A stretch of 64,000 bases of DNA. It comes from an uncultured Candidatus Saccharibacteria bacterium (GTDB taxonomy: Bacteria; Patescibacteriota; UBA1384; CAILIB01). Below the pieces are notes generated by a model. The model was not told the origin of the DNA. It did no database searches and saw nothing but the letters and a program-made list of their open reading frames with translations. This document shows positions 1-64,000 of the stretch, one piece after another. The position numbers and the translations under genes were made by a program. The stretch's first letter is position 1, and each line of letters starts with the position of its first letter. Location: positions 297,929-361,928 of the forward strand of contig CAZQKK010000001.1 in NCBI GenBank assembly GCA_964593885.1, read 5' to 3'.

Positions 1-3000
1 ATTTCACCTGGGATGCCGATCCTTCGCTCAAGCAACGGGTCTCAATGCTTGAGAATACCCTCAATAAGCAGCTCAACGATCACAGTTTTGACCTGGCTGA
101 TATCCTTAGCCAGAACCTCCCTGCCAACCAGCTTGATACCATCCTCCTCAACAGGCTGAACCTCCTCACCGTAAGACCGGTAACCAAGAAGAGTAGTGCC
201 AACATCACCAAGTTTGAGCAGCAGTACAACGATCCAGCCTACAATGGCTGGCTCTTCCTCATCCAAGACTTGAGGCAGCGCCTCGATTGTAAGCTCACTA
301 ATGGTTACTACAGGGTTAAAGACGATAAGAAAGGAATGGAGTGCGCCCCTCGCCCTGGAGCTATTGAGGTACCTGAGGACGCGAAGTACGAAATCCAGGA
401 AGCAAAGCGCATCCTGGATAAGCTCTTTAAGCAACCTTGGGCACTGGTACAGAGCATCGTGAAGAGCCTCGAAACACGCACGTACAACGATCCAAGTGGT
501 TTTGTGAACCAGAGCGCTATGTCAGCCTCCATTGCCCTCTCCAGCGTGAAGTTTGCGGTTGATGAGAACCTGAGGTTCAAGCCTGAGACCATCTACAGCA
601 CCGATCTCGTACGTAGTCTCGTTGCTCCAAACGGGAAGGGGGTAGTACCACACAGCGCCTCAGTTGAAGCTTTCTTCAAACCTGACAGTAGCGGCAAGAG
701 CCTCTTGATGCGCTCAGGTATTGAGTACGCAGCCAAGAAGTTCAGTAACGACGCCCTTGGACAAGCAACCTTTGCGGCTCAGCTCAAGACAGACTTCGCC
801 GAAGTGGTAAGGATTAAAGATGATGTCGTAGACCTCTTTGATCTCGCTGAGAAAGACGCTGATGAGTACGGCTTTGACTATGAGAGCCTCGTAGAGAAGG
901 GGCTAGCCAACGATGACTTCATCAGGATCTTCCTCTTAGACCAGGCAAATGGGGTATTTGAACGTGTTGGTAAAGAGCAAGCACTCAGGGTTATTTGGCG
1001 AAAGAGCGGTGCAGCCGCCAAGATAAAGTCTTCTGAGCAGTACCAGAGCATCCTCAGGATTGCTCGTGAGAGCGTTAAGCAGCTTGAGTTCTATAAGAGT
1101 AGGCTCGATAGAATAAAAAGTCTCTCAGATGACCTGAGTGATAGAGTTGAGAGCCTCGGTGGTGACTTGTCACTCTTTGGTAGGCAGCTCAAGAAGGTGA
1201 ATGCATCAACGGATGTTGCCAACCTAGACAGCATCGAGCAGGTGCGGAAGCTCTCCAAGCGGTACGAGCCTACCCTCACCGCGATGACCAAGACGTTGAA
1301 GAGTGCGAACAGCAACGTACGTGATATCGCCCAGATTACCTACGAGATTCTCCACCTCACCCAGGAAATTGTTGCCGGAAGAGCGTTGCCACGTGATGAG
1401 AAGTTTGACACCAGCTACGTTTCGCTCAACCGCGCTCTGGAAGCAGGGGATCCTAGTAGGGCTAAAGACGGTTGCTTTGATAAAGCCACCTTACTCAGGT
1501 CACTCACAGGTTCAGGTGACCTTGGTCAGCGAATGTTTGACTTTGCAGTTGAGACCGGAACCTGCAGACTTGAGACGGGCCTTGGGCTTCCCAAGCAGTC
1601 AATCTTCCTCTGGTACAAGCTTGGCAGCCAAGAGTTTCCACCTACCAGGACTACAACGGTAACCTACCCTGAGGTAGTAGACGTAGAGACCGGCCTCCCA
1701 CTCACCGAGGCAACCTTCACCGTTGAAGAAACCTCCATCATGCCTCCGGCTGATACCAACCTGTTTGAGAAGCAACCTGACGGCAAGCTCAAGCCACTGG
1801 TTCCCACCTGGAACAAGAATCGTTGGTCAGCGGATAACCTGAAGCTTGCGGTGGGTATTGCCGATCAGATCCAGCGTAACCGTGACACCATCGATCCGGC
1901 TCAAGTTAGCCAATGGGCAGGACAACAAACGGCAGCCACTATTAACGACCTCATTAAAAAGGGGGAGCGGGTTCTTGCCGCCACGGCACTCTCAAAACTT
2001 GCCCAGATGATTCCGGGAGTTGGTAAGTTCCTCAAGCAGTACCAGATCACTGATAAGGAGTTGGTAGCCATCTTCCAGGGTAACTTCCAACCCCTCATTG
2101 CCAAGGTAGGTGGTGGATTCATTGACCAGGCCTTCAATCTACCTGCTGGAAGTGGAGCAGATCTCATCTACCCAGAGTGTAGCACCAACGATGGGAGGCG
2201 AGCCCCCTGTAACAAAGACCCAAACAATCCTCAGACAGATCCGGATAACGTAAGAATTAGGATTATTGCCGAAATTGGTCTCCAGAAGCTTGGTCTCACC
2301 ATGCCAAAGATTCCTCGCTACTTCAGCTTTAAATCTGGAGGTAACCTTGCTGAAAACTGGGGGAATGCCGCGGTGAGCGAGTACCTGAGAATCTCTCCAA
2401 ATAGCTTTAGGGGCAAGATGGTTGGAAGTAGCTACCAAGACACTCCTCTCGTTGATGAGTGTGAACAGCACGGCATACGGTGCATGAACACCTCAGGAAA
2501 CCTTGCCCGTGCATTTGGTTTTTCTTCTACCCCAACTGCCCGCAGCTTGGAGCGAATTAGGAGCGAGATTATGTACCAGTCTGATAAGCTCCTGACCACT
2601 GATGGCTACAGTATTGCGGATAATGCTTCGTTCTACCTCCAGAAAGCCTTGGAAGACTACTATGCCGCCGCAACCTTAGGTAGAGCTAGCAACGTTGAAG
2701 ATATCACCAACAAGAGGGGTTACTGGACCGATCTCAGTGCGCCGAGTGCCGCTGACAACGCGAGGCTTCTAGCAAATGCAGACGCCGACCCACAGGGTCC
2801 TTACCAAGCTGCCCTTGAAACAATCTGGGATTCGTTTGATGGTGGTATTTTCACCGCAGAGGTAAAATCTGCAATCCGGGCAATCATCCTCAGAAATCTT
2901 CCTGACAACATTGGCCCAGGGAGGGATGCTATCAATACCCTTCTCACCCCAGAGTACATTGATGGACTAGCTAGCGTTGAAGATTTCCCACTCTCTCTCA

Positions 3001-5792
3001 CTACACCAGGTGTTGCCCACCAAGATCTCTACCTCAGCTACATTAGGATCTTCCAAAAACGGCTCACCCAACTGAATACCACCTACTCGCTTAGTGATGA
3101 CCTCTTCCAGAAGTTCCTCCAGGGAACCATTGATGCCTCAGAAATTAGCAAGAAGGTAGGTATCTCACAGACTGCAGGAGCAATTCTCGGGGAGTACCTC
3201 GACAAGTGGATTGATGAAAATGCACCTTCCTGGCTGAAACAGCTCAACGATGCCTTCAAGTACGTAACTGCTGAGCAGTGTGGTGGTAAGCAGATTGGCC
3301 TCGGGACGTTCCTTACCCAGACAATCTCGGGTTCTGACGGCTGCTTTAAAGAGGTTGGTCTCTTCAGCATGAAAGATCTCATTTACGGTACTTCGGACAA
3401 CATGAAGAAGCTGCGTCGGATGCTCTTTGAGGAGTTCCTGGGCGGTATTTTCAGTAGGGAGCTTGAGCAGAAGATTGGCTTCAGACCTGGGGCATTCCTC
3501 AGAATTGTTGACGACCCAAAGCATGCGCGCCAGATTCTCGCTACAGAGGGCGTGCTGATGGTGGCAGATAAGATATTTGGAGCCCAGAACAAGAGCAACG
3601 CATGCCAGGCAAAAACCATACCTGATGCAAACTGTAGCCAAGCGACACTTGTGTCGATTGTGAAAGAAGCCTTCATTGCCGGGTTCTGTGAGGATTCGCG
3701 GCGAAATAAGTGCGACTTCACGTTCAGTAGCTCGCGCTCCCTCGCAAAGTTTAATGAAGAAGCAGGTAAGGCAATTGATAGGCAGTTGAGGCGAATTGGT
3801 AGGGAGTACCTTGGTGTTGAGATAACCCGTAAAGACCTCGCCATCCACCATGGGGATATGCGTGGCATTGCTATGCTTGGGATTCAGCTCATTGCAAATT
3901 CGCTCAACAACGCCCTCTACAAGGGTGACCCGCGCAGTCCGATGGCAAAGTTCTTCACCACCTACTACGACGATATCCGTATCGCCATGGGGTACGACGA
4001 GCCAGCAGGATGGGTACTCGGCATGTACCAGATCAGGGGTGGCATCGACAAAATGTATGAGGATACCTGTGGTGGCGAGAAACAAAAGACAAACCCAGCC
4101 TGTGCAGACAACTACGTTTCCTTTGATGAGTACGTTGACACCATCATGGCTGAAGGGAAGTGGACTGACAGGAATGTAGCAACACACATTGCTGAAACGC
4201 GAATGGAGGAGGCAGGAAAGACTGAGGCTCGTAACTACGCCAGTAACCGCAGGGCCCAATCGCTCCTCACCATTCAGTACGCCCTCCTGGATATTGTTGC
4301 TTTCAGTAAGGACAAGAACATTCCACCAAACTTCAGTAAGCGTCTCTTGAGTGGTACCTCCTCTGATAGGGTAAACGCCCTAGGTGAGTACCTCATGGGA
4401 AGTTTAATGAAACAGGATTCAGATCTTGGTAAGTTCCTTCGGACCGCTTGTGGGAGCCAAAACACCGGCACCCAATGCTACACACTCTTCAAGGACCTCT
4501 ACAACGCTATCAAGAGCGGCAAGGATGGCATGACTGCTTTCTTCGATAGCAAGCAGGGGAACTCCTTCATTAACCTCATTGATCGGGGAATCAACAACTG
4601 GTTCAAAGATCAATTTGGAATAGCCCTCCCTGATGACACTTTCAAGGGTATCTACGTCTGGGGTATGCGAGGATTTAAGGGAACCGACTTTAACCGAGAA
4701 GGGTTCTGTGATGGGTTCACCTTGGCTGAAATGGAAGCAGCAGGGAAGAAGTGCGTTGGCCCAATTGGAGTTCCAATTGGAAGAATCCTCCAAGACTTTG
4801 GCGAGAAGACCCTAACAGATTGGGCGGACAAGAACTTTGGCTTTAAACGGGGAACTAGTGCCAAGATCGTAAAAATTGCCGAGCTCATCATTGATAAGCA
4901 GAAGCTTGCGAAGATTGCTAAGGCTAAGGGCTGGACTGACGCCCAACTTGCTACAGCAAGGGTTAAGAATGCTGTAGCCATCGCCCAGCTCATTTCAGAG
5001 GTTGTGGTAAGCCTCTTTGAGCAAGAGTTTAATGAATTTGACAGATCTCTCGGGCTTCCTCCTGGAACCACCAGTATCATAGTTGGAGCCGCCGTTACCT
5101 ACGGAGCTGCAATTGCTATGGGGGTTAGTGGCTCTGCCGCTATGGCAGCGGCTTTCGGACCCGCCTTCTTCATTGCCCTTGGATTCAACCTCCTCTTTGG
5201 AGTTACAAAGGTGGTGGTAACCAGTAGGGCAACCGGTGATGGGTACTATCCTTTCTACTCGAGTGTTAACCGTCTCGGTACTGGCCCTGCATCAAAGTGT
5301 ATTGGTAAGTCTGCTGGAATGCTTGGTGGCTGTAAGGCAGAGGAGCCGTACCACCAGGTACTCATCCACGACCCTGCTACTGGTGAGTTTGACCCCACCT
5401 TTACCCCGGTGTACCGTGCTGGCCTCAAGCAGGTTGCGCGAGGAAAGGTAACCGGGCTCCTCAAGGATCTCTTGTTAATGCCAGGTACCGATTTCATCGA
5501 GAAGTCAGGCCTTGAGCCGCAAGAAATGCGTGTCAGTCAACTATTCACTTACGGTGGGATTGGTGCTGAGTACGATCCAACTACCAATAAGGTGGTGAGC
5601 GAACTCATGAATAGGAACCTCCCGCAAAACCAGCAGTACCCAGAATGGGGCTATGGGCAACCCGAAGATAGGTGCCAAACCATTACCCCTAGCGAGGATG
5701 GCCAAACTAACGTCTGTCACAGGAAACCAGGTTGGCTCATAGGATTCTACGGTCTCCCAACACTCACGGGGGCCATTCACATCAGGTGGTAG
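1..5792 (+). CDS. Giant hypothetical protein (>1915 aa, 5'-partial: reading frame open to window start); mostly alpha-helical, C-terminal hydrophobic/TM block (..IIVGAAVTYGAAIAMGVSGSAAMAAAFGPAFFIALGFNLLFGV..) and Cys/Gly-rich tail
   Basis: Uninterrupted 5.7-kb ORF in frame 3 with no stop back to position 3; strong RBS-spaced start of next gene 15 nt downstream; no recognisable catalytic motifs. Confidence 0.6.
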   Translation, partial: FTWDADPSLKQRVSMLENTLNKQLNDHSFDLADILSQNLPANQLDTILLNRLNLLTVRPVTKKSSANITKFEQQYNDPAYNGWLFLIQDLRQRLDCKLTNGYYRVKDDKKGMECAPRPGAIEVPEDAKYEIQEAKRILDKLFKQPWALVQSIVKSLETRTYNDPSGFVNQSAMSASIALSSVKFAVDENLRFKPETIYSTDLVRSLVAPNGKGVVPHSASVEAFFKPDSSGKSLLMRSGIEYAAKKFSNDALGQATFAAQLKTDFAEVVRIKDDVVDLFDLAEKDADEYGFDYESLVEKGLANDDFIRIFLLDQANGVFERVGKEQALRVIWRKSGAAAKIKSSEQYQSILRIARESVKQLEFYKSRLDRIKSLSDDLSDRVESLGGDLSLFGRQLKKVNASTDVANLDSIEQVRKLSKRYEPTLTAMTKTLKSANSNVRDIAQITYEILHLTQEIVAGRALPRDEKFDTSYVSLNRALEAGDPSRAKDGCFDKATLLRSLTGSGDLGQRMFDFAVETGTCRLETGLGLPKQSIFLWYKLGSQEFPPTRTTTVTYPEVVDVETGLPLTEATFTVEETSIMPPADTNLFEKQPDGKLKPLVPTWNKNRWSADNLKLAVGIADQIQRNRDTIDPAQVSQWAGQQTAATINDLIKKGERVLAATALSKLAQMIPGVGKFLKQYQITDKELVAIFQGNFQPLIAKVGGGFIDQAFNLPAGSGADLIYPECSTNDGRRAPCNKDPNNPQTDPDNVRIRIIAEIGLQKLGLTMPKIPRYFSFKSGGNLAENWGNAAVSEYLRISPNSFRGKMVGSSYQDTPLVDECEQHGIRCMNTSGNLARAFGFSSTPTARSLERIRSEIMYQSDKLLTTDGYSIADNASFYLQKALEDYYAAATLGRASNVEDITNKRGYWTDLSAPSAADNARLLANADADPQGPYQAALETIWDSFDGGIFTAEVKSAIRAIILRNLPDNIGPGRDAINTLLTPEYIDGLASVEDFPLSLTTPGVAHQDLYLSYIRIFQKRLTQLNTTYSLSDDLFQKFLQGTIDASEISKKVGISQTAGAILGEYLDKWIDENAPSWLKQLNDAFKYVTAEQCGGKQIGLGTFLTQTISGSDGCFKEVGLFSMKDLIYGTSDNMKKLRRMLFEEFLGGIFSRELEQKIGFRPGAFLRIVDDPKHARQILATEGVLMVADKIFGAQNKSNACQAKTIPDANCSQATLVSIVKEAFIAGFCEDSRRNKCDFTFSSSRSLAKFNEEAGKAIDRQLRRIGREYLGVEITRKDLAIHHGDMRGIAMLGIQLIANSLNNALYKGDPRSPMAKFFTTYYDDIRIAMGYDEPAGWVLGMYQIRGGIDKMYEDTCGGEKQKTNPACADNYVSFDEYVDTIMAEGKWTDRNVATHIAETRMEEAGKTEARNYASNRRAQSLLTIQYALLDIVAFSKDKNIPPNFSKRLLSGTSSDRVNALGEYLMGSLMKQDSDLGKFLRTACGSQNTGTQCYTLFKDLYNAIKSGKDGMTAFFDSKQGNSFINLIDRGINNWFKDQFGIALPDDTFKGIYVWGMRGFKGTDFNREGFCDGFTLAEMEAAGKKCVGPIGVPIGRILQDFGEKTLTDWADKNFGFKRGTSAKIVKIAELIIDKQKLAKIAKAKGWTDAQLATARVKNAVAIAQLISEVVVSLFEQEFNEFDRSLGLPPGTTSIIVGAAVTYGAAIAMGVSGSAAMAAAFGPAFFIALGFNLLFGVTKVVVTSRATGDGYYPFYSSVNRLGTGPASKCIGKSAGMLGGCKAEEPYHQVLIHDPATGEFDPTFTPVYRAGLKQVARGKVTGLLKDLLLMPGTDFIEKSGLEPQEMRVSQLFTYGGIGAEYDPTTNKVVSELMNRNLPQNQQYPEWGYGQPEDRCQTITPSEDGQTNVCHRKPGWLIGFYGLPTLTGAIHIRW

Positions 5793-5807
5793 TGGTACAA
5801 TAGCTCT

Positions 5808-7328
5808 ATGTCCACATCACTCGACGCAACCCTCAAGCGGATCAACCGCCAAACCGAAGAACAGGCCGCTGAACAGCTTGCTGCAAATATCGGCCTCTCG
5901 TATGCCAAACTTGACGACTACCCTTTCGGCCTTGAGGCACTGGGGATGCTGCCCCTTGAGATCATCCAAGAGAAACTCTACGCACCCTACGTGAGATCAG
6001 CCTCCAAGGTCCGCTTTGCCATCGTCCACCCTGAAAACCAGCTTGTACTAGATGAGGTTAGCCTCCTAGGCCGCGAGTGGGAGCTTGAAGTTGAGCTCAC
6101 GGTAGTTTCAGCCTCAAGTTTTGAGTACCTGATTGCCAGCTACACGAAGCTCCTCCAAGAAGAGGCACAGGCCAGGCAGGCTGAATTAGAGGCAGCCCGC
6201 CAACGTGCCGACCATGACTACTTCAACAAGATAAAGAGCCTTGATGACCTGCGGAACGAAATGAATCGTGCCAGTGTCACCGATATCATTGAGGCAATCA
6301 TTGCCGCAGCCTACAACCAGGGAGCTTCAGACATCCACCTAGAACCAGGGGAGACCAGCGTACAGGTGAGGTTTAGGATTGATGGAGTGCTCCAGAAAGT
6401 TATTGAACTCCCGTTACGTCACCACCACCAGATCATCTCTCGTATCAAGATGATGGCTTCGGTTAAGCTCGATCAGAACAGTCAGAGCCAGGACGGAAGG
6501 TTCTCCATGGCAGATAAGGGGATTGAGGCAGACTTCCGTGTTTCTATCGTCCCAACCGGGTATGGGCCTGGGGTAGTTATGCGTATCTTGAAGCAGAGCA
6601 CCGAGGCACTCCACATTGAGAAGCTAGGCTTCAGTACCCACAACTTTGAGCTCATTCAGAAGAGTATTAAGCGGCCTTACGGTCTGATTCTCGTAACCGG
6701 TCCAACAGGCTCTGGAAAATCCACAACGCTCTACTCAATTCTTGCAGCCCTTAACACCTCAGAGAAAAAGATTCTCACCCTTGAGGATCCAATTGAGTAT
6801 CGTTTAGCTGGCATCCAACAGAGCCAGGTAGACCCTGAAAAGGGGTATGGGTTTGCTGAAGGGTTGAAGGGAGCGCTCCGGCAAGACCCAGACATCGTAA
6901 TGGTAGGAGAGATTAGGGATCCAGAAACTGCCACAATCGCTCTCAATGCGTCTCTTACTGGTCACTTGGTACTTTCTACCCTCCACACCAACGACGCCGT
7001 TACTGCCCACACACGCTTCTTGGAGCTTGGGGTTGCACCTTTCCTACTCAGTGGGAGTATCCAGGCAATTATCGCCCAAAGGCTCGTTCGTAAACTTGTC
7101 CCAGGAAGCGACCCTGCAAACCCAGAGTACAAGGGGCGAATTATTATCTCAGAAGTCCTCTGCCCAAACCAGCAGTTTGAACAAGCGGTACTCCAAAAGG
7201 TAGACCAGGAAAGCTTACGTAGCCTGGCAGTTGCTGGGGGGATGGTTCCCATGGTTCAAGACGGCCTCGAGAAGGTCAAGCAGGGCCTCACCACCGAGCA
7301 AGAGGTCTACCGCGTTACGGCAGAGTAA
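5808..7328 (+). CDS. pilB: Type IV pilus / type II secretion assembly ATPase (GspE/PilB family)
   Basis: Walker A LILVTGPTGSGKSTT, Walker B/Asp box DPDIVMVGEIRD, His box LVLSTLHTNDA, T2SSE_N-like N-terminus. Confidence 0.85.
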   Translation: MSTSLDATLKRINRQTEEQAAEQLAANIGLSYAKLDDYPFGLEALGMLPLEIIQEKLYAPYVRSASKVRFAIVHPENQLVLDEVSLLGREWELEVELTVVSASSFEYLIASYTKLLQEEAQARQAELEAARQRADHDYFNKIKSLDDLRNEMNRASVTDIIEAIIAAAYNQGASDIHLEPGETSVQVRFRIDGVLQKVIELPLRHHHQIISRIKMMASVKLDQNSQSQDGRFSMADKGIEADFRVSIVPTGYGPGVVMRILKQSTEALHIEKLGFSTHNFELIQKSIKRPYGLILVTGPTGSGKSTTLYSILAALNTSEKKILTLEDPIEYRLAGIQQSQVDPEKGYGFAEGLKGALRQDPDIVMVGEIRDPETATIALNASLTGHLVLSTLHTNDAVTAHTRFLELGVAPFLLSGSIQAIIAQRLVRKLVPGSDPANPEYKGRIIISEVLCPNQQFEQAVLQKVDQESLRSLAVAGGMVPMVQDGLEKVKQGLTTEQEVYRVTAE

Positions 7329-8694
7329 GCTTCGCAAGCTCTTCTCGTACTACTACTCTGTCGTCCCACTTATCTGTTTTTCCCTGCAGAATAATACTCT
7401 GCTCTGCCCCCTTACCGGTAATGAGGACTACATCACCTTTTGTTGCGAGCGAAAGAGCTTTGCGGATACCCTCGCGCCTGTCGGGGATGGCAAAGAGGTT
7501 GGTGCCACGCACAGCTCCCGCTCTTTCAGCCGCAATGGCAATATCCTCAATAATGGGGAGGGGATCGTCGTCGTAGGAGTCTACGTTTGAAACAATGGTG
7601 TAATCTGCTTTTTCTGCGGAAAGCCTTCCCATAACTGGGCGCTTTTTTGTATCCCTACCACCACCCTCTGCGCCCAATAGGAAGATGACCTTTCCTTTTG
7701 ATCCAGCCAGCAGCCTTCCAGCTTCAAGAGCACCAGTAACACTTGCCTCTTCGTGGGCGTAATCAACGAACACAGCAAAATCTTTGGCTTCGGTAATTCG
7801 CTCCATCCTTCCAGGAATAACCGTAAGTTCTTTGAGACCCCTTGAGATTTGTTCCGGAGTGGCCTTGAGGAGCTTTGCTAGGGCAATAGCCGGCAGGGCG
7901 TTGTAGACGTTGAAGGTACCTGGAATGGTTGTCTCGTACGATTCTTCTCCCAGCATGAAAGATACCCCTGAACCTGTTGATTGCAGGTTTGATGCCTTTG
8001 TATCAGCGCTCTTTGTAATGCCAAAAGTTAGTTTTTGGTCTGCTTCAAATGAGAGGTAGTAGTCTGCGTGCTCACTATCGCTATTAGCGATAATAGTTTT
8101 AGGAAACACCTTGCCTCGGAGTTTCTTTTTGGGGGAACTCTTAAGTGTTGCGAATAGCTTTCCTTTAGCCTGTTTGTATTTTTCGAAGCTACCTCCGTGC
8201 GAGGGGAGGTGTTCAGGGGTGAGGTTTGTAAATACCGCACAATCGTAGGAGATGCCAATGTGGCGGTACTGCTTGAGGCCTTCAGAGGTGGTTTCAACAA
8301 CGCAGATTTCGCAGCCAGCTTTTCCCATCTGTTTGAGGAGATCCTGAATGGCAGACCTTCCTGGCATGGTCATGTGGTACTTATTGAGGAGCTGTTCATC
8401 ACCAATTCTGATGTTTGCAGTACTGATAATGCCTGTTTTATACCCTGAAGCAGTAAGTACCGACCAGATGTAGTTTGCTGCCGATGTTTTACCTTTAGTG
8501 CCAGTAACCCCAATAATAATCATATCTTTGGCGGGGAAACCGTACTTGAAGGCTGTGGCGTACGATCTACCTGCGTGGTAACCGAGAATCAACTGTTCTG
8601 GGAGGAGTTTGCGGAGGAGTTTTTTCATGTAGTCATGATAGCAAACTAGGGGCGCGTACCAATTATGAGTGGCAGACGCATTGTTGTGTTCCAA
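7315..8694 (-). CDS. Mur ligase family protein (MurE/MurT-like); alternative start at internal Met (8628)
   Basis: P-loop GVTGTKGKTSAA (GTNGKT-type), Mur ligase middle-domain motif TNLTPEHLPSHGGSFEKYKQAKGKLF; converges on pilB with 14-nt overlap. Confidence 0.6.
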   Translation of the reverse strand: MEHNNASATHNWYAPLVCYHDYMKKLLRKLLPEQLILGYHAGRSYATAFKYGFPAKDMIIIGVTGTKGKTSAANYIWSVLTASGYKTGIISTANIRIGDEQLLNKYHMTMPGRSAIQDLLKQMGKAGCEICVVETTSEGLKQYRHIGISYDCAVFTNLTPEHLPSHGGSFEKYKQAKGKLFATLKSSPKKKLRGKVFPKTIIANSDSEHADYYLSFEADQKLTFGITKSADTKASNLQSTGSGVSFMLGEESYETTIPGTFNVYNALPAIALAKLLKATPEQISRGLKELTVIPGRMERITEAKDFAVFVDYAHEEASVTGALEAGRLLAGSKGKVIFLLGAEGGGRDTKKRPVMGRLSAEKADYTIVSNVDSYDDDPLPIIEDIAIAAERAGAVRGTNLFAIPDRREGIRKALSLATKGDVVLITGKGAEQSIILQGKTDKWDDRVVVREELAKLTLP

Positions 8695-9410
8695 TTTACG
8701 CGATCAAAATCTTTTGAATACATAGCCGTAGAGGGTCCACCATCTAGGTTCACTACGGTAATTTGCTGTCCTTTAAATACTTGCATCTCTTTCAATACAG
8801 CCCCTAGTTGCAGTAAGGAAATGGGCGAGGTTGCAGTTCCAAAGACAAAGCTACCTGTTGATGTCTTTCCTAAGAACGTACGTTTGTAGCTACCCAATCC
8901 GTTAATAGAGTTGGATATCTCCTGATCCTCAATTACGCCATCTGTGAGAATCTGTGGTCCGGTTTGAAATGCAAAGTCGCTACCACCTGTGATGTACTCA
9001 TTAACCTTAGAAAATACTAATTTGTTTTCACTAGCACTATAAGAAACTATCCTTGTGAGTTGTTTGTCTTGTAATACCTGACTACTATTCACTCCCTCTT
9101 CTTGAAAGAATCCAGCCGGAGTTGCCTTATCGTAACTTCCCTTAAAGTACGTGCCATTTACCGAGACTAGGTAGTTTTGCAGCCTTGAACCATCTTCTAG
9201 CGATGGCCCGTCCGACCATGAGTTACTCAGTTCTAGTGGTGTCGTAAACACCGCAACCCACACACCTGCCCTGGAGTATTCATACGTAACACCCTGTATG
9301 GTTATTGGGTTGGTTTCAGTTTTTCTTTTGGTATGTACTACTACAAGAACAATGGTAATTGTAGTTAGTAGTACTGCTAGATAAATTGGGAGGCGATTGG
9401 TGTTTTTCAC
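8646..9410 (-). CDS. Hypothetical membrane-anchored (N-terminal TM) exported protein; possible phosphodiester-glycosidase (NAGPA/DUF2233)-like LDGGPS motif
   Basis: N-terminal hydrophobic helix LPIYLAVLLTTITIVLVVV; motif VVNLDGGPSTAMY; no strong family signature. Confidence 0.4.
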   Translation of the reverse strand: MKNTNRLPIYLAVLLTTITIVLVVVHTKRKTETNPITIQGVTYEYSRAGVWVAVFTTPLELSNSWSDGPSLEDGSRLQNYLVSVNGTYFKGSYDKATPAGFFQEEGVNSSQVLQDKQLTRIVSYSASENKLVFSKVNEYITGGSDFAFQTGPQILTDGVIEDQEISNSINGLGSYKRTFLGKTSTGSFVFGTATSPISLLQLGAVLKEMQVFKGQQITVVNLDGGPSTAMYSKDFDRVNWNTTMRLPLIIGTRP

Positions 9411-9452
9411 GAAACAAGTCTAGCGCTTCAAGCATAGCTTTACCACTCGGAG

Positions 9453-9470
9453 AGATAGGGATTCGTTTGT
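9453..9470 (-). repeat. 18-nt direct copy of tRNA-Ser 3' end (cggagagatagggattcg), also at 9579-9596
   Basis: Exact 18/18 match seen in sequence, 126 bp apart. Confidence 0.55.
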
Positions 9471-9540
9471 TTGAACACGCCCCGCGTGTTCACTAGCCTT
9501 CGGCAGAGAGGTACTCGAATCCCTTCTTACTTACTTCAAA

Positions 9541-9575
9541 GAAAAAAGCCCTACCTATGGTAGAACTTTTTTCTT
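9541..9575 (-). terminator. Rho-independent terminator downstream of tRNA-Ser (hairpin ctacc-tat-ggtag flanked by A-run/T-run, bidirectional)
   Basis: aaaaaagccctacctatggtagaacttttttc. Confidence 0.5.
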
Positions 9576-9665
9576 TGGCGGAGAGATAGGGATTCGAACC
9601 CTAGGTGCAGTTTCCCACACAACGCGTTTCGAGTGCGCCGCCTTCGACCACTCAGCCATCTCTCC
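9576..9665 (-). tRNA. tRNA-Ser (type II, long variable arm), anticodon CGA inferred
   Basis: Reverse complement GGAGAGATGGCTGAGTGGTCGAAGGCG...CTCGAAA...TAGGGTTCGAATCCCTATCTCTCCGCCA; 7-bp acceptor stem pairs, encoded CCA. Confidence 0.8.
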
Positions 9666-10514
9666 CTACGACTTTTTCCTAACCTTAACCGTTACGCCAT
9701 CCTTACCTTTTGCGGTTTTCTCCTCCATAATTTCTTTTTTCATCACTGGGGAGTGCTTAAAGCCTGGGTGCTTCTTATCTGCTTCCTCAACCACCTTTGT
9801 TAACCCGGTGAGAGCAAGATCCTGCTTATTTACCGACATCTGTTGAACTATCGAGAATGAGGTACTCACAATCCAGTAGAGTGCCACACCCGCTGGGAAC
9901 CTCCCCGCAATGAAGAGGGTGAGGAGAGGGAAGATGTAAGCCATTGTCTTCTGGCTGGCGACTGTGGGGTCTAGCTCGCCGTTTTTAGCAGGCTTCACCT
10001 TTGCAAGGGTGAGGCGCATCTGCCAAAACTGGAGTGCTGCGGCAATTCCTGGAAGTACAAAGGTTGTGTCTGGCTTTAAGAGATCGATACCAAAGAACAT
10101 AGTCTGCACACTCTCTGGGCGTGGCAGCCAGCTGTAGAGGTGAGGAGAATTACCCCCAATCCCATGGAGAATTGCGTAGTAGAGGATAAAGAGAATTGGC
10201 AGCTGAATCAGTGCAGTAATGCAGCTTGAGAAGGGATTAATACCGTTCTTCTTGTAGAGCTCCATCTGGGCAACTGAGAGACCCTGTCTATCTGTACCGT
10301 ACTCATCTTTCAATTCTTGGAGGAGGGGCGCCAATTCCATGGTACGGCGCTGAGACTCTGCCTGTTTCTTTGTGGGGACGTAGAGGGCAAACCTAACTAC
10401 AAGGGTAAGGAAAATAATTCCCCAGGCCACGTGGTGACCAGGAACTGCCCACACAAAAAAGGTGAGGAGGTTGAGGAATGGGTAGTAGAGAATGAATTTG
10501 ATCAGTTCAATCAT
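9666..10514 (-). CDS. yidC: Membrane protein insertase YidC/Oxa1 (short form)
   Basis: MELYKKNGINPFSSCITALIQLPILF motif, 5 TM segments, upstream of yidD-rnpA-rpmH. Confidence 0.85.
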   Translation of the reverse strand: MIELIKFILYYPFLNLLTFFVWAVPGHHVAWGIIFLTLVVRFALYVPTKKQAESQRRTMELAPLLQELKDEYGTDRQGLSVAQMELYKKNGINPFSSCITALIQLPILFILYYAILHGIGGNSPHLYSWLPRPESVQTMFFGIDLLKPDTTFVLPGIAAALQFWQMRLTLAKVKPAKNGELDPTVASQKTMAYIFPLLTLFIAGRFPAGVALYWIVSTSFSIVQQMSVNKQDLALTGLTKVVEEADKKHPGFKHSPVMKKEIMEEKTAKGKDGVTVKVRKKS

Positions 10515-10543
10515 ACCTGGCTATCCTACCAGAAGTTTTAGTC

Positions 10544-10777
10544 TTACGTTAGAGGGTCAGAGCCACCTTTTGACCATGGGTTACAGCGAAATACTCGCCA
10601 CAGCGCCTTTAACCCACCTTTAACCACCCCATACTTCTCTACCGCCTGGTAGCCATACTCACTACAGCTTGGGTAGTACCTACAGTAGCCATATGGGTAC
10701 TGCGCCTTCCTTGGACTGTGGTCAGGAGACCAGTACTTCTGGTACCACCGTATAACCCTCAAAACTACTTGTTTCAC
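10544..10777 (-). CDS. yidD: Membrane protein insertion efficiency factor YidD
   Basis: YPSCSEYGYQAVEKYGVVKG...GGSDP signature; position between yidC and rnpA. Confidence 0.8.
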   Translation of the reverse strand: MKQVVLRVIRWYQKYWSPDHSPRKAQYPYGYCRYYPSCSEYGYQAVEKYGVVKGGLKALWRVFRCNPWSKGGSDPLT

Positions 10778-11100
10778 TTTTGGGGACTCAGTTTTTTAAA
10801 GGCTTGGGAAAGTGAGTTTTTCAGTTCTGTGTAACTCAAAGTCTCCACCCCAGAATAACCTCTTACCACCACGAAACTCTGAGGGAGGGTGATAGTGTTA
10901 AGGATGGCTCGTATCTGTCGTTTCACCCGGTTTCGTTCTGTAGCCAACTTAGAAACCTTCTTATCAACAATTACCGTTATTTTAAGTTCACCCGTGGCAA
11001 TACTGTGGATGCGTATGGGGCCATTACGAATAACCTCACCGCGTCTAAACACAGTGAGGATGTCATTCGTGGTATGTAAGCGCTGCCTCTTTGGGAACAC
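10774..11100 (-). CDS. rnpA: Ribonuclease P protein component
   Basis: Starts MFPKRQRL; basic 108-aa protein immediately downstream of rpmH; 4-nt overlap with yidD. Confidence 0.8.
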   Translation of the reverse strand: MFPKRQRLHTTNDILTVFRRGEVIRNGPIRIHSIATGELKITVIVDKKVSKLATERNRVKRQIRAILNTITLPQSFVVVRGYSGVETLSYTELKNSLSQAFKKLSPQK

Positions 11101-11110
11101 AGCTTCTTAC

Positions 11111-11260
11111 TTAGTACTTTCGCTTATCGTCTGAGACGGTGAGCTTCTTGCGGCCTTTGAGTCTACGAGCTTTCAACACATTAATTGAGTTGAGCATTCG
11201 TGCACGAAAACCGTGAGTACGAACCCGCTTGCGCTTGTTGGGGTTGTAGGTTGGTTGCAT
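11111..11260 (-). CDS. rpmH: 50S ribosomal protein L34
   Basis: Manual translation [49 protein letters not shown] (not in ORF track, <60 aa). Confidence 0.85.
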
Positions 11261-11347
11261 GGTTCATATAGTAGCCTAGTTTTCAGGTTTAAACAAGTAC
11301 CCACAGTAGGGGCTGTGGAATACGTCAACCCTCGTAATCTTTACACT

Positions 11348-11356
11348 TGTGGATAA
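11348..11356. promoter_or_regulatory. Perfect DnaA box (TGTGGATAA = rc TTATCCACA) in rpmH-dnaA intergenic region
   Basis: 9/9 match to consensus seen in sequence, 21 nt upstream of dnaA ATG. Confidence 0.6.
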
Positions 11357-11376
11357 CTTTGTGTAGGCTAAGAACT

Positions 11377-12771
11377 ATGGCTGAACTCAACCTCCAGGAA
11401 CTGTGGCAGAAGGTAACCACCCCACTACTAGATACGTTTGATGCACGGGTTTTTAATCCCATCGTCAAACCAGGAAGTATTATTTCGCTCTCTGTAGAGG
11501 AGTTGAGAATTTCTGTGGATAACCCTATGGGAAAACAGTTCTTCAGGAAGTACTGCGAAACACGCGTTCTAGAGAATATTGAGAAGGAGACAGGTATTTC
11601 TCCAGCAAAAATTACCTATGTCGTTCGCCCCCTCAATAAAGAGAGGATGAAACCAACTATAGAAACAAGTGAACCTCAACTCTTTCGCCCATCAAAGGAG
11701 CGTGGGTACACAGGAGAGCTTGTGGGCAACTCTCAAATCACCTCAAACCTCAATACAAAATATACTTTCAGTAATTTCATTACGGGCACAAAAAATAGGC
11801 TAGCCTTTGCTGCTGCCCAAGCAGTTGCCGAGAGTCCAGGAAATCTCTACAACCCCCTCTACCTCTATGGTGGAGTTGGACTTGGGAAAACCCACATCAT
11901 GCAGGCGGTTGGTAACGCAATTATTGAGCGAGATCCTAACGCAAAAGTACTCTACGTTGCATGTGAGAGTTTCCTTAATGAATTTGTGAGCTCCATTAAG
12001 AAGGGGAGTCCAGACTCATTTAAGAAAAAGTACCGCAACATTGATGTATTCCTTGTTGATGATATCCAGTTTATTGGGGGGAAGGATGGTGTTCAGGAAG
12101 AGTTCTTCCACACATTTAATGAACTACATCAAGCAGGAAAACAGATTGTGATGACCTCTGATAAGAGGCCAAGTGAAATTAATGGATTAGAAGAAAGGCT
12201 TGCGAGTAGGTTTAGTATGGGAATGGTTACTGATATCCAACTCCCAGACCAATCCACACGTCTAGCCATCCTTCAAACAAAGTGTCAAGAAAAAGGAATT
12301 TCACTACCTGAAAACATTCTCCGTTTTGTGGCGGATGAAGTTGAGACAAATATTCGTGAGCTAGAGGGTGCACTAACCACCCTTGTAGCCCATCTCCATG
12401 CCCAACAAGGGGATCTAAGTATTGAAACCACCCGCAAGGTACTCCAGGGGATTATTTCGCAACACACAACACCACGGAAGAGTAAGGTAGATGTGCTCTG
12501 TGAGATTATCTGCACACAGTATGGGGTTCAGAAAGAAGCTGTACTTAGCTCAGCGCGCCAGAGAGAAATTGTGAGACCGCGTCAGGTACTGATGTACCTA
12601 CTGAAACATGAGGTTGGAATGACGTACCCAATGATTGGGAGAGAAATTGGTGGGAGAGACCATACCACAATCATGCATGGTGTTGAAAAGATTACTACTG
12701 AACTAAAGAAAAACCCTGAACTACTTGAAGAATTACAAGGAATCAAACTTTCGTTCTATGATTCTAAATAA
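11377..12771 (+). CDS. dnaA: Chromosomal replication initiator DnaA (start taken at MAELNLQELW; track start 11347 overlaps the DnaA box)
   Basis: AAA+ Walker A GGVGLGKTHIM, Walker B VFLVDDIQF, C-terminal DNA-binding domain GREIGGRDHTTIMHG. Confidence 0.9.
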   Translation: MAELNLQELWQKVTTPLLDTFDARVFNPIVKPGSIISLSVEELRISVDNPMGKQFFRKYCETRVLENIEKETGISPAKITYVVRPLNKERMKPTIETSEPQLFRPSKERGYTGELVGNSQITSNLNTKYTFSNFITGTKNRLAFAAAQAVAESPGNLYNPLYLYGGVGLGKTHIMQAVGNAIIERDPNAKVLYVACESFLNEFVSSIKKGSPDSFKKKYRNIDVFLVDDIQFIGGKDGVQEEFFHTFNELHQAGKQIVMTSDKRPSEINGLEERLASRFSMGMVTDIQLPDQSTRLAILQTKCQEKGISLPENILRFVADEVETNIRELEGALTTLVAHLHAQQGDLSIETTRKVLQGIISQHTTPRKSKVDVLCEIICTQYGVQKEAVLSSARQREIVRPRQVLMYLLKHEVGMTYPMIGREIGGRDHTTIMHGVEKITTELKKNPELLEELQGIKLSFYDSK

Positions 12772-13038
12772 TTGTAATAGTAGTAATAAGGGTTGGGGAA
12801 AAGTGGATAACTCCATAAAAATCTTTCCTATAAACAAAAAAGGCTACCTAAGTGCTTGGGGAAAACTTTGGGAAAGAATGGGGAGAACTAGTAGTAGTCC
12901 ACAACAACCACAAGGCTATGGGGAAACATTGTGGAAAACAAAAGAATATCCACAAAAACATCCACAACCACACACTAGATATAGAATAAGTTATTCACAT
13001 GTTTTCCCCACGTTATCCACACACAGAACGGGAGGTAT
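12772..13038. promoter_or_regulatory. Putative oriC: AT-rich dnaA-dnaN intergenic region with cluster of DnaA boxes (12802-12810 AGTGGATAA; 12946-12954 ATATCCACA; 12958-12966 ACATCCACA; 12991-12999 TTATTCACA; 13013-13021 TTATCCACA perfect)
   Basis: Boxes read directly; canonical position between dnaA and dnaN. Confidence 0.65.
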
Positions 13039-14151
13039 ATGAAATTTAGCTGCAACCGAGATATTCTTGATAGGCAACTCCAGTTTGTGAGTAGGGTGGT
13101 AACTACCCGCACGAGCATGCCAATTCTCTCCAACCTCCTCTTAGAGACAGATAAGGATTTTATTAGGATTAGTGCTACAGATTTAGAGCTTGCAATTGCA
13201 ACAACTGTTCCCGCCACAATTGAGCAGCAGGGAAGTTTTACAATACCTGCAAAGCTATTCCAAGACTTTGTCCACCAAAACCCAGATAGTGAGGTTGGAT
13301 TTCTCCTTACATCCTCAGAACTAACCTGTACTAGTGAGCAGGTTACCGCAACGATTCCTGGTATTGATCCTGAAGAGTACCCACCACTTCCAGTGGTTAA
13401 GGAAACTACTGAAGTAATCCTTAACCTACAAGAGGTGGTTGAGGCACTGAAGCAGGTGGTTATTGCGTGCGCCCAAGACCAAGGTAGGCCGGTTCTTACG
13501 GGGGTACTCATAAAATTTTCACCAAGCGGTACAACTTTTGCAGCCACTGATAGCTTTAGGTTGGTTGAGAGACACCTACCTTCAGCCGTTGTCTCAGAAG
13601 AGAGGGAGGTGCTCATTCCTATGAGAACTATTCAGGAACTGATCAGAATTGCTGGGCAACTATCTAACGAGAGTCAAATCACAATACTCTTGGCTGAAAA
13701 CCAACTCGTGATACAGGTTGGGGGAGTTGAAATGTACTCTAGGCTACTGATTGGCAACTTCCCAAAGTACCAATCAATTATTCCAAAAGATTTTCAGGCG
13801 AGACTCCATGTTTCGGTGGCTGAATTTAGCCAGGCACTCCGCCTAGCTACGGTATTCTCTACAAGTGGTATTACTAATGTAATTATTGATGTAGGTGAGG
13901 ATGGAAAGGTGACTCTCTCAAACTACGCAACTCAGAGGGGTGGGGCTAAGTACATCCTTAAAACTCAACTAGAGCCAGACTATAAGCCAGTGAAGGCTGC
14001 ATTCAACACGCGCTACCTACTAGATGCTCTAAGTGTAACTGGGGAGAGTGAAGTAGAGCTCCAGATTAGCGGTAAGACATCACCCCTCGTGGTATCAGTT
14101 GGCTCACCAGATTATACCCAGCTGGTAATGCCTATTCGTCTCGATGCCTAA
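13039..14151 (+). CDS. dnaN: DNA polymerase III beta subunit (sliding clamp)
   Basis: MKFSCNRDILDRQLQFV start typical of DnaN; ~370 aa; follows dnaA. Confidence 0.85.
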   Translation: MKFSCNRDILDRQLQFVSRVVTTRTSMPILSNLLLETDKDFIRISATDLELAIATTVPATIEQQGSFTIPAKLFQDFVHQNPDSEVGFLLTSSELTCTSEQVTATIPGIDPEEYPPLPVVKETTEVILNLQEVVEALKQVVIACAQDQGRPVLTGVLIKFSPSGTTFAATDSFRLVERHLPSAVVSEEREVLIPMRTIQELIRIAGQLSNESQITILLAENQLVIQVGGVEMYSRLLIGNFPKYQSIIPKDFQARLHVSVAEFSQALRLATVFSTSGITNVIIDVGEDGKVTLSNYATQRGGAKYILKTQLEPDYKPVKAAFNTRYLLDALSVTGESEVELQISGKTSPLVVSVGSPDYTQLVMPIRLDA

Positions 14152-15219
14152 ATGGCAAAACTACTCCTTCCAGAAATCAGCCTAGAGTCTTTTAGGAACC
14201 ACGAAAAGGAAAGCTTTTCACTGGGAGAGGTGACGGTAATTCTAGGAAATAACGGGTCGGGGAAAACTGCGATACTAGAAGCAATCTCCCTTCTCTCAGT
14301 TGCTGATTCATGGAAGACAGATAGAGATAGTGAGGTTGTGCAGTGGGAGAAACCCTTCTGTAGGGTGGTAGGGGGAAGTAGTGAAGTGGTGATTCAGGTG
14401 AGCCCCGGTTTAAAGCGGTACCGGATAGATGGGGTAAGTAAGCGCTTGGGGGATGTACTTGGAAGGATGCCAACGGTACTATTCCAACCTGACGACAGTA
14501 TGGTGATCCATGGCTCACCAGCAGGGAGGCGAGCCCTCGTAGATAGGCTGCTCTCACAGGTAGTACCTGGCTACGCGAAGAACCTCCAACTCCTCCAGAA
14601 GGTGCTGAAACAGCGAAATAAACTCCTTCGCCAAGTACAGGAAGGTGCTGCTTCACTTGAGGAGCTACCGTACTGGGATGGTGAGTTAATGAAACTCATT
14701 CTCCAGATCCAACCCGCGCGGGAAAAGGTGCTTAATGAAATAACCCCAACAATCACCGAGTTTTTTCATGAACTCATACCTGAGATTGGTCAGTTGGTAG
14801 TTCACTACCAAAAATCACCTAATACACCAGGAGAACTACCAGAGGACTTCTTTGAGCACCAGCGCCACAAGGAGGTTGCTGCGGGGATTACCTTGTATGG
14901 ACCCCACCGCGAAGACATTACACTTACCCTGGACGGACACTCCGCAGACGCCACCCTCTCGCGCGGACAAACGAGAGCCCTCGTGTTGGCGATAAAGCTT
15001 GCCGAGCTTACCTACATTGAGAAGGTGTCAGAGGTAAAACCAATACTCCTCCTTGATGATATTTTTGCTGAGTTTGACCAAGAGCGAAGAGCTAAAATAT
15101 TTTCACTCATTACCAAGTACCAAACGGTAATGACAGTAACAGACCTAGCTGGGGTAGAGGAGAACCTACCTAGAGAGGTGAAAATCATCCAGCTTGAGCC
15201 ACAAAAAAACACCCCATAA
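14152..15219 (+). CDS. recF: DNA replication and repair protein RecF
   Basis: Walker A GNNGSGKTAILEAI, Walker B LLLDDIFAEFD; dnaA-dnaN-recF synteny. Confidence 0.85.
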   Translation: MAKLLLPEISLESFRNHEKESFSLGEVTVILGNNGSGKTAILEAISLLSVADSWKTDRDSEVVQWEKPFCRVVGGSSEVVIQVSPGLKRYRIDGVSKRLGDVLGRMPTVLFQPDDSMVIHGSPAGRRALVDRLLSQVVPGYAKNLQLLQKVLKQRNKLLRQVQEGAASLEELPYWDGELMKLILQIQPAREKVLNEITPTITEFFHELIPEIGQLVVHYQKSPNTPGELPEDFFEHQRHKEVAAGITLYGPHREDITLTLDGHSADATLSRGQTRALVLAIKLAELTYIEKVSEVKPILLLDDIFAEFDQERRAKIFSLITKYQTVMTVTDLAGVEENLPREVKIIQLEPQKNTP

Positions 15220-15234
15220 CGGGGTGTTTTTTTA
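15203..15234. terminator. Bidirectional rho-independent terminator between convergent recF and rnj
   Basis: aaaaaaacaccccataacggggtgttttttt (perfect 7-bp stem, A-run and T-run). Confidence 0.7.
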
Positions 15235-15247
15235 CCTGAAGTATACG

Positions 15248-17332
15248 TTACACCTCAATAATCACAGGGATTACGATTGGTTCACGCTCAGTCTTGGTGT
15301 AGAGGTGCTTGCTTACCATGTCGCGTAGGTCAGACCTAATGGCGCCAAGATCTGCGTTTCCACCAGCTACCGCCTTGTTGAGGAAGTTCTTGATGTCATT
15401 TCGTACCTCGTTCACAAACTTCTCATTCTCACGCATGTAGATAAAGCCGCGTGAAATAATGTCTGGAGAGGTAACGAAAACCTTCTTCTTGGTGTCAAAA
15501 ACCGAGATGATAACGAAGATTCCATCTTGTGCCATGGCTTGGCGATCTCGCAGGACCACCTCTCCGATGTCACCAACACCAAGTCCATCAACGATAACGT
15601 AGCCAGCAGGTACTGCCTCTTCGGTAATGGTGACGTTGCCGCCATTATCCATTTCAAGAACAGATCCGTTGCTCGCAATGAGGATGTTGCTTGGGTTAAC
15701 TCCAACTTCCTGGACGATCTTGCCGTGGAGGATACGCCTTGCACGTTCACCGTGCAGCGGCATGAAGTACTTAGGCTTCATGAGAGCCGCCATCAGCTTG
15801 AGGTCTTCCTGGTAGGCGTGGCCTGAAGTGTGAACGTCATGGGTCTTGTTGTAGATTACGGTAGCGCCAGCTCTGTAGAGGTGCTCCATAACGTTCTGTA
15901 CCGACCTCTCATTTCCAGGAATAGGGGAGGCCGAAATGATAACGGTATCACCCTTCTTGATCTTGATGGTACGGTGTTCACCCTTTGCCATGCGGGTGAG
16001 GGCGGCACGCTCTTCTCCCTGAGCACCGGTTGCTAGGATGAGGAGCTGGTTGTCGTTGAAGCGCGCAACCTCTCTATCGCTAATGAGGGTGTTTTGGGGA
16101 ACATTGAAAGCTTTGAGCTCAACCGCCATGGTGAGGTTGTTCTGGAGACTTCGCCCAGCAGCAACCACCTTCCTTCCAGTCTTAGAGGCTGAGTTAACTG
16201 CCATCTGGACACGGTTCAGGTCTGAGGCGAAGCAGGCAATGATCACCCTTCCACTTGCCTCCTGGACACCTTGGAGGAGGGCAGCTTCAACAGTCTTTTC
16301 AGAGATTGAGTGACCTGGCCTGTCGGCGTTGGTAGAGTCTGAGAAGAGGAGGTCTACACCACGAGTTCCGATAGATGCGAGATCTCTGAAGTCTACGGGA
16401 TCACCAGATGCTGGGGTGTAGTCAAACTTCCAGTCTGTTGCGTAGACAATTCTTCCGTTTGGAGTCTCAATCTCGAGGCCAATACAGCCAGGAACTGAGT
16501 GGATGAGTCTGAAAGGCCTTACCCTGAAGGCACCAAGTTGGAGAACGTCCTTACCTGGCTCAATGGTAACAAGCTTATTTCTCCCAGTGAGGTTGAACTC
16601 CTCAAGGCGACCCTTAACCATACCGAGGGTGATTGGGGTTCCGTACATGGTAGGGAAGCCAAGTCTCTCGATGATGTAGGGGATGGCACCAATGTGGTCT
16701 AGGTGTCCGTGGGTAATGATGGCGCCGCGGATCTTGTGCTTTCGCTCAGCTAGGTAGGTTACATCTGGAATGATGTAGTCTACACCAAGCATTTCTGAGT
16801 CTGGGAAGAGGAATCCCATGTCGACGATGAAAATGTCATCACCATACTCAAAGGCTGTCATGTTCTTTCCAATTTCCTCAAGTCCTCCGAGTGGGATAAT
16901 TCTAACCTTCAACTCAGGCTTGTTGCTCTGAGGAAGTGGACGAATTGGCGCAGGGAACTGCTGTACCTGTGGTTGGTGTACTGCAGGCCTGTGTTGTGGG
17001 TGGGTTGGGTTTGGGATATTCCTCATACCAGGACCCTCAACAGGTTTTGCTACCGGACGTGCAATAGGTGGAGGCGTGAGCCTTCCAGGGCTTGCCTGGG
17101 TACGAGGGCGGGCTGCCTGGTAGAAAACCGTTTTGCTTGGCTGCTGTTGAGCTGGTTCAGCTGGTTTTTGAGGAGTTACTGGGGTGCCCGCAAGTGGGAT
17201 GCTTGCAATTTGTTGGCCTGCTGGAATTGGGAGCGGGCTTTTCTTAGGACGACCGCGACGCTTTTCTGCTGTTCGGCCTAGTTTTGATTGATTTTCGTCT
17301 GAGAAGACGTCTTTATTTGTAATGATGTTCAT
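15248..17332 (-). CDS. rnj: Ribonuclease J (metallo-beta-lactamase/beta-CASP) with ~140-aa Pro/Gln-rich N-terminal extension containing RRGRPKK (AT-hook-like)
   Basis: HGHLDHIG metal motif, beta-CASP region, 694 aa. Confidence 0.85.
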   Translation of the reverse strand: MNIITNKDVFSDENQSKLGRTAEKRRGRPKKSPLPIPAGQQIASIPLAGTPVTPQKPAEPAQQQPSKTVFYQAARPRTQASPGRLTPPPIARPVAKPVEGPGMRNIPNPTHPQHRPAVHQPQVQQFPAPIRPLPQSNKPELKVRIIPLGGLEEIGKNMTAFEYGDDIFIVDMGFLFPDSEMLGVDYIIPDVTYLAERKHKIRGAIITHGHLDHIGAIPYIIERLGFPTMYGTPITLGMVKGRLEEFNLTGRNKLVTIEPGKDVLQLGAFRVRPFRLIHSVPGCIGLEIETPNGRIVYATDWKFDYTPASGDPVDFRDLASIGTRGVDLLFSDSTNADRPGHSISEKTVEAALLQGVQEASGRVIIACFASDLNRVQMAVNSASKTGRKVVAAGRSLQNNLTMAVELKAFNVPQNTLISDREVARFNDNQLLILATGAQGEERAALTRMAKGEHRTIKIKKGDTVIISASPIPGNERSVQNVMEHLYRAGATVIYNKTHDVHTSGHAYQEDLKLMAALMKPKYFMPLHGERARRILHGKIVQEVGVNPSNILIASNGSVLEMDNGGNVTITEEAVPAGYVIVDGLGVGDIGEVVLRDRQAMAQDGIFVIISVFDTKKKVFVTSPDIISRGFIYMRENEKFVNEVRNDIKNFLNKAVAGGNADLGAIRSDLRDMVSKHLYTKTEREPIVIPVIIEV

Positions 17333-17343
17333 GAATATGTGGG

Positions 17344-17922
17344 TTAACTAACGGTCTCAGTGGTAATTTTATTGAGGAGCCGCGGGATTATTTGAAAGTC
17401 TTGTGTGAGAGTTTCGCGCATGGAGCCGTTATAGAGGGCAACTGCTGGGTGGTAGAGAGCGAGGTACACTTGGCCATGCAGTCGTTTGGGCTTTCCATGG
17501 ACCTCAGAGATTTTGAGATCGGGGAGAAAGTGGTTGAGTGCGTGTCTACCAAGGGTAACGATGAGTTTTGGTTTGATGATCGCCAACTGCCGGTCTAGGT
17601 ACGTGGTAGCGCATACCCCTTTTTCTTCTGGGAGCGGGTCACGATTGCCGGGTGGACGACACTTCACAATGTTAGTGATAAAAATGTCTTCTCGCTTCAA
17701 ACTGATAGTACTAAGGAGGCTATCAAGGAGGTTGCCGGATGCTCCGCAGAACGGAACACCTAGCTCATCTTCTTTCTTTCCTGGTCCCTCACCAATAAAT
17801 ACAATTTCAGCGTGAGGGTTTCCTGTGCCGGGCACAGCGTTGGTCCTGCCATGACAGAGAGAGCACTTAGTGCAGCCATGCACTTCGCTTGCAATGGACT
17901 CAAGCGTCACTGCGGGATCCAT
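17344..17922 (-). CDS. Uracil-DNA glycosylase, family 4 (Fe-S type)
   Basis: GEGPGKKEDELGVPFCGASG and HPAVALYN motifs; N-terminal Cys cluster CTKCSLCHGR. Confidence 0.8.
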   Translation of the reverse strand: MDPAVTLESIASEVHGCTKCSLCHGRTNAVPGTGNPHAEIVFIGEGPGKKEDELGVPFCGASGNLLDSLLSTISLKREDIFITNIVKCRPPGNRDPLPEEKGVCATTYLDRQLAIIKPKLIVTLGRHALNHFLPDLKISEVHGKPKRLHGQVYLALYHPAVALYNGSMRETLTQDFQIIPRLLNKITTETVS

Positions 17923-17971
17923 ACGGAGGAGAGGAGAAGAGAGAAGCGAAAGGTTTCACGATGATAGTAGC

Positions 17972-18256
17972 TTATTCAGTGGGAATAGTCAACCTGAAGC
18001 AGGTGGGATAGGGGAGGTTTTTTGCTGTGGCAAAAGCTTTTAGGTGGGCCAGTAACCTAGACTCTATAAGGGTAAATTTCAAACGGTTTGCGTGTGAGAC
18101 TTGTAGGTTCATTACCTCATTTTTGAGCGAGACTGCTCTGAAGAGTCCGGGGGCAAACTTCTCAGCCTCAAGGCACACAATACCAGCAGTCACCATGGGC
18201 GAGAGTCCCTGTGAAGCATGTTTGCTCGTAGTGATCTTACTGAGCTTATTCCACAT
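17972..18256 (-). CDS. Hypothetical small protein (94 aa)
   Basis: ORF fills gap between pbp2 and udg on same strand; no motifs. Confidence 0.25.
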   Translation of the reverse strand: MWNKLSKITTSKHASQGLSPMVTAGIVCLEAEKFAPGLFRAVSLKNEVMNLQVSHANRLKFTLIESRLLAHLKAFATAKNLPYPTCFRLTIPTE

Positions 18257-18264
18257 GTAGGAGC

Positions 18265-20313
18265 CTACCTTTCACCTGAAAACTCAGATGCAATAGCGCT
18301 GGTTTTGGCATCACTAGGCTCTGCAAAGAGCTTTTGACCTGGGGCCAAAGGTTCATTAAAGATTCCGCGAAGAATTTCTTCGGCTACAGGCACTGATGAC
18401 CAGTAGCTCTCTCCTCCACCCTCAACGAGAATGGCGTAGACGTACTCAGGGTTTTCGTAGGGGGCAAATCCAGTAAACCAGGCATGGGTGAGGCCCTGGT
18501 TTCCAAACTGGGCGGTTCCCGTTTTGCCAGCAGAAGTTACCTTGAGGTTCCTGAGGGGTTGAGCAGAACCAGAGAGTACCGCCTGTCGCATGCCCTCTCT
18601 TACTGTTCTCAGGTTATCGGCACTAATAATTCCCTTACGGGCAGCTTTTGGCTCCAGGGGTGTCTCGGAGAGATCCTCAGGGTTAATGAAAGATTTTACA
18701 ATTCTTGGTTCCCAAACGGTGCCACCATTTGCCACTGCTGCGGTACCAACAGCCATCTGGAGTGGGGTGGTAAGGAGGTACCCCTGACCAATAGAGCTCT
18801 GGTAGGTGTTACCGATGTACCACCTTTCATTAAACTGCTTCTGCTTCCAAGCATCATCAGGAAGGAGGCCAGGCATTTCTCCAGGAAGATCGATGCCTGT
18901 AGGTTTTCCAAGTCCAAAACTGGCAAGGTAGGCATTGAGCCTGTCTACCCCAAGTCCGGGGAGGTTCTTTTCTTCCCAACCACCACCAACAATGTAGAAG
19001 AAGACGTTGTTTGATTCAGCAATTGCTTTACGAGTATTTGTGAGTCCGTGGTACTTCCAGTCTGGGAACCTAAACTGCCCAATGGTAATGGCGGCGGGGG
19101 TGGTAAGGGTGGTGTCAGCAGTAATCACCCCAGCTTCTAGTCCTGCCGATGCCACGAGAGGCTTGAGGGTTGATCCTGGACTAAACTGACCCTGGATAGC
19201 GCGGTTGAGGAGGGGGTTGGCTGGGTCTGAGGTAAGCGCAGCGTAGCTATCCTTTGAAATTCCCTGTGAGAAGAGGTTGGTACTGTAGTCTGGGATGGAA
19301 ACCATTGCGCGAATAGCGCCGTCCCTAGGATCCATTACCACAACCGAGGCTCCAAGCTTTGGCAGTGGTCCGTACTTCTGGGTTCGCCTCACTAGCTCAT
19401 TCTTGAGTGCTGTAGCAACAATATCCTGTATTCGACTATCAATGTTGAGCTTGAGGGTCTTTCCTACCTCAGTCTTGCTGTTCTCAGAGCTAGAGATGAA
19501 CCTGACGATTTTACCTGAAGCATTTACCTCGGCGTGAATTTTTCCTGGGTTGCCGGTGAGCTCGTTGTTGTAGGTTTTTTCAATTCCAGTTTTACCAACC
19601 CTTTGGTTGAAGGCGAGTCCGTTCTGAACATCTTTTTCTGATACCGCACCAACGTACCCCATGAGGTGGGCGAGCGAGGGAAGTTCGGCGTAGCGGCGTA
19701 TGGGAAGTTCGGTGAATACTACACCTGGAGTATCGGTGAACCACTCTTGGTAGAGGAGGTTTTCTTCTTTAGTAAGACTTGTCTTTAGGGCGTAGAGTTC
19801 TGGGCTCTTGAGGTAGTTTGCCTCCAAGAAGGCAACATCCTCATCTTCAATGGCGTTATGGGCTTTGAGCTTCTCATATACTGCCTTACGCTCCTCTTCT
19901 TTACGGGGGAGGGTTTGAGGGTTGATGGCAATGCCAACACGTCTGTCGTTCTGGGCGAGAACCTTCCCGTTAAGGTCAACAATGAGACCTCTATCAGGTT
20001 GTTCGGTGAGAATTCTGACGCTATTTCCCTCAGCAGCAGCCCTGTTCTGCGAAGCACTGGTAATTTGGAGTTTGAAACACTGTAATCCAATAACCCCAAC
20101 AATAATGATGAGGAATGCATGGAAAGGGACGAAGTTACGCTTTGCGGGTACCTCATCTTCTATGCCAATGCCCTCAAGTTCGTCAGGGAATTCACTGAAG
20201 CCAGGATTGGTTGTCTCGAGGCTGTTTGAGACGTGGCGATTGTCGTTTGGGTTACCGAAGAGGTCACGGTCGCTCATGGTGGGTGGTGTATGTTGCGGTG
20301 TGCCAAATGGCAA
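18265..20313 (-). CDS. mrdA: Penicillin-binding protein 2 (class B transpeptidase, elongasome)
   Basis: SxxK SPGSTLKP, SxN ESNNVFF, KTG AGKTGTAQF; single N-terminal TM; follows mreBCD. Confidence 0.8.
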   Translation of the reverse strand: MPFGTPQHTPPTMSDRDLFGNPNDNRHVSNSLETTNPGFSEFPDELEGIGIEDEVPAKRNFVPFHAFLIIIVGVIGLQCFKLQITSASQNRAAAEGNSVRILTEQPDRGLIVDLNGKVLAQNDRRVGIAINPQTLPRKEEERKAVYEKLKAHNAIEDEDVAFLEANYLKSPELYALKTSLTKEENLLYQEWFTDTPGVVFTELPIRRYAELPSLAHLMGYVGAVSEKDVQNGLAFNQRVGKTGIEKTYNNELTGNPGKIHAEVNASGKIVRFISSSENSKTEVGKTLKLNIDSRIQDIVATALKNELVRRTQKYGPLPKLGASVVVMDPRDGAIRAMVSIPDYSTNLFSQGISKDSYAALTSDPANPLLNRAIQGQFSPGSTLKPLVASAGLEAGVITADTTLTTPAAITIGQFRFPDWKYHGLTNTRKAIAESNNVFFYIVGGGWEEKNLPGLGVDRLNAYLASFGLGKPTGIDLPGEMPGLLPDDAWKQKQFNERWYIGNTYQSSIGQGYLLTTPLQMAVGTAAVANGGTVWEPRIVKSFINPEDLSETPLEPKAARKGIISADNLRTVREGMRQAVLSGSAQPLRNLKVTSAGKTGTAQFGNQGLTHAWFTGFAPYENPEYVYAILVEGGGESYWSSVPVAEEILRGIFNEPLAPGQKLFAEPSDAKTSAIASEFSGER

Positions 20314-20719
20314 AAATCACACAGAAGATTGGGTAGGTAATGAGGAGGTAAACCTGACGTTTCCAGAAGCCGCTCGTACCAAAGAATAGGATATTGTACG
20401 TGGTAATAAGGACGAGCAGGGATAGCATAAACCTGTTAAGTGGAGCTGTAAAGCTCATCTTCTGCCTAAAAAGCGCGTAGGTAGTCAGTACCGCTGCTGC
20501 CAAAAGGGTTGCAGTGCCAGGGTGCTGACTTCCAAATACCTCTAGGGAAATGGTGAACCCAATAATAACTGGAAAAATAGGCACCTGCCGCTTTGAGAAG
20601 GTGGTGAGAAAGAGGAAGGCCCCCATGATGAGGGGGATGAGGTAGAAACTGAATTCACCAACAGCAGCGAGGAGGAGCAAACCAAGTATCGCCGATAGAA
20701 AGGCTATCAGTACTACCAT
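20264..20719 (-). CDS. mreD: Rod shape-determining protein MreD (polytopic membrane protein)
   Basis: Highly hydrophobic 151 aa between mreC and pbp2. Confidence 0.5.
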   Translation of the reverse strand: MVVLIAFLSAILGLLLLAAVGEFSFYLIPLIMGAFLFLTTFSKRQVPIFPVIIGFTISLEVFGSQHPGTATLLAAAVLTTYALFRQKMSFTAPLNRFMLSLLVLITTYNILFFGTSGFWKRQVYLLITYPIFCVIFAIWHTATYTTHHERP

Positions 20720-21519
20720 TAGGGCTGAACGGGAATGAGAAGGACGAGAACGTCCTCAATGCTGCCAGGATCTACGCCGAGGTTGAGCCTAAAACTCTGT
20801 TTAAGGTCGCTTGGGACAGAGAGAGAAGAAGAGATGCTCCCAATGGAGATCCCCCTCGGTAGGGAACCGGTAACACCCCCTGATAGGCCGCTGGTTTCAA
20901 CAAGCGAGTTTGGTTCAATCGCTACGCCCTGGTCAATTTCTCGCAGTGAAGCGGTATTTCCATCGCCAACAAGTATGCCAAGTTGCTGGTTTCCGGGTAG
21001 CCAAGCCTGAATGATAGATTTTGGCGAAACAACAGACCTCACAATGGAGCTGTCTTTCCTGACGGTAGTAACCCTCCCAACCAGGTAGCCCTGGTGTACC
21101 ACTGGTTGGCCTACAGCTATGCCCTGATTGCTACCAGCATCGATGGTAAAGCTCCTGTCGAGGGGGTCAGAACCCTGGAGCACAATCCTGGCAAACACCT
21201 TTTCAGTTTCCTTCACAACTCCGGTAACCCCGAGCTCCTTCCTGAGTGAAGCATTTTCCTGCTCGATATTTTCAAGTCTCGCTACTTCCTGTTGGAGTTT
21301 CAGTACCTCAGTCTGGAGAGCACTTCGGTCTGATCTGAGGGAACCAACCTGCGAGATGTTTTCAAAAAAACCACCAACTCCAAGGCGCTGCCGGTTAACG
21401 AAGCTTGTTACAGGAGATGTTGCCGAGATGACGCTGTTACGGACATCCTCAACAAGGGTAATTGGAAGGATTATGAGGAGTAAACCGATGACGGTGAGAG
21501 GAAGAATGCGCTTGAGCAT
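20719..21519 (-). CDS. mreC: Rod shape-determining protein MreC (start taken at MLKRILPLTV; track start 21606 overlaps mreB)
   Basis: N-terminal TM, coiled coil (LQTEVLKLQQEVARLENIEQENASLRKEL), beta-rich C-terminal domain. Confidence 0.7.
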   Translation of the reverse strand: MLKRILPLTVIGLLLIILPITLVEDVRNSVISATSPVTSFVNRQRLGVGGFFENISQVGSLRSDRSALQTEVLKLQQEVARLENIEQENASLRKELGVTGVVKETEKVFARIVLQGSDPLDRSFTIDAGSNQGIAVGQPVVHQGYLVGRVTTVRKDSSIVRSVVSPKSIIQAWLPGNQQLGILVGDGNTASLREIDQGVAIEPNSLVETSGLSGGVTGSLPRGISIGSISSSLSVPSDLKQSFRLNLGVDPGSIEDVLVLLIPVQP

Positions 21520-21524
21520 GTTCC

Positions 21525-22577
21525 TTAACGGTAAATGGTAGGGAGGAGGACTTCTTGGAGGTGGTCGAGGTTCTCGAGTACCTGTCCAGTACCACGCGCA
21601 ACGCAACTGAGGGGATCCTCAGCAATGTGAACGGGCATCCTGGTGGCATCGCGCAGTAAGAGGTCAAGACCGCGCAAGAGTGCGCCTCCACCTGCAAGCA
21701 CAATGCCTCTGTCCATAATGTCAGCGATGAGCTCTGGGGGTGTTTCCTCTACGGTGAGCTTTACGGCATCGACAATTTGGTTGACTGACTTGCTGAGGGC
21801 TTTCCTAATCTCTTCTTCAGTGACGATGATTTCTTTAGGAAGTCCTGAGACCAAATCTCTCCCACGCATTGGGCAGGTGAGCTTGTTTGCGGTAGGGTAG
21901 GCGCTACCTAGTGTAATCTTGATTTGCTCGGCAGTTCTTTCACCCAGGAGGAGGTTGTGGGTTTCCCTGGCGTAGGTAATGATGTCCTCGTTAAGTTCGT
22001 CCCCAGCAATTCTGAGGGAGCGAGAGGTAACAATGCCTCCAAGCGAGATAACGGCTACTTCGGTGGTACCGCCACCAATGTCTACCACCATGCAACCTGA
22101 AGCTTCCTGAACAGGTAGGTTTGCACCAATTGCCGCCGCCATTGGTTCCTCAATGAGAAATACCTGGCGTGCACCGGCTGAGATAACCGCCTCTTCTACG
22201 GCGCGTCTCTCCACCTCGGTAACTCCGTAGGGGATACCAACTACCACCCGGGGTCTTGGCACCAGCGAGAAGCGGCTTTTGTGCACCTTCTCAATGAAGT
22301 ACTTGAGCATTGCCTCGGTAACCTCAAAGTCTGAGACCACTCCGTCAACGAGGGGTCTGATGGCAACAATGTGGCCAGGGGTTCTCCCAACCATCTTTTT
22401 TGCCTCATCACCAATAGCGAGAACCTGGCGGGTCTTCTTGTTAATAGCCACAACTGAAGGCTCATTAATCACCACACCTCGACCCTTAACGTATACGAGG
22501 GAATACGCAGTTCCCAGGTCTATGCCAATGTCTTGTGAAATTCGGCTGCTGAATCTATCGAGAAATCTGAGGCGCAT
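21525..22577 (-). CDS. mreB: Rod shape-determining actin homologue MreB
   Basis: DLGTAYSLVYVKGRGVVINEPSVVAI, GGGTTEVAVIS; ~350 aa. Confidence 0.9.
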   Translation of the reverse strand: MRLRFLDRFSSRISQDIGIDLGTAYSLVYVKGRGVVINEPSVVAINKKTRQVLAIGDEAKKMVGRTPGHIVAIRPLVDGVVSDFEVTEAMLKYFIEKVHKSRFSLVPRPRVVVGIPYGVTEVERRAVEEAVISAGARQVFLIEEPMAAAIGANLPVQEASGCMVVDIGGGTTEVAVISLGGIVTSRSLRIAGDELNEDIITYARETHNLLLGERTAEQIKITLGSAYPTANKLTCPMRGRDLVSGLPKEIIVTEEEIRKALSKSVNQIVDAVKLTVEETPPELIADIMDRGIVLAGGGALLRGLDLLLRDATRMPVHIAEDPLSCVARGTGQVLENLDHLQEVLLPTIYR

Positions 22578-22637
22578 AGGGAAACACTACCAGATTAGAG
22601 GTGAGTGCTCAAGGAGCTCTCGGGTACCTACTGTGAG

Positions 22638-23441
22638 CTAGCGAAGTTTTGCCTCGTGTTCAGCGAGGGTTTTGGAGAGGAGAAGCTTTCCGTCTCTATG
22701 GGCAAAGTAGAGGTAGTCGTGTTTGGCTGGATTCTGTGCCGCGGCAATACTCTTGAGACCAGGGTTGGCTATGGGGCCTGGGGGTAGACCTGCATTCAGG
22801 TAGGTGTTGTAGGGCGAATTAACCCCCTTGTAGTCAGCTCTGGTGATAATTCCCCAGTAGCTGAAGTTCCGTACCTGTTTTGCCTCCTGGGTGTCTTTTG
22901 CGTACTGCACGGTGGGGTCGGCTTCTAGCTTCATACCACGGTTGATCCGGTTGGTGTAGACCCCTGAAATGGTTTCCCTTTCAGTGTCGTCAGTTGCCTC
23001 CCTCTCAATAATTGAGGCGAGGATAATCTGGTCATCAGTAGGGGCAAGTTCACGGGTTCGCTTAGCAAAGGTGGTGGTAAGAGCCTTTACTACCTCTGTT
23101 GCGGGGGTGTTGGGGAAGAACCTGTAGGTATCAGGAAACAGCTTTCCTTCCTTCCCACTACTTGCTGCGAGGAAGGCATCAGCTGAGCAAATACCGGCAC
23201 TCTCCATGCTATTAGCAATTTCTTCGCGCCGCTTACCCTCAACAATGGTTACTGAGACATCCTCACGTTTCTGGTTTTTCACCAGCTCGTTACGAGCATT
23301 GAGTTGGTCTCGGAGGTATACAGCGCCCATGCCAATACCCGCCAAGAGGGCAGCGATAACCACCAGAGATGCTATGGTTTTTCTACTCATGGTGGATGCT
23401 CTCAAGGTAAGAGGTGAGGATGGTGCACGCAGCAGCGGCAT
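22638..23441 (-). CDS. mltG: Endolytic murein transglycosylase MltG (YceG family)
   Basis: N-terminal TM, conserved YAHRDGKLLLSKTLAEH and GLPPGPIANPG motifs. Confidence 0.8.
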   Translation of the reverse strand: MPLLRAPSSPLTLRASTMSRKTIASLVVIAALLAGIGMGAVYLRDQLNARNELVKNQKREDVSVTIVEGKRREEIANSMESAGICSADAFLAASSGKEGKLFPDTYRFFPNTPATEVVKALTTTFAKRTRELAPTDDQIILASIIEREATDDTERETISGVYTNRINRGMKLEADPTVQYAKDTQEAKQVRNFSYWGIITRADYKGVNSPYNTYLNAGLPPGPIANPGLKSIAAAQNPAKHDYLYFAHRDGKLLLSKTLAEHEAKLR

Positions 23442-23826
23442 CTCGGTCTAGGTGGGGGTAGAGAACCTTACCATCCTGTGTGGAAGCAAACTCGTTTACC
23501 CTCACAATAGAGAGATGGGGAAAAGCTGTGGCTAGTGCCTGTTCCAACTGTGTGGTAACGCGGGAAGACCTTTCGCTCTGACTTGTTTCGCCCCCATCAG
23601 CGGAAAGTGGCACTCCAATTACGAGAGTTGCGACACCGTGAGAGCTGATGAGTTGAGAAACGCTGGCCAGGAGGCCATGGATGTGGGGGAGTTCCCACGC
23701 AATAGTTTGGAGGGGCTGTACGTCCAGTCCATTTGGTGAGAGTGCTGCCCCAGTTCGCTTCAACCCGATATCAAGCCCCAGAAGGGGGCTACTCATAGCT
23801 TGTCTTGATGCTGATACTGCCAGCAA
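23383..23826 (-). CDS. ruvX: Putative pre-16S rRNA nuclease / Holliday junction resolvase-like YqgF (RuvX)
   Basis: LLGLDIGLKRTGAALS N-terminus (RNase H-like); classic yqgF-mltG adjacency. Confidence 0.8.
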   Translation of the reverse strand: MLAVSASRQAMSSPLLGLDIGLKRTGAALSPNGLDVQPLQTIAWELPHIHGLLASVSQLISSHGVATLVIGVPLSADGGETSQSERSSRVTTQLEQALATAFPHLSIVRVNEFASTQDGKVLYPHLDRDAAAACTILTSYLESIHHE

Positions 23827-25648
23827 AGCGAGGGAACTGTTTCAGCGGCCACCAGCTAGGTGATTGGGTGATGGTAACGCTGCTGGCGGGCGTAGCCTCA
23901 GTTACCAGTGCTTGCCCTGAGGTTAGGCTCTTTCCTACGAGCTCGGCCGGGAGGTTCTCAGTGCTGAATACGGGGGTAATTTTACCGCTAGCCTTTGCAG
24001 CAAGGGTAATGGTTTGGGTTTCAAACGAAACCGCAGTTACCGTATTGCTGCTGCTTTCAACGAGACGTTTCTCAGTGGTTGTCTCCTTGCTCTTGAAGTA
24101 ACTCTCTACAGCTTGGGTGAAGGAGGCTTTATCGATGATGATGCGCTCCAGAGAACCCTTACTGGTAGCCAGGAAAGATTCTCCTTCGGCGTTAGCCTCA
24201 AGTGAGGTGGTGAATGTTACAGCTCCTAGGAGGTCTGAGCCATCCTGGAAAATGGTCTCACGGTTTGCGGTTGCTTCGTTGAGCTTGGTAACAAGACTGT
24301 CACGGAGCTGTTTGGCGAGGGTGTTCTTGGCATTGGTAATGTCAGATGCAGAGACTACCTTGAGTTCCTGGCTAGTACCACCAGTGGTGCTGTCAATCTG
24401 GGCGTAGAGTATGGTAGATGGGCTGGTAATATTTGCGATAAGATTACTGACATTACTTTCGCTCCCTACATTCTCAGCGGTAATACTCACACTTGCAGAG
24501 CCAGGGGTTTGTTTCCCAGGTTTTATGATTACGCCAGGGACAGTGACCGCCACATTGGTAGTAAATGACCTCCCATTTGCTTCCAGTCGTGCTCCAGCTG
24601 GAAGACTGACAGGATCACTATCCTGACTGTTAAAGATGGTGGCTGTGCCTTTTGCTGTAACTCCAATTTTCTTTGTTCCAGTGCTCTGAAAACTGGCGCT
24701 TACCTCTCCGTCCTGTTTTATCCTTTCGGCAGGAACTATGGTGCCGTCACTTGAGACGCTGGTGCTGGTAACGTTACCAGCAATGGTGAAGTCTTGATCC
24801 CATGGCTTTGCTTGAACGGTGAGTACTACTGTGGTTTTTGGGAGGAAGAAGAAGCTACACAGCAGGGCGATGATGAGCACTATGCCACCAATAAGGTAGA
24901 AGGGGCGAAGTTTATTGGTACCACCAGCATCAACCTTTGAAACTACTGGTGTGACAACAGGTTTAGAAGCCTTTACTACTACCTTTTCCTCTGGTGGGGT
25001 AGGTGCTTGCGTAGCAGGAGTCTTCACTTCGCTTTCGAGATCTTCTGGTGAAACTTCTTCTATAGATGCTTCAGGTACTGTGGTGCGCTTGAGGGGTTCT
25101 GACGGAACCTGTGGTTTAGCAACTGGTTTAGGTACCGGTTGCGGGGTGATTTCTACTGCAGGAGCCGCAACTGGCGGGGCAACAGCAGGAGCCTCTTGGA
25201 GGAGGTTTTTCGGGACGATGGCGGTAGCAGAAGCTGCAGTGGTAACCGTTGCGGCGGGGAGGGCATCAGCGTCGCCATCGGCAGGTTCAGCATCGGGGCC
25301 GTCGTAGTAGCGGTGGATTCTTACCCCAGCAATAACCGAGGCGTTCTCTTCGTCGCCGGCATCTCCTTCGCCACGCGCAACCCTGGCCACGTCTTTTTCG
25401 CTACTTGCTACGTTGATACCAACCTGGGCAGCAAGGTTTCTGCCAATTTTGTCGGTGGTGACGAGGATGAGGTCTTTCTCAGCGTCGCCGGCCGCCTTCT
25501 TCGCGAGCTTGAGGTTGACGATACTCTGGGTGAGAACGGCTCCTTTTGGAACCACGAGGGCAACTATCGGTTCGTGGGAGGCTTTGAGCCTCTCGATAAC
25601 CGAGGTAATTTCGTCGCTACTGTCGATGTAGATTGTCTCAATACTCAT
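23789..25648 (-). CDS. Hypothetical bitopic membrane protein (619 aa): ~100-aa N-terminal cytoplasmic domain, Pro/Ala-rich linker, one TM (FYLIGGIVLIIALLCSFFFL), ~350-aa Ser/Thr-rich extracytoplasmic domain; translationally coupled to ftsA (ATGA overlap)
   Basis: Topology read from sequence; no FtsZ GGGTGSG motif; no family recognised. Confidence 0.55.
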   Translation of the reverse strand: MSIETIYIDSSDEITSVIERLKASHEPIVALVVPKGAVLTQSIVNLKLAKKAAGDAEKDLILVTTDKIGRNLAAQVGINVASSEKDVARVARGEGDAGDEENASVIAGVRIHRYYDGPDAEPADGDADALPAATVTTAASATAIVPKNLLQEAPAVAPPVAAPAVEITPQPVPKPVAKPQVPSEPLKRTTVPEASIEEVSPEDLESEVKTPATQAPTPPEEKVVVKASKPVVTPVVSKVDAGGTNKLRPFYLIGGIVLIIALLCSFFFLPKTTVVLTVQAKPWDQDFTIAGNVTSTSVSSDGTIVPAERIKQDGEVSASFQSTGTKKIGVTAKGTATIFNSQDSDPVSLPAGARLEANGRSFTTNVAVTVPGVIIKPGKQTPGSASVSITAENVGSESNVSNLIANITSPSTILYAQIDSTTGGTSQELKVVSASDITNAKNTLAKQLRDSLVTKLNEATANRETIFQDGSDLLGAVTFTTSLEANAEGESFLATSKGSLERIIIDKASFTQAVESYFKSKETTTEKRLVESSSNTVTAVSFETQTITLAAKASGKITPVFSTENLPAELVGKSLTSGQALVTEATPASSVTITQSPSWWPLKQFPRFAGSISIKTSYE

Positions 25649-26922
25649 GATCTGAGGCCCTTGAGGAGCTTGTTCATTGTCTTGGTTGCCACAGGTTGGT
25701 GTCCAACAAGGTCTAGGGCGATGTTAGCAAGCGCCATGGGGGTAACATCTTGGGCACCCTGGAGGCTACCAGTTTTGTCGATGATGTTACTGACCTGTTC
25801 TGGTTTAATGTACTGCACCTCTGGAGCTTTCGCAAACGGGAGGCTATTCCACCACTTCTTACTCTCGAGAGCTTCCTTGAGGTCTGGCAGGAGACTTCCT
25901 CCGCCACAGAGGTAGATACGGTTAGGGAGGAGGGGGTTATCTTGGAACCTCTCAGAGCTCGTGAACTCCTCCAGGGCAAGCTCTACTCCTGACAACCAAA
26001 CACTGGTATCGCTGGTAATGATTTTTGAGATTTTCTCACGCTCATCTTTCTTGAGGGTGTCGTTTGAGTAGGCGAGCTTCTGCTGCTCGGCTTCTCTGAA
26101 TGGTAGCTTGAGCTCGGAGGCAATTCGTTTGGTGAAAGCCCTCCCACCAAGGGCAAACATCTTGGTTCCCTCAAGTCCTCCAGATCGAACCACCGCAATA
26201 TCGGTAGTGCCTCCACCAACATCAATGAAAATAGAGGAGATGTCTCCGGATTCTTCAGTGCCAAAGCAGCGGGCTACTGCGTAGGGCTCGGTAGCTATGG
26301 TGAGGAGATCAAGGTTGAGACCGTCTGCGATACTCTCGAGAGCCCCTACGTGAACACTTGGGGCGTAGGCGGTGTAGATGTTTACCTCAACTGACCTACC
26401 CTTGAAGCCAACAGGGTTGGTGACCGCGTAGCCATCAACCTTAACGTGTACAACAGCTGAGTTTACCAGCTGTACATCTATTTCGTTGTACCCCGTTTCC
26501 CAAGCCAGCTCTTTCCTGGAACTCTGGAGGATTTGTCGCTGAGCCTCAGTAATGATGTCTCGCAGTTCTCCCTGGGTAATGGGGTGCGAAGGATTCTTGC
26601 GGGTGAGGGTGGTGCTGGTGGTGTTTCCCTTAACCAGCTCTCCGGCAATCCCGATGATGGCCTGGTCAGCCTCAATTTTTGCTTCGTTGAAAGCTCGCTC
26701 AACTGCCTTTGCTGCAGTGTCGATAACGCCACTAATGTCGGTGACAGCTCCGCCGTGGATATCTGAGAGTCGCTGTCTTTCACGGCCGTGCCCAATAACT
26801 ACCCCATGCTCCTCAATCACCTCGAAGACGAGAGCTTTGACAAACTCGGTTCCGATATCGAGAGAGAGGGCAACGGTGCGGCGGGGTTTAGTCAAGAAGC
26901 GCATAGGTGTAGTGTACCACAT
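25645..26922 (-). CDS. ftsA: Cell division protein FtsA (actin-like ATPase)
   Basis: LDIGTEFVKALVFE phosphate-1, IDVGGGTTDIAVV phosphate-2, 425 aa (PilM would be shorter). Confidence 0.75.
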   Translation of the reverse strand: MWYTTPMRFLTKPRRTVALSLDIGTEFVKALVFEVIEEHGVVIGHGRERQRLSDIHGGAVTDISGVIDTAAKAVERAFNEAKIEADQAIIGIAGELVKGNTTSTTLTRKNPSHPITQGELRDIITEAQRQILQSSRKELAWETGYNEIDVQLVNSAVVHVKVDGYAVTNPVGFKGRSVEVNIYTAYAPSVHVGALESIADGLNLDLLTIATEPYAVARCFGTEESGDISSIFIDVGGGTTDIAVVRSGGLEGTKMFALGGRAFTKRIASELKLPFREAEQQKLAYSNDTLKKDEREKISKIITSDTSVWLSGVELALEEFTSSERFQDNPLLPNRIYLCGGGSLLPDLKEALESKKWWNSLPFAKAPEVQYIKPEQVSNIIDKTGSLQGAQDVTPMALANIALDLVGHQPVATKTMNKLLKGLRS

Positions 26923-26938
26923 TTGGTATACTTACATC

Positions 26939-27751
26939 ATGATTGAGGGGACCTGGTACACACAGCCACTACTTGCAGCAATTGCGGGTGCCCTCGGGGG
27001 CGCTCTCCTTACCGGCATCCTCATGCAGGGGAGTCTCAAGCGTTTTTTTGAAAGGCGCCTCAAAGAGAGTAAAGACAAGTTCATTGCCCTCGCCTCGCAC
27101 TACCTCCTCACCCCAATTACCATCATTCAAACCGCCCTCAGTAGGCTGCAGGAGTCTGATTCGTCCCTCACCATGGAGCAGCGTCTCAAGCTCTACGATG
27201 CCATTGGGATGGGGCAGCAGCGCCTCTGGATTATCGCCGAGCAACTAGTGCTCATTAACGAGATCGATCAGAACAACCTGAAGCCAAGGATGGATGTGAC
27301 AGACTTTGCGGAGGTAGTAGGTGGGGCGGTTTCTTCCATGGACATCTTTGCCCGCAACAAGCAGGTATCGCTCATGTTTGAGAATGCCATCCACGAGCCG
27401 GTGCAGGGGAGAATGGACGCCAGGCGAATCAAGCAGGCAGTCATCGCTGTTCTTGATAACGCCATCAAGTTTAGTATGGAGGGCACCCAGGTTAGGGCTC
27501 AGATAAGCATTGAAGAGGGAGACTTCATCCTCAGGGTTAAAGATCAGGGAATTGGGATGCCAGAAGAGGTGCTCCAGCACACTGGCGAGAGGTTCTACCG
27601 AGGTTCAAGCATCTACGAGTTTGACTACGAAGGTTTGGGACTGGGACTCCATATCGCCCAGGCAATTGTGACGCTCCACGGAGGGACGGTGAGGTTTGAC
27701 TCGCAACCGCGACTCGGGACCATTGCCACCTTGAGGTTTCCTCAGACCTAG
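26939..27751 (+). CDS. Small sensor histidine kinase (one N-terminal TM, HisKA + HATPase_c); start taken at MIEGTWYT (track ORF 26552 is an upstream extension overlapping ftsA)
   Basis: H-box ALASHYLLTPITIIQ, N-box VLDNAIKFS, G-boxes DQGIGMPEE / GLGLGLHIAQ. Confidence 0.75.
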   Translation: MIEGTWYTQPLLAAIAGALGGALLTGILMQGSLKRFFERRLKESKDKFIALASHYLLTPITIIQTALSRLQESDSSLTMEQRLKLYDAIGMGQQRLWIIAEQLVLINEIDQNNLKPRMDVTDFAEVVGGAVSSMDIFARNKQVSLMFENAIHEPVQGRMDARRIKQAVIAVLDNAIKFSMEGTQVRAQISIEEGDFILRVKDQGIGMPEEVLQHTGERFYRGSSIYEFDYEGLGLGLHIAQAIVTLHGGTVRFDSQPRLGTIATLRFPQT

Positions 27752-27772
27752 CTTTTTGCTAGCATTCCACCT

Positions 27773-29554
27773 ATGCAGTCCCAAGAAATTCGCAAGCGGT
27801 ACCTGAAGTTTTTTGCCGATCGTGGCCACACGGTCATTCCTTCAAGTTCGCTCATCCCTGAAAACGACCCCACGGTACTCTTTACCACAGCTGGCATGCA
27901 GCCCTTGGTTCCGTACCTCCTCGGCCAAATTCACCCAGGTGGCAGGAGGCTCACCAGCGTTCAGAAGTGTGTGAGAACGGGGGACATTGAGGAAGTTGGC
28001 GATAACCGCCACCTGACCTTCTTTGAGATGCTCGGCAACTGGTCACTTGGCGACTACTTCAAGAACGAGTCTATCCGCTGGAGCTTCGAGTTCCTCACCA
28101 GCAGCGAACATGGCCTTGGACTAGATCCAGCCAAGCTCTACGTCACCGTATTTGGGGGCGATAGTAACGCTCCAAAAGACGAAGAGTCCATTGGCATCTG
28201 GAAAGAGGTGTTTGCCTCAGTTGGGATTACCACTGGTGTAGATGTGCCACTTGCAGAGGGCGGGAGGATCTTCTCTCTGAGTGATAACTGGTGGGGGCCA
28301 GCCGGACAGTCTGGGCCATGCGGACCAGACACCGAGATTCACTACGATGTGGGTGGAGATGCGGTACTTACACTCCCAGACGGGATGCCAGATTTTGAGA
28401 GTGGGAGAATCATGGAAATCTGGAACAACGTTTTCATGCAGTACAACAAGAGTGTTACTGGAGAGTTCACCCCTCTCGAACAGAGCAACGTTGACACTGG
28501 TATGGGACTCGATAGAATCGCCCTCATCATGCAGGGTAAGACGGTACCATTTGAAACCGACCTCTTTACTAACCTCATCTTTGAGCTCCACGCCATCGCT
28601 CCAGACCTTACGGCTAATGAGAGCGCTACACGGGTGGTTGCTGACCACTTCAGGACAGCGGTGATGATGGTTGCAGATGGGGTAACTCCCTCAAACAAGG
28701 ATAGGGGCTACATCCTCAGGAGGCTCATAAGGCGGGCAACCCTCTACCTGGGACTACCTGGGACCGAATGGGTGGGATCGCTGGTTGCAGCGGTTGGGGG
28801 TATCTACAGAGAGCAGTACCCAGTAGTTGAGGAGCTCTACCCCGAGATTACAAAGTCAATTAGTGAAGAAGTCTCAAAGTTTCAGCGAACACTTGAAAAA
28901 GGAAAGCAGGAAATCGCAAAGCGCCAATCTCTCACCGGGAAAGACGCATTTGACCTCTACCAGAGCTACGGCTTCCCCCTAGAACTCACCAAGGAGTACG
29001 CAGCAAGTAAGGGAGTGACCTTTGACGAAAGAGAGTTTGAAACAGAGTTCCTCAAGCACCAAGAGCTCTCACGAACCGCATCTGCCGGACAGTTCTCATC
29101 AGGCCTCGCAGACCACTCAGAAGCCACTGTGGCGTACCATACGGCCACGCACCTCCTCCACCAGGCGCTCAGGAACATTCTCGGTCCTAGCGTCCAGCAG
29201 AAGGGGAGCAACATTACCCCCGAGAGACTGCGATTCGACTTTTCTTGGCCTGAGAAGATGACACCTGAACAAATTGCCGCCGTTGAAGCCGAGGTCAACG
29301 CCCAGATTGCAGCTGGCTTACCAGTATCTGTTGTAACCATGCATCCAGATGAAGCTCTCGCATCAGGAGCCATTGGGCTCTTTGGCCACAAGTATGGGGA
29401 CAGCGTTACCGTCTACAGCATGGGTGGTTACAGCAAAGAAATCTGTACCGGACCCCACGTTGAAAACACTAAGACACTCGGGAAATTCAGTATTTCAAAA
29501 GAGGAAGCGGTGAGCGCTGGAGTGAGGCGAATTAAGGCAGTGCTAACTCATTGA
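27773..29554 (+). CDS. alaS: Alanyl-tRNA synthetase, short form (catalytic + editing domains, lacks C-Ala domain)
   Basis: N-terminus MQSQEIRKRYLKFFADRGHTVIPSSSLIP...TTAGMQP; editing HxxxH (TATHLLHQAL) and CTGPH motifs; only 593 aa. Confidence 0.8.
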   Translation: MQSQEIRKRYLKFFADRGHTVIPSSSLIPENDPTVLFTTAGMQPLVPYLLGQIHPGGRRLTSVQKCVRTGDIEEVGDNRHLTFFEMLGNWSLGDYFKNESIRWSFEFLTSSEHGLGLDPAKLYVTVFGGDSNAPKDEESIGIWKEVFASVGITTGVDVPLAEGGRIFSLSDNWWGPAGQSGPCGPDTEIHYDVGGDAVLTLPDGMPDFESGRIMEIWNNVFMQYNKSVTGEFTPLEQSNVDTGMGLDRIALIMQGKTVPFETDLFTNLIFELHAIAPDLTANESATRVVADHFRTAVMMVADGVTPSNKDRGYILRRLIRRATLYLGLPGTEWVGSLVAAVGGIYREQYPVVEELYPEITKSISEEVSKFQRTLEKGKQEIAKRQSLTGKDAFDLYQSYGFPLELTKEYAASKGVTFDEREFETEFLKHQELSRTASAGQFSSGLADHSEATVAYHTATHLLHQALRNILGPSVQQKGSNITPERLRFDFSWPEKMTPEQIAAVEAEVNAQIAAGLPVSVVTMHPDEALASGAIGLFGHKYGDSVTVYSMGGYSKEICTGPHVENTKTLGKFSISKEEAVSAGVRRIKAVLTH

Positions 29555-29707
29555 CACCCAAAGTACTTCTGCCTATACTCAGGGCACTCAATTCCTTACC
29601 CGCAAAAGTAAGTATTTAGCGGAAACAATCTGGAGGTTTGCAAAGTGATTGTTCACCAAGCAAACCCTGCTATACTTTGTTCCGACATCAAATTAGATTA
29701 GTCAGCT

Positions 29708-30178
29708 ATGAAAGATATTCTACTCACCAAGGAGGGGATCGCGAAGCTCAAGGGTGAGCTCAAGACACTCATCGAGGTAGATCGCAAAGACATCATCAAG
29801 AAGATCAAAGAAACCCGTGAATACGGAGATCTTTCTGAGAATGCCGAGTACGATGCCGCTCGCAACCAGCAATCAATGATTGAGGGTCGTATTGAAGAAC
29901 TTGAGGCACTCCTCAAGAAGGCAAAGGTACTTGATGAGAAGAAGATCCAGGCAAACCACGATAAGGTTTCCATTGGTTCAGACGTACAGGTTGAAGTTGA
30001 GGGAGAGAAGGAAGAGATTACCCTCGTCAGTTCTGCAGAGTCAGACCCAACAACTGGACACATTTCAATTGAGTCACCACTCGGTAAAGCTATGGTTGGT
30101 GCTAAAGTAGGAGAGACGGTTACTTTCGAAACTCCGGACGGCGACAAAATCGCTTACAAGATTCTCAAGATCAACTAA
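29708..30178 (+). CDS. greA: Transcription elongation factor GreA
   Basis: LTKEGIAKLKGELKTL...EYGDLSENAEYDAAR signature. Confidence 0.85.
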   Translation: MKDILLTKEGIAKLKGELKTLIEVDRKDIIKKIKETREYGDLSENAEYDAARNQQSMIEGRIEELEALLKKAKVLDEKKIQANHDKVSIGSDVQVEVEGEKEEITLVSSAESDPTTGHISIESPLGKAMVGAKVGETVTFETPDGDKIAYKILKIN

Positions 30179-30192
30179 GAAAAAGGGGGAGA

Positions 30193-31710
30193 ATGGCGCA
30201 GTTTACGGATCTCGACCCGTTTGCTGCAAGGGCGGCAAAGCTTCAGGCACTTCGAGATGCCGGAGTAGAGCCGTACCCTCAACGCGTCCCAGCTCACGTT
30301 AGGATTGCTGAGGCGCGTGAGGCAGGTAGTACTGCTGGAGAGACACCAGAGGTAGAGGTAACGGTAGTGGGGAGGCTCAAGGCACTTCGTGGCCAGGGAG
30401 CCCTCTTTTTTGCAGACCTCTACGATGCCACAGGCAAGCTGCAGCTCCTCTTCAAGCAAGATGCCATTTCACCAGAAGAGTTTGAGAGACTCGATCTCCT
30501 AGACCTAGGGGACTTCATTGCTGCCTCCGGAAAACTCTTCATGAGCAGACGGGGCGAGCTAACCCTCCAGGTTGCTACCTGGCAGGTGCTCAGTAAAGCC
30601 ACCCACCCACTTCCAGATCTCTGGAAGGGTCTCCAGGACATCGAGCAACGCCAACGCCAGCGCTACGCAGAGCTCATCGTGAGCGAAGAGGCAATGGACA
30701 GGTTCCAGAAGCGAAGCATCCTCGTGGCGCGCATTCGCCAGTTCCTCCACGAGCACGCTTTTGTTGAGGTGGAAACACCAGTTTTGGAGCACACCCCCGG
30801 GGGCGCCGATGCCGAGCCATTCACCACCCACCACAACGCCCTCGATACAGACTTTTTCCTGAGGATTTCACTTGAGCTTCACCTGAAACGCCTAGTAGTT
30901 GGCGGATTTGACAGGGTGTTTGAGCTTGGGAAGGTGTTCAGGAACGAGGGGATGAGCCCCCAGCACCTCCAAGAGTTCACCATGCTCGAGTTCTACTGGG
31001 CTTACGCTTCCTACAAGGAGCTCATGCCTTTCATTCAGAGGATGTACCAAGAGGTAATTGAGGCAACTACCGGCACTCTCCAGATTGAGCGTGGCGAACA
31101 TGTCCTAGACTTTTCAGGTGAGTGGCCAGTGGTTTCTTACGTCCAGCTCCTCAAGGACTACGCTGGTATCGACATTCTTGAAGCCACCGATGAGCAGCTG
31201 GTTGAGAGCATCATCGCCCACGGCCTCAAAACCGGTCAGGGTGCTGATCAGAGTGCTAAACCTGAAGAGTTGGCAAAACTTGGGAGAGGTAGGCTGATTG
31301 ATATCCTCTACAAAAAAACTGCCAGACCACACCTTATCCAACCCCAGTTTGTCATTGATTTCCCGGTTGAGTTTTCACCTCTCACCAAGCAGAAACCTGA
31401 AGATCCACGCCTCACCGAGAGGGTAGTGGTACTCATTGATGGGATGGAGGTTGGAAACGGCTACACCGAGCTCAATGATCCAGAAGAGCAGCGCAAGAGG
31501 CTTGAGCAACAGGAGGTACTGAGGATTAAAGGAGATGCTGAAGCTCAGCGCATGGATGAAGATTTTATCACCTCGCTCTCGCACGGCATGCCACCAACAA
31601 CTGGCTTTGGGGTAAGTATTGATAGGCTCATGGTTGCTATTACAGGTGTTGATTCGGTAAGGGAAACCGTCTTGTTCCCAACCATGCGACCTGAGAAGAA
31701 GGGCGAGTAA
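30193..31710 (+). CDS. lysS: Lysyl-tRNA synthetase, class II
   Basis: Class II motifs: FLRISLELHLKRL, GKVFRNEG, MLEFYWAY, C-terminal GFGVSIDRL. Confidence 0.9.
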   Translation: MAQFTDLDPFAARAAKLQALRDAGVEPYPQRVPAHVRIAEAREAGSTAGETPEVEVTVVGRLKALRGQGALFFADLYDATGKLQLLFKQDAISPEEFERLDLLDLGDFIAASGKLFMSRRGELTLQVATWQVLSKATHPLPDLWKGLQDIEQRQRQRYAELIVSEEAMDRFQKRSILVARIRQFLHEHAFVEVETPVLEHTPGGADAEPFTTHHNALDTDFFLRISLELHLKRLVVGGFDRVFELGKVFRNEGMSPQHLQEFTMLEFYWAYASYKELMPFIQRMYQEVIEATTGTLQIERGEHVLDFSGEWPVVSYVQLLKDYAGIDILEATDEQLVESIIAHGLKTGQGADQSAKPEELAKLGRGRLIDILYKKTARPHLIQPQFVIDFPVEFSPLTKQKPEDPRLTERVVVLIDGMEVGNGYTELNDPEEQRKRLEQQEVLRIKGDAEAQRMDEDFITSLSHGMPPTTGFGVSIDRLMVAITGVDSVRETVLFPTMRPEKKGE

Positions 31711-31754
31711 TGCAGGAGCTGGAAGAAGGAGCATAAATCTGAAAGGATAGAGGT

Positions 31755-33032
31755 ATGTTAGATCCCAAAATTATTAGAGAACAGGCAGATGTTGTTAAAG
31801 CTGGGCTTGCCAAGAAGCACGGAGATACTCAGCTAGTAGATAGGTTCTTAGAGCTAGACCAGAAGCGAAGGTCTCTCCAGGGAGGTGTTGAACAGTTCCA
31901 AGCTGAGCTTAACCAGGCTTCAACTGAGATGGCAGCTTCAGCTCCCGAAGAGCGCGAGGCTAAGCGTGAGTCACTTCGTGAACTATCAGACAAGGTAAAG
32001 ACGGGAAGTGCAGCTCTCGCTGAGCTAGAAGCTGAGGTACTGCTCATCCACCGCCAGATTCCCAATCTCCCAGCAAGTGATGTTCCCGAAGGGGAGACCG
32101 ACAAAGAGAATGTGGTGGTGAAGACCGTGGGGAAGAAACCAGTATTCACCTTTGAGCCTAAAGACCACGAAGCCTTGACCGTCAACCTAAATCTCCTCGA
32201 TACAGAGAGGGGTACCAAGGTGGCAGGTTCCAAGTTCTACTACCTGAAAAACGAGCTTGTTATCCTTGAGCAGGCAGTTTTGAGATTTGCTCTGGACACC
32301 ATGAGGTCAAAGGGTTTCAACCTTCTGACCGTTCCTCATATGGCGAAGGTCGATGCTTTTTATGGAGCCGGCCACTTTGCTACCCCGGAAGATGCTGTAG
32401 AGGGTGATGCCTACCAGCTTGAGAGAGACAACCTCTACCTGGCTGGAACCGCAGAAGTGGGTCTCATCAACTACCACGCCGGCGAGGTTATCTCTGAAGA
32501 TCAACTACCTCTACGTTATGCTGGGATTTCTCCCTGCTACCGCAGAGAGGCAGGAACCTATGGCAAAGAGACGCGTGGACTCTACCGGGTACACCAGTTC
32601 AATAAGGTTGAGATGGTGAGCCTGGTCAAACCTGAAGACTCTGAAAAAGAGCACGAGATGCTCCTTGGCATCGCTGAAGAGCTCTTGCAGAAACTAGGAC
32701 TCTCCTACCAGGTTGTCCTCAACTGCGGTGGTGACCTTGGGCACCCTCAGGCAAAGAAGTGGGATATCGAAACCTGGCTTCCTGGGATGAACAAGTATGG
32801 TGAAACCCACTCCTGTTCAAACGATACTGACTGGCAGGCTCGCTCTCTAGGGATTCGCTCCAAGTCAGCTACTGGAGAGAGGTACTTTGTGCACACACTC
32901 AACAATACCGTTATCGCATCGCCTAGGATTCTGGTGGCACTCATTGAAAACTACCAGGAAGCGGATGGGAGTATTAGAATTCCAGATGTTTTAGTTAGCT
33001 ATACCGGATTTGATCGGATCTTTGCCAGTTAA
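31755..33032 (+). CDS. serS: Seryl-tRNA synthetase
   Basis: N-terminal coiled-coil arm, class II motifs (YRREAG, GETHSCSN), 425 aa. Confidence 0.9.
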   Translation: MLDPKIIREQADVVKAGLAKKHGDTQLVDRFLELDQKRRSLQGGVEQFQAELNQASTEMAASAPEEREAKRESLRELSDKVKTGSAALAELEAEVLLIHRQIPNLPASDVPEGETDKENVVVKTVGKKPVFTFEPKDHEALTVNLNLLDTERGTKVAGSKFYYLKNELVILEQAVLRFALDTMRSKGFNLLTVPHMAKVDAFYGAGHFATPEDAVEGDAYQLERDNLYLAGTAEVGLINYHAGEVISEDQLPLRYAGISPCYRREAGTYGKETRGLYRVHQFNKVEMVSLVKPEDSEKEHEMLLGIAEELLQKLGLSYQVVLNCGGDLGHPQAKKWDIETWLPGMNKYGETHSCSNDTDWQARSLGIRSKSATGERYFVHTLNNTVIASPRILVALIENYQEADGSIRIPDVLVSYTGFDRIFAS

Positions 33033-33108
33033 ACCTGAGAAAAACGCCTAATAGAGAGAAGCCTCTTGATTAGCAGGAGGCTTTTTGGAATAACAGTTCT
33101 AACCGCAA

Positions 33109-33459
33109 TTGTGCGGTGAGGATGTGTTTGTGAAGAGTTACGATTTACAGAGACTGACATACAACAGGGATGATGTCATTGTCACCCGCAACGGTAGGGG
33201 ACCTGGGAGGGTGGCCTACAACGGCAAATATGCCGGCGAAGTGGTACTGGGCAAAGGAGGTGTCCTTGAGTACCGACCAGTTCGTTGGGTGAGCAGGTGG
33301 GAGCACGAAAAGCTGGTGAGGGAGCGGGCAATTCTCCTCTACAAGCAGCAGCTTAGCCATTTCAACCAGCTCAGCAATCAGACCAAGAAGGTTAACGGTC
33401 GCCGCAAGAGGCGACGAAGGAGCTTTCGGGCAAAATCGCTCCAATATGCTACAAGCTAG
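33109..33459 (+). CDS. Hypothetical small basic protein with C-terminal GRRKRRRRSFR stretch
   Basis: ORF only; upstream of secA. Confidence 0.3.
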   Translation: MCGEDVFVKSYDLQRLTYNRDDVIVTRNGRGPGRVAYNGKYAGEVVLGKGGVLEYRPVRWVSRWEHEKLVRERAILLYKQQLSHFNQLSNQTKKVNGRRKRRRRSFRAKSLQYATS

Positions 33460-33567
33460 CAGTTTCTAACACTGGCAGACCGCCGGTGTTTTTTGTGGTT
33501 TCTCGTCCCAGACGAGACCATCTCTAGGGTAGATTACCTGGGGTATTCCAGCTATCATACCTTTGCT

Positions 33568-36153
33568 ATGCCAATCCTAGAAAAACTCCTCGGCGCCGAT
33601 CCTTCCAAGGCCTTTTTGCGTCGTCACCAGAAAACGGTTGAGAAAATTAATGCCCTCGAAGCTGAGCTCAAAGAGCTTTCAGACAAGGACCTTGCCGCCA
33701 AGACTCTCGAGTTCCGCAAGAAACTTGCAGAGCATGAGGTAAAGCGGAGCGAAGACCCGCTCGCCGCTCTTGAAGATGACCAGCAGCTCCACGACATCCA
33801 CGATAGAGCCAAAGAGAAGAAGCGCTACAACACGCTCCTCGCAACCATCTTGCCAGAGGCATTTGCGGTGGTGAGGGAAGCCTCAAGGCGCACCGTTGGG
33901 CAGCGCCACTTTGATGTCCAGCTCCTGGGAGGCATTGCCCTCCATGAAGGCTCGGTAGCGGAGATGAGAACAGGTGAAGGAAAGACCTTGGTTGCTACCC
34001 TCCCGCTCTACCTCAACTCACTGGTGGGGAAGGGTGTTCACCTGATTACCGTTAATGATTACCTCGCCAAGTACGCCGTAGAGGTGTACGGTCCGGTTTA
34101 CAGCTTCCTGGGGGTGACTGTGGGGGTGGTGGTACACGATACCGCCTTCAAGTACCAAGATGGCGAACTGGTGCCAGTAACCAGGCAGGAAGCCTACGGG
34201 TGCGATATTACCTACGGAACCAACAACGAGTTTGGTTTTGACTACCTCAGGGACAACATGGTGCAGGAAGCTCAGCAGCTGGTACAGCGAGAGCTCTTCT
34301 TTGCCATCGTTGACGAGGTAGACTCCATTCTCATCGATGAGGCGAGAACTCCACTCATTATCTCGGGTCCAGCCGAAGAGTCTTCAGATACCTACCAGCA
34401 GTTTGCCCGCCTCGTGCCACGGCTCAAGGTTGAGGTTGACTACACCGTAGACGAGAAAGATCGCGCTGTTTCGCTCACCCGTGAAGGTATCGCCCATATG
34501 GAGCAGCTTCTCGGGGTTGAGAACATCTACGGCGAAGAGGTGCAGCTTGCCTACCACCTAGAGGAATCACTCAAGGCTCAAATTCTCTACAAGCGCGATA
34601 AAGACTACGTTGTTCAGGATGGTGAGGTAGTGATTGTTGACGAGTTTACCGGCCGCCTGATGCCAGGAAGGCGCTACTCTGAGGGTCTCCACCAGGCTAT
34701 CGAGGCAAAAGAGGGGGTAAACGTTCAGCGTGAGTCAAACACCCTCGCCACCATTTCGTTCCAGAACCTCTTCAGAACCTACACCAAGCTTTCAGGTATG
34801 ACGGGAACGGCTGCTACCGAGGCTGAGGAGTTCCACAAGATCTATGGGCTTGATGTCATGGTTATCCCTACCAACCGAGACATGGTCAGGAAAGACCAGC
34901 CAGACCGTATCTACAAGAACGAGACTGGGAAGTTCAAGGCGGTTATCGCTGATATTAAGGCTATCCACGCCACAGGCCAGCCAATCCTCATTGGTACCAT
35001 TTCAGTTGAGAAGAACGAGCTGTTCAGTTCGCTCCTGAAGAATGCTGGTATCCCACACCAGATGCTCAACGCCAAGAACCACGCCAAAGAAGCAGAGATC
35101 ATCTCGCTTGCCGGTGTGAAGGGTGGGGTAACGCTCGCTACCAACATGGCAGGACGGGGAACTGACATCATGCTTGGTGGCGCCAAGCCATCTCACAGCG
35201 ATTTTGAGAACGACGCAGACTACGAGAAGGCACTTGCTGCATGGGAGAAGGCTCACGACGAGATTGTCTCGCTAGGTGGTCTCCACGTGGTAGGAACTGA
35301 GCGTCACGAGTCACGTCGTATTGATAACCAGCTACGAGGTAGGGCTGGACGTCAGGGTGACCCGGGTTCAAGCCAGTTCTACGTTTCAACAGACGATGAT
35401 CTCATGCGTATCTTTGGTGGGGAGCGAATGAAGACCCTCCTCCAGAGCCTTGGGGTGGCCGATGACGAGGCTATTGAGCACAAGATGATGAGTAGGTTCC
35501 TAGAAACCGCCCAGAAGCGGGTTGAGGGCCACAACTTCGATATCCGGAAGCGACTCATCCAGTATGATGATGTCCTCAACCGCCACCGTGAGGTTATCTA
35601 CAAGCGCCGTCGTAAGGTGCTGGTGAACCCTGATGACACCAAGTCCATTGAGGATGTGGTTGAGAACAGTGCCGCTGATGAAGCACGCCACCTGGTAAGT
35701 CTCCATGCCTCTGGCTTCCACCAGGAGTGGAACCTTCCACGCCTGACCAGAGACCTCGCCGCAATGCTCGGCCTCGCTGAGTCTGAGCGAATTGCCATTG
35801 AGGATGAACTTGGTAAGTTCCAGAGTGACGCCGCGGTAGAAGAGCACGTCGTGAACATCTTCAAGACCGCCATTGACGTGAAGCGCGAGCAGATGGGGAA
35901 GCTCTTTGGGCCGGTACTCAGAACCGTCTACCTCCAGAATACCGACATGCTCTGGGTTGAACACCTCAACGTCATGCAAGAGCTCCGTACCGGTATTGGG
36001 TTGAGGGGTTACGCTCAGACCGATCCTCTGGTAGCCTACAAGGCAGAGGGGTACCGTCACTTCCAGAACCTCATCAAGGCCATCGACCTGCAAACTACCC
36101 GTACCTTGCTTCGCATCGAGAAGGTAGAACAGGTTCCGGCACCTAAGGCGTAA
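33568..36153 (+). CDS. secA: Preprotein translocase ATPase SecA (start taken at MPILEKLLG)
   Basis: DEAD-like motor: MRTGEGKTLVATLP Walker A, DEVDSILIDEARTPLIISG, C-terminal helical scaffold. Confidence 0.9.
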   Translation: MPILEKLLGADPSKAFLRRHQKTVEKINALEAELKELSDKDLAAKTLEFRKKLAEHEVKRSEDPLAALEDDQQLHDIHDRAKEKKRYNTLLATILPEAFAVVREASRRTVGQRHFDVQLLGGIALHEGSVAEMRTGEGKTLVATLPLYLNSLVGKGVHLITVNDYLAKYAVEVYGPVYSFLGVTVGVVVHDTAFKYQDGELVPVTRQEAYGCDITYGTNNEFGFDYLRDNMVQEAQQLVQRELFFAIVDEVDSILIDEARTPLIISGPAEESSDTYQQFARLVPRLKVEVDYTVDEKDRAVSLTREGIAHMEQLLGVENIYGEEVQLAYHLEESLKAQILYKRDKDYVVQDGEVVIVDEFTGRLMPGRRYSEGLHQAIEAKEGVNVQRESNTLATISFQNLFRTYTKLSGMTGTAATEAEEFHKIYGLDVMVIPTNRDMVRKDQPDRIYKNETGKFKAVIADIKAIHATGQPILIGTISVEKNELFSSLLKNAGIPHQMLNAKNHAKEAEIISLAGVKGGVTLATNMAGRGTDIMLGGAKPSHSDFENDADYEKALAAWEKAHDEIVSLGGLHVVGTERHESRRIDNQLRGRAGRQGDPGSSQFYVSTDDDLMRIFGGERMKTLLQSLGVADDEAIEHKMMSRFLETAQKRVEGHNFDIRKRLIQYDDVLNRHREVIYKRRRKVLVNPDDTKSIEDVVENSAADEARHLVSLHASGFHQEWNLPRLTRDLAAMLGLAESERIAIEDELGKFQSDAAVEEHVVNIFKTAIDVKREQMGKLFGPVLRTVYLQNTDMLWVEHLNVMQELRTGIGLRGYAQTDPLVAYKAEGYRHFQNLIKAIDLQTTRTLLRIEKVEQVPAPKA

Positions 36154-36156
36154 CCC

Positions 36157-36837
36157 ATGGCATTCGTCCACTTGGATCAAGCAGCTCGGCAGGTTGGTAA
36201 GTCTGAGGTAACCGTCAGACGCTTGGTAAAGGCGGGAAAAATTTCGCACCGCAAGGAAAAGACTCTCACCGGGTTTATCTACCTGGTAGACCCCACCGAA
36301 ATCTCCCACTACTACGGCGACAGGGGGAGTAGCTCAGAAGACTTCGCCCAGCAGCTGCGTGAAGCAGGTGCTGAGGTTGTTGAAGAGGTGAGGGTGCACC
36401 ACGCAAAGCCCCTTGAGAGTAGTACAGAAGATCACGGGGAACAGGCCCAAGCTGAATCTGGTTCAACCCGCCAGATTAGGGTTGCTGTAGCTAGTGAGTC
36501 AGGAAACCTCAGCGAGTACTGGCAGAAGCGAGCTGAAACCTACGAAAATCGCTACCACCAAACCCTTGAAACTCAATCAAAGCTCCGAGAAGAGCTAGGT
36601 GTTTGGCGTGGAAGAGCCGAGCAGGCACAGAACATGCTCGTAAAGCTCCTGCCTGCCCCTGCAGCTCCTACCTCAACTCCAGAGCCTGAGAAGGAACCGG
36701 AGAAACCTGTTGAGCCAAAGAAAGCTGAAAAGCCAGAGAACTCATCAGGTACCTGGGTAGTTGCCCTCCTAGCCGTCATTGCTGGTCTCTTTGCCGTAGC
36801 CCTTACTGCCGCTGCCTTCTACGTTCTCTCTCGGTAG
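36157..36837 (+). CDS. Hypothetical protein: N-terminal HTH (excisionase/MerR-like), coiled coil, PEPEKEPEKP low-complexity, C-terminal TM anchor; 3 nt downstream of secA
   Basis: MAFVHLDQAARQVGKSEVTVRRLVKAGKISHRKE HTH-like; C-terminal WVVALLAVIAGLFAVALTAAAFYVL. Confidence 0.5.
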   Translation: MAFVHLDQAARQVGKSEVTVRRLVKAGKISHRKEKTLTGFIYLVDPTEISHYYGDRGSSSEDFAQQLREAGAEVVEEVRVHHAKPLESSTEDHGEQAQAESGSTRQIRVAVASESGNLSEYWQKRAETYENRYHQTLETQSKLREELGVWRGRAEQAQNMLVKLLPAPAAPTSTPEPEKEPEKPVEPKKAEKPENSSGTWVVALLAVIAGLFAVALTAAAFYVLSR

Positions 36838-36848
36838 CACCAGGGCTT

Positions 36849-38390
36849 TTAGGAGTGCACCAGCTTGAGGAGCCAGCCGTTAAAGACAAAGAGCTCCAAG
36901 AGGCCGATTACCGAGATAATCGCCACAAAGGCGAGGCTGTGCCAGATTACCCGTTTGAGGATGAGCGCCTCGTGCCCGGTTTCGCCCACTACGCCTGCGG
37001 CAATTGAGATACTCTGTGGCGAAATCATCTTCCCGCTTACACCGCCGCTACTTCCGGTAGCCACAATAATCTCGGGAGAGAGGTTGAGTTTTGTGGCGGC
37101 TGTTTTCTGTAAGCCCCCAAATAGCGCGCCAGAGGCAGTATCGCTCCCAGTGACAAAGACTCCCAGCCAGCCAATGAGGGGCGAAACTACCGGGTAGGCA
37201 AAACCAATGCCTGCAAGTCCGGCTCCGAGGGTAGTGAGCATGCCGCTGTTTCCCGCCACAAAGGCGAAGCTCAAGATGAACACAATGGTCAGGATGGGGC
37301 GATAGAGATCTTTTACGGCAGTGAGGGCAACTCCACCCGCGTCCCGCAGGGTGATTTTGAGGATGGGGAGGCTCAAGAGCGCGGCAATGAAGATGGCAGT
37401 CCCTGGTGAGCCTAGCCAGTTAAAGTGGTAGGTGCTAGGAGAGCCGGGGATGTGGAGGTGGAGGGTTAGTGAAGACAGGACGTGCTCTACTGTAGGTACG
37501 CTCCAGGTGACCGCAAAGATGATGAGTAAGACGTAGGGTGCCCAGGCGCGGAAGAGCTCTGGCTTAGTGCGGTTGGGAACGTGGTGCAGGGTGCTGTCAT
37601 CAGGGAATCGCCAAACCGGCTTTGGCTTCGCTACCTTGAGGTACCAAACCGTTGCCACAATTGCCACACAGGCTGCAATGATGTTGGGGAGGTTTGGGCC
37701 GAAGAACCAGGCAACCACCAGCATCGTGATGCTGTATGAGAGGCCCGCTACGGTGAGTACCGGCCAGATTTCCAGCATCTTCTTTCGCCCCGCTACTACC
37801 CAGATGAGCCAAAAAGGAACCAGAGCAGCTAGGAGGAAGAGCTGGAACGAAATAATGCGTGCCAGGAGACCTGCATCAATACCGGTAACCGTGGCTGTAG
37901 TGATGACAGGAATCCCGATACCTCCAAAAGCAACAGGGGCAGCGTTAGCAATGAGGCAGACGATGGCGGCAGTCATAGGTCTGAAACCAATCCCCAAGAG
38001 GATTGCCGAGGTGATGGCTACCGGTGCACCAAACCCGGTAGCACCCTCAAGGAAGGCACCAAAGCAGTAGGCGATGAGGATGGTTTGGATCCTTCTGTCG
38101 TGGCTAATACCCCCAATCTGTTCCTTGAGGACGGTGAAGGAGCCGCTCTTCTCAGAAAGTCGGTACACCAGGATTGCAGCAAAGACTATCCAGACAATGG
38201 GGAAGAGAGCTGTGAGTGATCCGTAGGCTATCGAGCCAAAAATGGTGGTAAGCGACGTATCAAAAGCGACGTACGCTAGTACTGAAGCTACCACCAGAAC
38301 CGTTAGGGCAGCCCTGTGGCTGGCTGCATGCCGTACCGCAAGCGCAAAAAAGAAGAAGGCGATTGGGAAGAGGGCGAGAAAGAAGAGCAT
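36849..38390 (-). CDS. lctP: L-lactate permease family transporter (LctP)
   Basis: LFPIVWIVFAAILVYRLSEKSGSF...DRRIQTILIAYCFGAFLEGATGFGAPVAI matches LctP signature region; ~13 TM. Confidence 0.75.
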   Translation of the reverse strand: MLFFLALFPIAFFFFALAVRHAASHRAALTVLVVASVLAYVAFDTSLTTIFGSIAYGSLTALFPIVWIVFAAILVYRLSEKSGSFTVLKEQIGGISHDRRIQTILIAYCFGAFLEGATGFGAPVAITSAILLGIGFRPMTAAIVCLIANAAPVAFGGIGIPVITTATVTGIDAGLLARIISFQLFLLAALVPFWLIWVVAGRKKMLEIWPVLTVAGLSYSITMLVVAWFFGPNLPNIIAACVAIVATVWYLKVAKPKPVWRFPDDSTLHHVPNRTKPELFRAWAPYVLLIIFAVTWSVPTVEHVLSSLTLHLHIPGSPSTYHFNWLGSPGTAIFIAALLSLPILKITLRDAGGVALTAVKDLYRPILTIVFILSFAFVAGNSGMLTTLGAGLAGIGFAYPVVSPLIGWLGVFVTGSDTASGALFGGLQKTAATKLNLSPEIIVATGSSGGVSGKMISPQSISIAAGVVGETGHEALILKRVIWHSLAFVAIISVIGLLELFVFNGWLLKLVHS

Positions 38391-38393
38391 GGC

Positions 38394-39098
38394 TTACGCC
38401 AGCGGGGAGCTTGAGTTGAGGTCCTCAGGCGGGAGGCCTCCGCCATCTTGCTGGTTTCGGGCGAAGTCTGGGAGGTCAGCAGGTGGCACAGAGTAAGGTG
38501 CAGGGACTGCGGGAACTGCTGGAGCAACAGGGGCTGCGGCAGGCGCTGTGGAGGTAAGCGGGGCGCTACCAGGCATGGTTGGAACTGCTGGAGGCGTTGG
38601 CACTACAGGAGTGCTTGGGGCAGGAGGGAGTACTGGAGCTGGGCTTGCGAAAGGCACGGGTGAGGGAGCTTGGAATACCGGAGATGGTGCTGGAGCATCT
38701 TCTAAGACATCGTTGCCAGGAAAATCTGGGAGGTCTGGAAGCTGTGGGAGGGGGGTAACTTCTGGAGCCGCCGCCATTAGGGATGGTGCTGCAGGCACCT
38801 CAGGTGTGTCTGGTTGCTCGGGTGCAGGAGTGGGTTCTGGTGAAACTGGCTCTGGGAAAACAGGGGCATCGGCTTTAGGAGCTGCTGGAAGTACCTGTCT
38901 ACCAGTGAGTCCTTCAAGTTGCGCTACGGCAATGAGAGCCACTGCTGGCTGGTTGTTGCGGGTTACCACCACAATCTGGTCACTACCATCAACCTGGGCA
39001 ATTAGTTCGCCAATCTTAGCTGTAGCCTCAGATTCGCTCAAAATATTCTCTAGTTCGATGTGGAGCATTGGGGGCGAATTACCACTAGGTGTTCCCAA
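38394..39098 (-). CDS. Hypothetical protein: N-terminal Phd/YefM antitoxin-like domain fused to ~170-aa Pro/Ala-rich disordered tail
   Basis: IELENILSESEATAKIGELIAQVDGSDQIVVVTRNNQPAVALIAVAQLEGL resembles Phd/YefM fold; stop 3 nt before lctP start; opposite-strand ORF 38548..39129 is a low-complexity artefact. Confidence 0.45.
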   Translation of the reverse strand: MGTPSGNSPPMLHIELENILSESEATAKIGELIAQVDGSDQIVVVTRNNQPAVALIAVAQLEGLTGRQVLPAAPKADAPVFPEPVSPEPTPAPEQPDTPEVPAAPSLMAAAPEVTPLPQLPDLPDFPGNDVLEDAPAPSPVFQAPSPVPFASPAPVLPPAPSTPVVPTPPAVPTMPGSAPLTSTAPAAAPVAPAVPAVPAPYSVPPADLPDFARNQQDGGGLPPEDLNSSSPLA

Positions 39099-39179
39099 TA
39101 AGTCTACAGGAGCCTACCTGGTGGGGTAAAGGAGTACCTGGTATAGTAATCAGGAACAACCACTCTAGCAGCACCCGCC

Positions 39180-40472
39180 ATGTCCCTAGATCACCACATC
39201 GAGCACCGCATCCTCTCAAACGGCATCTCTGTGGTGAGCGTGCCACTGCCGAATACCGAGGCAGTCACCCTCATGGTTTTCATGGGAGTAGGATCGCGCT
39301 TCGAGAGGGACGACCAACAGGGTCTCGCCCACTTCACCGAGCACATGGTTTTCAAAGGTGGCGTGAGGTACAAATCTACCCGGGAAATCTCAGAGGCGCT
39401 TGACGCAGTAGGGGGCGAATTCAACGCCTACACCTCCCACGAGTACACCGTTTTCTACACCAAAACCGGTGCTCCCTACCTCACCCTTGGGCTTGATGTC
39501 ATCTCTGACATGCTCCTCAATGCCACCTTCCCGCCAGCGGAGCTTGAGAAGGAGAAAGGCGTCATTGTTGAAGAGATCAACATGTACGAAGATATGCCAA
39601 TGCGAAAAGTGGATCAGCTCCTCGGAGAGCTCCTCTTTGGCGATACCGGCATGGGAAGGCCAATTATTGGAACTAAGGAGAGCGTCACCGCTTTCACCGA
39701 CAAAGACTTCCACGCCTACCTCAAGGAGAAGTTTGTCGGCAGCCAGTGCACCATCGTGGTAGCGGGTGCCGTAGGCGGGGACGAAGTTGCTCAGCAGATT
39801 GAGAGCTACTTTGGAAACATGCCAAAAGGAGAGAGCTACAAGCCGGCTCCAGCCGTGATGCTCACCCCAGAGAGCAAGGTAAAGATTGAGCACAAAACCT
39901 CTGAGCAGAGCCACCTCATGCTCTCACTTGAAGCATTTCCAAACACCGATCCACGCAGAATGGCACTGCGGGTACTGGCAACCATACTTGGTGGCAACAT
40001 GAGCTCGCGTCTCTTCGCCCACGTCAGAGAAGAGCAGGGCCTGTGCTACTACGTCAGGGCAATGACAGATACCTACGTAGACGCAGGCTTCCTTGTAGCT
40101 TCAGCAGGTGTAGATAACACCAGGCTTACCCAAGCGGTGAAGGCAATCATGGATCAGCTGAGGCTCATCAAGAAAGAGGGGATTACTGAAGCCGAGCTCA
40201 CGAGAGCCAAACAGTACCTTACCGGGAAAACCCTCCTCGCCATGGAAGACTCTGAGAGCGTGGCAGAGTACTACGCGGCACAAGATAGGCTTGAGGGGAA
40301 GCGCGAGACTCCTGCAGAGGTACTCAAGCAGCTTGATGATGTGACCATGGCAGACGTCAGAAACGTCACCAACGACCTCTTCGTTGATGAGACCCTGAGG
40401 TTAGCAATTATCGGACCTCAAGAGGGTAAACAGCAAGAGCTTGAAGCTCTCCTAACATTTTCAAGTAACTAG
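39180..40472 (+). CDS. Zinc metallopeptidase, M16 (pitrilysin/insulinase) family
   Basis: Inverted zinc motif HFTEHMVF (HxxEH), ~430 aa two-lobed. Confidence 0.8.
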   Translation: MSLDHHIEHRILSNGISVVSVPLPNTEAVTLMVFMGVGSRFERDDQQGLAHFTEHMVFKGGVRYKSTREISEALDAVGGEFNAYTSHEYTVFYTKTGAPYLTLGLDVISDMLLNATFPPAELEKEKGVIVEEINMYEDMPMRKVDQLLGELLFGDTGMGRPIIGTKESVTAFTDKDFHAYLKEKFVGSQCTIVVAGAVGGDEVAQQIESYFGNMPKGESYKPAPAVMLTPESKVKIEHKTSEQSHLMLSLEAFPNTDPRRMALRVLATILGGNMSSRLFAHVREEQGLCYYVRAMTDTYVDAGFLVASAGVDNTRLTQAVKAIMDQLRLIKKEGITEAELTRAKQYLTGKTLLAMEDSESVAEYYAAQDRLEGKRETPAEVLKQLDDVTMADVRNVTNDLFVDETLRLAIIGPQEGKQQELEALLTFSSN

Positions 40473-40494
40473 TAAGTAACCAACCAAGGAGCCC

Positions 40495-41118
40495 ATGGCA
40501 AAGTACACCACCCATCCCATCCCAACCGAGCGTACCTTCGTCATGCTGAAACCAGATGCCGTAATGCGTGGCCTCATTGGTGAGGTTATCAAGAGGTTTG
40601 AACAGCGCGGCCTCAAGGTTATCGCTCTCAAGATGGTGCATGCCGATGAAGCTCACGTTGATGCTTTCTACCCAAAGGACCTCGATTGGATCAAGCGCCT
40701 CGGTGAGAAGGGCCTCAAAACCTTTGCCGAGTACGGTATCGATCCAAAGAAGGAAATGGGAACCGATGACCCAGAGAAAATTGGGGTGAAGGTTCGCGAA
40801 AACCTCATCAGTTTCATAGCTATGGCGCCAGTAGTACCCATGGTACTTGAAGGCATCCACGCAGTGAGCCTCTGTCGAAAGCTCATTGGTTCAACCCTCC
40901 CAGTTTTTGCAGATCCGGGCACCATTAGAGGTGACTACTCCCACGACGCTCCAACGGCAGCAAACCTGGAGCAGCGCTCAATTTTCAACCTTGTCCACGG
41001 TTCAGAAACCCTCGAGGAAGCCAAGAAAGAAATCTCTCACTGGTTCTCTGAGAGCGAAATGTGGGACTACGACAGAGCCGACCATGTGATCATGTTTGGC
41101 GATAAGCGAAACATCTAG
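40495..41118 (+). CDS. ndk: Nucleoside diphosphate kinase (long variant, 207 aa)
   Basis: ERTFVMLKPDAVMRGLIGEVIKRFEQRGLKV, NLVHGSETLEEAKKEISHWF (catalytic His). Confidence 0.8.
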   Translation: MAKYTTHPIPTERTFVMLKPDAVMRGLIGEVIKRFEQRGLKVIALKMVHADEAHVDAFYPKDLDWIKRLGEKGLKTFAEYGIDPKKEMGTDDPEKIGVKVRENLISFIAMAPVVPMVLEGIHAVSLCRKLIGSTLPVFADPGTIRGDYSHDAPTAANLEQRSIFNLVHGSETLEEAKKEISHWFSESEMWDYDRADHVIMFGDKRNI

Positions 41119-41134
41119 CCCGAGATACCTCGCA

Positions 41135-42274
41135 ATGGTACTGCAACCCTACGGACTGAGCCTTCTCAATCGCTACCCAGAGTGGTTGGCGGTATTCCTG
41201 ATGGTCCTAGGTGGCTCAATGGCACTCACTGGGGTGTTCTACCTTGCTGCAAAGCGGATGAAGCTCCTCCCAAGTATTAGGGGGAGAGACGTCCACACCG
41301 AGAGGAAGCCTCGAGTTGGCGGTGCGGCAATTCTCACCACCATTCTCATCTCAATTCTCACCATCGCCACGGTTGCTCCCGAGAAGCTTTCGTTTGGGGG
41401 CGAAATGTTCTGGGGGATAGATAGGTCTCTCCTCGGCGTACTCTTTGGGATGGGAATTCTGCTCATTTTTGGGCTGATTGATGACGTGAAAAGCCTCAAG
41501 CCATGGGTGCAGCTCCTTGGACAGTTCCTCGCGGCTAGCGCGGTAATCTGGGGAGGGGTGCAGGCTGAGTACATCAACCTCCCGCTCGGCGATGCAACTA
41601 TCTACCTCAATAAGGTTGCCTGGGAGATCCCCCAGTGGCTTGGCGGAGGTATTGTTTGGCCGTGGGCGGCACTCTTCAGCTACATCTGGGTAATTCTGAT
41701 GATTAACGTGATGAATTTCTTTGATGGTCTAGATGGCTTAGCGGGTAGCGTTGGTACCACAGGTGCTGCCATTCTCTTCTTTGTCTGCCTGAGGCTTGAG
41801 CTCATTGCTCCAGCTACCCTTGCACTCATTCTCGGGGCAGCAGTGCTTGGCTTCCTCCCGTGGAACTGGCACCCTTCAAAAATTTTCATGGGTACGGTTG
41901 GCTCACAGCTCCTAGGCTTCATGCTTGGGGTAGTGGCCATCATCTCTGGGGCGAAGGTAGCTACAGCAGTCCTCGTCCTTGGTATCCCACTCTTGGATGC
42001 CCTGGTGGTGATTGTGAGGAGGCTAGCGGCAGGGAAGAGTCCCTTCCAGGCAGATCAGCGTCACCTGCACCACAGGCTTCTCCACATTGGGCTCTCCACA
42101 CCAAAGGTAGTCTTGGTTATTACCGCCATCTCCCTGGTATTTGGATTGTTTTCGCTCCGTACCCAGGACGCTAGTGGGAAAGGGTTGCTCACCGTACTCC
42201 TCGCCATTGCGATGGTAGTTTTCATTGCCGTAACCTACGCCCTTGAACAGAGGGCACAACGAAAGGTACACTGA
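41135..42274 (+). CDS. Polyprenyl-phosphate N-acetylhexosamine-1-phosphate transferase (MraY/WecA/TagO, GT4 family)
   Basis: VHTERKPRVGGAAI, NVMNFFDGLDGLAGS, 10-11 TM. Confidence 0.7.
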   Translation: MVLQPYGLSLLNRYPEWLAVFLMVLGGSMALTGVFYLAAKRMKLLPSIRGRDVHTERKPRVGGAAILTTILISILTIATVAPEKLSFGGEMFWGIDRSLLGVLFGMGILLIFGLIDDVKSLKPWVQLLGQFLAASAVIWGGVQAEYINLPLGDATIYLNKVAWEIPQWLGGGIVWPWAALFSYIWVILMINVMNFFDGLDGLAGSVGTTGAAILFFVCLRLELIAPATLALILGAAVLGFLPWNWHPSKIFMGTVGSQLLGFMLGVVAIISGAKVATAVLVLGIPLLDALVVIVRRLAAGKSPFQADQRHLHHRLLHIGLSTPKVVLVITAISLVFGLFSLRTQDASGKGLLTVLLAIAMVVFIAVTYALEQRAQRKVH

Positions 42275-42280
42275 CATCAT

Positions 42281-42811
42281 ATGGAACCAGAGAACACCCA
42301 GCCAGTAGCGCCACTCAGTACAGACGTACCACAGTCAGCAATGCCTCAACCAGAGGTAGCGGCTGCTCCAGTACCCGCTCCTGTGCCAACTCCTGTAGTT
42401 GATCCCACAGCTCCAGGTCAGCACACCATCTTGATTGTTGAGGACGATAAGGTGCTCCAAGAGCTCTACTACGACAGGTTTACCGCTGCAGGGCTAACCG
42501 TGGTACAGGCCTTTGACGGTCTCCAGGCTCTCGATAGGATGGAGTCTCACCCAGAGGTACAGCTGGTACTCCTAGACCTCATGCTTCCTAAAATGTCTGG
42601 TTACGACGTACTCGCCCAGCTCAAACGAAGCGCCGATAAGCGCGATATCCCTGTCATTATTGTTTCAGCTCTCGCCGACGTTGATGACCAAGCGAGGGGG
42701 TTGCAGCTTGGTGCTGCCGAGTACATCACAAAGGGAGAGATGCTGCCTGGTGTAGTGATTGAAAAGATCAAGGCGTATGTCCTATCAGTTCCAGGGACAG
42801 CGGCCGTCTGA
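42281..42811 (+). CDS. Stand-alone response regulator receiver (CheY-like) with Pro/Ala-rich N-terminal extension
   Basis: ILIVEDDKVLQEL, phospho-acceptor LVLLDLMLPKMSG, T/K positions conserved. Confidence 0.75.
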   Translation: MEPENTQPVAPLSTDVPQSAMPQPEVAAAPVPAPVPTPVVDPTAPGQHTILIVEDDKVLQELYYDRFTAAGLTVVQAFDGLQALDRMESHPEVQLVLLDLMLPKMSGYDVLAQLKRSADKRDIPVIIVSALADVDDQARGLQLGAAEYITKGEMLPGVVIEKIKAYVLSVPGTAAV

Positions 42812-43286
42812 GGACGTCCTCGTTGTCTGCCGTCAGCACCCTTTTGTTCTCCTCCACCGTATTCTCTGGTCAGTAGCGGCTTTTCTCATACCCTTCGCAG
42901 CATGGGTATTCCTGAGCGTTGGGACCGTCTTTGCGGTGCTCATCATCCTTGGAATCTTGCTGGGATCTTTCATGCTCTACGTTGCCTGGTACTCGTGGAG
43001 CCACACCATGCTCCTGGTAACCAATGAACGGTTGGTATTCCTTGAGCAACGGGGGATTTTCCAGCGTGAGCTGGTTGAGTGTGGCCTCGAGAGTATCCAG
43101 CAGGTTTCGCACCACGTGCACGGCATTCTCCACACGGTTCTCGGGTACGGCAACATCTCCATCTACACGGGTGGATCTCAGCAGCCAATCCTCATTGCTC
43201 ACATGCCTGATCCGTACGGTCTCCAGCAGGCAATCCTCGCCTCAAAGAGCGGGGAGCCGGTAGAATCTGGCGAAGTTCTCGAGTAG
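42759..43286 (+). CDS. Membrane protein with bacterial PH (bPH_2/YdbT-like) domain
   Basis: Two N-terminal TM helices then NERLVFLEQRGIFQRELVECGLESIQQVSHHVHGILHTVLGYGNISIYTGG. Confidence 0.5.
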   Translation: MKRSRRMSYQFQGQRPSEDVLVVCRQHPFVLLHRILWSVAAFLIPFAAWVFLSVGTVFAVLIILGILLGSFMLYVAWYSWSHTMLLVTNERLVFLEQRGIFQRELVECGLESIQQVSHHVHGILHTVLGYGNISIYTGGSQQPILIAHMPDPYGLQQAILASKSGEPVESGEVLE

Positions 43287-43599
43287 GGCTGCAATACTTG
43301 CAGATTTTTGCTAGTATTTTTTTGTGACCTAAATGCCACATTCGCATCATTTCAGGTTGCTGCTTGAGCTATGCCGAAGGCACAGCTTTCTCAGTAACCA
43401 AGATTGCTTCATTCTCTGTTGTAGGCTGTTCGCGCTGGCGGGGTACTACCAGTCACTCGGCTTCCACAATCTGGCGCAGCAGATCCGCGAGCTCCTGTTC
43501 TACATCTGGAGGCTACGCTTCCCAGGGGTTGGACTCGACGGTCTGCCACTTGAGCGAGCTCAACGTCCTAAACCACTCCATCCTGAAGTGGTTTTTTTG

Positions 43600-46500
43600 T
43601 TAGAGCTGAATTCTGTCTCTCCCAAGTAGGTTGATCAGCTTTCCGAAGAGCTCATCTGAAAACTTCACCCGCTGGGTGATCTTCAGTGCCTGCTCTCCTT
43701 CCATGGTTGGGAGGAGGAGGGTTACCGGAATGCGGCCGGGGTGCTGTTCTAGGTAGGTTTTGATGCGTTGCAAGAGCTCTCGGTCACCATCTTCGGGGAT
43801 GGAGAGGATCAGTTTGGTTACCTTGTGTTCAGGAACACCCTCCTGCTCAGAGATGGTTACCACCCGGTCTGCCAACACCTTGCTCTCAAGTACCTCGCCA
43901 CCATCCCTTCCTTCCTTCTTGCTCACCTTGCCTTCAACGTACACGGCGGCACCCTCAATGAGGACTGATTCACAGGTGGTCCAAATTTTAGGGAAAACCA
44001 CCAACTCTGAAGGCCCTGTTTCGTCTTCAATGGCGACGAATGCCATGTTCTGGTTCTTTTTGGTGAGGATTTTCCTCACGCTCATTACTACTCCGCACAC
44101 TTTAACCGGGGCGTCGTCTAGTTGCTCGGGGAGCTCAATGAGGGGCACCCTATCTGAGGGGAGGTAACGTAAGAAAGGGCTCATCGGGTGGTCCGAGATG
44201 TAGATACCCAAGAGCTCTCGTTCCCAGGCCAGGCGCTGTTTGGCACTGGTTGGGGTGGCTTTCGCGAAGGTCAGCTGGAAGCGTGAGGCATGGTTGTCCT
44301 CGGTGGCCTCGCCAAATAACCCAATTTGGATGGAATTTTTTTCCTTGGTAATCCTGGCAAGGTAGGCAAGGATTCCCTCTAGGTTTTCCAAAATTTCCTG
44401 CCTCTCAGCGAGGCTATCCAAGGCTCCTGCCATGGCGAGGTTTTCAATCACCTTCTTGTTGAGAATAGGGGCGCACCTCTCAACAAAATCCGTGAAGGTG
44501 GCGAAGGTTCCGTGCTGTTTACGCTCCTCAACAATTCCTTCAGCAGGTGTGTGTCCCACGTTCTTAATCGCCCCTAAGCCAAACCGAATGTAGCTGTCGC
44601 GCTGCTTGCCCGGGGTACCTTCAGGGTAGAAGAGGGCACCAAACTCAACGAAAGATTCGTTTACATCCGGCTGGAGTACCTCAATTCCCATCTCGCGACA
44701 CTCGGCAATCTCGATGCTAATGCGATCTAGGTTGTTGGCATCAGAGGTGAGGAGAGAGGCCATGAACTCCACGGGGAAGTTTGCCTTGAGGTAGGCAGTT
44801 TGGTAGGCGATCATGGCGTAGCAGACGGCGTGAGCACGGTTGAATCCGTAGCGGGCGAAAGGCTCAACGAAGTCCCAGACCTTCACTGCCGTGAGCTTGT
44901 CTACCTTCATGACAGTCACAGCACCGTTGATGAACTTATCGCGCTGCTCGTCTAAGAGGGCCTTAATTTTTTTACCCACAGCTTTTCGCAACACATCTGC
45001 CTGGCCGTAGGAGAAGCCAGCAAACTTCCTCGCCACCTCAAGTACCTGGTCTTGAGTAACAATGACCCCGTACGAGTCTTTCAAAATTGGCTCCAAAATA
45101 GGGTGTAAGAAGGTTACCGCTTTCCGGCCGTGCTTCGCCTCAATGAAATCTGGAATGGCGTCCATGGGACCGGGGCGATACAGCGCCACCATTGCCACGA
45201 TGTCCTCAAACTGGGTTGGCTTGAGCTCTTTTAGGTAGCGCTTCATGCCAGCAGACTCTAGCTGGAAGACCCCGGTAGATTCCGCCCTAGCGAGGAGCTC
45301 GTAGGAAGGGGCGTTATCCAAAGGGAGGTTCTCAAGGTCTATAGTCACTCCACGGGTTTTCCTAATCACCCTGAGGGCCTGCTGGATGATGTTCAAGTTT
45401 GAGAGTCCCAGGAAGTCAATTTTGAGGAGCCCAATGTGGTCCACCTGGTTCATCGCGTACTGCGTCACAATGGCGTTGGTGTCCTTGGCGGCGCGTTGGA
45501 TGGGGACGTACTCCGTAAGGGGGTCACGGGTCACCACAACACCTGCAGCGTGTACCGAGGTGTGCCGTGCCACACCTTCCAACCGGCTGGCAATGTCCAG
45601 GAGCTTGGCAAACTGTTCGTTTGACTTGTAGAGAGCTGAGAGCTCGGAGATGTTTTCCAGTGCCTCCTTGATGGTCATGCCTCCAGGGCCTGAGGGGATG
45701 AGCTTAGCGATGTAGTCACAGTCTTTGTAGGCAACCCCGAGGGCTCGTCCCACGTCTCTCACCGCGTTGCGGGCTGCCATGGTTCCAAAGGTAATAATCT
45801 GGGCAACGTGGTCGGCGCCGTACCTCTCACGAACGTAGGCGATAACTTCGTCACGTCTGGCATCCTCAATGTCATTATCGATATCTGGCATCGAGACACG
45901 TTCAGGGTTGAGGAACCTCTCAAAGATGAGGTTGTGGAAGAGGGGATCAACGTTGGTGATGTGGAGGAGGTACCCCACAATTGAGCCAGCGGCTGACCCG
46001 CGGCCAGGCCCAATCATGATGTTCTGCTCGCGCGCCCAGTTGATGAAGTCTTGGGTGATCAGGAAGTACGACTCAAACCCCATGGTTTCGATAACCGAGA
46101 GCTCGTACTCAACCCGGGCTTTTGCTCGCTCTTCTATGGGAACAGAAAAGTCGTTGAGGGGCGAAGCGAGAATCTCGCCGTCTGCCCTGGAATCGTCACA
46201 GGTGTAATCCACGCCGTACCTCTCCTTCATACCAATGCCACATAGGTGCCTGAGGAAGGCGCGGTCTCGCTTAGTTTTATCTTTTCCCGGCACCACGAAG
46301 TCTTCAGGAATGGGGAAGATTGGCATGATGCTCACACCAAGTGGGATCTCAACCTTGCACCTCTCGGCAAGCTTCACCGTGTTGGTGAGAGCCTCGGGGA
46401 TATCTGAGAACCACTCCGCCATTTCTGCGGGAGTTTTCATGCTGATATCAGAGTCCAGCATGTTCAGACGGTTGGGATCGTTCACCGTCTTACCCGAGCT

Positions 46501-47211
46501 TACGCAGACCAGCACATCCTGAGCTTCGGCGTCATCTGGGGAGAGGTAGTGCACGTCGTTAGTGCAGATCATCGGGACGTTGTACTGCTTCGCCAGCTTC
46601 CTCAGCTGCTGGTTACTGAGCGTTACATCCTCATCGTTGGGGTGGTGCTGAATCTCGATGTAGAAGTTGTCCTTCCCAAAGATGTCCAGGTACTCTTCAA
46701 GTGCCTTGCAGCCATCGTCCCAGTTCTCCATGAGCCTTCTTGGGATCTCGCCGTTGAAGCAGCTTGAGGTGCCAATGAGACCTTTTGCGTGTTTACGGAG
46801 CAACTCCTTATCAATTCGGGGCTTGTAGTAGACACCATCCAGGTGGGCGATACTGGTGAGCTTGATCAGGTTCTTGTAGCCCTCGTAGGTTTCCGCCAGG
46901 AGAATCTGGTGGTATGACTTCGCGTCTAGCTTGTGGTCTCTGTCGGTGTGGCTGCGCTTGGCCATGTAGGCCTCAACTCCCAAGATTGGCCTGATACCCT
47001 CCTTGAGACAGGCCTCGTAGAAATCAATGATCCCGTACATCGCCCCGTGGTCGGTGAGAGCACAGGCATCCATACCCAACTCCTTCACCCGCTTAACCAG
47101 CGCTCCAATCTGAGCCGCTCCATCAAGGAGCGAGTAAGTGGAGTGGACGTGGAGGTGAACGAAGGGAGCGGTGAGGGGGGCGAATTCAAGCTTGGCACTC
47201 ATACCCTGCAT
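43600..47211 (-). CDS. dnaE: DNA polymerase III alpha subunit
   Basis: PHP domain FVHLHVHSTYSLLDGA, polymerase core, OB fold; 1203 aa. Confidence 0.9.
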   Translation of the reverse strand: MQGMSAKLEFAPLTAPFVHLHVHSTYSLLDGAAQIGALVKRVKELGMDACALTDHGAMYGIIDFYEACLKEGIRPILGVEAYMAKRSHTDRDHKLDAKSYHQILLAETYEGYKNLIKLTSIAHLDGVYYKPRIDKELLRKHAKGLIGTSSCFNGEIPRRLMENWDDGCKALEEYLDIFGKDNFYIEIQHHPNDEDVTLSNQQLRKLAKQYNVPMICTNDVHYLSPDDAEAQDVLVCVSSGKTVNDPNRLNMLDSDISMKTPAEMAEWFSDIPEALTNTVKLAERCKVEIPLGVSIMPIFPIPEDFVVPGKDKTKRDRAFLRHLCGIGMKERYGVDYTCDDSRADGEILASPLNDFSVPIEERAKARVEYELSVIETMGFESYFLITQDFINWAREQNIMIGPGRGSAAGSIVGYLLHITNVDPLFHNLIFERFLNPERVSMPDIDNDIEDARRDEVIAYVRERYGADHVAQIITFGTMAARNAVRDVGRALGVAYKDCDYIAKLIPSGPGGMTIKEALENISELSALYKSNEQFAKLLDIASRLEGVARHTSVHAAGVVVTRDPLTEYVPIQRAAKDTNAIVTQYAMNQVDHIGLLKIDFLGLSNLNIIQQALRVIRKTRGVTIDLENLPLDNAPSYELLARAESTGVFQLESAGMKRYLKELKPTQFEDIVAMVALYRPGPMDAIPDFIEAKHGRKAVTFLHPILEPILKDSYGVIVTQDQVLEVARKFAGFSYGQADVLRKAVGKKIKALLDEQRDKFINGAVTVMKVDKLTAVKVWDFVEPFARYGFNRAHAVCYAMIAYQTAYLKANFPVEFMASLLTSDANNLDRISIEIAECREMGIEVLQPDVNESFVEFGALFYPEGTPGKQRDSYIRFGLGAIKNVGHTPAEGIVEERKQHGTFATFTDFVERCAPILNKKVIENLAMAGALDSLAERQEILENLEGILAYLARITKEKNSIQIGLFGEATEDNHASRFQLTFAKATPTSAKQRLAWERELLGIYISDHPMSPFLRYLPSDRVPLIELPEQLDDAPVKVCGVVMSVRKILTKKNQNMAFVAIEDETGPSELVVFPKIWTTCESVLIEGAAVYVEGKVSKKEGRDGGEVLESKVLADRVVTISEQEGVPEHKVTKLILSIPEDGDRELLQRIKTYLEQHPGRIPVTLLLPTMEGEQALKITQRVKFSDELFGKLINLLGRDRIQL

Positions 47212-47270
47212 TCTAGCAAAAGAAAAAACCTCTGCGAGGGCTAACCTGTTAGCAACCTGAAAAATATGGT

Positions 47271-48476
47271 ATGGTGCTAGGCGAAATGTCTACCTCCTAC
47301 GCATTCATCTTTGGTCGCAACCCCGAGCTCTCACACCTCGAGCTTGTTGCAGTTGCGCCCCGTTTTGGCCTTACCGTTGGCAAGATGATTGAGACCGAGA
47401 TCATGCAGGTGACAACTCCAGAGGTACTATCGCCCCAAAAACTGAAGGAAATACAAAACTATCTTGGTGGAACTGTCAGAATTGCCGAGCTTGTATCTGA
47501 AACCCCAGAGCGTCAGGGAATTGTCTCATGTGCTGCTGGTGTGGTGAGTAGCCAGATGCGTGAAGAGGGGAAGCTCTTGGTGGGAATTAGCACTTGGGCT
47601 GAAACCGGCAGGCCGTACCCAGCTTTTAGGATCTCAAAAGAGCTCAAGCCACTCCTTACAAAGCAGGGACGAAGTGTCAGGATGGTAACCCCAAATGCCC
47701 CGAGGTTTCACCTGGACGCACCTCAAATCATTCACAACAAGCTGGTAGAGAAGGGTGTTGACCTGGTTTGCATCTGGACCGGCGGCGCGTGGCGGGTAGG
47801 GGTTACCCGGACGGTGCAAGATATCTCAGACTACACCAAACGTGACTTTGGCATTCCCAAGCCAAACGCATTTTCAGGGATGCTCCCGCCAAAACTGGCG
47901 CAAACCATGATTAACTTAGTGGTTGGTTCTCGGGACGATGTCGCCATCTACGACCCTTTCTGTGGCAATGGCAGGCTGCTCCTTGAGGGTGCCCTCCTCA
48001 ACCTCCAGGTGTACGGGAGCGATATCTCAGAGCGCCAGGTGGAAGATAGTGTTACCAATCTGGAGTGGCTCCGTAACACTTACGGCCAGGCAACCAGGGA
48101 TGAGCAGGTTTGGGTTGCAGATGCCACCAAGGGCCCTGGGAGGAACATCCCTGAGAAATTCATGATTGTGAGCGAACCATTCTTGGGTAAACCACTGCGA
48201 AACCCGCTCAGGCGCGACCAGAAAGATGCCTGGGTTTCAGAGCTCTCACAGATGTACCTTTCCTTCTTTAGCTACTGGGCTACGGCTCCTCAAAAACCTG
48301 AACAAATGCTCGTAGTATTCCCTAAGGCGATGGCGGCTGAAGGCGGAAGTATCAGCCTGTTTGCCCACCTCGTTGACAGGTTACACGAGATTGGTTATAG
48401 TGCGAAGGTACTTTTCTCCTACAGCCGGCCGGACAGCCTCGTGCACCGCGACCTGGTTCAAATCACCGTTAGATAA
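47271..48476 (+). CDS. Putative SAM-dependent RNA methyltransferase (UPF0020 / RlmL-Trm-like)
   Basis: Motif I DPFCGNGRLLLEGA; degenerate motif IV VSEPFLG. Confidence 0.55.
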   Translation: MVLGEMSTSYAFIFGRNPELSHLELVAVAPRFGLTVGKMIETEIMQVTTPEVLSPQKLKEIQNYLGGTVRIAELVSETPERQGIVSCAAGVVSSQMREEGKLLVGISTWAETGRPYPAFRISKELKPLLTKQGRSVRMVTPNAPRFHLDAPQIIHNKLVEKGVDLVCIWTGGAWRVGVTRTVQDISDYTKRDFGIPKPNAFSGMLPPKLAQTMINLVVGSRDDVAIYDPFCGNGRLLLEGALLNLQVYGSDISERQVEDSVTNLEWLRNTYGQATRDEQVWVADATKGPGRNIPEKFMIVSEPFLGKPLRNPLRRDQKDAWVSELSQMYLSFFSYWATAPQKPEQMLVVFPKAMAAEGGSISLFAHLVDRLHEIGYSAKVLFSYSRPDSLVHRDLVQITVR

Positions 48477-48485
48477 GATTTAGAC

Positions 48486-48770
48486 ATGGCACATAAGAAA
48501 GCCGCCGGCTCCACCCGGTTAGGGCGCGATAGTAACGCACAGCGCCTCGGCGTCAAGATTTTTGGTGACCAGTTTGCAAAAGCTGGAAACATCGTCATCC
48601 GTCAGCGTGGTAGCAAGTTTACCGCAGGTGATGGTATGGGTGTTGGTAAAGATGACACCCTCTACGCCCTCAAGGATGGCCTCGTATCATTCAAGAAAGT
48701 GATGAAGCGGAAGTTTACTGGCTCGCTCAGAGCTACCCGTGTAGTCAGCATTAAGCCACACGCTAAGTAA
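48486..48770 (+). CDS. rpmA: 50S ribosomal protein L27
   Basis: [29 protein letters not shown]...[12 protein letters not shown]. Confidence 0.9.
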
Positions 48771-48775
48771 CTCCC

Positions 48776-49354
48776 ATGCTTCGTACTGATGTAGCAGAGC
48801 TCCTGCTTAAAAAATATGGTAAGAACAACGCTCCTGTACTTCGCGCAGGGGATACCGTTAAAATTCACCAGAAGATCAAAGAAGGTGACAAAGAGCGCGT
48901 ACAGATTTTTGAAGGTCTCGTTATCGCTGTTAAGCACGGTCACGGCCTAGACGGTACCTTCACCGTTCGTAAGGTTGCAACTGGTGGCGTTGGTGTAGAG
49001 CGTACCTACCCACTCCACTCACCTATGATTCTCAAGGTTGAGAGGACAAAGACTGCCGATGTTAACCGTGCCAAGCTCTACTACATGCGCGATCGTATGG
49101 GTAAGAACGCTCGCTTCAAGCACGAGGACAAAACTGGTGCTACCACCTGGATTGAGAATGAGGTAGTTATCCCAGAAGCTGAAGAAGTTCAGATGGATGC
49201 TCCAGATACCACCCAAGAGGTTGAGGAAGCAGTTCTTGAAGTAGCTGAGGCACAGGAAGTAGCAGAAGCTGCTACCGAGGCCGTAGAAGCTCAGGTTGCT
49301 GAAGAAGTAGCCATTGCTGCTGAACAGGAAGAGGTAGAAATCGCTAAGTCCTAA
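48776..49354 (+). CDS. rplS: 50S ribosomal protein L19 with acidic Glu/Ala-rich C-terminal extension
   Basis: [43 protein letters not shown]. Confidence 0.85.
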
Positions 49355-49383
49355 GCGATACCCTGATTTCAAATCAAGAAACA

Positions 49384-49416
49384 GGCCGTCTGGGCGAAGC
49401 TCAGGCGGCTTTTTTC
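49384..49416 (+). terminator. Rho-independent terminator after rplS
   Basis: gccgtctgggcgaagctcaggcggc + tttttt (imperfect stem). Confidence 0.5.
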
Positions 49417-49431
49417 TTACAGAAGTGTGGC

Positions 49432-49716
49432 ATGGAGCTACTGGGGACTAACCTCAGGTACAGGGCGGGGGAGGTAGATCTCCTGATGCGTGATACCGAC
49501 GGCACCATAGTCCTGGTAGAGGTAAAGGCGCTCAGTGCACCAGGAGCCTATGATCCAGCTACGAAGCTTGGCCCACTGAAGCTCAGAAAGCTCTCACTCC
49601 TCTCACGATTTGTTGAAGCACAGTATCCAGAGCAGAATATCCGGGTTGATGCGGTTGCGCTATACTGGGAATCTGGAGAGGCACACATCACCCACTACAA
49701 AAACATCACAAGCTAG
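49432..49716 (+). CDS. YraN/UPF0102 family endonuclease (likely N-terminally longer, non-ATG start)
   Basis: RYRAGEVDLLMRDTDGTIVLVEVKA matches YraN core. Confidence 0.6.
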   Translation: MELLGTNLRYRAGEVDLLMRDTDGTIVLVEVKALSAPGAYDPATKLGPLKLRKLSLLSRFVEAQYPEQNIRVDAVALYWESGEAHITHYKNITS

Positions 49717-49719
49717 AAT

Positions 49720-51186
49720 ATGAGTAACGTACGCGTCAGGTTCGCCCCAAGTCCAACTGGAGACCCTCACCTCGGTAACATTAGAACCGCTGTTTTTGAC
49801 TACCTTTTTGCTAGGGCCACCGGCGGAACCTTCATCCTGCGGGTAGAGGACACCGACCGTGCACGGCTTAATGATGGCAGCTTGGAGCGTATGTATGAAG
49901 CTCTCGCGTGGCTAGGAATTGAGCCAGATGAGGGGGTGTACGTAGACGGTCAAGGTAATATTTGCCAGCGTGGAGACGTTGGTCCGTACATCCAATCTGA
50001 GCGAAAAGAGATCTACGGCCGTTACGCAAAAGAGCTTCTGGAAGCCGGGAAAGCCTATCGCTGCTTCGCTACCTCAGAGGAGCTAGATGTCATGAGGAAG
50101 GAACAGCAGGCGGCTGGTTTGCCACCTCGCTACGACAGACGTTTCCGTGACCTCCCACGTGAAGAGAGTGACTCGCGCGCCGCTGCGGGTGACCCATTTG
50201 TCATACGCCAAGCAATGCCATTGACGGGCGAGGTACTAGTTCACGATGTCATCCGAGGCGATGTTTCGTTCCAGTGCCCAGACCTTGATGACCACGTCCT
50301 GCTTAAGGCAGATGGCTACCCAACCTACCAGTTTGCCAACGTGGTTGACGATTACCTCATGGAGATTACCCATGTCCTGAGGGGAGAGGAGTACGTTTCC
50401 TCGGCTCCTAAGAATGTTCTCCTGTACCAAGCATTTGGTTGGGAAGCTCCAACCTGGGCTCACCTCCCACTCATCGTTGGTGCGGATAAAGCAAAGCTTT
50501 CAAAGCGTCACGGTGCTGAAACGGTGCTAGCTTACAGAGATAAGGGCTACCTACCTGAGGCGATACTCAACACCCTCGCCTTCATTGGCTGGAACCCAGG
50601 CACTGAAGAAGAGTTCTTCAGCAAAGAGCAGTTGGCAGAGAGGTTTACGCTGGAGCGAATCCAGAAAGCTGCAGCAGTGTTCAACCCTGAAAGGTTAGAT
50701 TTCGTGAATGGTCACTACATCCGTCAGATGACTGATGAGGTTGTAGCCGAGCATATGCTCCCATGGCTTGAGAGAGATGGTATCCAGGTATCAGACAGAG
50801 GCTACCTGGTAAAGGTAGCGGCACTCCTGAAGGAGCGTTTCAAACACTTCGACGAAACCTCAGGTTTCACCTGGTTCTTCTTCAAACGCCCCGAGGTAAC
50901 TGACGCGCTTCGAGAACTTGTCGTACCCAAAAAGCTTACCTATGAGCAGGTTCAGGAGAACCTCAGGTTTGCGGTAGAAATCCTTGAAGAACTTGAGGAC
51001 TGGAGTCAGGACTCGCTTCATACCACTCTCATGGAAGCTATTGCAGAGGCAAGTAAGAAGAACGGCGAGGTACTCTGGCCAATCCGGGCTGCTCTCACTG
51101 GTGAGCCTGCTTCGCCTGGTGCATTTGAGATGCTTGAGGTGCTTGGTAAAGCTGAGAGCCTTGAGAGGTTGCGTCCGCTGCTCTAG
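49720..51186 (+). CDS. gltX: Glutamyl-tRNA synthetase
   Basis: HIGH-type PSPTGDPHLGNIRTA, KLSKRHG (KMSKS). Confidence 0.9.
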   Translation: MSNVRVRFAPSPTGDPHLGNIRTAVFDYLFARATGGTFILRVEDTDRARLNDGSLERMYEALAWLGIEPDEGVYVDGQGNICQRGDVGPYIQSERKEIYGRYAKELLEAGKAYRCFATSEELDVMRKEQQAAGLPPRYDRRFRDLPREESDSRAAAGDPFVIRQAMPLTGEVLVHDVIRGDVSFQCPDLDDHVLLKADGYPTYQFANVVDDYLMEITHVLRGEEYVSSAPKNVLLYQAFGWEAPTWAHLPLIVGADKAKLSKRHGAETVLAYRDKGYLPEAILNTLAFIGWNPGTEEEFFSKEQLAERFTLERIQKAAAVFNPERLDFVNGHYIRQMTDEVVAEHMLPWLERDGIQVSDRGYLVKVAALLKERFKHFDETSGFTWFFFKRPEVTDALRELVVPKKLTYEQVQENLRFAVEILEELEDWSQDSLHTTLMEAIAEASKKNGEVLWPIRAALTGEPASPGAFEMLEVLGKAESLERLRPLL

Positions 51187-51244
51187 GTGATTGCTAATCT
51201 GGTGGTTTCTGGTACACTTTCCCTGTTCTCGAGGGATTATACAC

Positions 51245-51505
51245 ATGTCATCTGAAGGAATCATTCACGCCAAGATTGGCGAGCCGCTCGTTGTTGAGAT
51301 TGAAGGAGCGATACTCACCATTGAGTGTGTTCCTTCTAGATCTGGTGGAAAGGATGTGAGGATTACGGTTGAAAACCTTGATCCGAATATGGGTTTTGCC
51401 TACATCATCAAGGGGTGTGACGGTACCAAGCGTTCAAGTGGTGGGTCGTCTCCCCAAGCTCTTGTTGAGGGAAATGGCGAACGAACACCAGCACTCCCTG
51501 ATTAG
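51245..51505 (+). CDS. Hypothetical small protein, weak CsrA-like resemblance
   Basis: AKIGEPLVVEIEGAILTIEC...KDVRITVE vs CsrA RRVGETLMIGDEVTVTV..VRIGVNAP; inference only. Confidence 0.3.
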   Translation: MSSEGIIHAKIGEPLVVEIEGAILTIECVPSRSGGKDVRITVENLDPNMGFAYIIKGCDGTKRSSGGSSPQALVEGNGERTPALPD

Positions 51506-51518
51506 CTCACCAGTTTCC

Positions 51519-51542
51519 AAACGCCCACATCGGGCGTTTTTT
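51519..51542 (+). terminator. Rho-independent terminator
   Basis: acgcccacatcgggcgttttt. Confidence 0.6.
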
Positions 51543-51598
51543 CGTGGGAATTTTATGTACACTAGTACGTACACCGGCATGATGCCGGGTGGTGGAAT

Positions 51599-52246
51599 AT
51601 GAAGTGGATTCTGACGTTCCTCGTAGTTGTGCTGGGTTTCCAGCGAGTTGATAGCGCGCCGTTTGTGGCTGAGGTGTTTGCGAAACCTGCCAGGTACTCG
51701 TTTGCCGATGTGAAGTTTCACGTGAGCTACGTGCCCGGGGGAGTTCCTAGGGCAAAGCTTGCGGCGAAGTACCCGGAGGTGAGTGGGTTTCTCGACGCCA
51801 TTCCAGGTGGGTACTTCTCCCCGGAGAGTAACCCAATAAGGAACGTAGACTACACGCTCAAAGGCTCCCAGTTGCTGGTTCCGTACCTTTCAGAGAGGCA
51901 GCGCCCAGTGATTCTCTTCTCTGAAAGGGGAGCAAGGATTGCCTGGCCTGAAAAGGGTAAAGGGGGATTTACCCGATCTGTAGACGAGACCGAGGGATTG
52001 GCCGGTGACAACCACTGCCAGAAGCCTGGCAAATCGCTCCTGCGAACCATTGTGGGCGTGACCAAGTCAACCCTGACGGTGTACCTGGTGAGGGGAACTG
52101 AGCATCAGTGCCACAAGTTCATGGCGACGGAGCAGTACCAGCACAAGCAGTACCTGTTCATGGATGGGGGCGATTCAGTGCTCCCAACCACCCCCATGCC
52201 CTCGCATATCGTCATCTTCAGGAAGACGAGACAGGCATTTCAGTAA
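51599..52246 (+). CDS. Hypothetical secreted protein (signal peptide MKWILTFLVVVLGFQRVDSA)
   Basis: Signal peptide; FMDGGDS motif loosely like the LDGGPS motif of 8646-9410 protein. Confidence 0.45.
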   Translation: MKWILTFLVVVLGFQRVDSAPFVAEVFAKPARYSFADVKFHVSYVPGGVPRAKLAAKYPEVSGFLDAIPGGYFSPESNPIRNVDYTLKGSQLLVPYLSERQRPVILFSERGARIAWPEKGKGGFTRSVDETEGLAGDNHCQKPGKSLLRTIVGVTKSTLTVYLVRGTEHQCHKFMATEQYQHKQYLFMDGGDSVLPTTPMPSHIVIFRKTRQAFQ

Positions 52247-52270
52247 GCACCCGCCTGGGTGCTTTTTTTG
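52246..52270 (+). terminator. Rho-independent terminator
   Basis: agcacccgcctgggtgcttttttt. Confidence 0.6.
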
Positions 52271-52326
52271 AACCTGGTTTTCTGGTACAGTAGCGGAAGC
52301 GAAAAAGGCAGAGACAAACAGCGTAT

Positions 52327-52401
52327 TGCCCGGTGGCCAAGTGGTAAGGCGCCTGATTCTGGATCAGGTTACCGTAGGTTCGAATCCTACCCGGGCAGCC
52401 A
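52327..52401 (+). tRNA. tRNA-Gln (anticodon CTG)
   Basis: TGCCCGG/CCGGGCA acceptor, anticodon arm CCTGA-TTCTGGA-TCAGG, T-arm GTAGGTTCGAATCCTAC, encoded CCA. Confidence 0.8.
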
Positions 52402-52402
52402 A

Positions 52403-52437
52403 AGAAAAAGAACAGACAATGTCTGTTCTTTTTCTTT
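52403..52437. terminator. Hairpin terminator after tRNA-Gln (agaacagaca-atg-tctgttct, A-run/T-run)
   Basis: Read from sequence. Confidence 0.5.
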
Positions 52438-52562
52438 GCTTATCTCGAGAGGATTCGAACCTACGGAGTAGGTGAGAATCCTATAGTCATGCATTTTGCA
52501 TGACTATCACGAGTGTCATATTCAGGTGAGCACAGTGAACCTGACTTGATACGAAGTATGGA

Positions 52563-52576
52563 GGGCAGCCAAAGAA
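52563..52576 (+). repeat. Direct copy of tRNA-Gln 3' end plus flank (gggcagccaaagaa; first copy 52394-52407)
   Basis: 14/14 identical, 16/18 with flank. Confidence 0.5.
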
Positions 52577-52662
52577 TAAGAAGCCCTTCTGGGTGTTTTT
52601 TGATAATTCTATAAGATTCAGGCTTGGCGACAATTCTTAGTAATCAGTAACATCTAGTACAT

Positions 52663-54477
52663 TTATTTATCAGGCAATACCTCTTGGAACCTCAGGATAT
52701 CTTCATAGCAATAGCCATCTGAAGTCTGATTAGCACGATTGATAATTGATGTAATAGGTAGCTTATTTCGCTTCGCAAAAGTTATAATTCCACTATAATG
52801 TAGTCCAGTTTTTTGACCGATAGCCAGTGCGCTCGCCCAATGTTTGCCATTTTTATCTGTATAGAATCCCGCCCATTCACCCGAGGTCTCAACTCTATTT
52901 TCTTCTGAAAGACGCCGTTTGATTGGCTCATAATCCAGTACATCCTCAAGACAGTAGGCAGTTGAAGTTCGGTGGCTTTTTACAGATCGTGTAGGCAAGT
53001 TACTTTCAGAAAGAAGTTTATGGGTGTTACTCGTATCAAGGTTAAGTTTTTTTGCAATTACGGAAGAACTTCCCCAGTGCCTTCCTTCTTCATCAACATA
53101 GAATCCCGCCCATTCACCCGAAGTCTCAACGTTGAGGGAACTGCGCTCAGTAAGGTATTCTTCTGGTACGAGGGGAATGAGTTGCTCTAAGCAGTACCCA
53201 ACTGTAACTCTATTGAGCAGATCTTTGATTGTTCTTGTAGTAAGTATCGAATTGTTGCTCTTTATAACTTGTTCAAGTTGACTCGGGTTGATCCCGATCT
53301 GTTTTGCAAGAGTATTTTTAGTGCTCCAGTGATTATACTCCTCATCTTCCCAGAAACCCTTGAAGGGATCTGAATCAGCTACTGAGACCTCTGGGGTCAC
53401 GAATTCCTGTTTGATTTCCTCCAATTGCTGCACATCCTCAATACAGTAGGCATCGTATATTGAGCCACGAATAGAGCGAATTTTTTGTGTAGTGAGCTGG
53501 TTATTATCCCTGAGAATAGACTCGAATTTCCCTTGTTTGATACCGAGTTTATTCCTAATTGCAGCTTGCGTTCCCCAGTGCTTACCAGCTTCATCTGTGT
53601 GAAACCCTTTCCATGGATCTAAATCATCGACGGAAGCTACAACGTAATCAGGTTCACCTTCGATATGTTCTGATGACCTTTCTTGCACTTGCATCGGTGC
53701 AAGTAGATACGTACTCATTACCTCTCGCCAAGCAGGCTGCTGGATAACCCTCATCCCAATCCCAGGAAGCTCCGCAATAATCGCATTTAAATCTTCTTTT
53801 GAAGCGTGGTCTAGCAAAGTGAGCTCAACGCCGATTTCACCAAGTAGCCCGGTGTCGAAAATATAGGAAGCGTTACCTTCTTCTTCACACACATACACCG
53901 CTCTCTCTAGTGAGGGGACTTCAACTCGGTAGTATGGCTCTTCTCTAAACCACCGTTCATCTACTTCTCCCCGAGTAATACCTATCTCCTCTGGGTTGAT
54001 GTCGCAATCAGATTCAAGTAAGAAGAGGAGCGTCTTGAGGCGGGGGATGATGTCTTTTTCGGTAAATGTGGACTCACCATTCCCGAGGGCCAAGGGTTGC
54101 GATCCGGGTGGGATGAGAAATGCATCTGATTCTCCAATAGCCGTTTCTGAAATACGTTCTTGTATGTCAAGTATTGTTTGCTGTATCTCTTGCGCTCGTT
54201 CCAGGGCACTACCAATACTGGATAGGCCAAAGAGCTCGTAAGCAGAATTTTCTAAGGCATCATCTGTGAGATTTGCTGTAGTGACCCCTGTCTCTTTGTA
54301 AGCAGTAGTAACTTCATCTGTAAGTTCAATCAGTGCATCCAAGACAGCATCCGCATACGTGTCTATGTTTTCTAGTGAAACATTCGTATGGAGAATGCTT
54401 TCAAGTTGATTCTGAAATAACTCCTGTTTTCTTGGAGTGTCAGGTCTAGTATGTGACGGCGGAAAATTCTCACTCAT
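52663..54477 (-). CDS. Hypothetical protein with four tandem ~75-aa repeats (W-x-G-F-x-D-E-x-G-x-HW ... G-Y-C-x-E-D) after a ~280-aa N-terminal domain
   Basis: Repeats DPWKGFHTDEAGKHWGT.., DPFKGFWEDEEYNHWST.., GEWAGFYVDEEGRHWGS.., GEWAGFYTDKNGKHWAS.. read directly. Confidence 0.6.
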   Translation of the reverse strand: MSENFPPSHTRPDTPRKQELFQNQLESILHTNVSLENIDTYADAVLDALIELTDEVTTAYKETGVTTANLTDDALENSAYELFGLSSIGSALERAQEIQQTILDIQERISETAIGESDAFLIPPGSQPLALGNGESTFTEKDIIPRLKTLLFLLESDCDINPEEIGITRGEVDERWFREEPYYRVEVPSLERAVYVCEEEGNASYIFDTGLLGEIGVELTLLDHASKEDLNAIIAELPGIGMRVIQQPAWREVMSTYLLAPMQVQERSSEHIEGEPDYVVASVDDLDPWKGFHTDEAGKHWGTQAAIRNKLGIKQGKFESILRDNNQLTTQKIRSIRGSIYDAYCIEDVQQLEEIKQEFVTPEVSVADSDPFKGFWEDEEYNHWSTKNTLAKQIGINPSQLEQVIKSNNSILTTRTIKDLLNRVTVGYCLEQLIPLVPEEYLTERSSLNVETSGEWAGFYVDEEGRHWGSSSVIAKKLNLDTSNTHKLLSESNLPTRSVKSHRTSTAYCLEDVLDYEPIKRRLSEENRVETSGEWAGFYTDKNGKHWASALAIGQKTGLHYSGIITFAKRNKLPITSIINRANQTSDGYCYEDILRFQEVLPDK

Positions 54478-54513
54478 ATCTTCCTCTAGTATAACTCATG
54501 ATACGATACCTAT

Positions 54514-54825
54514 ATGCTAACCAAACCAATCTCAGGTGGAACTTTCCACAAGCTTCCCGCAGACCTGCGTGATGCCCTCGTGGCGAAGCCAAAGGCACTC
54601 AAGGCGTGGGAGAGTCTCACCCCGCTAGCGCGTAACGAGTGGATTTGCTGGACAATCTCGGTCCAACAACAGAAGACTCGCGACCACCACATCAAGCGTG
54701 CGGTCACCGAGCTCCAGGAGGGGAAACGGCGGCCGTGCTGTTGGATTGGCTGCATCCATAGGACTGATAAAGCTATAAGTCCGTCAATTCGGGGCATACT
54801 TGCAAAACGGGGGAAGGCAAAGTAG
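54514..54825 (+). CDS. YdeI/OmdA-family (bacteriocin-protection-like) small protein
   Basis: LTPLARNEWICWTISVQQQKTRDHHIKRAVTELQEGKRRPC pattern. Confidence 0.5.
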   Translation: MLTKPISGGTFHKLPADLRDALVAKPKALKAWESLTPLARNEWICWTISVQQQKTRDHHIKRAVTELQEGKRRPCCWIGCIHRTDKAISPSIRGILAKRGKAK

Positions 54826-54832
54826 CTGTAGT

Positions 54833-55456
54833 ATGATTCGCAAAGTTTCTGGAACAACTGTCAGCTACAGAGATAGTCACCAAGGCACAATATTGGGCTG
54901 CATCGCCATTGCGGCAATTCCATTTTTTTATGGAATTCTTGACCTGGTTGATCATGGAACGGGGTTCAGTTTATTCAAGAGTACAGCTCCTCCATTCTTT
55001 GCGTTCGCACTCTTCCTCTATGCTGTAAAACGGTCGATAGATTTGAGAATTCAATCAGATGGAACGGTCACGTACCGAATGTCGCGTTTTGGGCTGGGGA
55101 AAACCTCCCAATTCACCAAGAAAGATATTACCGAAGTAGTGGTAGCCGCCCATATTGATGATCGTAGAGTTGTGGCACAGCTGAGACAGGTGAGGGGTAA
55201 GTCTGTTCCTAATCTCGAACCCATGACAGCGTGGGGTTGCTGGGTAATCACTGGAGAAAGAGAGCTGTTTCTCAGCCTACTTGGCTACACTAAGGGGGAC
55301 CCTGAAAAGTTTTTTGAAGATGAGAGCTATAGAGATGTGTATTCTCTGCCACAGGGATTGGCTCAGGAGCTAGGCGTACCCCTGAAACTAATGACGCGGC
55401 AGAAGGGATTTCTAGAAGAACTAGTAGTTACTAAGGGAGAACCTGAGTCAAAGTAG
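54833..55456 (+). CDS. Hypothetical membrane protein (2 N-terminal TM + soluble domain)
   Basis: ORF + hydrophobicity only. Confidence 0.4.
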   Translation: MIRKVSGTTVSYRDSHQGTILGCIAIAAIPFFYGILDLVDHGTGFSLFKSTAPPFFAFALFLYAVKRSIDLRIQSDGTVTYRMSRFGLGKTSQFTKKDITEVVVAAHIDDRRVVAQLRQVRGKSVPNLEPMTAWGCWVITGERELFLSLLGYTKGDPEKFFEDESYRDVYSLPQGLAQELGVPLKLMTRQKGFLEELVVTKGEPESK

Positions 55457-55474
55457 CTGTACCATCGCCCCCAA

Positions 55475-55502
55475 CAAAAAAGCACCCTTTCGGGTGCTTT
55501 TT
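55475..55502. terminator. Bidirectional rho-independent terminator
   Basis: aaaaaagcaccctttcgggtgcttttt. Confidence 0.65.
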
Positions 55503-55503
55503 C

Positions 55504-55698
55504 CTAACCTACCAATCCGGCTTGCTTGAGTAGCCAGATGAAAACCCCAATTGAGATGATGAACAGCCCGAGACCAATAGGTGATCCCCAACTGAACCAC
55601 GATCCCCATGCCCGCCAGTGCTGAGCTGGCCAGGGCTCCCACTTGTAGTCAATGTCCTGAATGTTCACTTCAGGTGACTTCTTTTTCTCTACTAGCAT
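55504..55698 (-). CDS. Hypothetical small Trp-rich membrane protein (64 aa)
   Basis: Ends right at terminator; single TM LGLFIISIGVFIWLL. Confidence 0.35.
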   Translation of the reverse strand: MLVEKKKSPEVNIQDIDYKWEPWPAQHWRAWGSWFSWGSPIGLGLFIISIGVFIWLLKQAGLVG

Positions 55699-55923
55699 AC
55701 GATGGCCCTTCTACTAAGTTGTAAAGATTGCCTTCGCCACCGACCCGGCGTCGGCGCTTGTTGATGATTGAAACCACGAGGCCTATTGGTGTCGTAAGCT
55801 GCGACTAGGCTTGCAGGGTGGATTTACTTCACAGGTATGGTAGCAGAAGTTTGTGCTCACATCGACACATTAGTTGACCCACCCAACATCTTTCCCTAAA
55901 GTTCACAAGGGTTTCAAAAAATA

Positions 55924-56232
55924 GTGACGGAAAGAACGAGCTACTGCGGTTACCTGGGAATCACGGTTCTCCATCGTCTCGATGGCAAGCCCTTTGACAG
56001 GGAAGTTGCCCAAGAAATAAAAAGTACCTGCGGAGTGGACGTGTTTCTCTCCCGTACGCAAGTTCATCGCTCAACCTGTGTCCTCGCCTCAAAGTCTGTG
56101 GCGGCGGTTACTTTAGAGGAGGTAAAGCCTTGCCTGACAGGAGTAGAGGTGAGCGCTACCTACTACCGCGGCGGGCTCTACAACCCCACCATGTCCTGCG
56201 AGATACGGGAGTTTGATGAGCTCGACGACTAA
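55924..56232 (+). CDS. Hypothetical protein (102 aa)
   Basis: ORF only. Confidence 0.35.
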   Translation: MTERTSYCGYLGITVLHRLDGKPFDREVAQEIKSTCGVDVFLSRTQVHRSTCVLASKSVAAVTLEEVKPCLTGVEVSATYYRGGLYNPTMSCEIREFDELDD

Positions 56233-56319
56233 CATCTTTTTCTCCCACGCCAATGGCGTGGGACTTTTCGTTACAGAGCTTGGAATACGCAACTTTTCTG
56301 GTATATTCACCACAAGATC

Positions 56320-56736
56320 TTGATACGTGAGTTCTGGGATATAGCCATGGGATTCCTAGGAATTGGAAACAAGAAGGACGGCGCCGCACCTGCGGCAAAT
56401 GACGGTCAGGCAAAGAAGGATAGCCTGCTTGCGGGCATCTTCGGGAAGTTCAAGAAGAAGGACGGCGGCGGTGCTTCGGCACAGAGCTCCAGCCCTTCCT
56501 ACGGCGGCGGCAACGCGGCAGGTTCGTCCCAACTTGGGGTAACCGTGAACGGGCAGTACTACTACTCCGGCGGCTTCCTCAAGGTTGGAGTGTCCTGCGA
56601 AGTCTGCAAGAAGCCTGCTGAATCGATGTTCAAGTTCAAGGGCGGCGCGCCTCACTACGCCTGCAACAGGCAGAAGTGCATGCACACTGCGTGCTCTGCG
56701 GCCATCAAGGAGTACAACCCTAACGCCGCGGCCTAG
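56320..56736 (+). CDS. Hypothetical protein, Gly/Ala-rich disordered N-terminus and C-terminal Cys cluster (CEVCKK...HYACNRQKCMHTAC)
   Basis: ORF and Cys spacing only. Confidence 0.35.
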   Translation: MIREFWDIAMGFLGIGNKKDGAAPAANDGQAKKDSLLAGIFGKFKKKDGGGASAQSSSPSYGGGNAAGSSQLGVTVNGQYYYSGGFLKVGVSCEVCKKPAESMFKFKGGAPHYACNRQKCMHTACSAAIKEYNPNAAA

Positions 56737-56804
56737 CGCCCGCCAACCAACCAGTCTCTGTCGTCACCAAGGTGGCGACTTTTTTGTTGCTATACTCACT
56801 ACAT

Positions 56805-57767
56805 ATGAAAGCAATTATCACCCCTTCCTACGGCCCTGCTGAACTCCAGCAGCTCAGAGAAGTACCTAAGCCATCGCCTAGCAAAGGTCAGGTGCTCATT
56901 AAGGTGCATGCGACTACGGTGAATCGGACCGATACCGGACTCCGTTCCGCACAGTACGTTGTCTCAAGGCTATTTACCGGCCTCCTGAAACCTCGCTTCA
57001 AAACCTTTGGGAGCGAATTTGCCGGGGAGGTGGTAGGTCTGGGTGAAGGAGTTACTGAGTTTGCTGTTGGTGACAGGATTTTTGGCTTCAACGACACCAT
57101 GTGCGGTGCGCATGCTGAGTACATGGTCACACCTGCCGCTGGTGCCATCGCCCCAATTCCCAAGGGGTTGAGTTACCTTGAAGCGGCGCCACTGGGTGAG
57201 GGGGCACAGTACGCACTCAACAACATTCGAGCAGCCGGCGTGAAAAAGGGTGATACGGTTCTGGTGTACGGGGCTAGCGGGGCAATTGGCTCGGCAGCGG
57301 TACAGATTTGCAAGTACCTGGGAGCAAGGGTGACTGCTGTATGCGGAACGAAGCACGTTGATCTTATCAAAACGTTCAAGCCAGATAGAGTAGTTGATTA
57401 CCAGCAGGAAGATTTCACCGATACCACAGAGCGGTATACCTTCATCTTTGATGCGGTGGGGAAGAGTACCTTTGGTGTGTGTAAGAAGTTGCTGCTCCCG
57501 GGGGGATCGTACTCATCTACTGAGCTGGGACCTCGAGGAGAGAATGTGTACCTGGCGCTCTGGTTTGCCCTCATCCGCAAGAAGACGCTACTCTTTCCTA
57601 TCCCGCAAGCAACCAGGGAAAAGGTTGAGTACATCAAAATGCTCGTGGAAAATGGCGATTTTACGCCACTTGTTGATAAGACCTACCCACTCAACCAGAT
57701 TGTAGAGGCAACCAAGTACGTAGAGAGCGGCCAAAAGGTAGGGAACGTGATTATCAAAGTTTTGTAA
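56805..57767 (+). CDS. NAD(P)H-dependent quinone oxidoreductase / zinc-type alcohol dehydrogenase superfamily (MDR)
   Basis: GroES-like N-term, Rossmann GASGAIGSAAVQICKYLGARV. Confidence 0.8.
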   Translation: MKAIITPSYGPAELQQLREVPKPSPSKGQVLIKVHATTVNRTDTGLRSAQYVVSRLFTGLLKPRFKTFGSEFAGEVVGLGEGVTEFAVGDRIFGFNDTMCGAHAEYMVTPAAGAIAPIPKGLSYLEAAPLGEGAQYALNNIRAAGVKKGDTVLVYGASGAIGSAAVQICKYLGARVTAVCGTKHVDLIKTFKPDRVVDYQQEDFTDTTERYTFIFDAVGKSTFGVCKKLLLPGGSYSSTELGPRGENVYLALWFALIRKKTLLFPIPQATREKVEYIKMLVENGDFTPLVDKTYPLNQIVEATKYVESGQKVGNVIIKVL

Positions 57768-57776
57768 CAAAAAGAG

Positions 57777-57805
57777 GCTCCACCCGGAGCCTCTTGGGTA
57801 ACCGA
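57777..57805 (-). terminator. Hairpin terminator serving minus-strand gene 57809-58114
   Basis: agaggctcc-accc-ggagcctct preceded by A-run on + strand. Confidence 0.5.
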
Positions 57806-57808
57806 TCC

Positions 57809-58114
57809 CTACATTGGCGCAGTCTCGTACACGTTTACAGAGCAGCCTGGGGTATTAGCCATTGGGCAGGTCATTGCCATTTCTACGGCCTTCTTCAGGT
57901 CTGTAGCCTTCACAACGGTGTAGCCGGCAGCGGTGGTTCTGTCCATGGTCACGACGCCATTCTTGATCTGAGCCTCTGCATCTGGTGCGAAGGGATTTCC
58001 GCCATCAACAACGGCATCGCCGAGACTATCAAACCATGTGCCCCAAGCGGCATTGCTTTCGTCGGTATCAGTAGTAGCGGTCTCAACGTGGAAAATGTAC
58101 ACGAAGTTCTTCAT
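57809..58114 (-). CDS. Hypothetical small protein, possibly dimeric alpha/beta-barrel (YciI/Dabb-like)
   Basis: Size and hydrophobic pattern only. Confidence 0.35.
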   Translation of the reverse strand: MKNFVYIFHVETATTDTDESNAAWGTWFDSLGDAVVDGGNPFAPDAEAQIKNGVVTMDRTTAAGYTVVKATDLKKAVEMAMTCPMANTPGCSVNVYETAPM

Positions 58115-58124
58115 TGTAGCCTTT

Positions 58125-58469
58125 CTACCCTTGCGGGTGCTGGTTAGTTAAACGGTTAATGTGGTTTTCAAGGGTCTCTTGGTCGCTACCCCAGTGGGCA
58201 TTGAATAGTGAGATCCAATCTTTTGCTCCCTGGAGCGATGTCCTGCCAATGGCGACAAAGTTTGTTCGCCCCACCTTCTTGCGCTGGATCAGACCAGCTT
58301 CTTCCAAGATCCTCACGTGCTTGTGCATGGCGGGGAGTGAGATGCTATGCTCCCTTGCGAGGCTTCCTACGGTTTCGGGACGAAACGAGAGGCTCAGGAG
58401 CATGCTGCGGCGCTTGCTGTGGCTGAGCGCTGCGAAGATGACATCGAGTTTCTCTGGGGAAGATGGCAT
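58125..58469 (-). CDS. ArsR/SmtB-family transcriptional regulator
   Basis: LDVIFAALSHSKRRSMLLSL...VGSLAREHSISLPAMHKHVRILEEAGLIQRKKVGR wHTH. Confidence 0.75.
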   Translation of the reverse strand: MPSSPEKLDVIFAALSHSKRRSMLLSLSFRPETVGSLAREHSISLPAMHKHVRILEEAGLIQRKKVGRTNFVAIGRTSLQGAKDWISLFNAHWGSDQETLENHINRLTNQHPQG

Positions 58470-58558
58470 GGAGAGATAGTTAACTCACAAGTTAACTATA
58501 GGCTATATTTACCCAACGTCAAGTACTACGATTAGCCTATAATCTGTAAGCTACCCGT

Positions 58559-58972
58559 ATGGAAATCAGCATCTGGGGAGTTGTTGCGGCGACAATTGTG
58601 CAGTTCATAGTAGGGATGATCTGGTACACCGGGATCTTTGGCAAGATTTGGGGTGAGATGCACGGTTTCGACAAGCTGAGTAAGGAGAAGCAGAAGGAAA
58701 TGATGGGCCAGATGGCGCCGTTCTACGGGTTCCAGCTAGCGGTCACCATCCTAACTGCAGTGGTGCTGGCTAAGCTCATGGTGGTACTCCCAGAGTACTC
58801 TCTCTACAGCCTAGCGGTTATGGTCTGGATTGGTTTTGTCGTTCCAACCCAGTACTCCGCGGTGGCTTTTGGTGGCACTGAGCCAAAGTGGATTGTGAAG
58901 AAGATGCTCGTGATGACACTTGGAACCCTCGCTTGCCTCTTGGCTGGTGCGTGGGTGCTCCAAATGGTGTAA
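58559..58972 (+). CDS. DUF1761 family membrane protein
   Basis: MEISIWGVVAATIVQFIVGMIWYTGIFGKIW; divergent from ArsR. Confidence 0.55.
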   Translation: MEISIWGVVAATIVQFIVGMIWYTGIFGKIWGEMHGFDKLSKEKQKEMMGQMAPFYGFQLAVTILTAVVLAKLMVVLPEYSLYSLAVMVWIGFVVPTQYSAVAFGGTEPKWIVKKMLVMTLGTLACLLAGAWVLQMV

Positions 58973-58981
58973 GGAGGAAGT

Positions 58982-59215
58982 ATGGAGCGAGTCTACTCAT
59001 CTCCAGATTTGGGTGAGGTTACAAAGATTGCCTCGGTACTTGAAGAGGCTGGTATTCCGGTGGTGGTTGGCAACAGCGCGTTGCCAGGTTCTGGGCTTGG
59101 TGCACACTTTGGGGTGGCTAGCTGGCCAGAGGTGAGGCTACAGCGCCCCGAAGACCTGGCAAGAGCCCAGGAAATCATCTCAGATTGGACTGATGATAGA
59201 GAGATAGAGGACTAG
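58982..59215 (+). CDS. DUF2007-like small protein
   Basis: MERVYSSPDLGEVTKIASVLEEAGIPVVV. Confidence 0.4.
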   Translation: MERVYSSPDLGEVTKIASVLEEAGIPVVVGNSALPGSGLGAHFGVASWPEVRLQRPEDLARAQEIISDWTDDREIED

Positions 59216-59216
59216 C

Positions 59217-59247
59217 AAAAAAGCTCCCCGGCCGGGGAGCTTTTTTT
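59217..59247. terminator. Bidirectional rho-independent terminator (perfect 10-bp palindromic stem)
   Basis: aaaaaagctccccggccggggagcttttttt. Confidence 0.7.
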
Positions 59248-59250
59248 GTG

Positions 59251-59613
59251 CTACTTTGCGCGGTACTCGTTCACCCTGAACCTCACCATTTCCGTAATCA
59301 GGGGAATGGGGAGGGGTTTGCTGTTGGGAAACTTTGCGGTAGCTACACCACTCTTGTACGCAGTAACCTCAGGTAGGTGCTCCTCCATCTCTCTCGTGAT
59401 GGGAAAGATGCTTAGGTGCTTGCTGAAGGCAGCAAAGCAGACCATGTTCCCGTTGAGGACGAAGGTTGGCATGTCGTACTTGATTGCTTCAACTGCTTCG
59501 GGTGCTTCTTTTGTTACGATACCTCGTATCGCTAGCAGTTTTTCCTGTACTTCCTTAGGAAATGAGGCGATGTACTGATCAATAGATGTAGCAACAGGCT
59601 TACCTTTTTCCAT
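59251..59613 (-). CDS. DUF1801 (YdhG-like) domain protein
   Basis: SIDQYIASFPKEVQEKLLAIRGIVTKEAPEAVEAIKYDMPTF. Confidence 0.55.
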   Translation of the reverse strand: MEKGKPVATSIDQYIASFPKEVQEKLLAIRGIVTKEAPEAVEAIKYDMPTFVLNGNMVCFAAFSKHLSIFPITREMEEHLPEVTAYKSGVATAKFPNSKPLPIPLITEMVRFRVNEYRAK

Positions 59614-59616
59614 ATG

Positions 59617-60042
59617 CTACTTGCTAGAGATGTTTACCATCCAATCAATGCCAAACCTGTCAGTAAGGGTACCAAAGGTATCTCCCCATGATTCAACCTG
59701 CAGTGGAGAGGTAACGGTTCCGCCTTCAGATAGCTTCTTGAAAACGGCGGTAATGCTTTCACTATCAGTTCCGTTGAGCGAAAGGGAGATGCAGCTCATT
59801 TCGTAGGGGGTTGTCCTGGTGCTATCGCACCCCATGAGGTTAATTTCGCCGCCAGATAGGTCGGCGTGCATAATACCGCCACTTCCGTTTGGAGAAGTGA
59901 CAAGCTTACCGCCAAAAACATCTTTGTAGAATTCCATTGCCTGTGCGCAGGTTCCTGGGAAGAACAGGTAGGGGTGGAGGTGCATAGGTACGAACTTAGG
60001 ATACGTGTTGCTATGAGTATAGCGAAACAAAGACGCCAGCAT
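59617..60042 (-). CDS. VOC/glyoxalase-superfamily protein (PhnB-like)
   Basis: HPYLFFPGTCAQAMEFYKDVFGG...LMGCDS pattern. Confidence 0.55.
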   Translation of the reverse strand: MLASLFRYTHSNTYPKFVPMHLHPYLFFPGTCAQAMEFYKDVFGGKLVTSPNGSGGIMHADLSGGEINLMGCDSTRTTPYEMSCISLSLNGTDSESITAVFKKLSEGGTVTSPLQVESWGDTFGTLTDRFGIDWMVNISSK

Positions 60043-60070
60043 CTGGCGTCTTTGTTTAGTGAAGAGCTAC

Positions 60071-60487
60071 CTACATGAACCAGCCAAGGATCAATCCCAT
60101 CAAGAGCATGGTGACGAGCAGGTTTCCAGAGGTGATAATGAGTACCTTACGATCCCTCGTTTCCATGGTGCCAGTGGTAACAATGCTAGTGAGCGCAAAC
60201 CCAAGCCAGAGCCAGAAGGCGGTGGTGAGGCCTAGCTCAATGCCAGTAGTTCCAGTGCTATTGGAAGCGTAGTTCATGAAGTGGGCGAGTACGTACGCCA
60301 TTACCAGGGACATCACGCCAATGGTTGCCATGTTCTTGACCATGTTCCTCTGCATATCAGCTTCGGTTGTCCCAGTAATCTTCATCCAAGATTTCAGGAA
60401 CATTGACGGACTGTACCAGAATCCACCAACCACGAATGACGAGACTGCAGCCAAGAGTACACCGGGGAGAGAAATGGTTGTCTCCAT
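60071..60487 (-). CDS. DUF1761 family membrane protein (paralogue of 58559-58972)
   Basis: LLAAVSSFVVGGFWYSPSMFLKSWMKITG. Confidence 0.55.
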   Translation of the reverse strand: METTISLPGVLLAAVSSFVVGGFWYSPSMFLKSWMKITGTTEADMQRNMVKNMATIGVMSLVMAYVLAHFMNYASNSTGTTGIELGLTTAFWLWLGFALTSIVTTGTMETRDRKVLIITSGNLLVTMLLMGLILGWFM

Positions 60488-60566
60488 GGGTATTGTTACG
60501 AGTATGACTTGATGGTACAGGCTGGTGTAACCGTCTACAAGTAGCTTTCTTTGGTATACTTACCGC

Positions 60567-60968
60567 ATGGAAAACTACACCCAACCAACAGATTCGGAGT
60601 GGCGAGAGGTCCTCGACAGTGAAAGGTACCGCGTACTGAGAGAGGCGGGTACAGAGCCTGCGTTTCAGAACGAGTATTGGGATAACCACCTAGAAGGCAC
60701 CTACCTGTGTGGGGGGTGTGGACAGGTGCTATTCAGCTCAACCGCAAAGTACGATTCAGGCACCGGCTGGCCGAGCTTTTTTGACACTATTTCGCCCGAA
60801 GTTGTGGAGCTTGCGGGTGATACATCGCATGGAATGGTGAGGGACGAGGTATTATGCTCCAGGTGTAAATCTCACTTAGGTCACGTTTTTGACGATGGTC
60901 CGCTACCAACGCGTAAACGCTACTGCATGAACTCACTGGCTCTGCAGTTTGTCCCGGAGGGTGAGTGA
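60567..60968 (+). CDS. msrB: Peptide-methionine (R)-S-oxide reductase
   Basis: CGGCGQVLFSSTAKYDSGTGWPSF...RCKSHLGHVFDDGP (Zn CxxC pairs). Confidence 0.9.
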   Translation: MENYTQPTDSEWREVLDSERYRVLREAGTEPAFQNEYWDNHLEGTYLCGGCGQVLFSSTAKYDSGTGWPSFFDTISPEVVELAGDTSHGMVRDEVLCSRCKSHLGHVFDDGPLPTRKRYCMNSLALQFVPEGE

Positions 60969-61501
60969 ACCTGGAGGTTATCACCCTCGGTGGCGGTTGC
61001 TTCTGGTGCATTGATGCCATCCTCGTTGACCTCAAGGGTGTTGAGAGGGTGGTTTCCGGCTACGCCGGTGGCACGGTAGCTAACCCAACCTACGAGCAGG
61101 TGGTGAGGGGAACTACCGGTCATGCCGAAGTTGTACAGGTTTACTACGATACATCGACCATCACTACCAAAGAGCTACTGCGCGTATTTTTTACCCTCCA
61201 TAATCCCACCACAAAAGACCGGCAGGGCGCTGACGTTGGAAGTCAGTACCGTTCAATGGTACTGACGAGCAATGATGCGCAAGAACGTGACGCACGCGAG
61301 GTAATGGCGGAGGTTGAGGCTGAGCATATGTGGGGGGCTCCACTGGTTACGGAGCTGAAACCACTCGAGGCCTTCTACCCAGCTGAAAACTACCACCAAG
61401 ATTTCTATGCCCAGAACACGCTCCACCCATACTGCCAGGTTGTCATTGAGCCTAAGGTAGCAAAACTGCGCACAATGTACCGAGAGAAGCTTAAAAAGTG
61501 A
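60965..61501 (+). CDS. msrA: Peptide-methionine (S)-S-oxide reductase
   Basis: LGGGCFWCIDAI active site; 4-nt overlap with msrB. Confidence 0.9.
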   Translation: MNLEVITLGGGCFWCIDAILVDLKGVERVVSGYAGGTVANPTYEQVVRGTTGHAEVVQVYYDTSTITTKELLRVFFTLHNPTTKDRQGADVGSQYRSMVLTSNDAQERDAREVMAEVEAEHMWGAPLVTELKPLEAFYPAENYHQDFYAQNTLHPYCQVVIEPKVAKLRTMYREKLKK

Positions 61502-61508
61502 GCGAGGG

Positions 61509-62288
61509 TTACTTCAACAAGAGACGTTTCCAGCGGCGTTGTAGGGCATTCTGTGAGCTTTCAGCGCTATTCCACAGGGTGGTTATGAGTGACCGGTAGC
61601 TGGCAACCATCTCGGGGATATCACTGAGTAGCCAACCTTCAGCTGTTTTCAGGCAAACGGTTGTGTTGGTGAGGAGAATTTCTGGGTGTACCCCTAGTTC
61701 TGAACTATCAAAGTACCGTACGTCTGTTCCGTAGATTCTCTCTTCACTGGCGTATGTAGAGGCGTTTTCAGGTGTGATCGGGGTAAGGGCGTGGAGGGTA
61801 ATCTTTCGTCGCTGGCACTCACGGGGGAGTGAGGTGGTCCCACTGCTTGGGTTGCTAGGGCGCAGGTGGAGTACCTCTCTTGAGGGAGAATGGAAAACAG
61901 TGTCCTGTACGTGCTTTGCCCCCTCAGCATGTTCAAACTGTCTAATTGTTCCGGTGTTACCTCGAGAAAACTGCAGGAGAGAAGGGATGAGAGATTCCAG
62001 GAAAAGTGAGCGTTCTTGTGCAGCTAGCTGATCTGCGGCAACGAGATCACGGAGCTTTGTAGGGTGCGATACCTTGAAACCCTGGCTTTTGCCAAGTTCT
62101 GTTACCAATCCTTGCGAAACGAGGTACCTCAGGTGTGGGTAGATATTGGTCCTCCCGATACCAGATTGCTTTGACAGCTCTGTAGCAGTGAGGCTCCCGT
62201 TCTGTAGAAGGAGCGAATACAGCACAGCCTCACTGGAGTTGAGTCCTACTTTTTCAAGATTTGCGGTGAGATTGCTTGATATGTCCAT
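61509..62288 (-). CDS. TrmB-family transcriptional regulator (N-terminal wHTH + C-terminal sensor-like domain)
   Basis: LEKVGLNSSEAVLYSLLLQNGSLTATELSKQSGIGRTNIYPHLRYLVSQGLV. Confidence 0.55.
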   Translation of the reverse strand: MDISSNLTANLEKVGLNSSEAVLYSLLLQNGSLTATELSKQSGIGRTNIYPHLRYLVSQGLVTELGKSQGFKVSHPTKLRDLVAADQLAAQERSLFLESLIPSLLQFSRGNTGTIRQFEHAEGAKHVQDTVFHSPSREVLHLRPSNPSSGTTSLPRECQRRKITLHALTPITPENASTYASEERIYGTDVRYFDSSELGVHPEILLTNTTVCLKTAEGWLLSDIPEMVASYRSLITTLWNSAESSQNALQRRWKRLLLK

Positions 62289-62380
62289 GTAGAATTATAC
62301 AAAATATTAATCAGTAATATTCTACTTTGTATATTCATGTATGTACATATTATTTGTACCTACCAGGTTGCTACCAACCA

Positions 62381-63181
62381 CTATAAAACCTTACCAAGCG
62401 TCACAAAGTTCTTACTTTCACGTTGCTTTGCTCCAGACTCAACGTTGCCATAGTTTGGGTAGACGAAAGACTCACCTGAGCAGGTAAAAGGATCTGCGTC
62501 TCGTGTCTGACGAGAGATGGTGAAGTTTTGCGGGGAGCCTCCACCTCTCCCAGCGTAGTTGCTGATGAAGAGATTTTCACCTAGGAGTGAGGTGTAGGGG
62601 ACGAGAACACTGCCGTTCTTGATTGTCGCAACCTCAACGGCTACATCTACCACCTGACTTGGTAGCTTGCTGCCAATCCTCTCGCCTGGGGCAACCTTTT
62701 GCCCAGCTGAAACTTCACTGAGGGGGAAGATATGGAAGAGCTTGAAGGTGTAAGCCTGGTGTTCAGATGACCTGATTGTGATCTGCTTTCCCAGGTTAGA
62801 CTGCTCTGATTGTACCTTGGTAATGGTGCCGGCGACTGGGCTGTAGACAGGGACGTTTGTTGCGGGATCGATATCACTAGGGGGAGTGGCATTCCCATCA
62901 AAGAACCCAGACTCGGTTGGGGGCATGAAGTACTGTTTCATACTCCTACAGGTTTCATCTCCTGAGGTGTAACTGTGGCCATAGCCAGATCGGAAACGCG
63001 AGACAGAACCTATAGCGGTCGGGTCTAAGATGTCATGGGTCACAAACCTCGGTAGGTTGGTCTCGTCAACGCTGAGTACTGGCCTGAAATAGGCAAGCGC
63101 GCTGGCGCCTGCAACTACCAGTCCTGTTAGAGATACTCCGATGTAGGTTAGAACTCGCCTTCTTGCTTTAGATGTACGCAT
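62381..63181 (-). CDS. Hypothetical exported protein (signal-anchor), possible degenerate LytM/M23-like beta domain
   Basis: N-terminal RRRVLTYIGVSLTGLVVAGASALA; no intact HxH. Confidence 0.4.
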   Translation of the reverse strand: MRTSKARRRVLTYIGVSLTGLVVAGASALAYFRPVLSVDETNLPRFVTHDILDPTAIGSVSRFRSGYGHSYTSGDETCRSMKQYFMPPTESGFFDGNATPPSDIDPATNVPVYSPVAGTITKVQSEQSNLGKQITIRSSEHQAYTFKLFHIFPLSEVSAGQKVAPGERIGSKLPSQVVDVAVEVATIKNGSVLVPYTSLLGENLFISNYAGRGGGSPQNFTISRQTRDADPFTCSGESFVYPNYGNVESGAKQRESKNFVTLGKVL

Positions 63182-63332
63182 GCATCCAGTGTACGTGGTG
63201 AGGTGTCACTTGAGCAAAAAACCAAGGCAAAGGATTCTCAATTATTGAAGCAATTATAACTACCAGAGCCTTTTTCTTTAGTTCAAATCTGCTATAGTAC
63301 GACATACAGTAACAACGTAGCACCTCTCCCGT

Positions 63333-63758
63333 ATGCGTAATGCAATTATCCTCATCGTACTCGCACTCGTCTTCTTCGCTGCAGGGTGGACAATCTACCG
63401 TTTTGTGACCAAGCGGTCAGAAGAGATTAAGGTTACGGTAAATAACGCGCCGGCTCTCCAGCAGGCACCTACCGCTACTCCAAACACTACTAACCCAGCG
63501 GTTAAGAGTACACCTACACCGCTACCTACCGCTGTTGCCACCGCTACACCCAAGGCAACAACGCCAAAAGTTGGGGGGACAACCGTTGCTAAGGCTACCG
63601 CTACTCCAGCAGCAGGTGGCAAGCTCCCAACTACGGGACCTGGCGAAGTCTCGCTAGTTGTCGTTAGTGCAATGGGACTTGTTGGTGCGATGGCAGGCAG
63701 GCGAGTACAGCTCAAGCGGGGGATTGCTGCAGCGTACCGGTCACAGGGAAAACTGTAG
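63333..63758 (+). CDS. Small Thr/Pro/Ala-rich surface protein with LPXTG sortase-sorting signal (LPTTG + hydrophobic + RRVQLKR)
   Basis: C-terminus GGKLPTTGPGEVSLVVVSAMGLVGAMAGRRVQLKRG. Confidence 0.55.
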   Translation: MRNAIILIVLALVFFAAGWTIYRFVTKRSEEIKVTVNNAPALQQAPTATPNTTNPAVKSTPTPLPTAVATATPKATTPKVGGTTVAKATATPAAGGKLPTTGPGEVSLVVVSAMGLVGAMAGRRVQLKRGIAAAYRSQGKL

Positions 63759-64000
63759 AAATCCTTCAACACTATTTCTTCTGGTTGGACTAGTGCGTAG
63801 TTGCACTAGTCCTTTTTGTTTGAGTGTGCAAACACCATTTCTAGGTATGCTGATGGCTGATTTTGCTGCTCGTAAACCTGGGGAGTACCGAGAAAACTAA
63901 GTTTTTTTGAAATGCGCTACTAGAGCGCACGTCTAGCGGGTGACAGGTTCCAACAGGTTGACTTTGGTTGGTCTCGCTCAGGTATACTAGCTACGTGAAG

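Follow-up and report, generated by a model that had tools for sequence, protein, structure and literature searches.

TALE repeats are helical hairpins of 33–35 aa with one base to each repeat, and SelB is a protein with several winged helices that binds RNA. The small DNA-binding proteins BldC and Xis line up head-to-tail on direct repeats of DNA (PMC5859096). Much larger "polyvalent" proteins, in which SNF2 helicase and methyltransferase parts are joined, have been described from conjugative elements (Iyer et al. 2017, PMC5512222). With these systems we compared a gene in a 64,000-nucleotide stretch of DNA from an uncultured Candidatus Saccharibacteria bacterium (the window). Most genes of CPR bacteria (Patescibacteria) are without assigned function, and the organisation and protection of the genome in these organisms are little understood. 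The protein encoded by the gene, P0001, consists of a conserved N-terminal domain (N-domain) and four tandem helix-turn-helix (HTH)-like repeats, and it belongs to a family that is newly defined here and unnamed; our literature search found no description of such arrays in Patescibacteria.

An intact ORF with four tandem repeats

The gene and its parts discussed first are:
52663..54477, minus strand: complete, intact ORF of family member P0001, 604 aa followed by a stop codon
54480..54493, minus strand: translation (possibly also transcription) signals of the ORF, read off the sequence
53410..53622, minus strand: repeat 1 (aa 286-356), with the LDxW motif; positional orthologue of the first repeats of family members
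53173..53376, minus strand: repeat 2 (aa 368-435), diverging furthest of the four and also the most acidic (pI 4.75)
52924..53127, minus strand: repeat 3 (aa 451-518), the copy used for the structure model
52681..52890, minus strand: repeat 4 (aa 530-599), reciprocal best match of repeat 3 (41% amino acid identity)

The ORF is not a pseudogene. P0001 and its homologues are co-linear across 95-100% of its length. Exactly the same architecture is shared by about 85 of the top-scoring 150 cluster representatives, and relative to these the ORF in the window is full length. The sequence GAGGAAG (54480-54486) lies 2 nt 5' of the ATG, and its GAGG core, 5 nt 5' of the ATG, is a ribosome-binding site. 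A -10-like hexamer, TATACT, is found at 54488-54493 on the minus strand; because a consensus promoter scan gave nothing at these upstream signals, we only infer its assignment as a -10 element. P0001 is very acidic overall (pI 4.65, net charge -44) and has a hydrophilic N-terminus, with no signal peptide, lipobox or transmembrane or hydrophobic segment detected (maximum Kyte-Doolittle value over 19 aa, 1.04). The GC content of the gene is 7.6 points under that of the rest of the window. Since a GC content below that of the flanks is general in the family (15 of 19 loci), we dropped low GC as a stand-alone sign of horizontal transfer.

A repeat HMM made from 46 repeats of nine other family proteins, with P0001 itself left out, detected exactly four domains in P0001, scoring 79.7, 56.1, 79.2 and 75.6 bits for repeats 1 to 4, while 1000 shuffled versions of the C-terminal region scored 7.3 bits at most. 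Pairwise blastp among the four repeats gave 26-41% identity with E-values of 4e-9 to 2e-21, and repeats 3 and 4 share 81% DNA identity over their first 58 nt. The four repeat strings quoted in a preliminary description of this ORF are all present, starting near aa 289, 372, 456 and 535. Its count of four holds, but its repeat length of ~75 aa was slightly short, the period being 79-84 aa with a core of ~66-70 aa. Of the Trp, His and Cys positions it called conserved, W6 and H17, together with E61, are at least 90% conserved in 50 repeats, whereas the Cys is less conserved (37 of 50). A metal site formed by the His and the Cys was considered and rejected, because each repeat has one His and one Cys, the Cys in those 37 copies only, and both residues are replaced in related repeat classes.

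Predicted fold of the repeat

The AlphaFold2 model of a single repeat (repeat 3) had a pLDDT of 84.9 and the topology b-b-a-a-b-b-a, with elements at E17-20, H21-27, H32-41, E46-50, E54-59 and H60-70. In the model, an aromatic beta-hairpin (W-x-G-F-x-x-D-x-x-G-x-H-W) is packed on a winged helix-turn-helix (wHTH) in the order helix 1, turn, helix 2, two-strand wing and C-terminal helix, and the topology of the MerR/excisionase type (strand, helix 1, turn, helix 2, two-strand wing) is present. The repeats are near neutral overall and the hairpin is acidic. Lys and Arg cluster at repeat positions 27, 37, 40 and 47-53; a consistently basic character is confined to helix 2 and the wing, where the exposed positions vary more than any others in the repeat.

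When the model was compared with the PDB by Foldseek, the top neighbours were nearly all wHTH DNA binders, at TM-scores of 0.45-0.54 and a best E-value of 0.23, which is not significant. They included the N-terminus of TniQ, P2 Cox (4lhf), BldC (6ama) and RacA (5i44), and further Pukovnik Xis (4j2n), SoxR, TraN and pSK1 Par. A profile search of PDB sequences gave mostly HTH proteins, all of them aligned at repeat positions 19-50. The best Pfam matches of P0001 were all below threshold (YdaS_toxin, E=0.003, 17.8 bits with a cut-off of 30; HTH_19, E=0.079); MerR_1 and HTH_17 were not found above the curated threshold, and no DNA-binding family matched P0001 at significance. Single repeats gave scattered Pfam matches to many HTH families at E-values of at least 0.002, none of them a confident match to a characterised domain.

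Two distant relatives of the repeat gave higher scores. P0107 reached 54 bits for MerR_1, above the curated sequence cut-off, as a sum in which no single stretch passes, and P0051 exceeded the cut-off for HTH_10, HTH_AsnC and DnaD_N by summed score only; the PHROGs labels on the P0051 matches were "DNA binding", "MerR-like" and "excisionase". Alignment of the repeat profiles A3 and A5 with lambda Xis by hhalign showed no similarity, although this is a weak test with a single sequence as its target. PADLOC-DB 2.0 assigned P0001 to 0 families, and one repeat of the homologue P0004 matched the short HTH model mad1. Because Pfam, NCBIfam, PHROGs and PADLOC gave nothing above threshold for P0001, the repeat belongs to no described family, in agreement with the preliminary description. 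The sequence and fold matches are each weak, but they lead in one direction, nearly all of them pointing toward HTH DNA-binding domains (BldC, RacA, Xis, P2 Cox).

The N-domain

The region in front of the repeats was modelled by AlphaFold2 on alignment A4 and comprises:
54136..54438, minus strand: lobe 1 (aa 14-114), four-helix bundle (AlphaFold2, pLDDT 76-92)
54052..54135, minus strand: linker (aa 115-142) of low confidence, probably flexible, with invariant P123-P124 (alignment and AlphaFold2)
53698..54051, minus strand: lobe 2 (aa 143-260), alpha/beta (alignment and AlphaFold2)

The N-terminal domain of about 285 aa that had been described before is real and conserved, with a mean column identity of 44% among 10 proteins, and its HMM matched P0001 with E=6.6e-112. 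Lobe 2 contains the invariant residues R146, R178, Y182, R192, C197, E199, E200, N202, Y205, D208, K227 and W250 as well as an invariant hairpin motif, C-[DE]-E-E-x-N-A-[ST]-Y-x-F-D. All family-invariant residues of the N-domain are kept in P0001. Foldseek searches with the N-domain model against the PDB and BFVD gave only spurious helical-bundle matches, and neither Pfam scans of ten N-domain sequences nor a search of PDB sequences with the N-domain profile gave any match.

Family, architectures and distribution

We defined the family by the ~285-aa N-domain with invariant C197, E199, E200, N202, Y205 and D208, followed by an array of at least two W-x-G-F...H-W...Y-C-x-E repeats, the first of them with LDxW. 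In P0001, the N-domain is followed by four repeats and the first reads DDLDPWKGF. The repeat itself is more widespread: a profile search of sequences clustered at 50% identity found it in 566 cluster representatives, in arrays of 2-14 copies that either follow the same N-domain or are joined to SF2/SNF2 helicases, in part together with a methyltransferase. ResIII and Helicase_C are joined to an array in P0092, P0116, P0128 and P0144, and SNF2, Helicase_C and a methyltransferase (Methyltransf_11) in P0025, P0058, P0063, P0067, P0090 and P0149, giant proteins in which 8-14 repeats make up the N-terminal part. These fusions place the array in DNA-translocase contexts and support binding to nucleic acid.

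The family, which is unannotated, is almost confined to Patescibacteria. Within it the number of repeats shifts fast (2-9 copies) and entire array classes are exchanged; in other lineages of Patescibacteria, the same N-domain carries at least four other classes of repeat, which also form HTH-like arrays.

A variable slot beside tRNA-Gln

The gene lies next to a tRNA gene, with the following features around it:
52327..52401, plus strand: intact tRNA-Gln(ctg), the anchor of the variable slot
52451-52466, minus strand: partial copy of the tRNA-Gln 3' end
52563..52582, plus strand: direct copy of the tRNA-Gln 3' end (GGGCAGCCAAAGAATAAGAA; partial copy at 52563-52576), the left edge of the cassette
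52570..54513, no strand assigned: single-gene cassette, absent from a sister genome that is otherwise collinear

On both flanks of the gene, the sister genome is collinear and ~85% identical in DNA. Within these flanks it replaces exactly 52570-54513, which marks the gene as an accessory cassette of a tRNA-Gln hotspot. The slot in the sister genome (L035, 13087-15709) is occupied by a ResIII helicase that carries an HTH-like array of another kind, and this helicase weakly resembles the helicase modules of type IV restriction and of PbeA. Synteny with two related genomes ends just past the tRNA-Gln-derived repeat. Both the proximity to tRNA-Gln and the position at the start of an accessory region had been proposed in the preliminary description and were confirmed here.

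Discussion

Taken as a whole, P0001 is probably a cytoplasmic protein in which an acidic N-domain is combined with a DNA-binding wHTH array, encoded by an exchangeable cassette. DNA binding is the best-supported reading of the putative function of the array and is predicted from the fold, the matches and the fusion contexts. Against it stand the lack of significance of every match of P0001 to a DNA-binding family, the acidity of the protein and of repeat 2, the searches for a DNA target, which found no candidate, and the N-domain, in which no function was recognised. Helix 2 and the wing would most likely be the parts of each module that touch double-stranded DNA, and since the linkers between the repeats are short and near-constant in length, the four modules would sit side by side along the DNA. 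The array may thus reproduce, in covalently linked form, the head-to-tail filaments built by single MerR-like wHTH proteins such as BldC and lambda Xis. The N-domain would be the constant "output" part, possibly for oligomerisation, recruitment of a partner or an activity not yet recognised, and the array the exchangeable "address" part. The gene itself would move as a horizontally exchangeable single-gene cassette in the variable slot beside tRNA-Gln.

One possible but rather unlikely alternative is that P0001 is a component of a genetic-conflict system, for example a one-gene defence, an anti-defence factor or a factor of mobile-element maintenance, with an array that senses or marks foreign DNA and an N-domain that is a new effector. 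The replacement of this hotspot cassette by a helicase with an HTH-like array, and the resemblance of that helicase to restriction and PbeA modules, fit this idea, as do the quick changes in repeat number and the swaps of whole array classes. Related arrays also occur on SNF2-methyltransferase giants, beside a T4SS coupling protein (in one of these giants) and a tRNA-Gln, and 4 of 25 family genes have a tRNA within 500 bp. The low GC of the gene would fit as well, but it is general to the family. Against this idea, several members sit among housekeeping genes. An all-against-all comparison of ORFs from 27 loci revealed no conserved neighbour gene, nor did the Pfam-annotated neighbourhoods show an integrase. 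A tblastn search of 50,697 phage and 72,556 plasmid records gave no match to the family, and neither did a pattern scan of IMG/VR; PADLOC and PHROGs had no match for P0001, and the searches with the N-domain found no known effector fold.

Tandem winged helices can also bind RNA or proteins; the four of SelB bind an mRNA hairpin. P0001 might accordingly have the same architecture with modules whose ligand is RNA or a protein partner rather than double-stranded DNA, as a scaffold or a reader of RNA hairpins, although we consider this improbable. The fold is assigned to a generic winged helix only, the protein is strongly acidic, and fusion to SF2 helicases suits RNA as well. The searches for a DNA target were also empty: no tandem DNA repeats were found near the gene, and in the 400-bp upstream regions of 12 family genes no 7-10-mer reached three occurrences. 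Yet the nearest structural neighbours are DNA binders, and a SNF2-type ATPase fused to a methyltransferase near a T4SS coupling protein is a typical context of double-stranded DNA.

Of the two ligands suggested in the preliminary description, DNA is the better supported, and the cell wall is very unlikely: wall-binding proteins often have tandem repeats with conserved aromatics, and one of 50 repeats had a stray LysM_RLK match (E=0.098), but P0001 lacks a signal peptide, lipobox and hydrophobic segment, related arrays are joined to helicases and methyltransferases of the cytoplasm, and apart from that one match no wall-binding family (LysM, SH3b, CW_binding, SPOR) was matched in Pfam. The resemblance to phage-type Bro-N/KilA-N modules suggested there, or a decaying prophage remnant or pseudogene, is suggested by the adjoining tRNA fragments and one poor Foldseek match to the Mbp1 APSES domain, a KilA-N relative (1bm8; prob 0.38, rmsd 7.7 A), but is refuted at the level of the tests run, since no Bro-N, KilA-N or ORF6N profile matched P0001 even at E<=10 or any single repeat, the predicted fold is a beta-hairpin with a wHTH, the phage, plasmid and IMG/VR collections held no homologue, and the full-length ORF keeps its invariant residues and ribosome-binding site.

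With the reading of P0001 as an N-domain joined to a DNA-binding array, the repeat gains a testable, putative role as part of a DNA-binding wHTH array. The analysis also documents that two closely related genomes differ by a clean exchange of single-gene cassettes at a tRNA-Gln hotspot, and it shows that one conserved N-domain as well as helicase and methyltransferase heads combine with several array classes. If the arrays recognise specific sequences, they would add a new case of modular DNA recognition in nature, and if the N-domain is an effector, it would be a new component of conflict systems; if neither is true, the family would be one more lineage-specific HTH regulator. A more speculative and in our opinion doubtful generalisation is that CPR bacteria and their conjugative elements use exchangeable hairpin/wHTH arrays as DNA "address" domains, whose target would be set by the variable residues of helix 2 and the wing and which would be plugged onto "heads" such as the N-domain, SF2 helicases or SNF2-methyltransferases; single-gene cassettes competing for the tRNA-Gln slot would then form a new class of DNA-directed factors of defence or against mobile elements, in which the N-domain would represent a new effector fold.

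Among the known systems, KilA-N, Bro-N and APSES domains are likewise small and widely shuffled DNA-binding modules, but apart from the one poor match to Mbp1 they differ from the repeat in the order of secondary structure and share no profile match with it. TALE arrays have the concept alone in common, namely evenly spaced tandem modules with variable putative contact residues and varied "heads"; P0001 shows no sign of a code or of specificity. Several winged helices in one bacterial polypeptide, as in P0001, are also found in TraN of pIP501 (4pm3), which is among the weak Foldseek matches of the repeat and whose two winged-helix copies are not sequence repeats, and in the C-terminus of SelB with its four winged helices. 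The giant proteins with a homologous array, SNF2, Helicase_C and Methyltransf_11 can be likened to the polyvalent proteins (PMC5512222), from which P0001 differs in having neither a helicase nor a methyltransferase domain. BldC, Xis of lambda and Pukovnik, and RacA share the predicted strand/helix-turn-helix/wing topology and recur as top Foldseek neighbours (6ama, 4j2n, 5i44), at E-values that are not significant and with no detectable sequence similarity to the repeats. These proteins are stand-alone MerR-like modules, whereas P0001 has four modules in one chain, each with an extra aromatic beta-hairpin at its N-terminal side, attached to an N-domain of 285 aa.

Four tandem repeats in an intact reading frame

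The 604-aa protein is encoded by an intact ORF on the minus strand (52663..54477), preceded by a ribosome-binding site with a GAGG core 5 nt upstream of the ATG; because the ORF is intact, a pseudogene reading was rejected. The four repeat strings listed in the preliminary description were all found in the protein. An HMM trained only on 46 repeats from nine other proteins recovered exactly four domains, confirming the tandem arrangement, and each scored far above the best of 1000 shuffles of the C-terminal region (7.3 bits).

Repeats of the 604-aa protein and their scores with the independent HMM
Repeat 1, aa 286-356, 79.7 bits
Repeat 2, aa 368-435, 56.1 bits
Repeat 3, aa 451-518, 79.2 bits
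Repeat 4, aa 530-599, 75.6 bits

The repeats have a period of 79-84 aa, a core of ~66-70 aa and pairwise identities of 26-41%. Repeats 3 and 4 match each other best in both directions, and their starts share 81% DNA identity across 58 nt.

Predicted fold and surface of the repeat

AlphaFold2 gave a confident model of the repeat from a 50-repeat alignment (pLDDT 84.9), in which the W-x-G-F...G-x-H-W segment forms an N-terminal beta-hairpin, followed by two helices (21-27 and 32-41), a wing of two strands (46-50 and 54-59) and, starting at the Y-C-x-E-D motif, a C-terminal helix. As modelled, the repeat is a winged helix-turn-helix (wHTH) with an additional N-terminal hairpin. The whole protein had no match above threshold in Pfam, NCBIfam, PHROGs or PADLOC, and the sole signals were sub-threshold HTH matches to one same repeat segment (YdaS_toxin, E=0.003; also HTH_19, HTH_26 and CENP-B_N). 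A Foldseek search of the repeat model against the PDB found nothing significant (best E 0.23); the list consisted mostly of MerR/Xis-type wHTH DNA binders, none of them significant, at TM 0.45-0.54, including the TniQ N-terminus, P2 Cox, BldC, RacA, Pukovnik Xis, SoxR, TraN and pSK1 Par. Profile searches of PDB sequences returned mainly HTH proteins, aligned to repeat positions 19-50, and hhalign of the repeat profile against lambda Xis was negative. These comparisons agree, if weakly, and we therefore place the repeat in the wHTH class, with a MerR/Xis-like topology and no named family assigned; the Bro-N/KilA-N reading suggested at first was rejected.

Column statistics showed that Lys and Arg are enriched at positions 27, 37, 40 and 47-53, that is, in helix 2 and the wing, that the most variable positions are the exposed ones of helix 2, and that the acidic parts are the hairpin and the residues following the wing. 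This distribution fits a DNA-facing surface. The Cys is present in 37 of the 50 repeats, both it and the conserved His are substituted in related repeat classes, and the two residues are probably structural.

A constant head on interchangeable arrays

Among 5.8 billion proteins, a word-indexed search picked out just ten relatives, all built on one plan, an N-domain of ~285 aa followed by 3-8 repeats. When 1.84 billion cluster representatives were searched exhaustively with the repeat profile in HMMER, 566 proteins passed E<=1e-3, of which 283 also passed E<=1e-10; about 85 of the 150 best of the 566 carry the N-domain followed by 2-9 repeats. In a scan of one genome per species, 23 family loci were detected, nearly all in Patescibacteria MAGs (Paceibacterota, Kerfeld-, Nomura-, Magasanik-, Kaiser- and Saccharibacteria); the other three lie on contigs of 1.8-2.7 kb labelled Gammaproteobacteria (two) or Coriobacteriia (one), which may be mis-binned. 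The named relatives of the window GluRS are "Patescibacteria group" and "Candidatus Peribacteria". Family members with a source name are all "hypothetical protein", except for two labels that JGI assigned automatically to distant N-domain relatives. In a Nomurabacteria MAG, one family gene is split inside the repeats between a contig end (L006) and a contig start (L023); since assemblies evidently break inside arrays, repeat counts from MAGs may be too low.

The AlphaFold2 model of the N-domain (pLDDT 76) has three parts.

Parts of the N-domain model
aa 14-114, four-helix bundle
between bundle and lobe, low-confidence linker with an invariant Pro-Pro
aa 143-260, alpha/beta lobe

Most of the invariant polar residues are in the lobe (R146, R178, R192, E199, E200, N202, D208 and K227). 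The N-domain is acidic (pI 4.1-5.1) and had no match in Pfam, PADLOC, PHROGs, PDB sequences, PDB folds or BFVD. In other CPR lineages it precedes at least four other repeat classes: a Trp-rich ~65-aa unit in up to 6-7 copies (L011, L012, L014 and L024; F-L-S-F-E-D-F...W-Y...H-x-N-W-P-S-x-P...Y-K-x-K-G-W-x-G-W-x-E-L-V-G-K-E-N), which has no Pfam match, an "APEGYLS...LGV...YRF...GYSP" unit, an "APEGWMTN...NPEWFK...HYSPEL" unit and a fourth type in L009. The detectable matches in these C-terminal parts are nearly always of HTH, GntR, MarR or Ish1 type, with a few unrelated weak exceptions, and the N-domain therefore behaves like a fixed head whose DNA-binding-like arrays are interchangeable. Positional orthology holds for the first repeats, whose best match is another protein's first repeat in 61 of 80 cases, and the LDxW motif is restricted to them; later repeats were often duplicated within one protein (27% have their best match there).

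Cassette exchange at the tRNA-Gln slot

Upstream of the slot lie the housekeeping genes dnaE, a methyltransferase gene, L19 and gltX, and then tRNA-Gln(ctg).

Features of the slot and the stretch downstream
52327-52401, plus strand, intact tRNA-Gln(ctg)
52372-52418 and 52420-52466, 47-nt imperfect palindrome, 83% complementary, holding the tRNA-Gln 3' half
52451-52466, exact inverted copy of the tRNA-Gln T-arm 16-mer
52563-52576, second, direct copy of the tRNA-Gln 3' end (GGGCAGCCAAAGAA), left edge of the cassette
52570-54513, cassette
54514-54825, plus strand, 103-aa OmdA/YdeI-domain ORF, divergent, 36 bp from the start codon of the 604-aa gene
54800..55456, 218-aa ORF without a family match, overlapped by the OmdA/YdeI ORF by 26 nt
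54815-54830 and 55446-55461, 16-nt direct repeat AG[G/T]CAAAGTAGCTGTA
56772..57767, zinc-dependent alcohol dehydrogenase gene

The window and the sister genome, whose GluRS is 93% identical, remain collinear at ~85% DNA identity until ~52569, and collinearity restarts exactly at 54514, where the OmdA-like gene has its ATG. Between these blocks, 1.94 kb hold the 604-aa gene alone. Exactly at its position, the sister locus (L035, 13188-15536) encodes a 782-aa protein that has a ResIII SF2 helicase at its N-terminus and about five HTH-like repeats of another class (W-x-T...L...HYPP) at its C-terminus; in a more distant relative, the slot is occupied by a FecR/fn3 gene. Since a single gene is replaced exactly between collinear flanks, the 604-aa gene is a one-gene accessory cassette at a hotspot beside a tRNA.

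The partial tRNA-Gln copies, still more numerous in the sister locus, resemble scars left by several rounds of integration and excision. The helicase part of the 782-aa protein has a weak likeness to type IV restriction and PbeA helicase modules. The same variable region holds another small indel, 54835-55445, a segment that is flanked by the 16-nt repeat and missing from the sister genome. Further along the accessory stretch, the alcohol dehydrogenase gene (segment 56789-57759) is absent in L035 and present in the more distant L037. Two homologues (L001 and L002) likewise have OmdA genes nearby, probably by chance or shared genome ancestry.

Evidence on the mobility and context of the gene is mixed. 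It is 7.6 points lower in GC than the remainder of the window, although low GC is general among family genes (15/19 loci). A comparison across 27 loci gave no conserved neighbour gene, and the neighbourhoods annotated with Pfam contained neither integrase nor phage genes; several family members are located among housekeeping genes, and a tRNA lies within 500 bp of 4 of 25.

Repeat arrays on other proteins and possible roles

Relatives show the repeat in three other arrangements: 4-8 copies at a ~73-aa period behind only a short leader; 8-14 copies at the N-terminus of 1300-1970-aa proteins with SNF2, Helicase_C and Methyltransf_11; and 4-7 copies C-terminal to ResIII/Helicase_C SF2 helicases. 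Distant repeat-only relatives exceed the summed Pfam cut-offs of MerR_1, HTH_10, HTH_AsnC and DnaD_N and match the PHROG families "DNA binding", "MerR-like" and "excisionase". The strongest indirect argument for nucleic-acid binding by the module, with dsDNA as the most likely ligand, is that its arrays are repeatedly fused to DNA translocases. One giant protein of 1967 aa (L032, 8001-13904) has 12-13 related repeats followed by SNF2, Helicase_C and methyltransferase domains; it adjoins genes for a T4SS coupling protein, an AAA ATPase and ORF6N, 280 bp from tRNA-Gln(ctg), in what looks like an integrative conjugative element of a CPR genome.

The hotspot swap with a helicase-array protein and the relatives on conjugative elements suggest a role in genetic conflict (as defence, anti-defence or mobile-DNA control). 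Neither a defence-database match nor a partner gene supports such a role, and it is about as likely that the protein is an ordinary regulator or architectural protein specific to its lineage. That the modules bind RNA or protein is a minority alternative, and the cell-wall ligand also considered in the preliminary description was rejected.

A covalent array compared with known assemblies

On the best-supported reading, the four wHTH modules, whose linkers vary little in length, would bind side by side along DNA, with the N-domain supplying oligomerisation, partner recruitment or an unrecognised activity; we infer both the DNA binding and the geometry. Against it count the similarity scores, none of which is significant, the very acidic whole protein, and a search for a target site that found none. 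The helix-turn-helix core is a familiar kind of module. New are the repeat family itself, an unannotated unit predicted to combine a beta-hairpin with a wHTH, its deployment in long covalent arrays, the conserved N-domain without an assignable match, the combinatorial pairing of heads and arrays, and the cassette exchange documented at the tRNA-Gln slot. BldC and Xis assemble head-to-tail on direct repeats (PMC5859096), and the array may be a covalent analogue of such assemblies.
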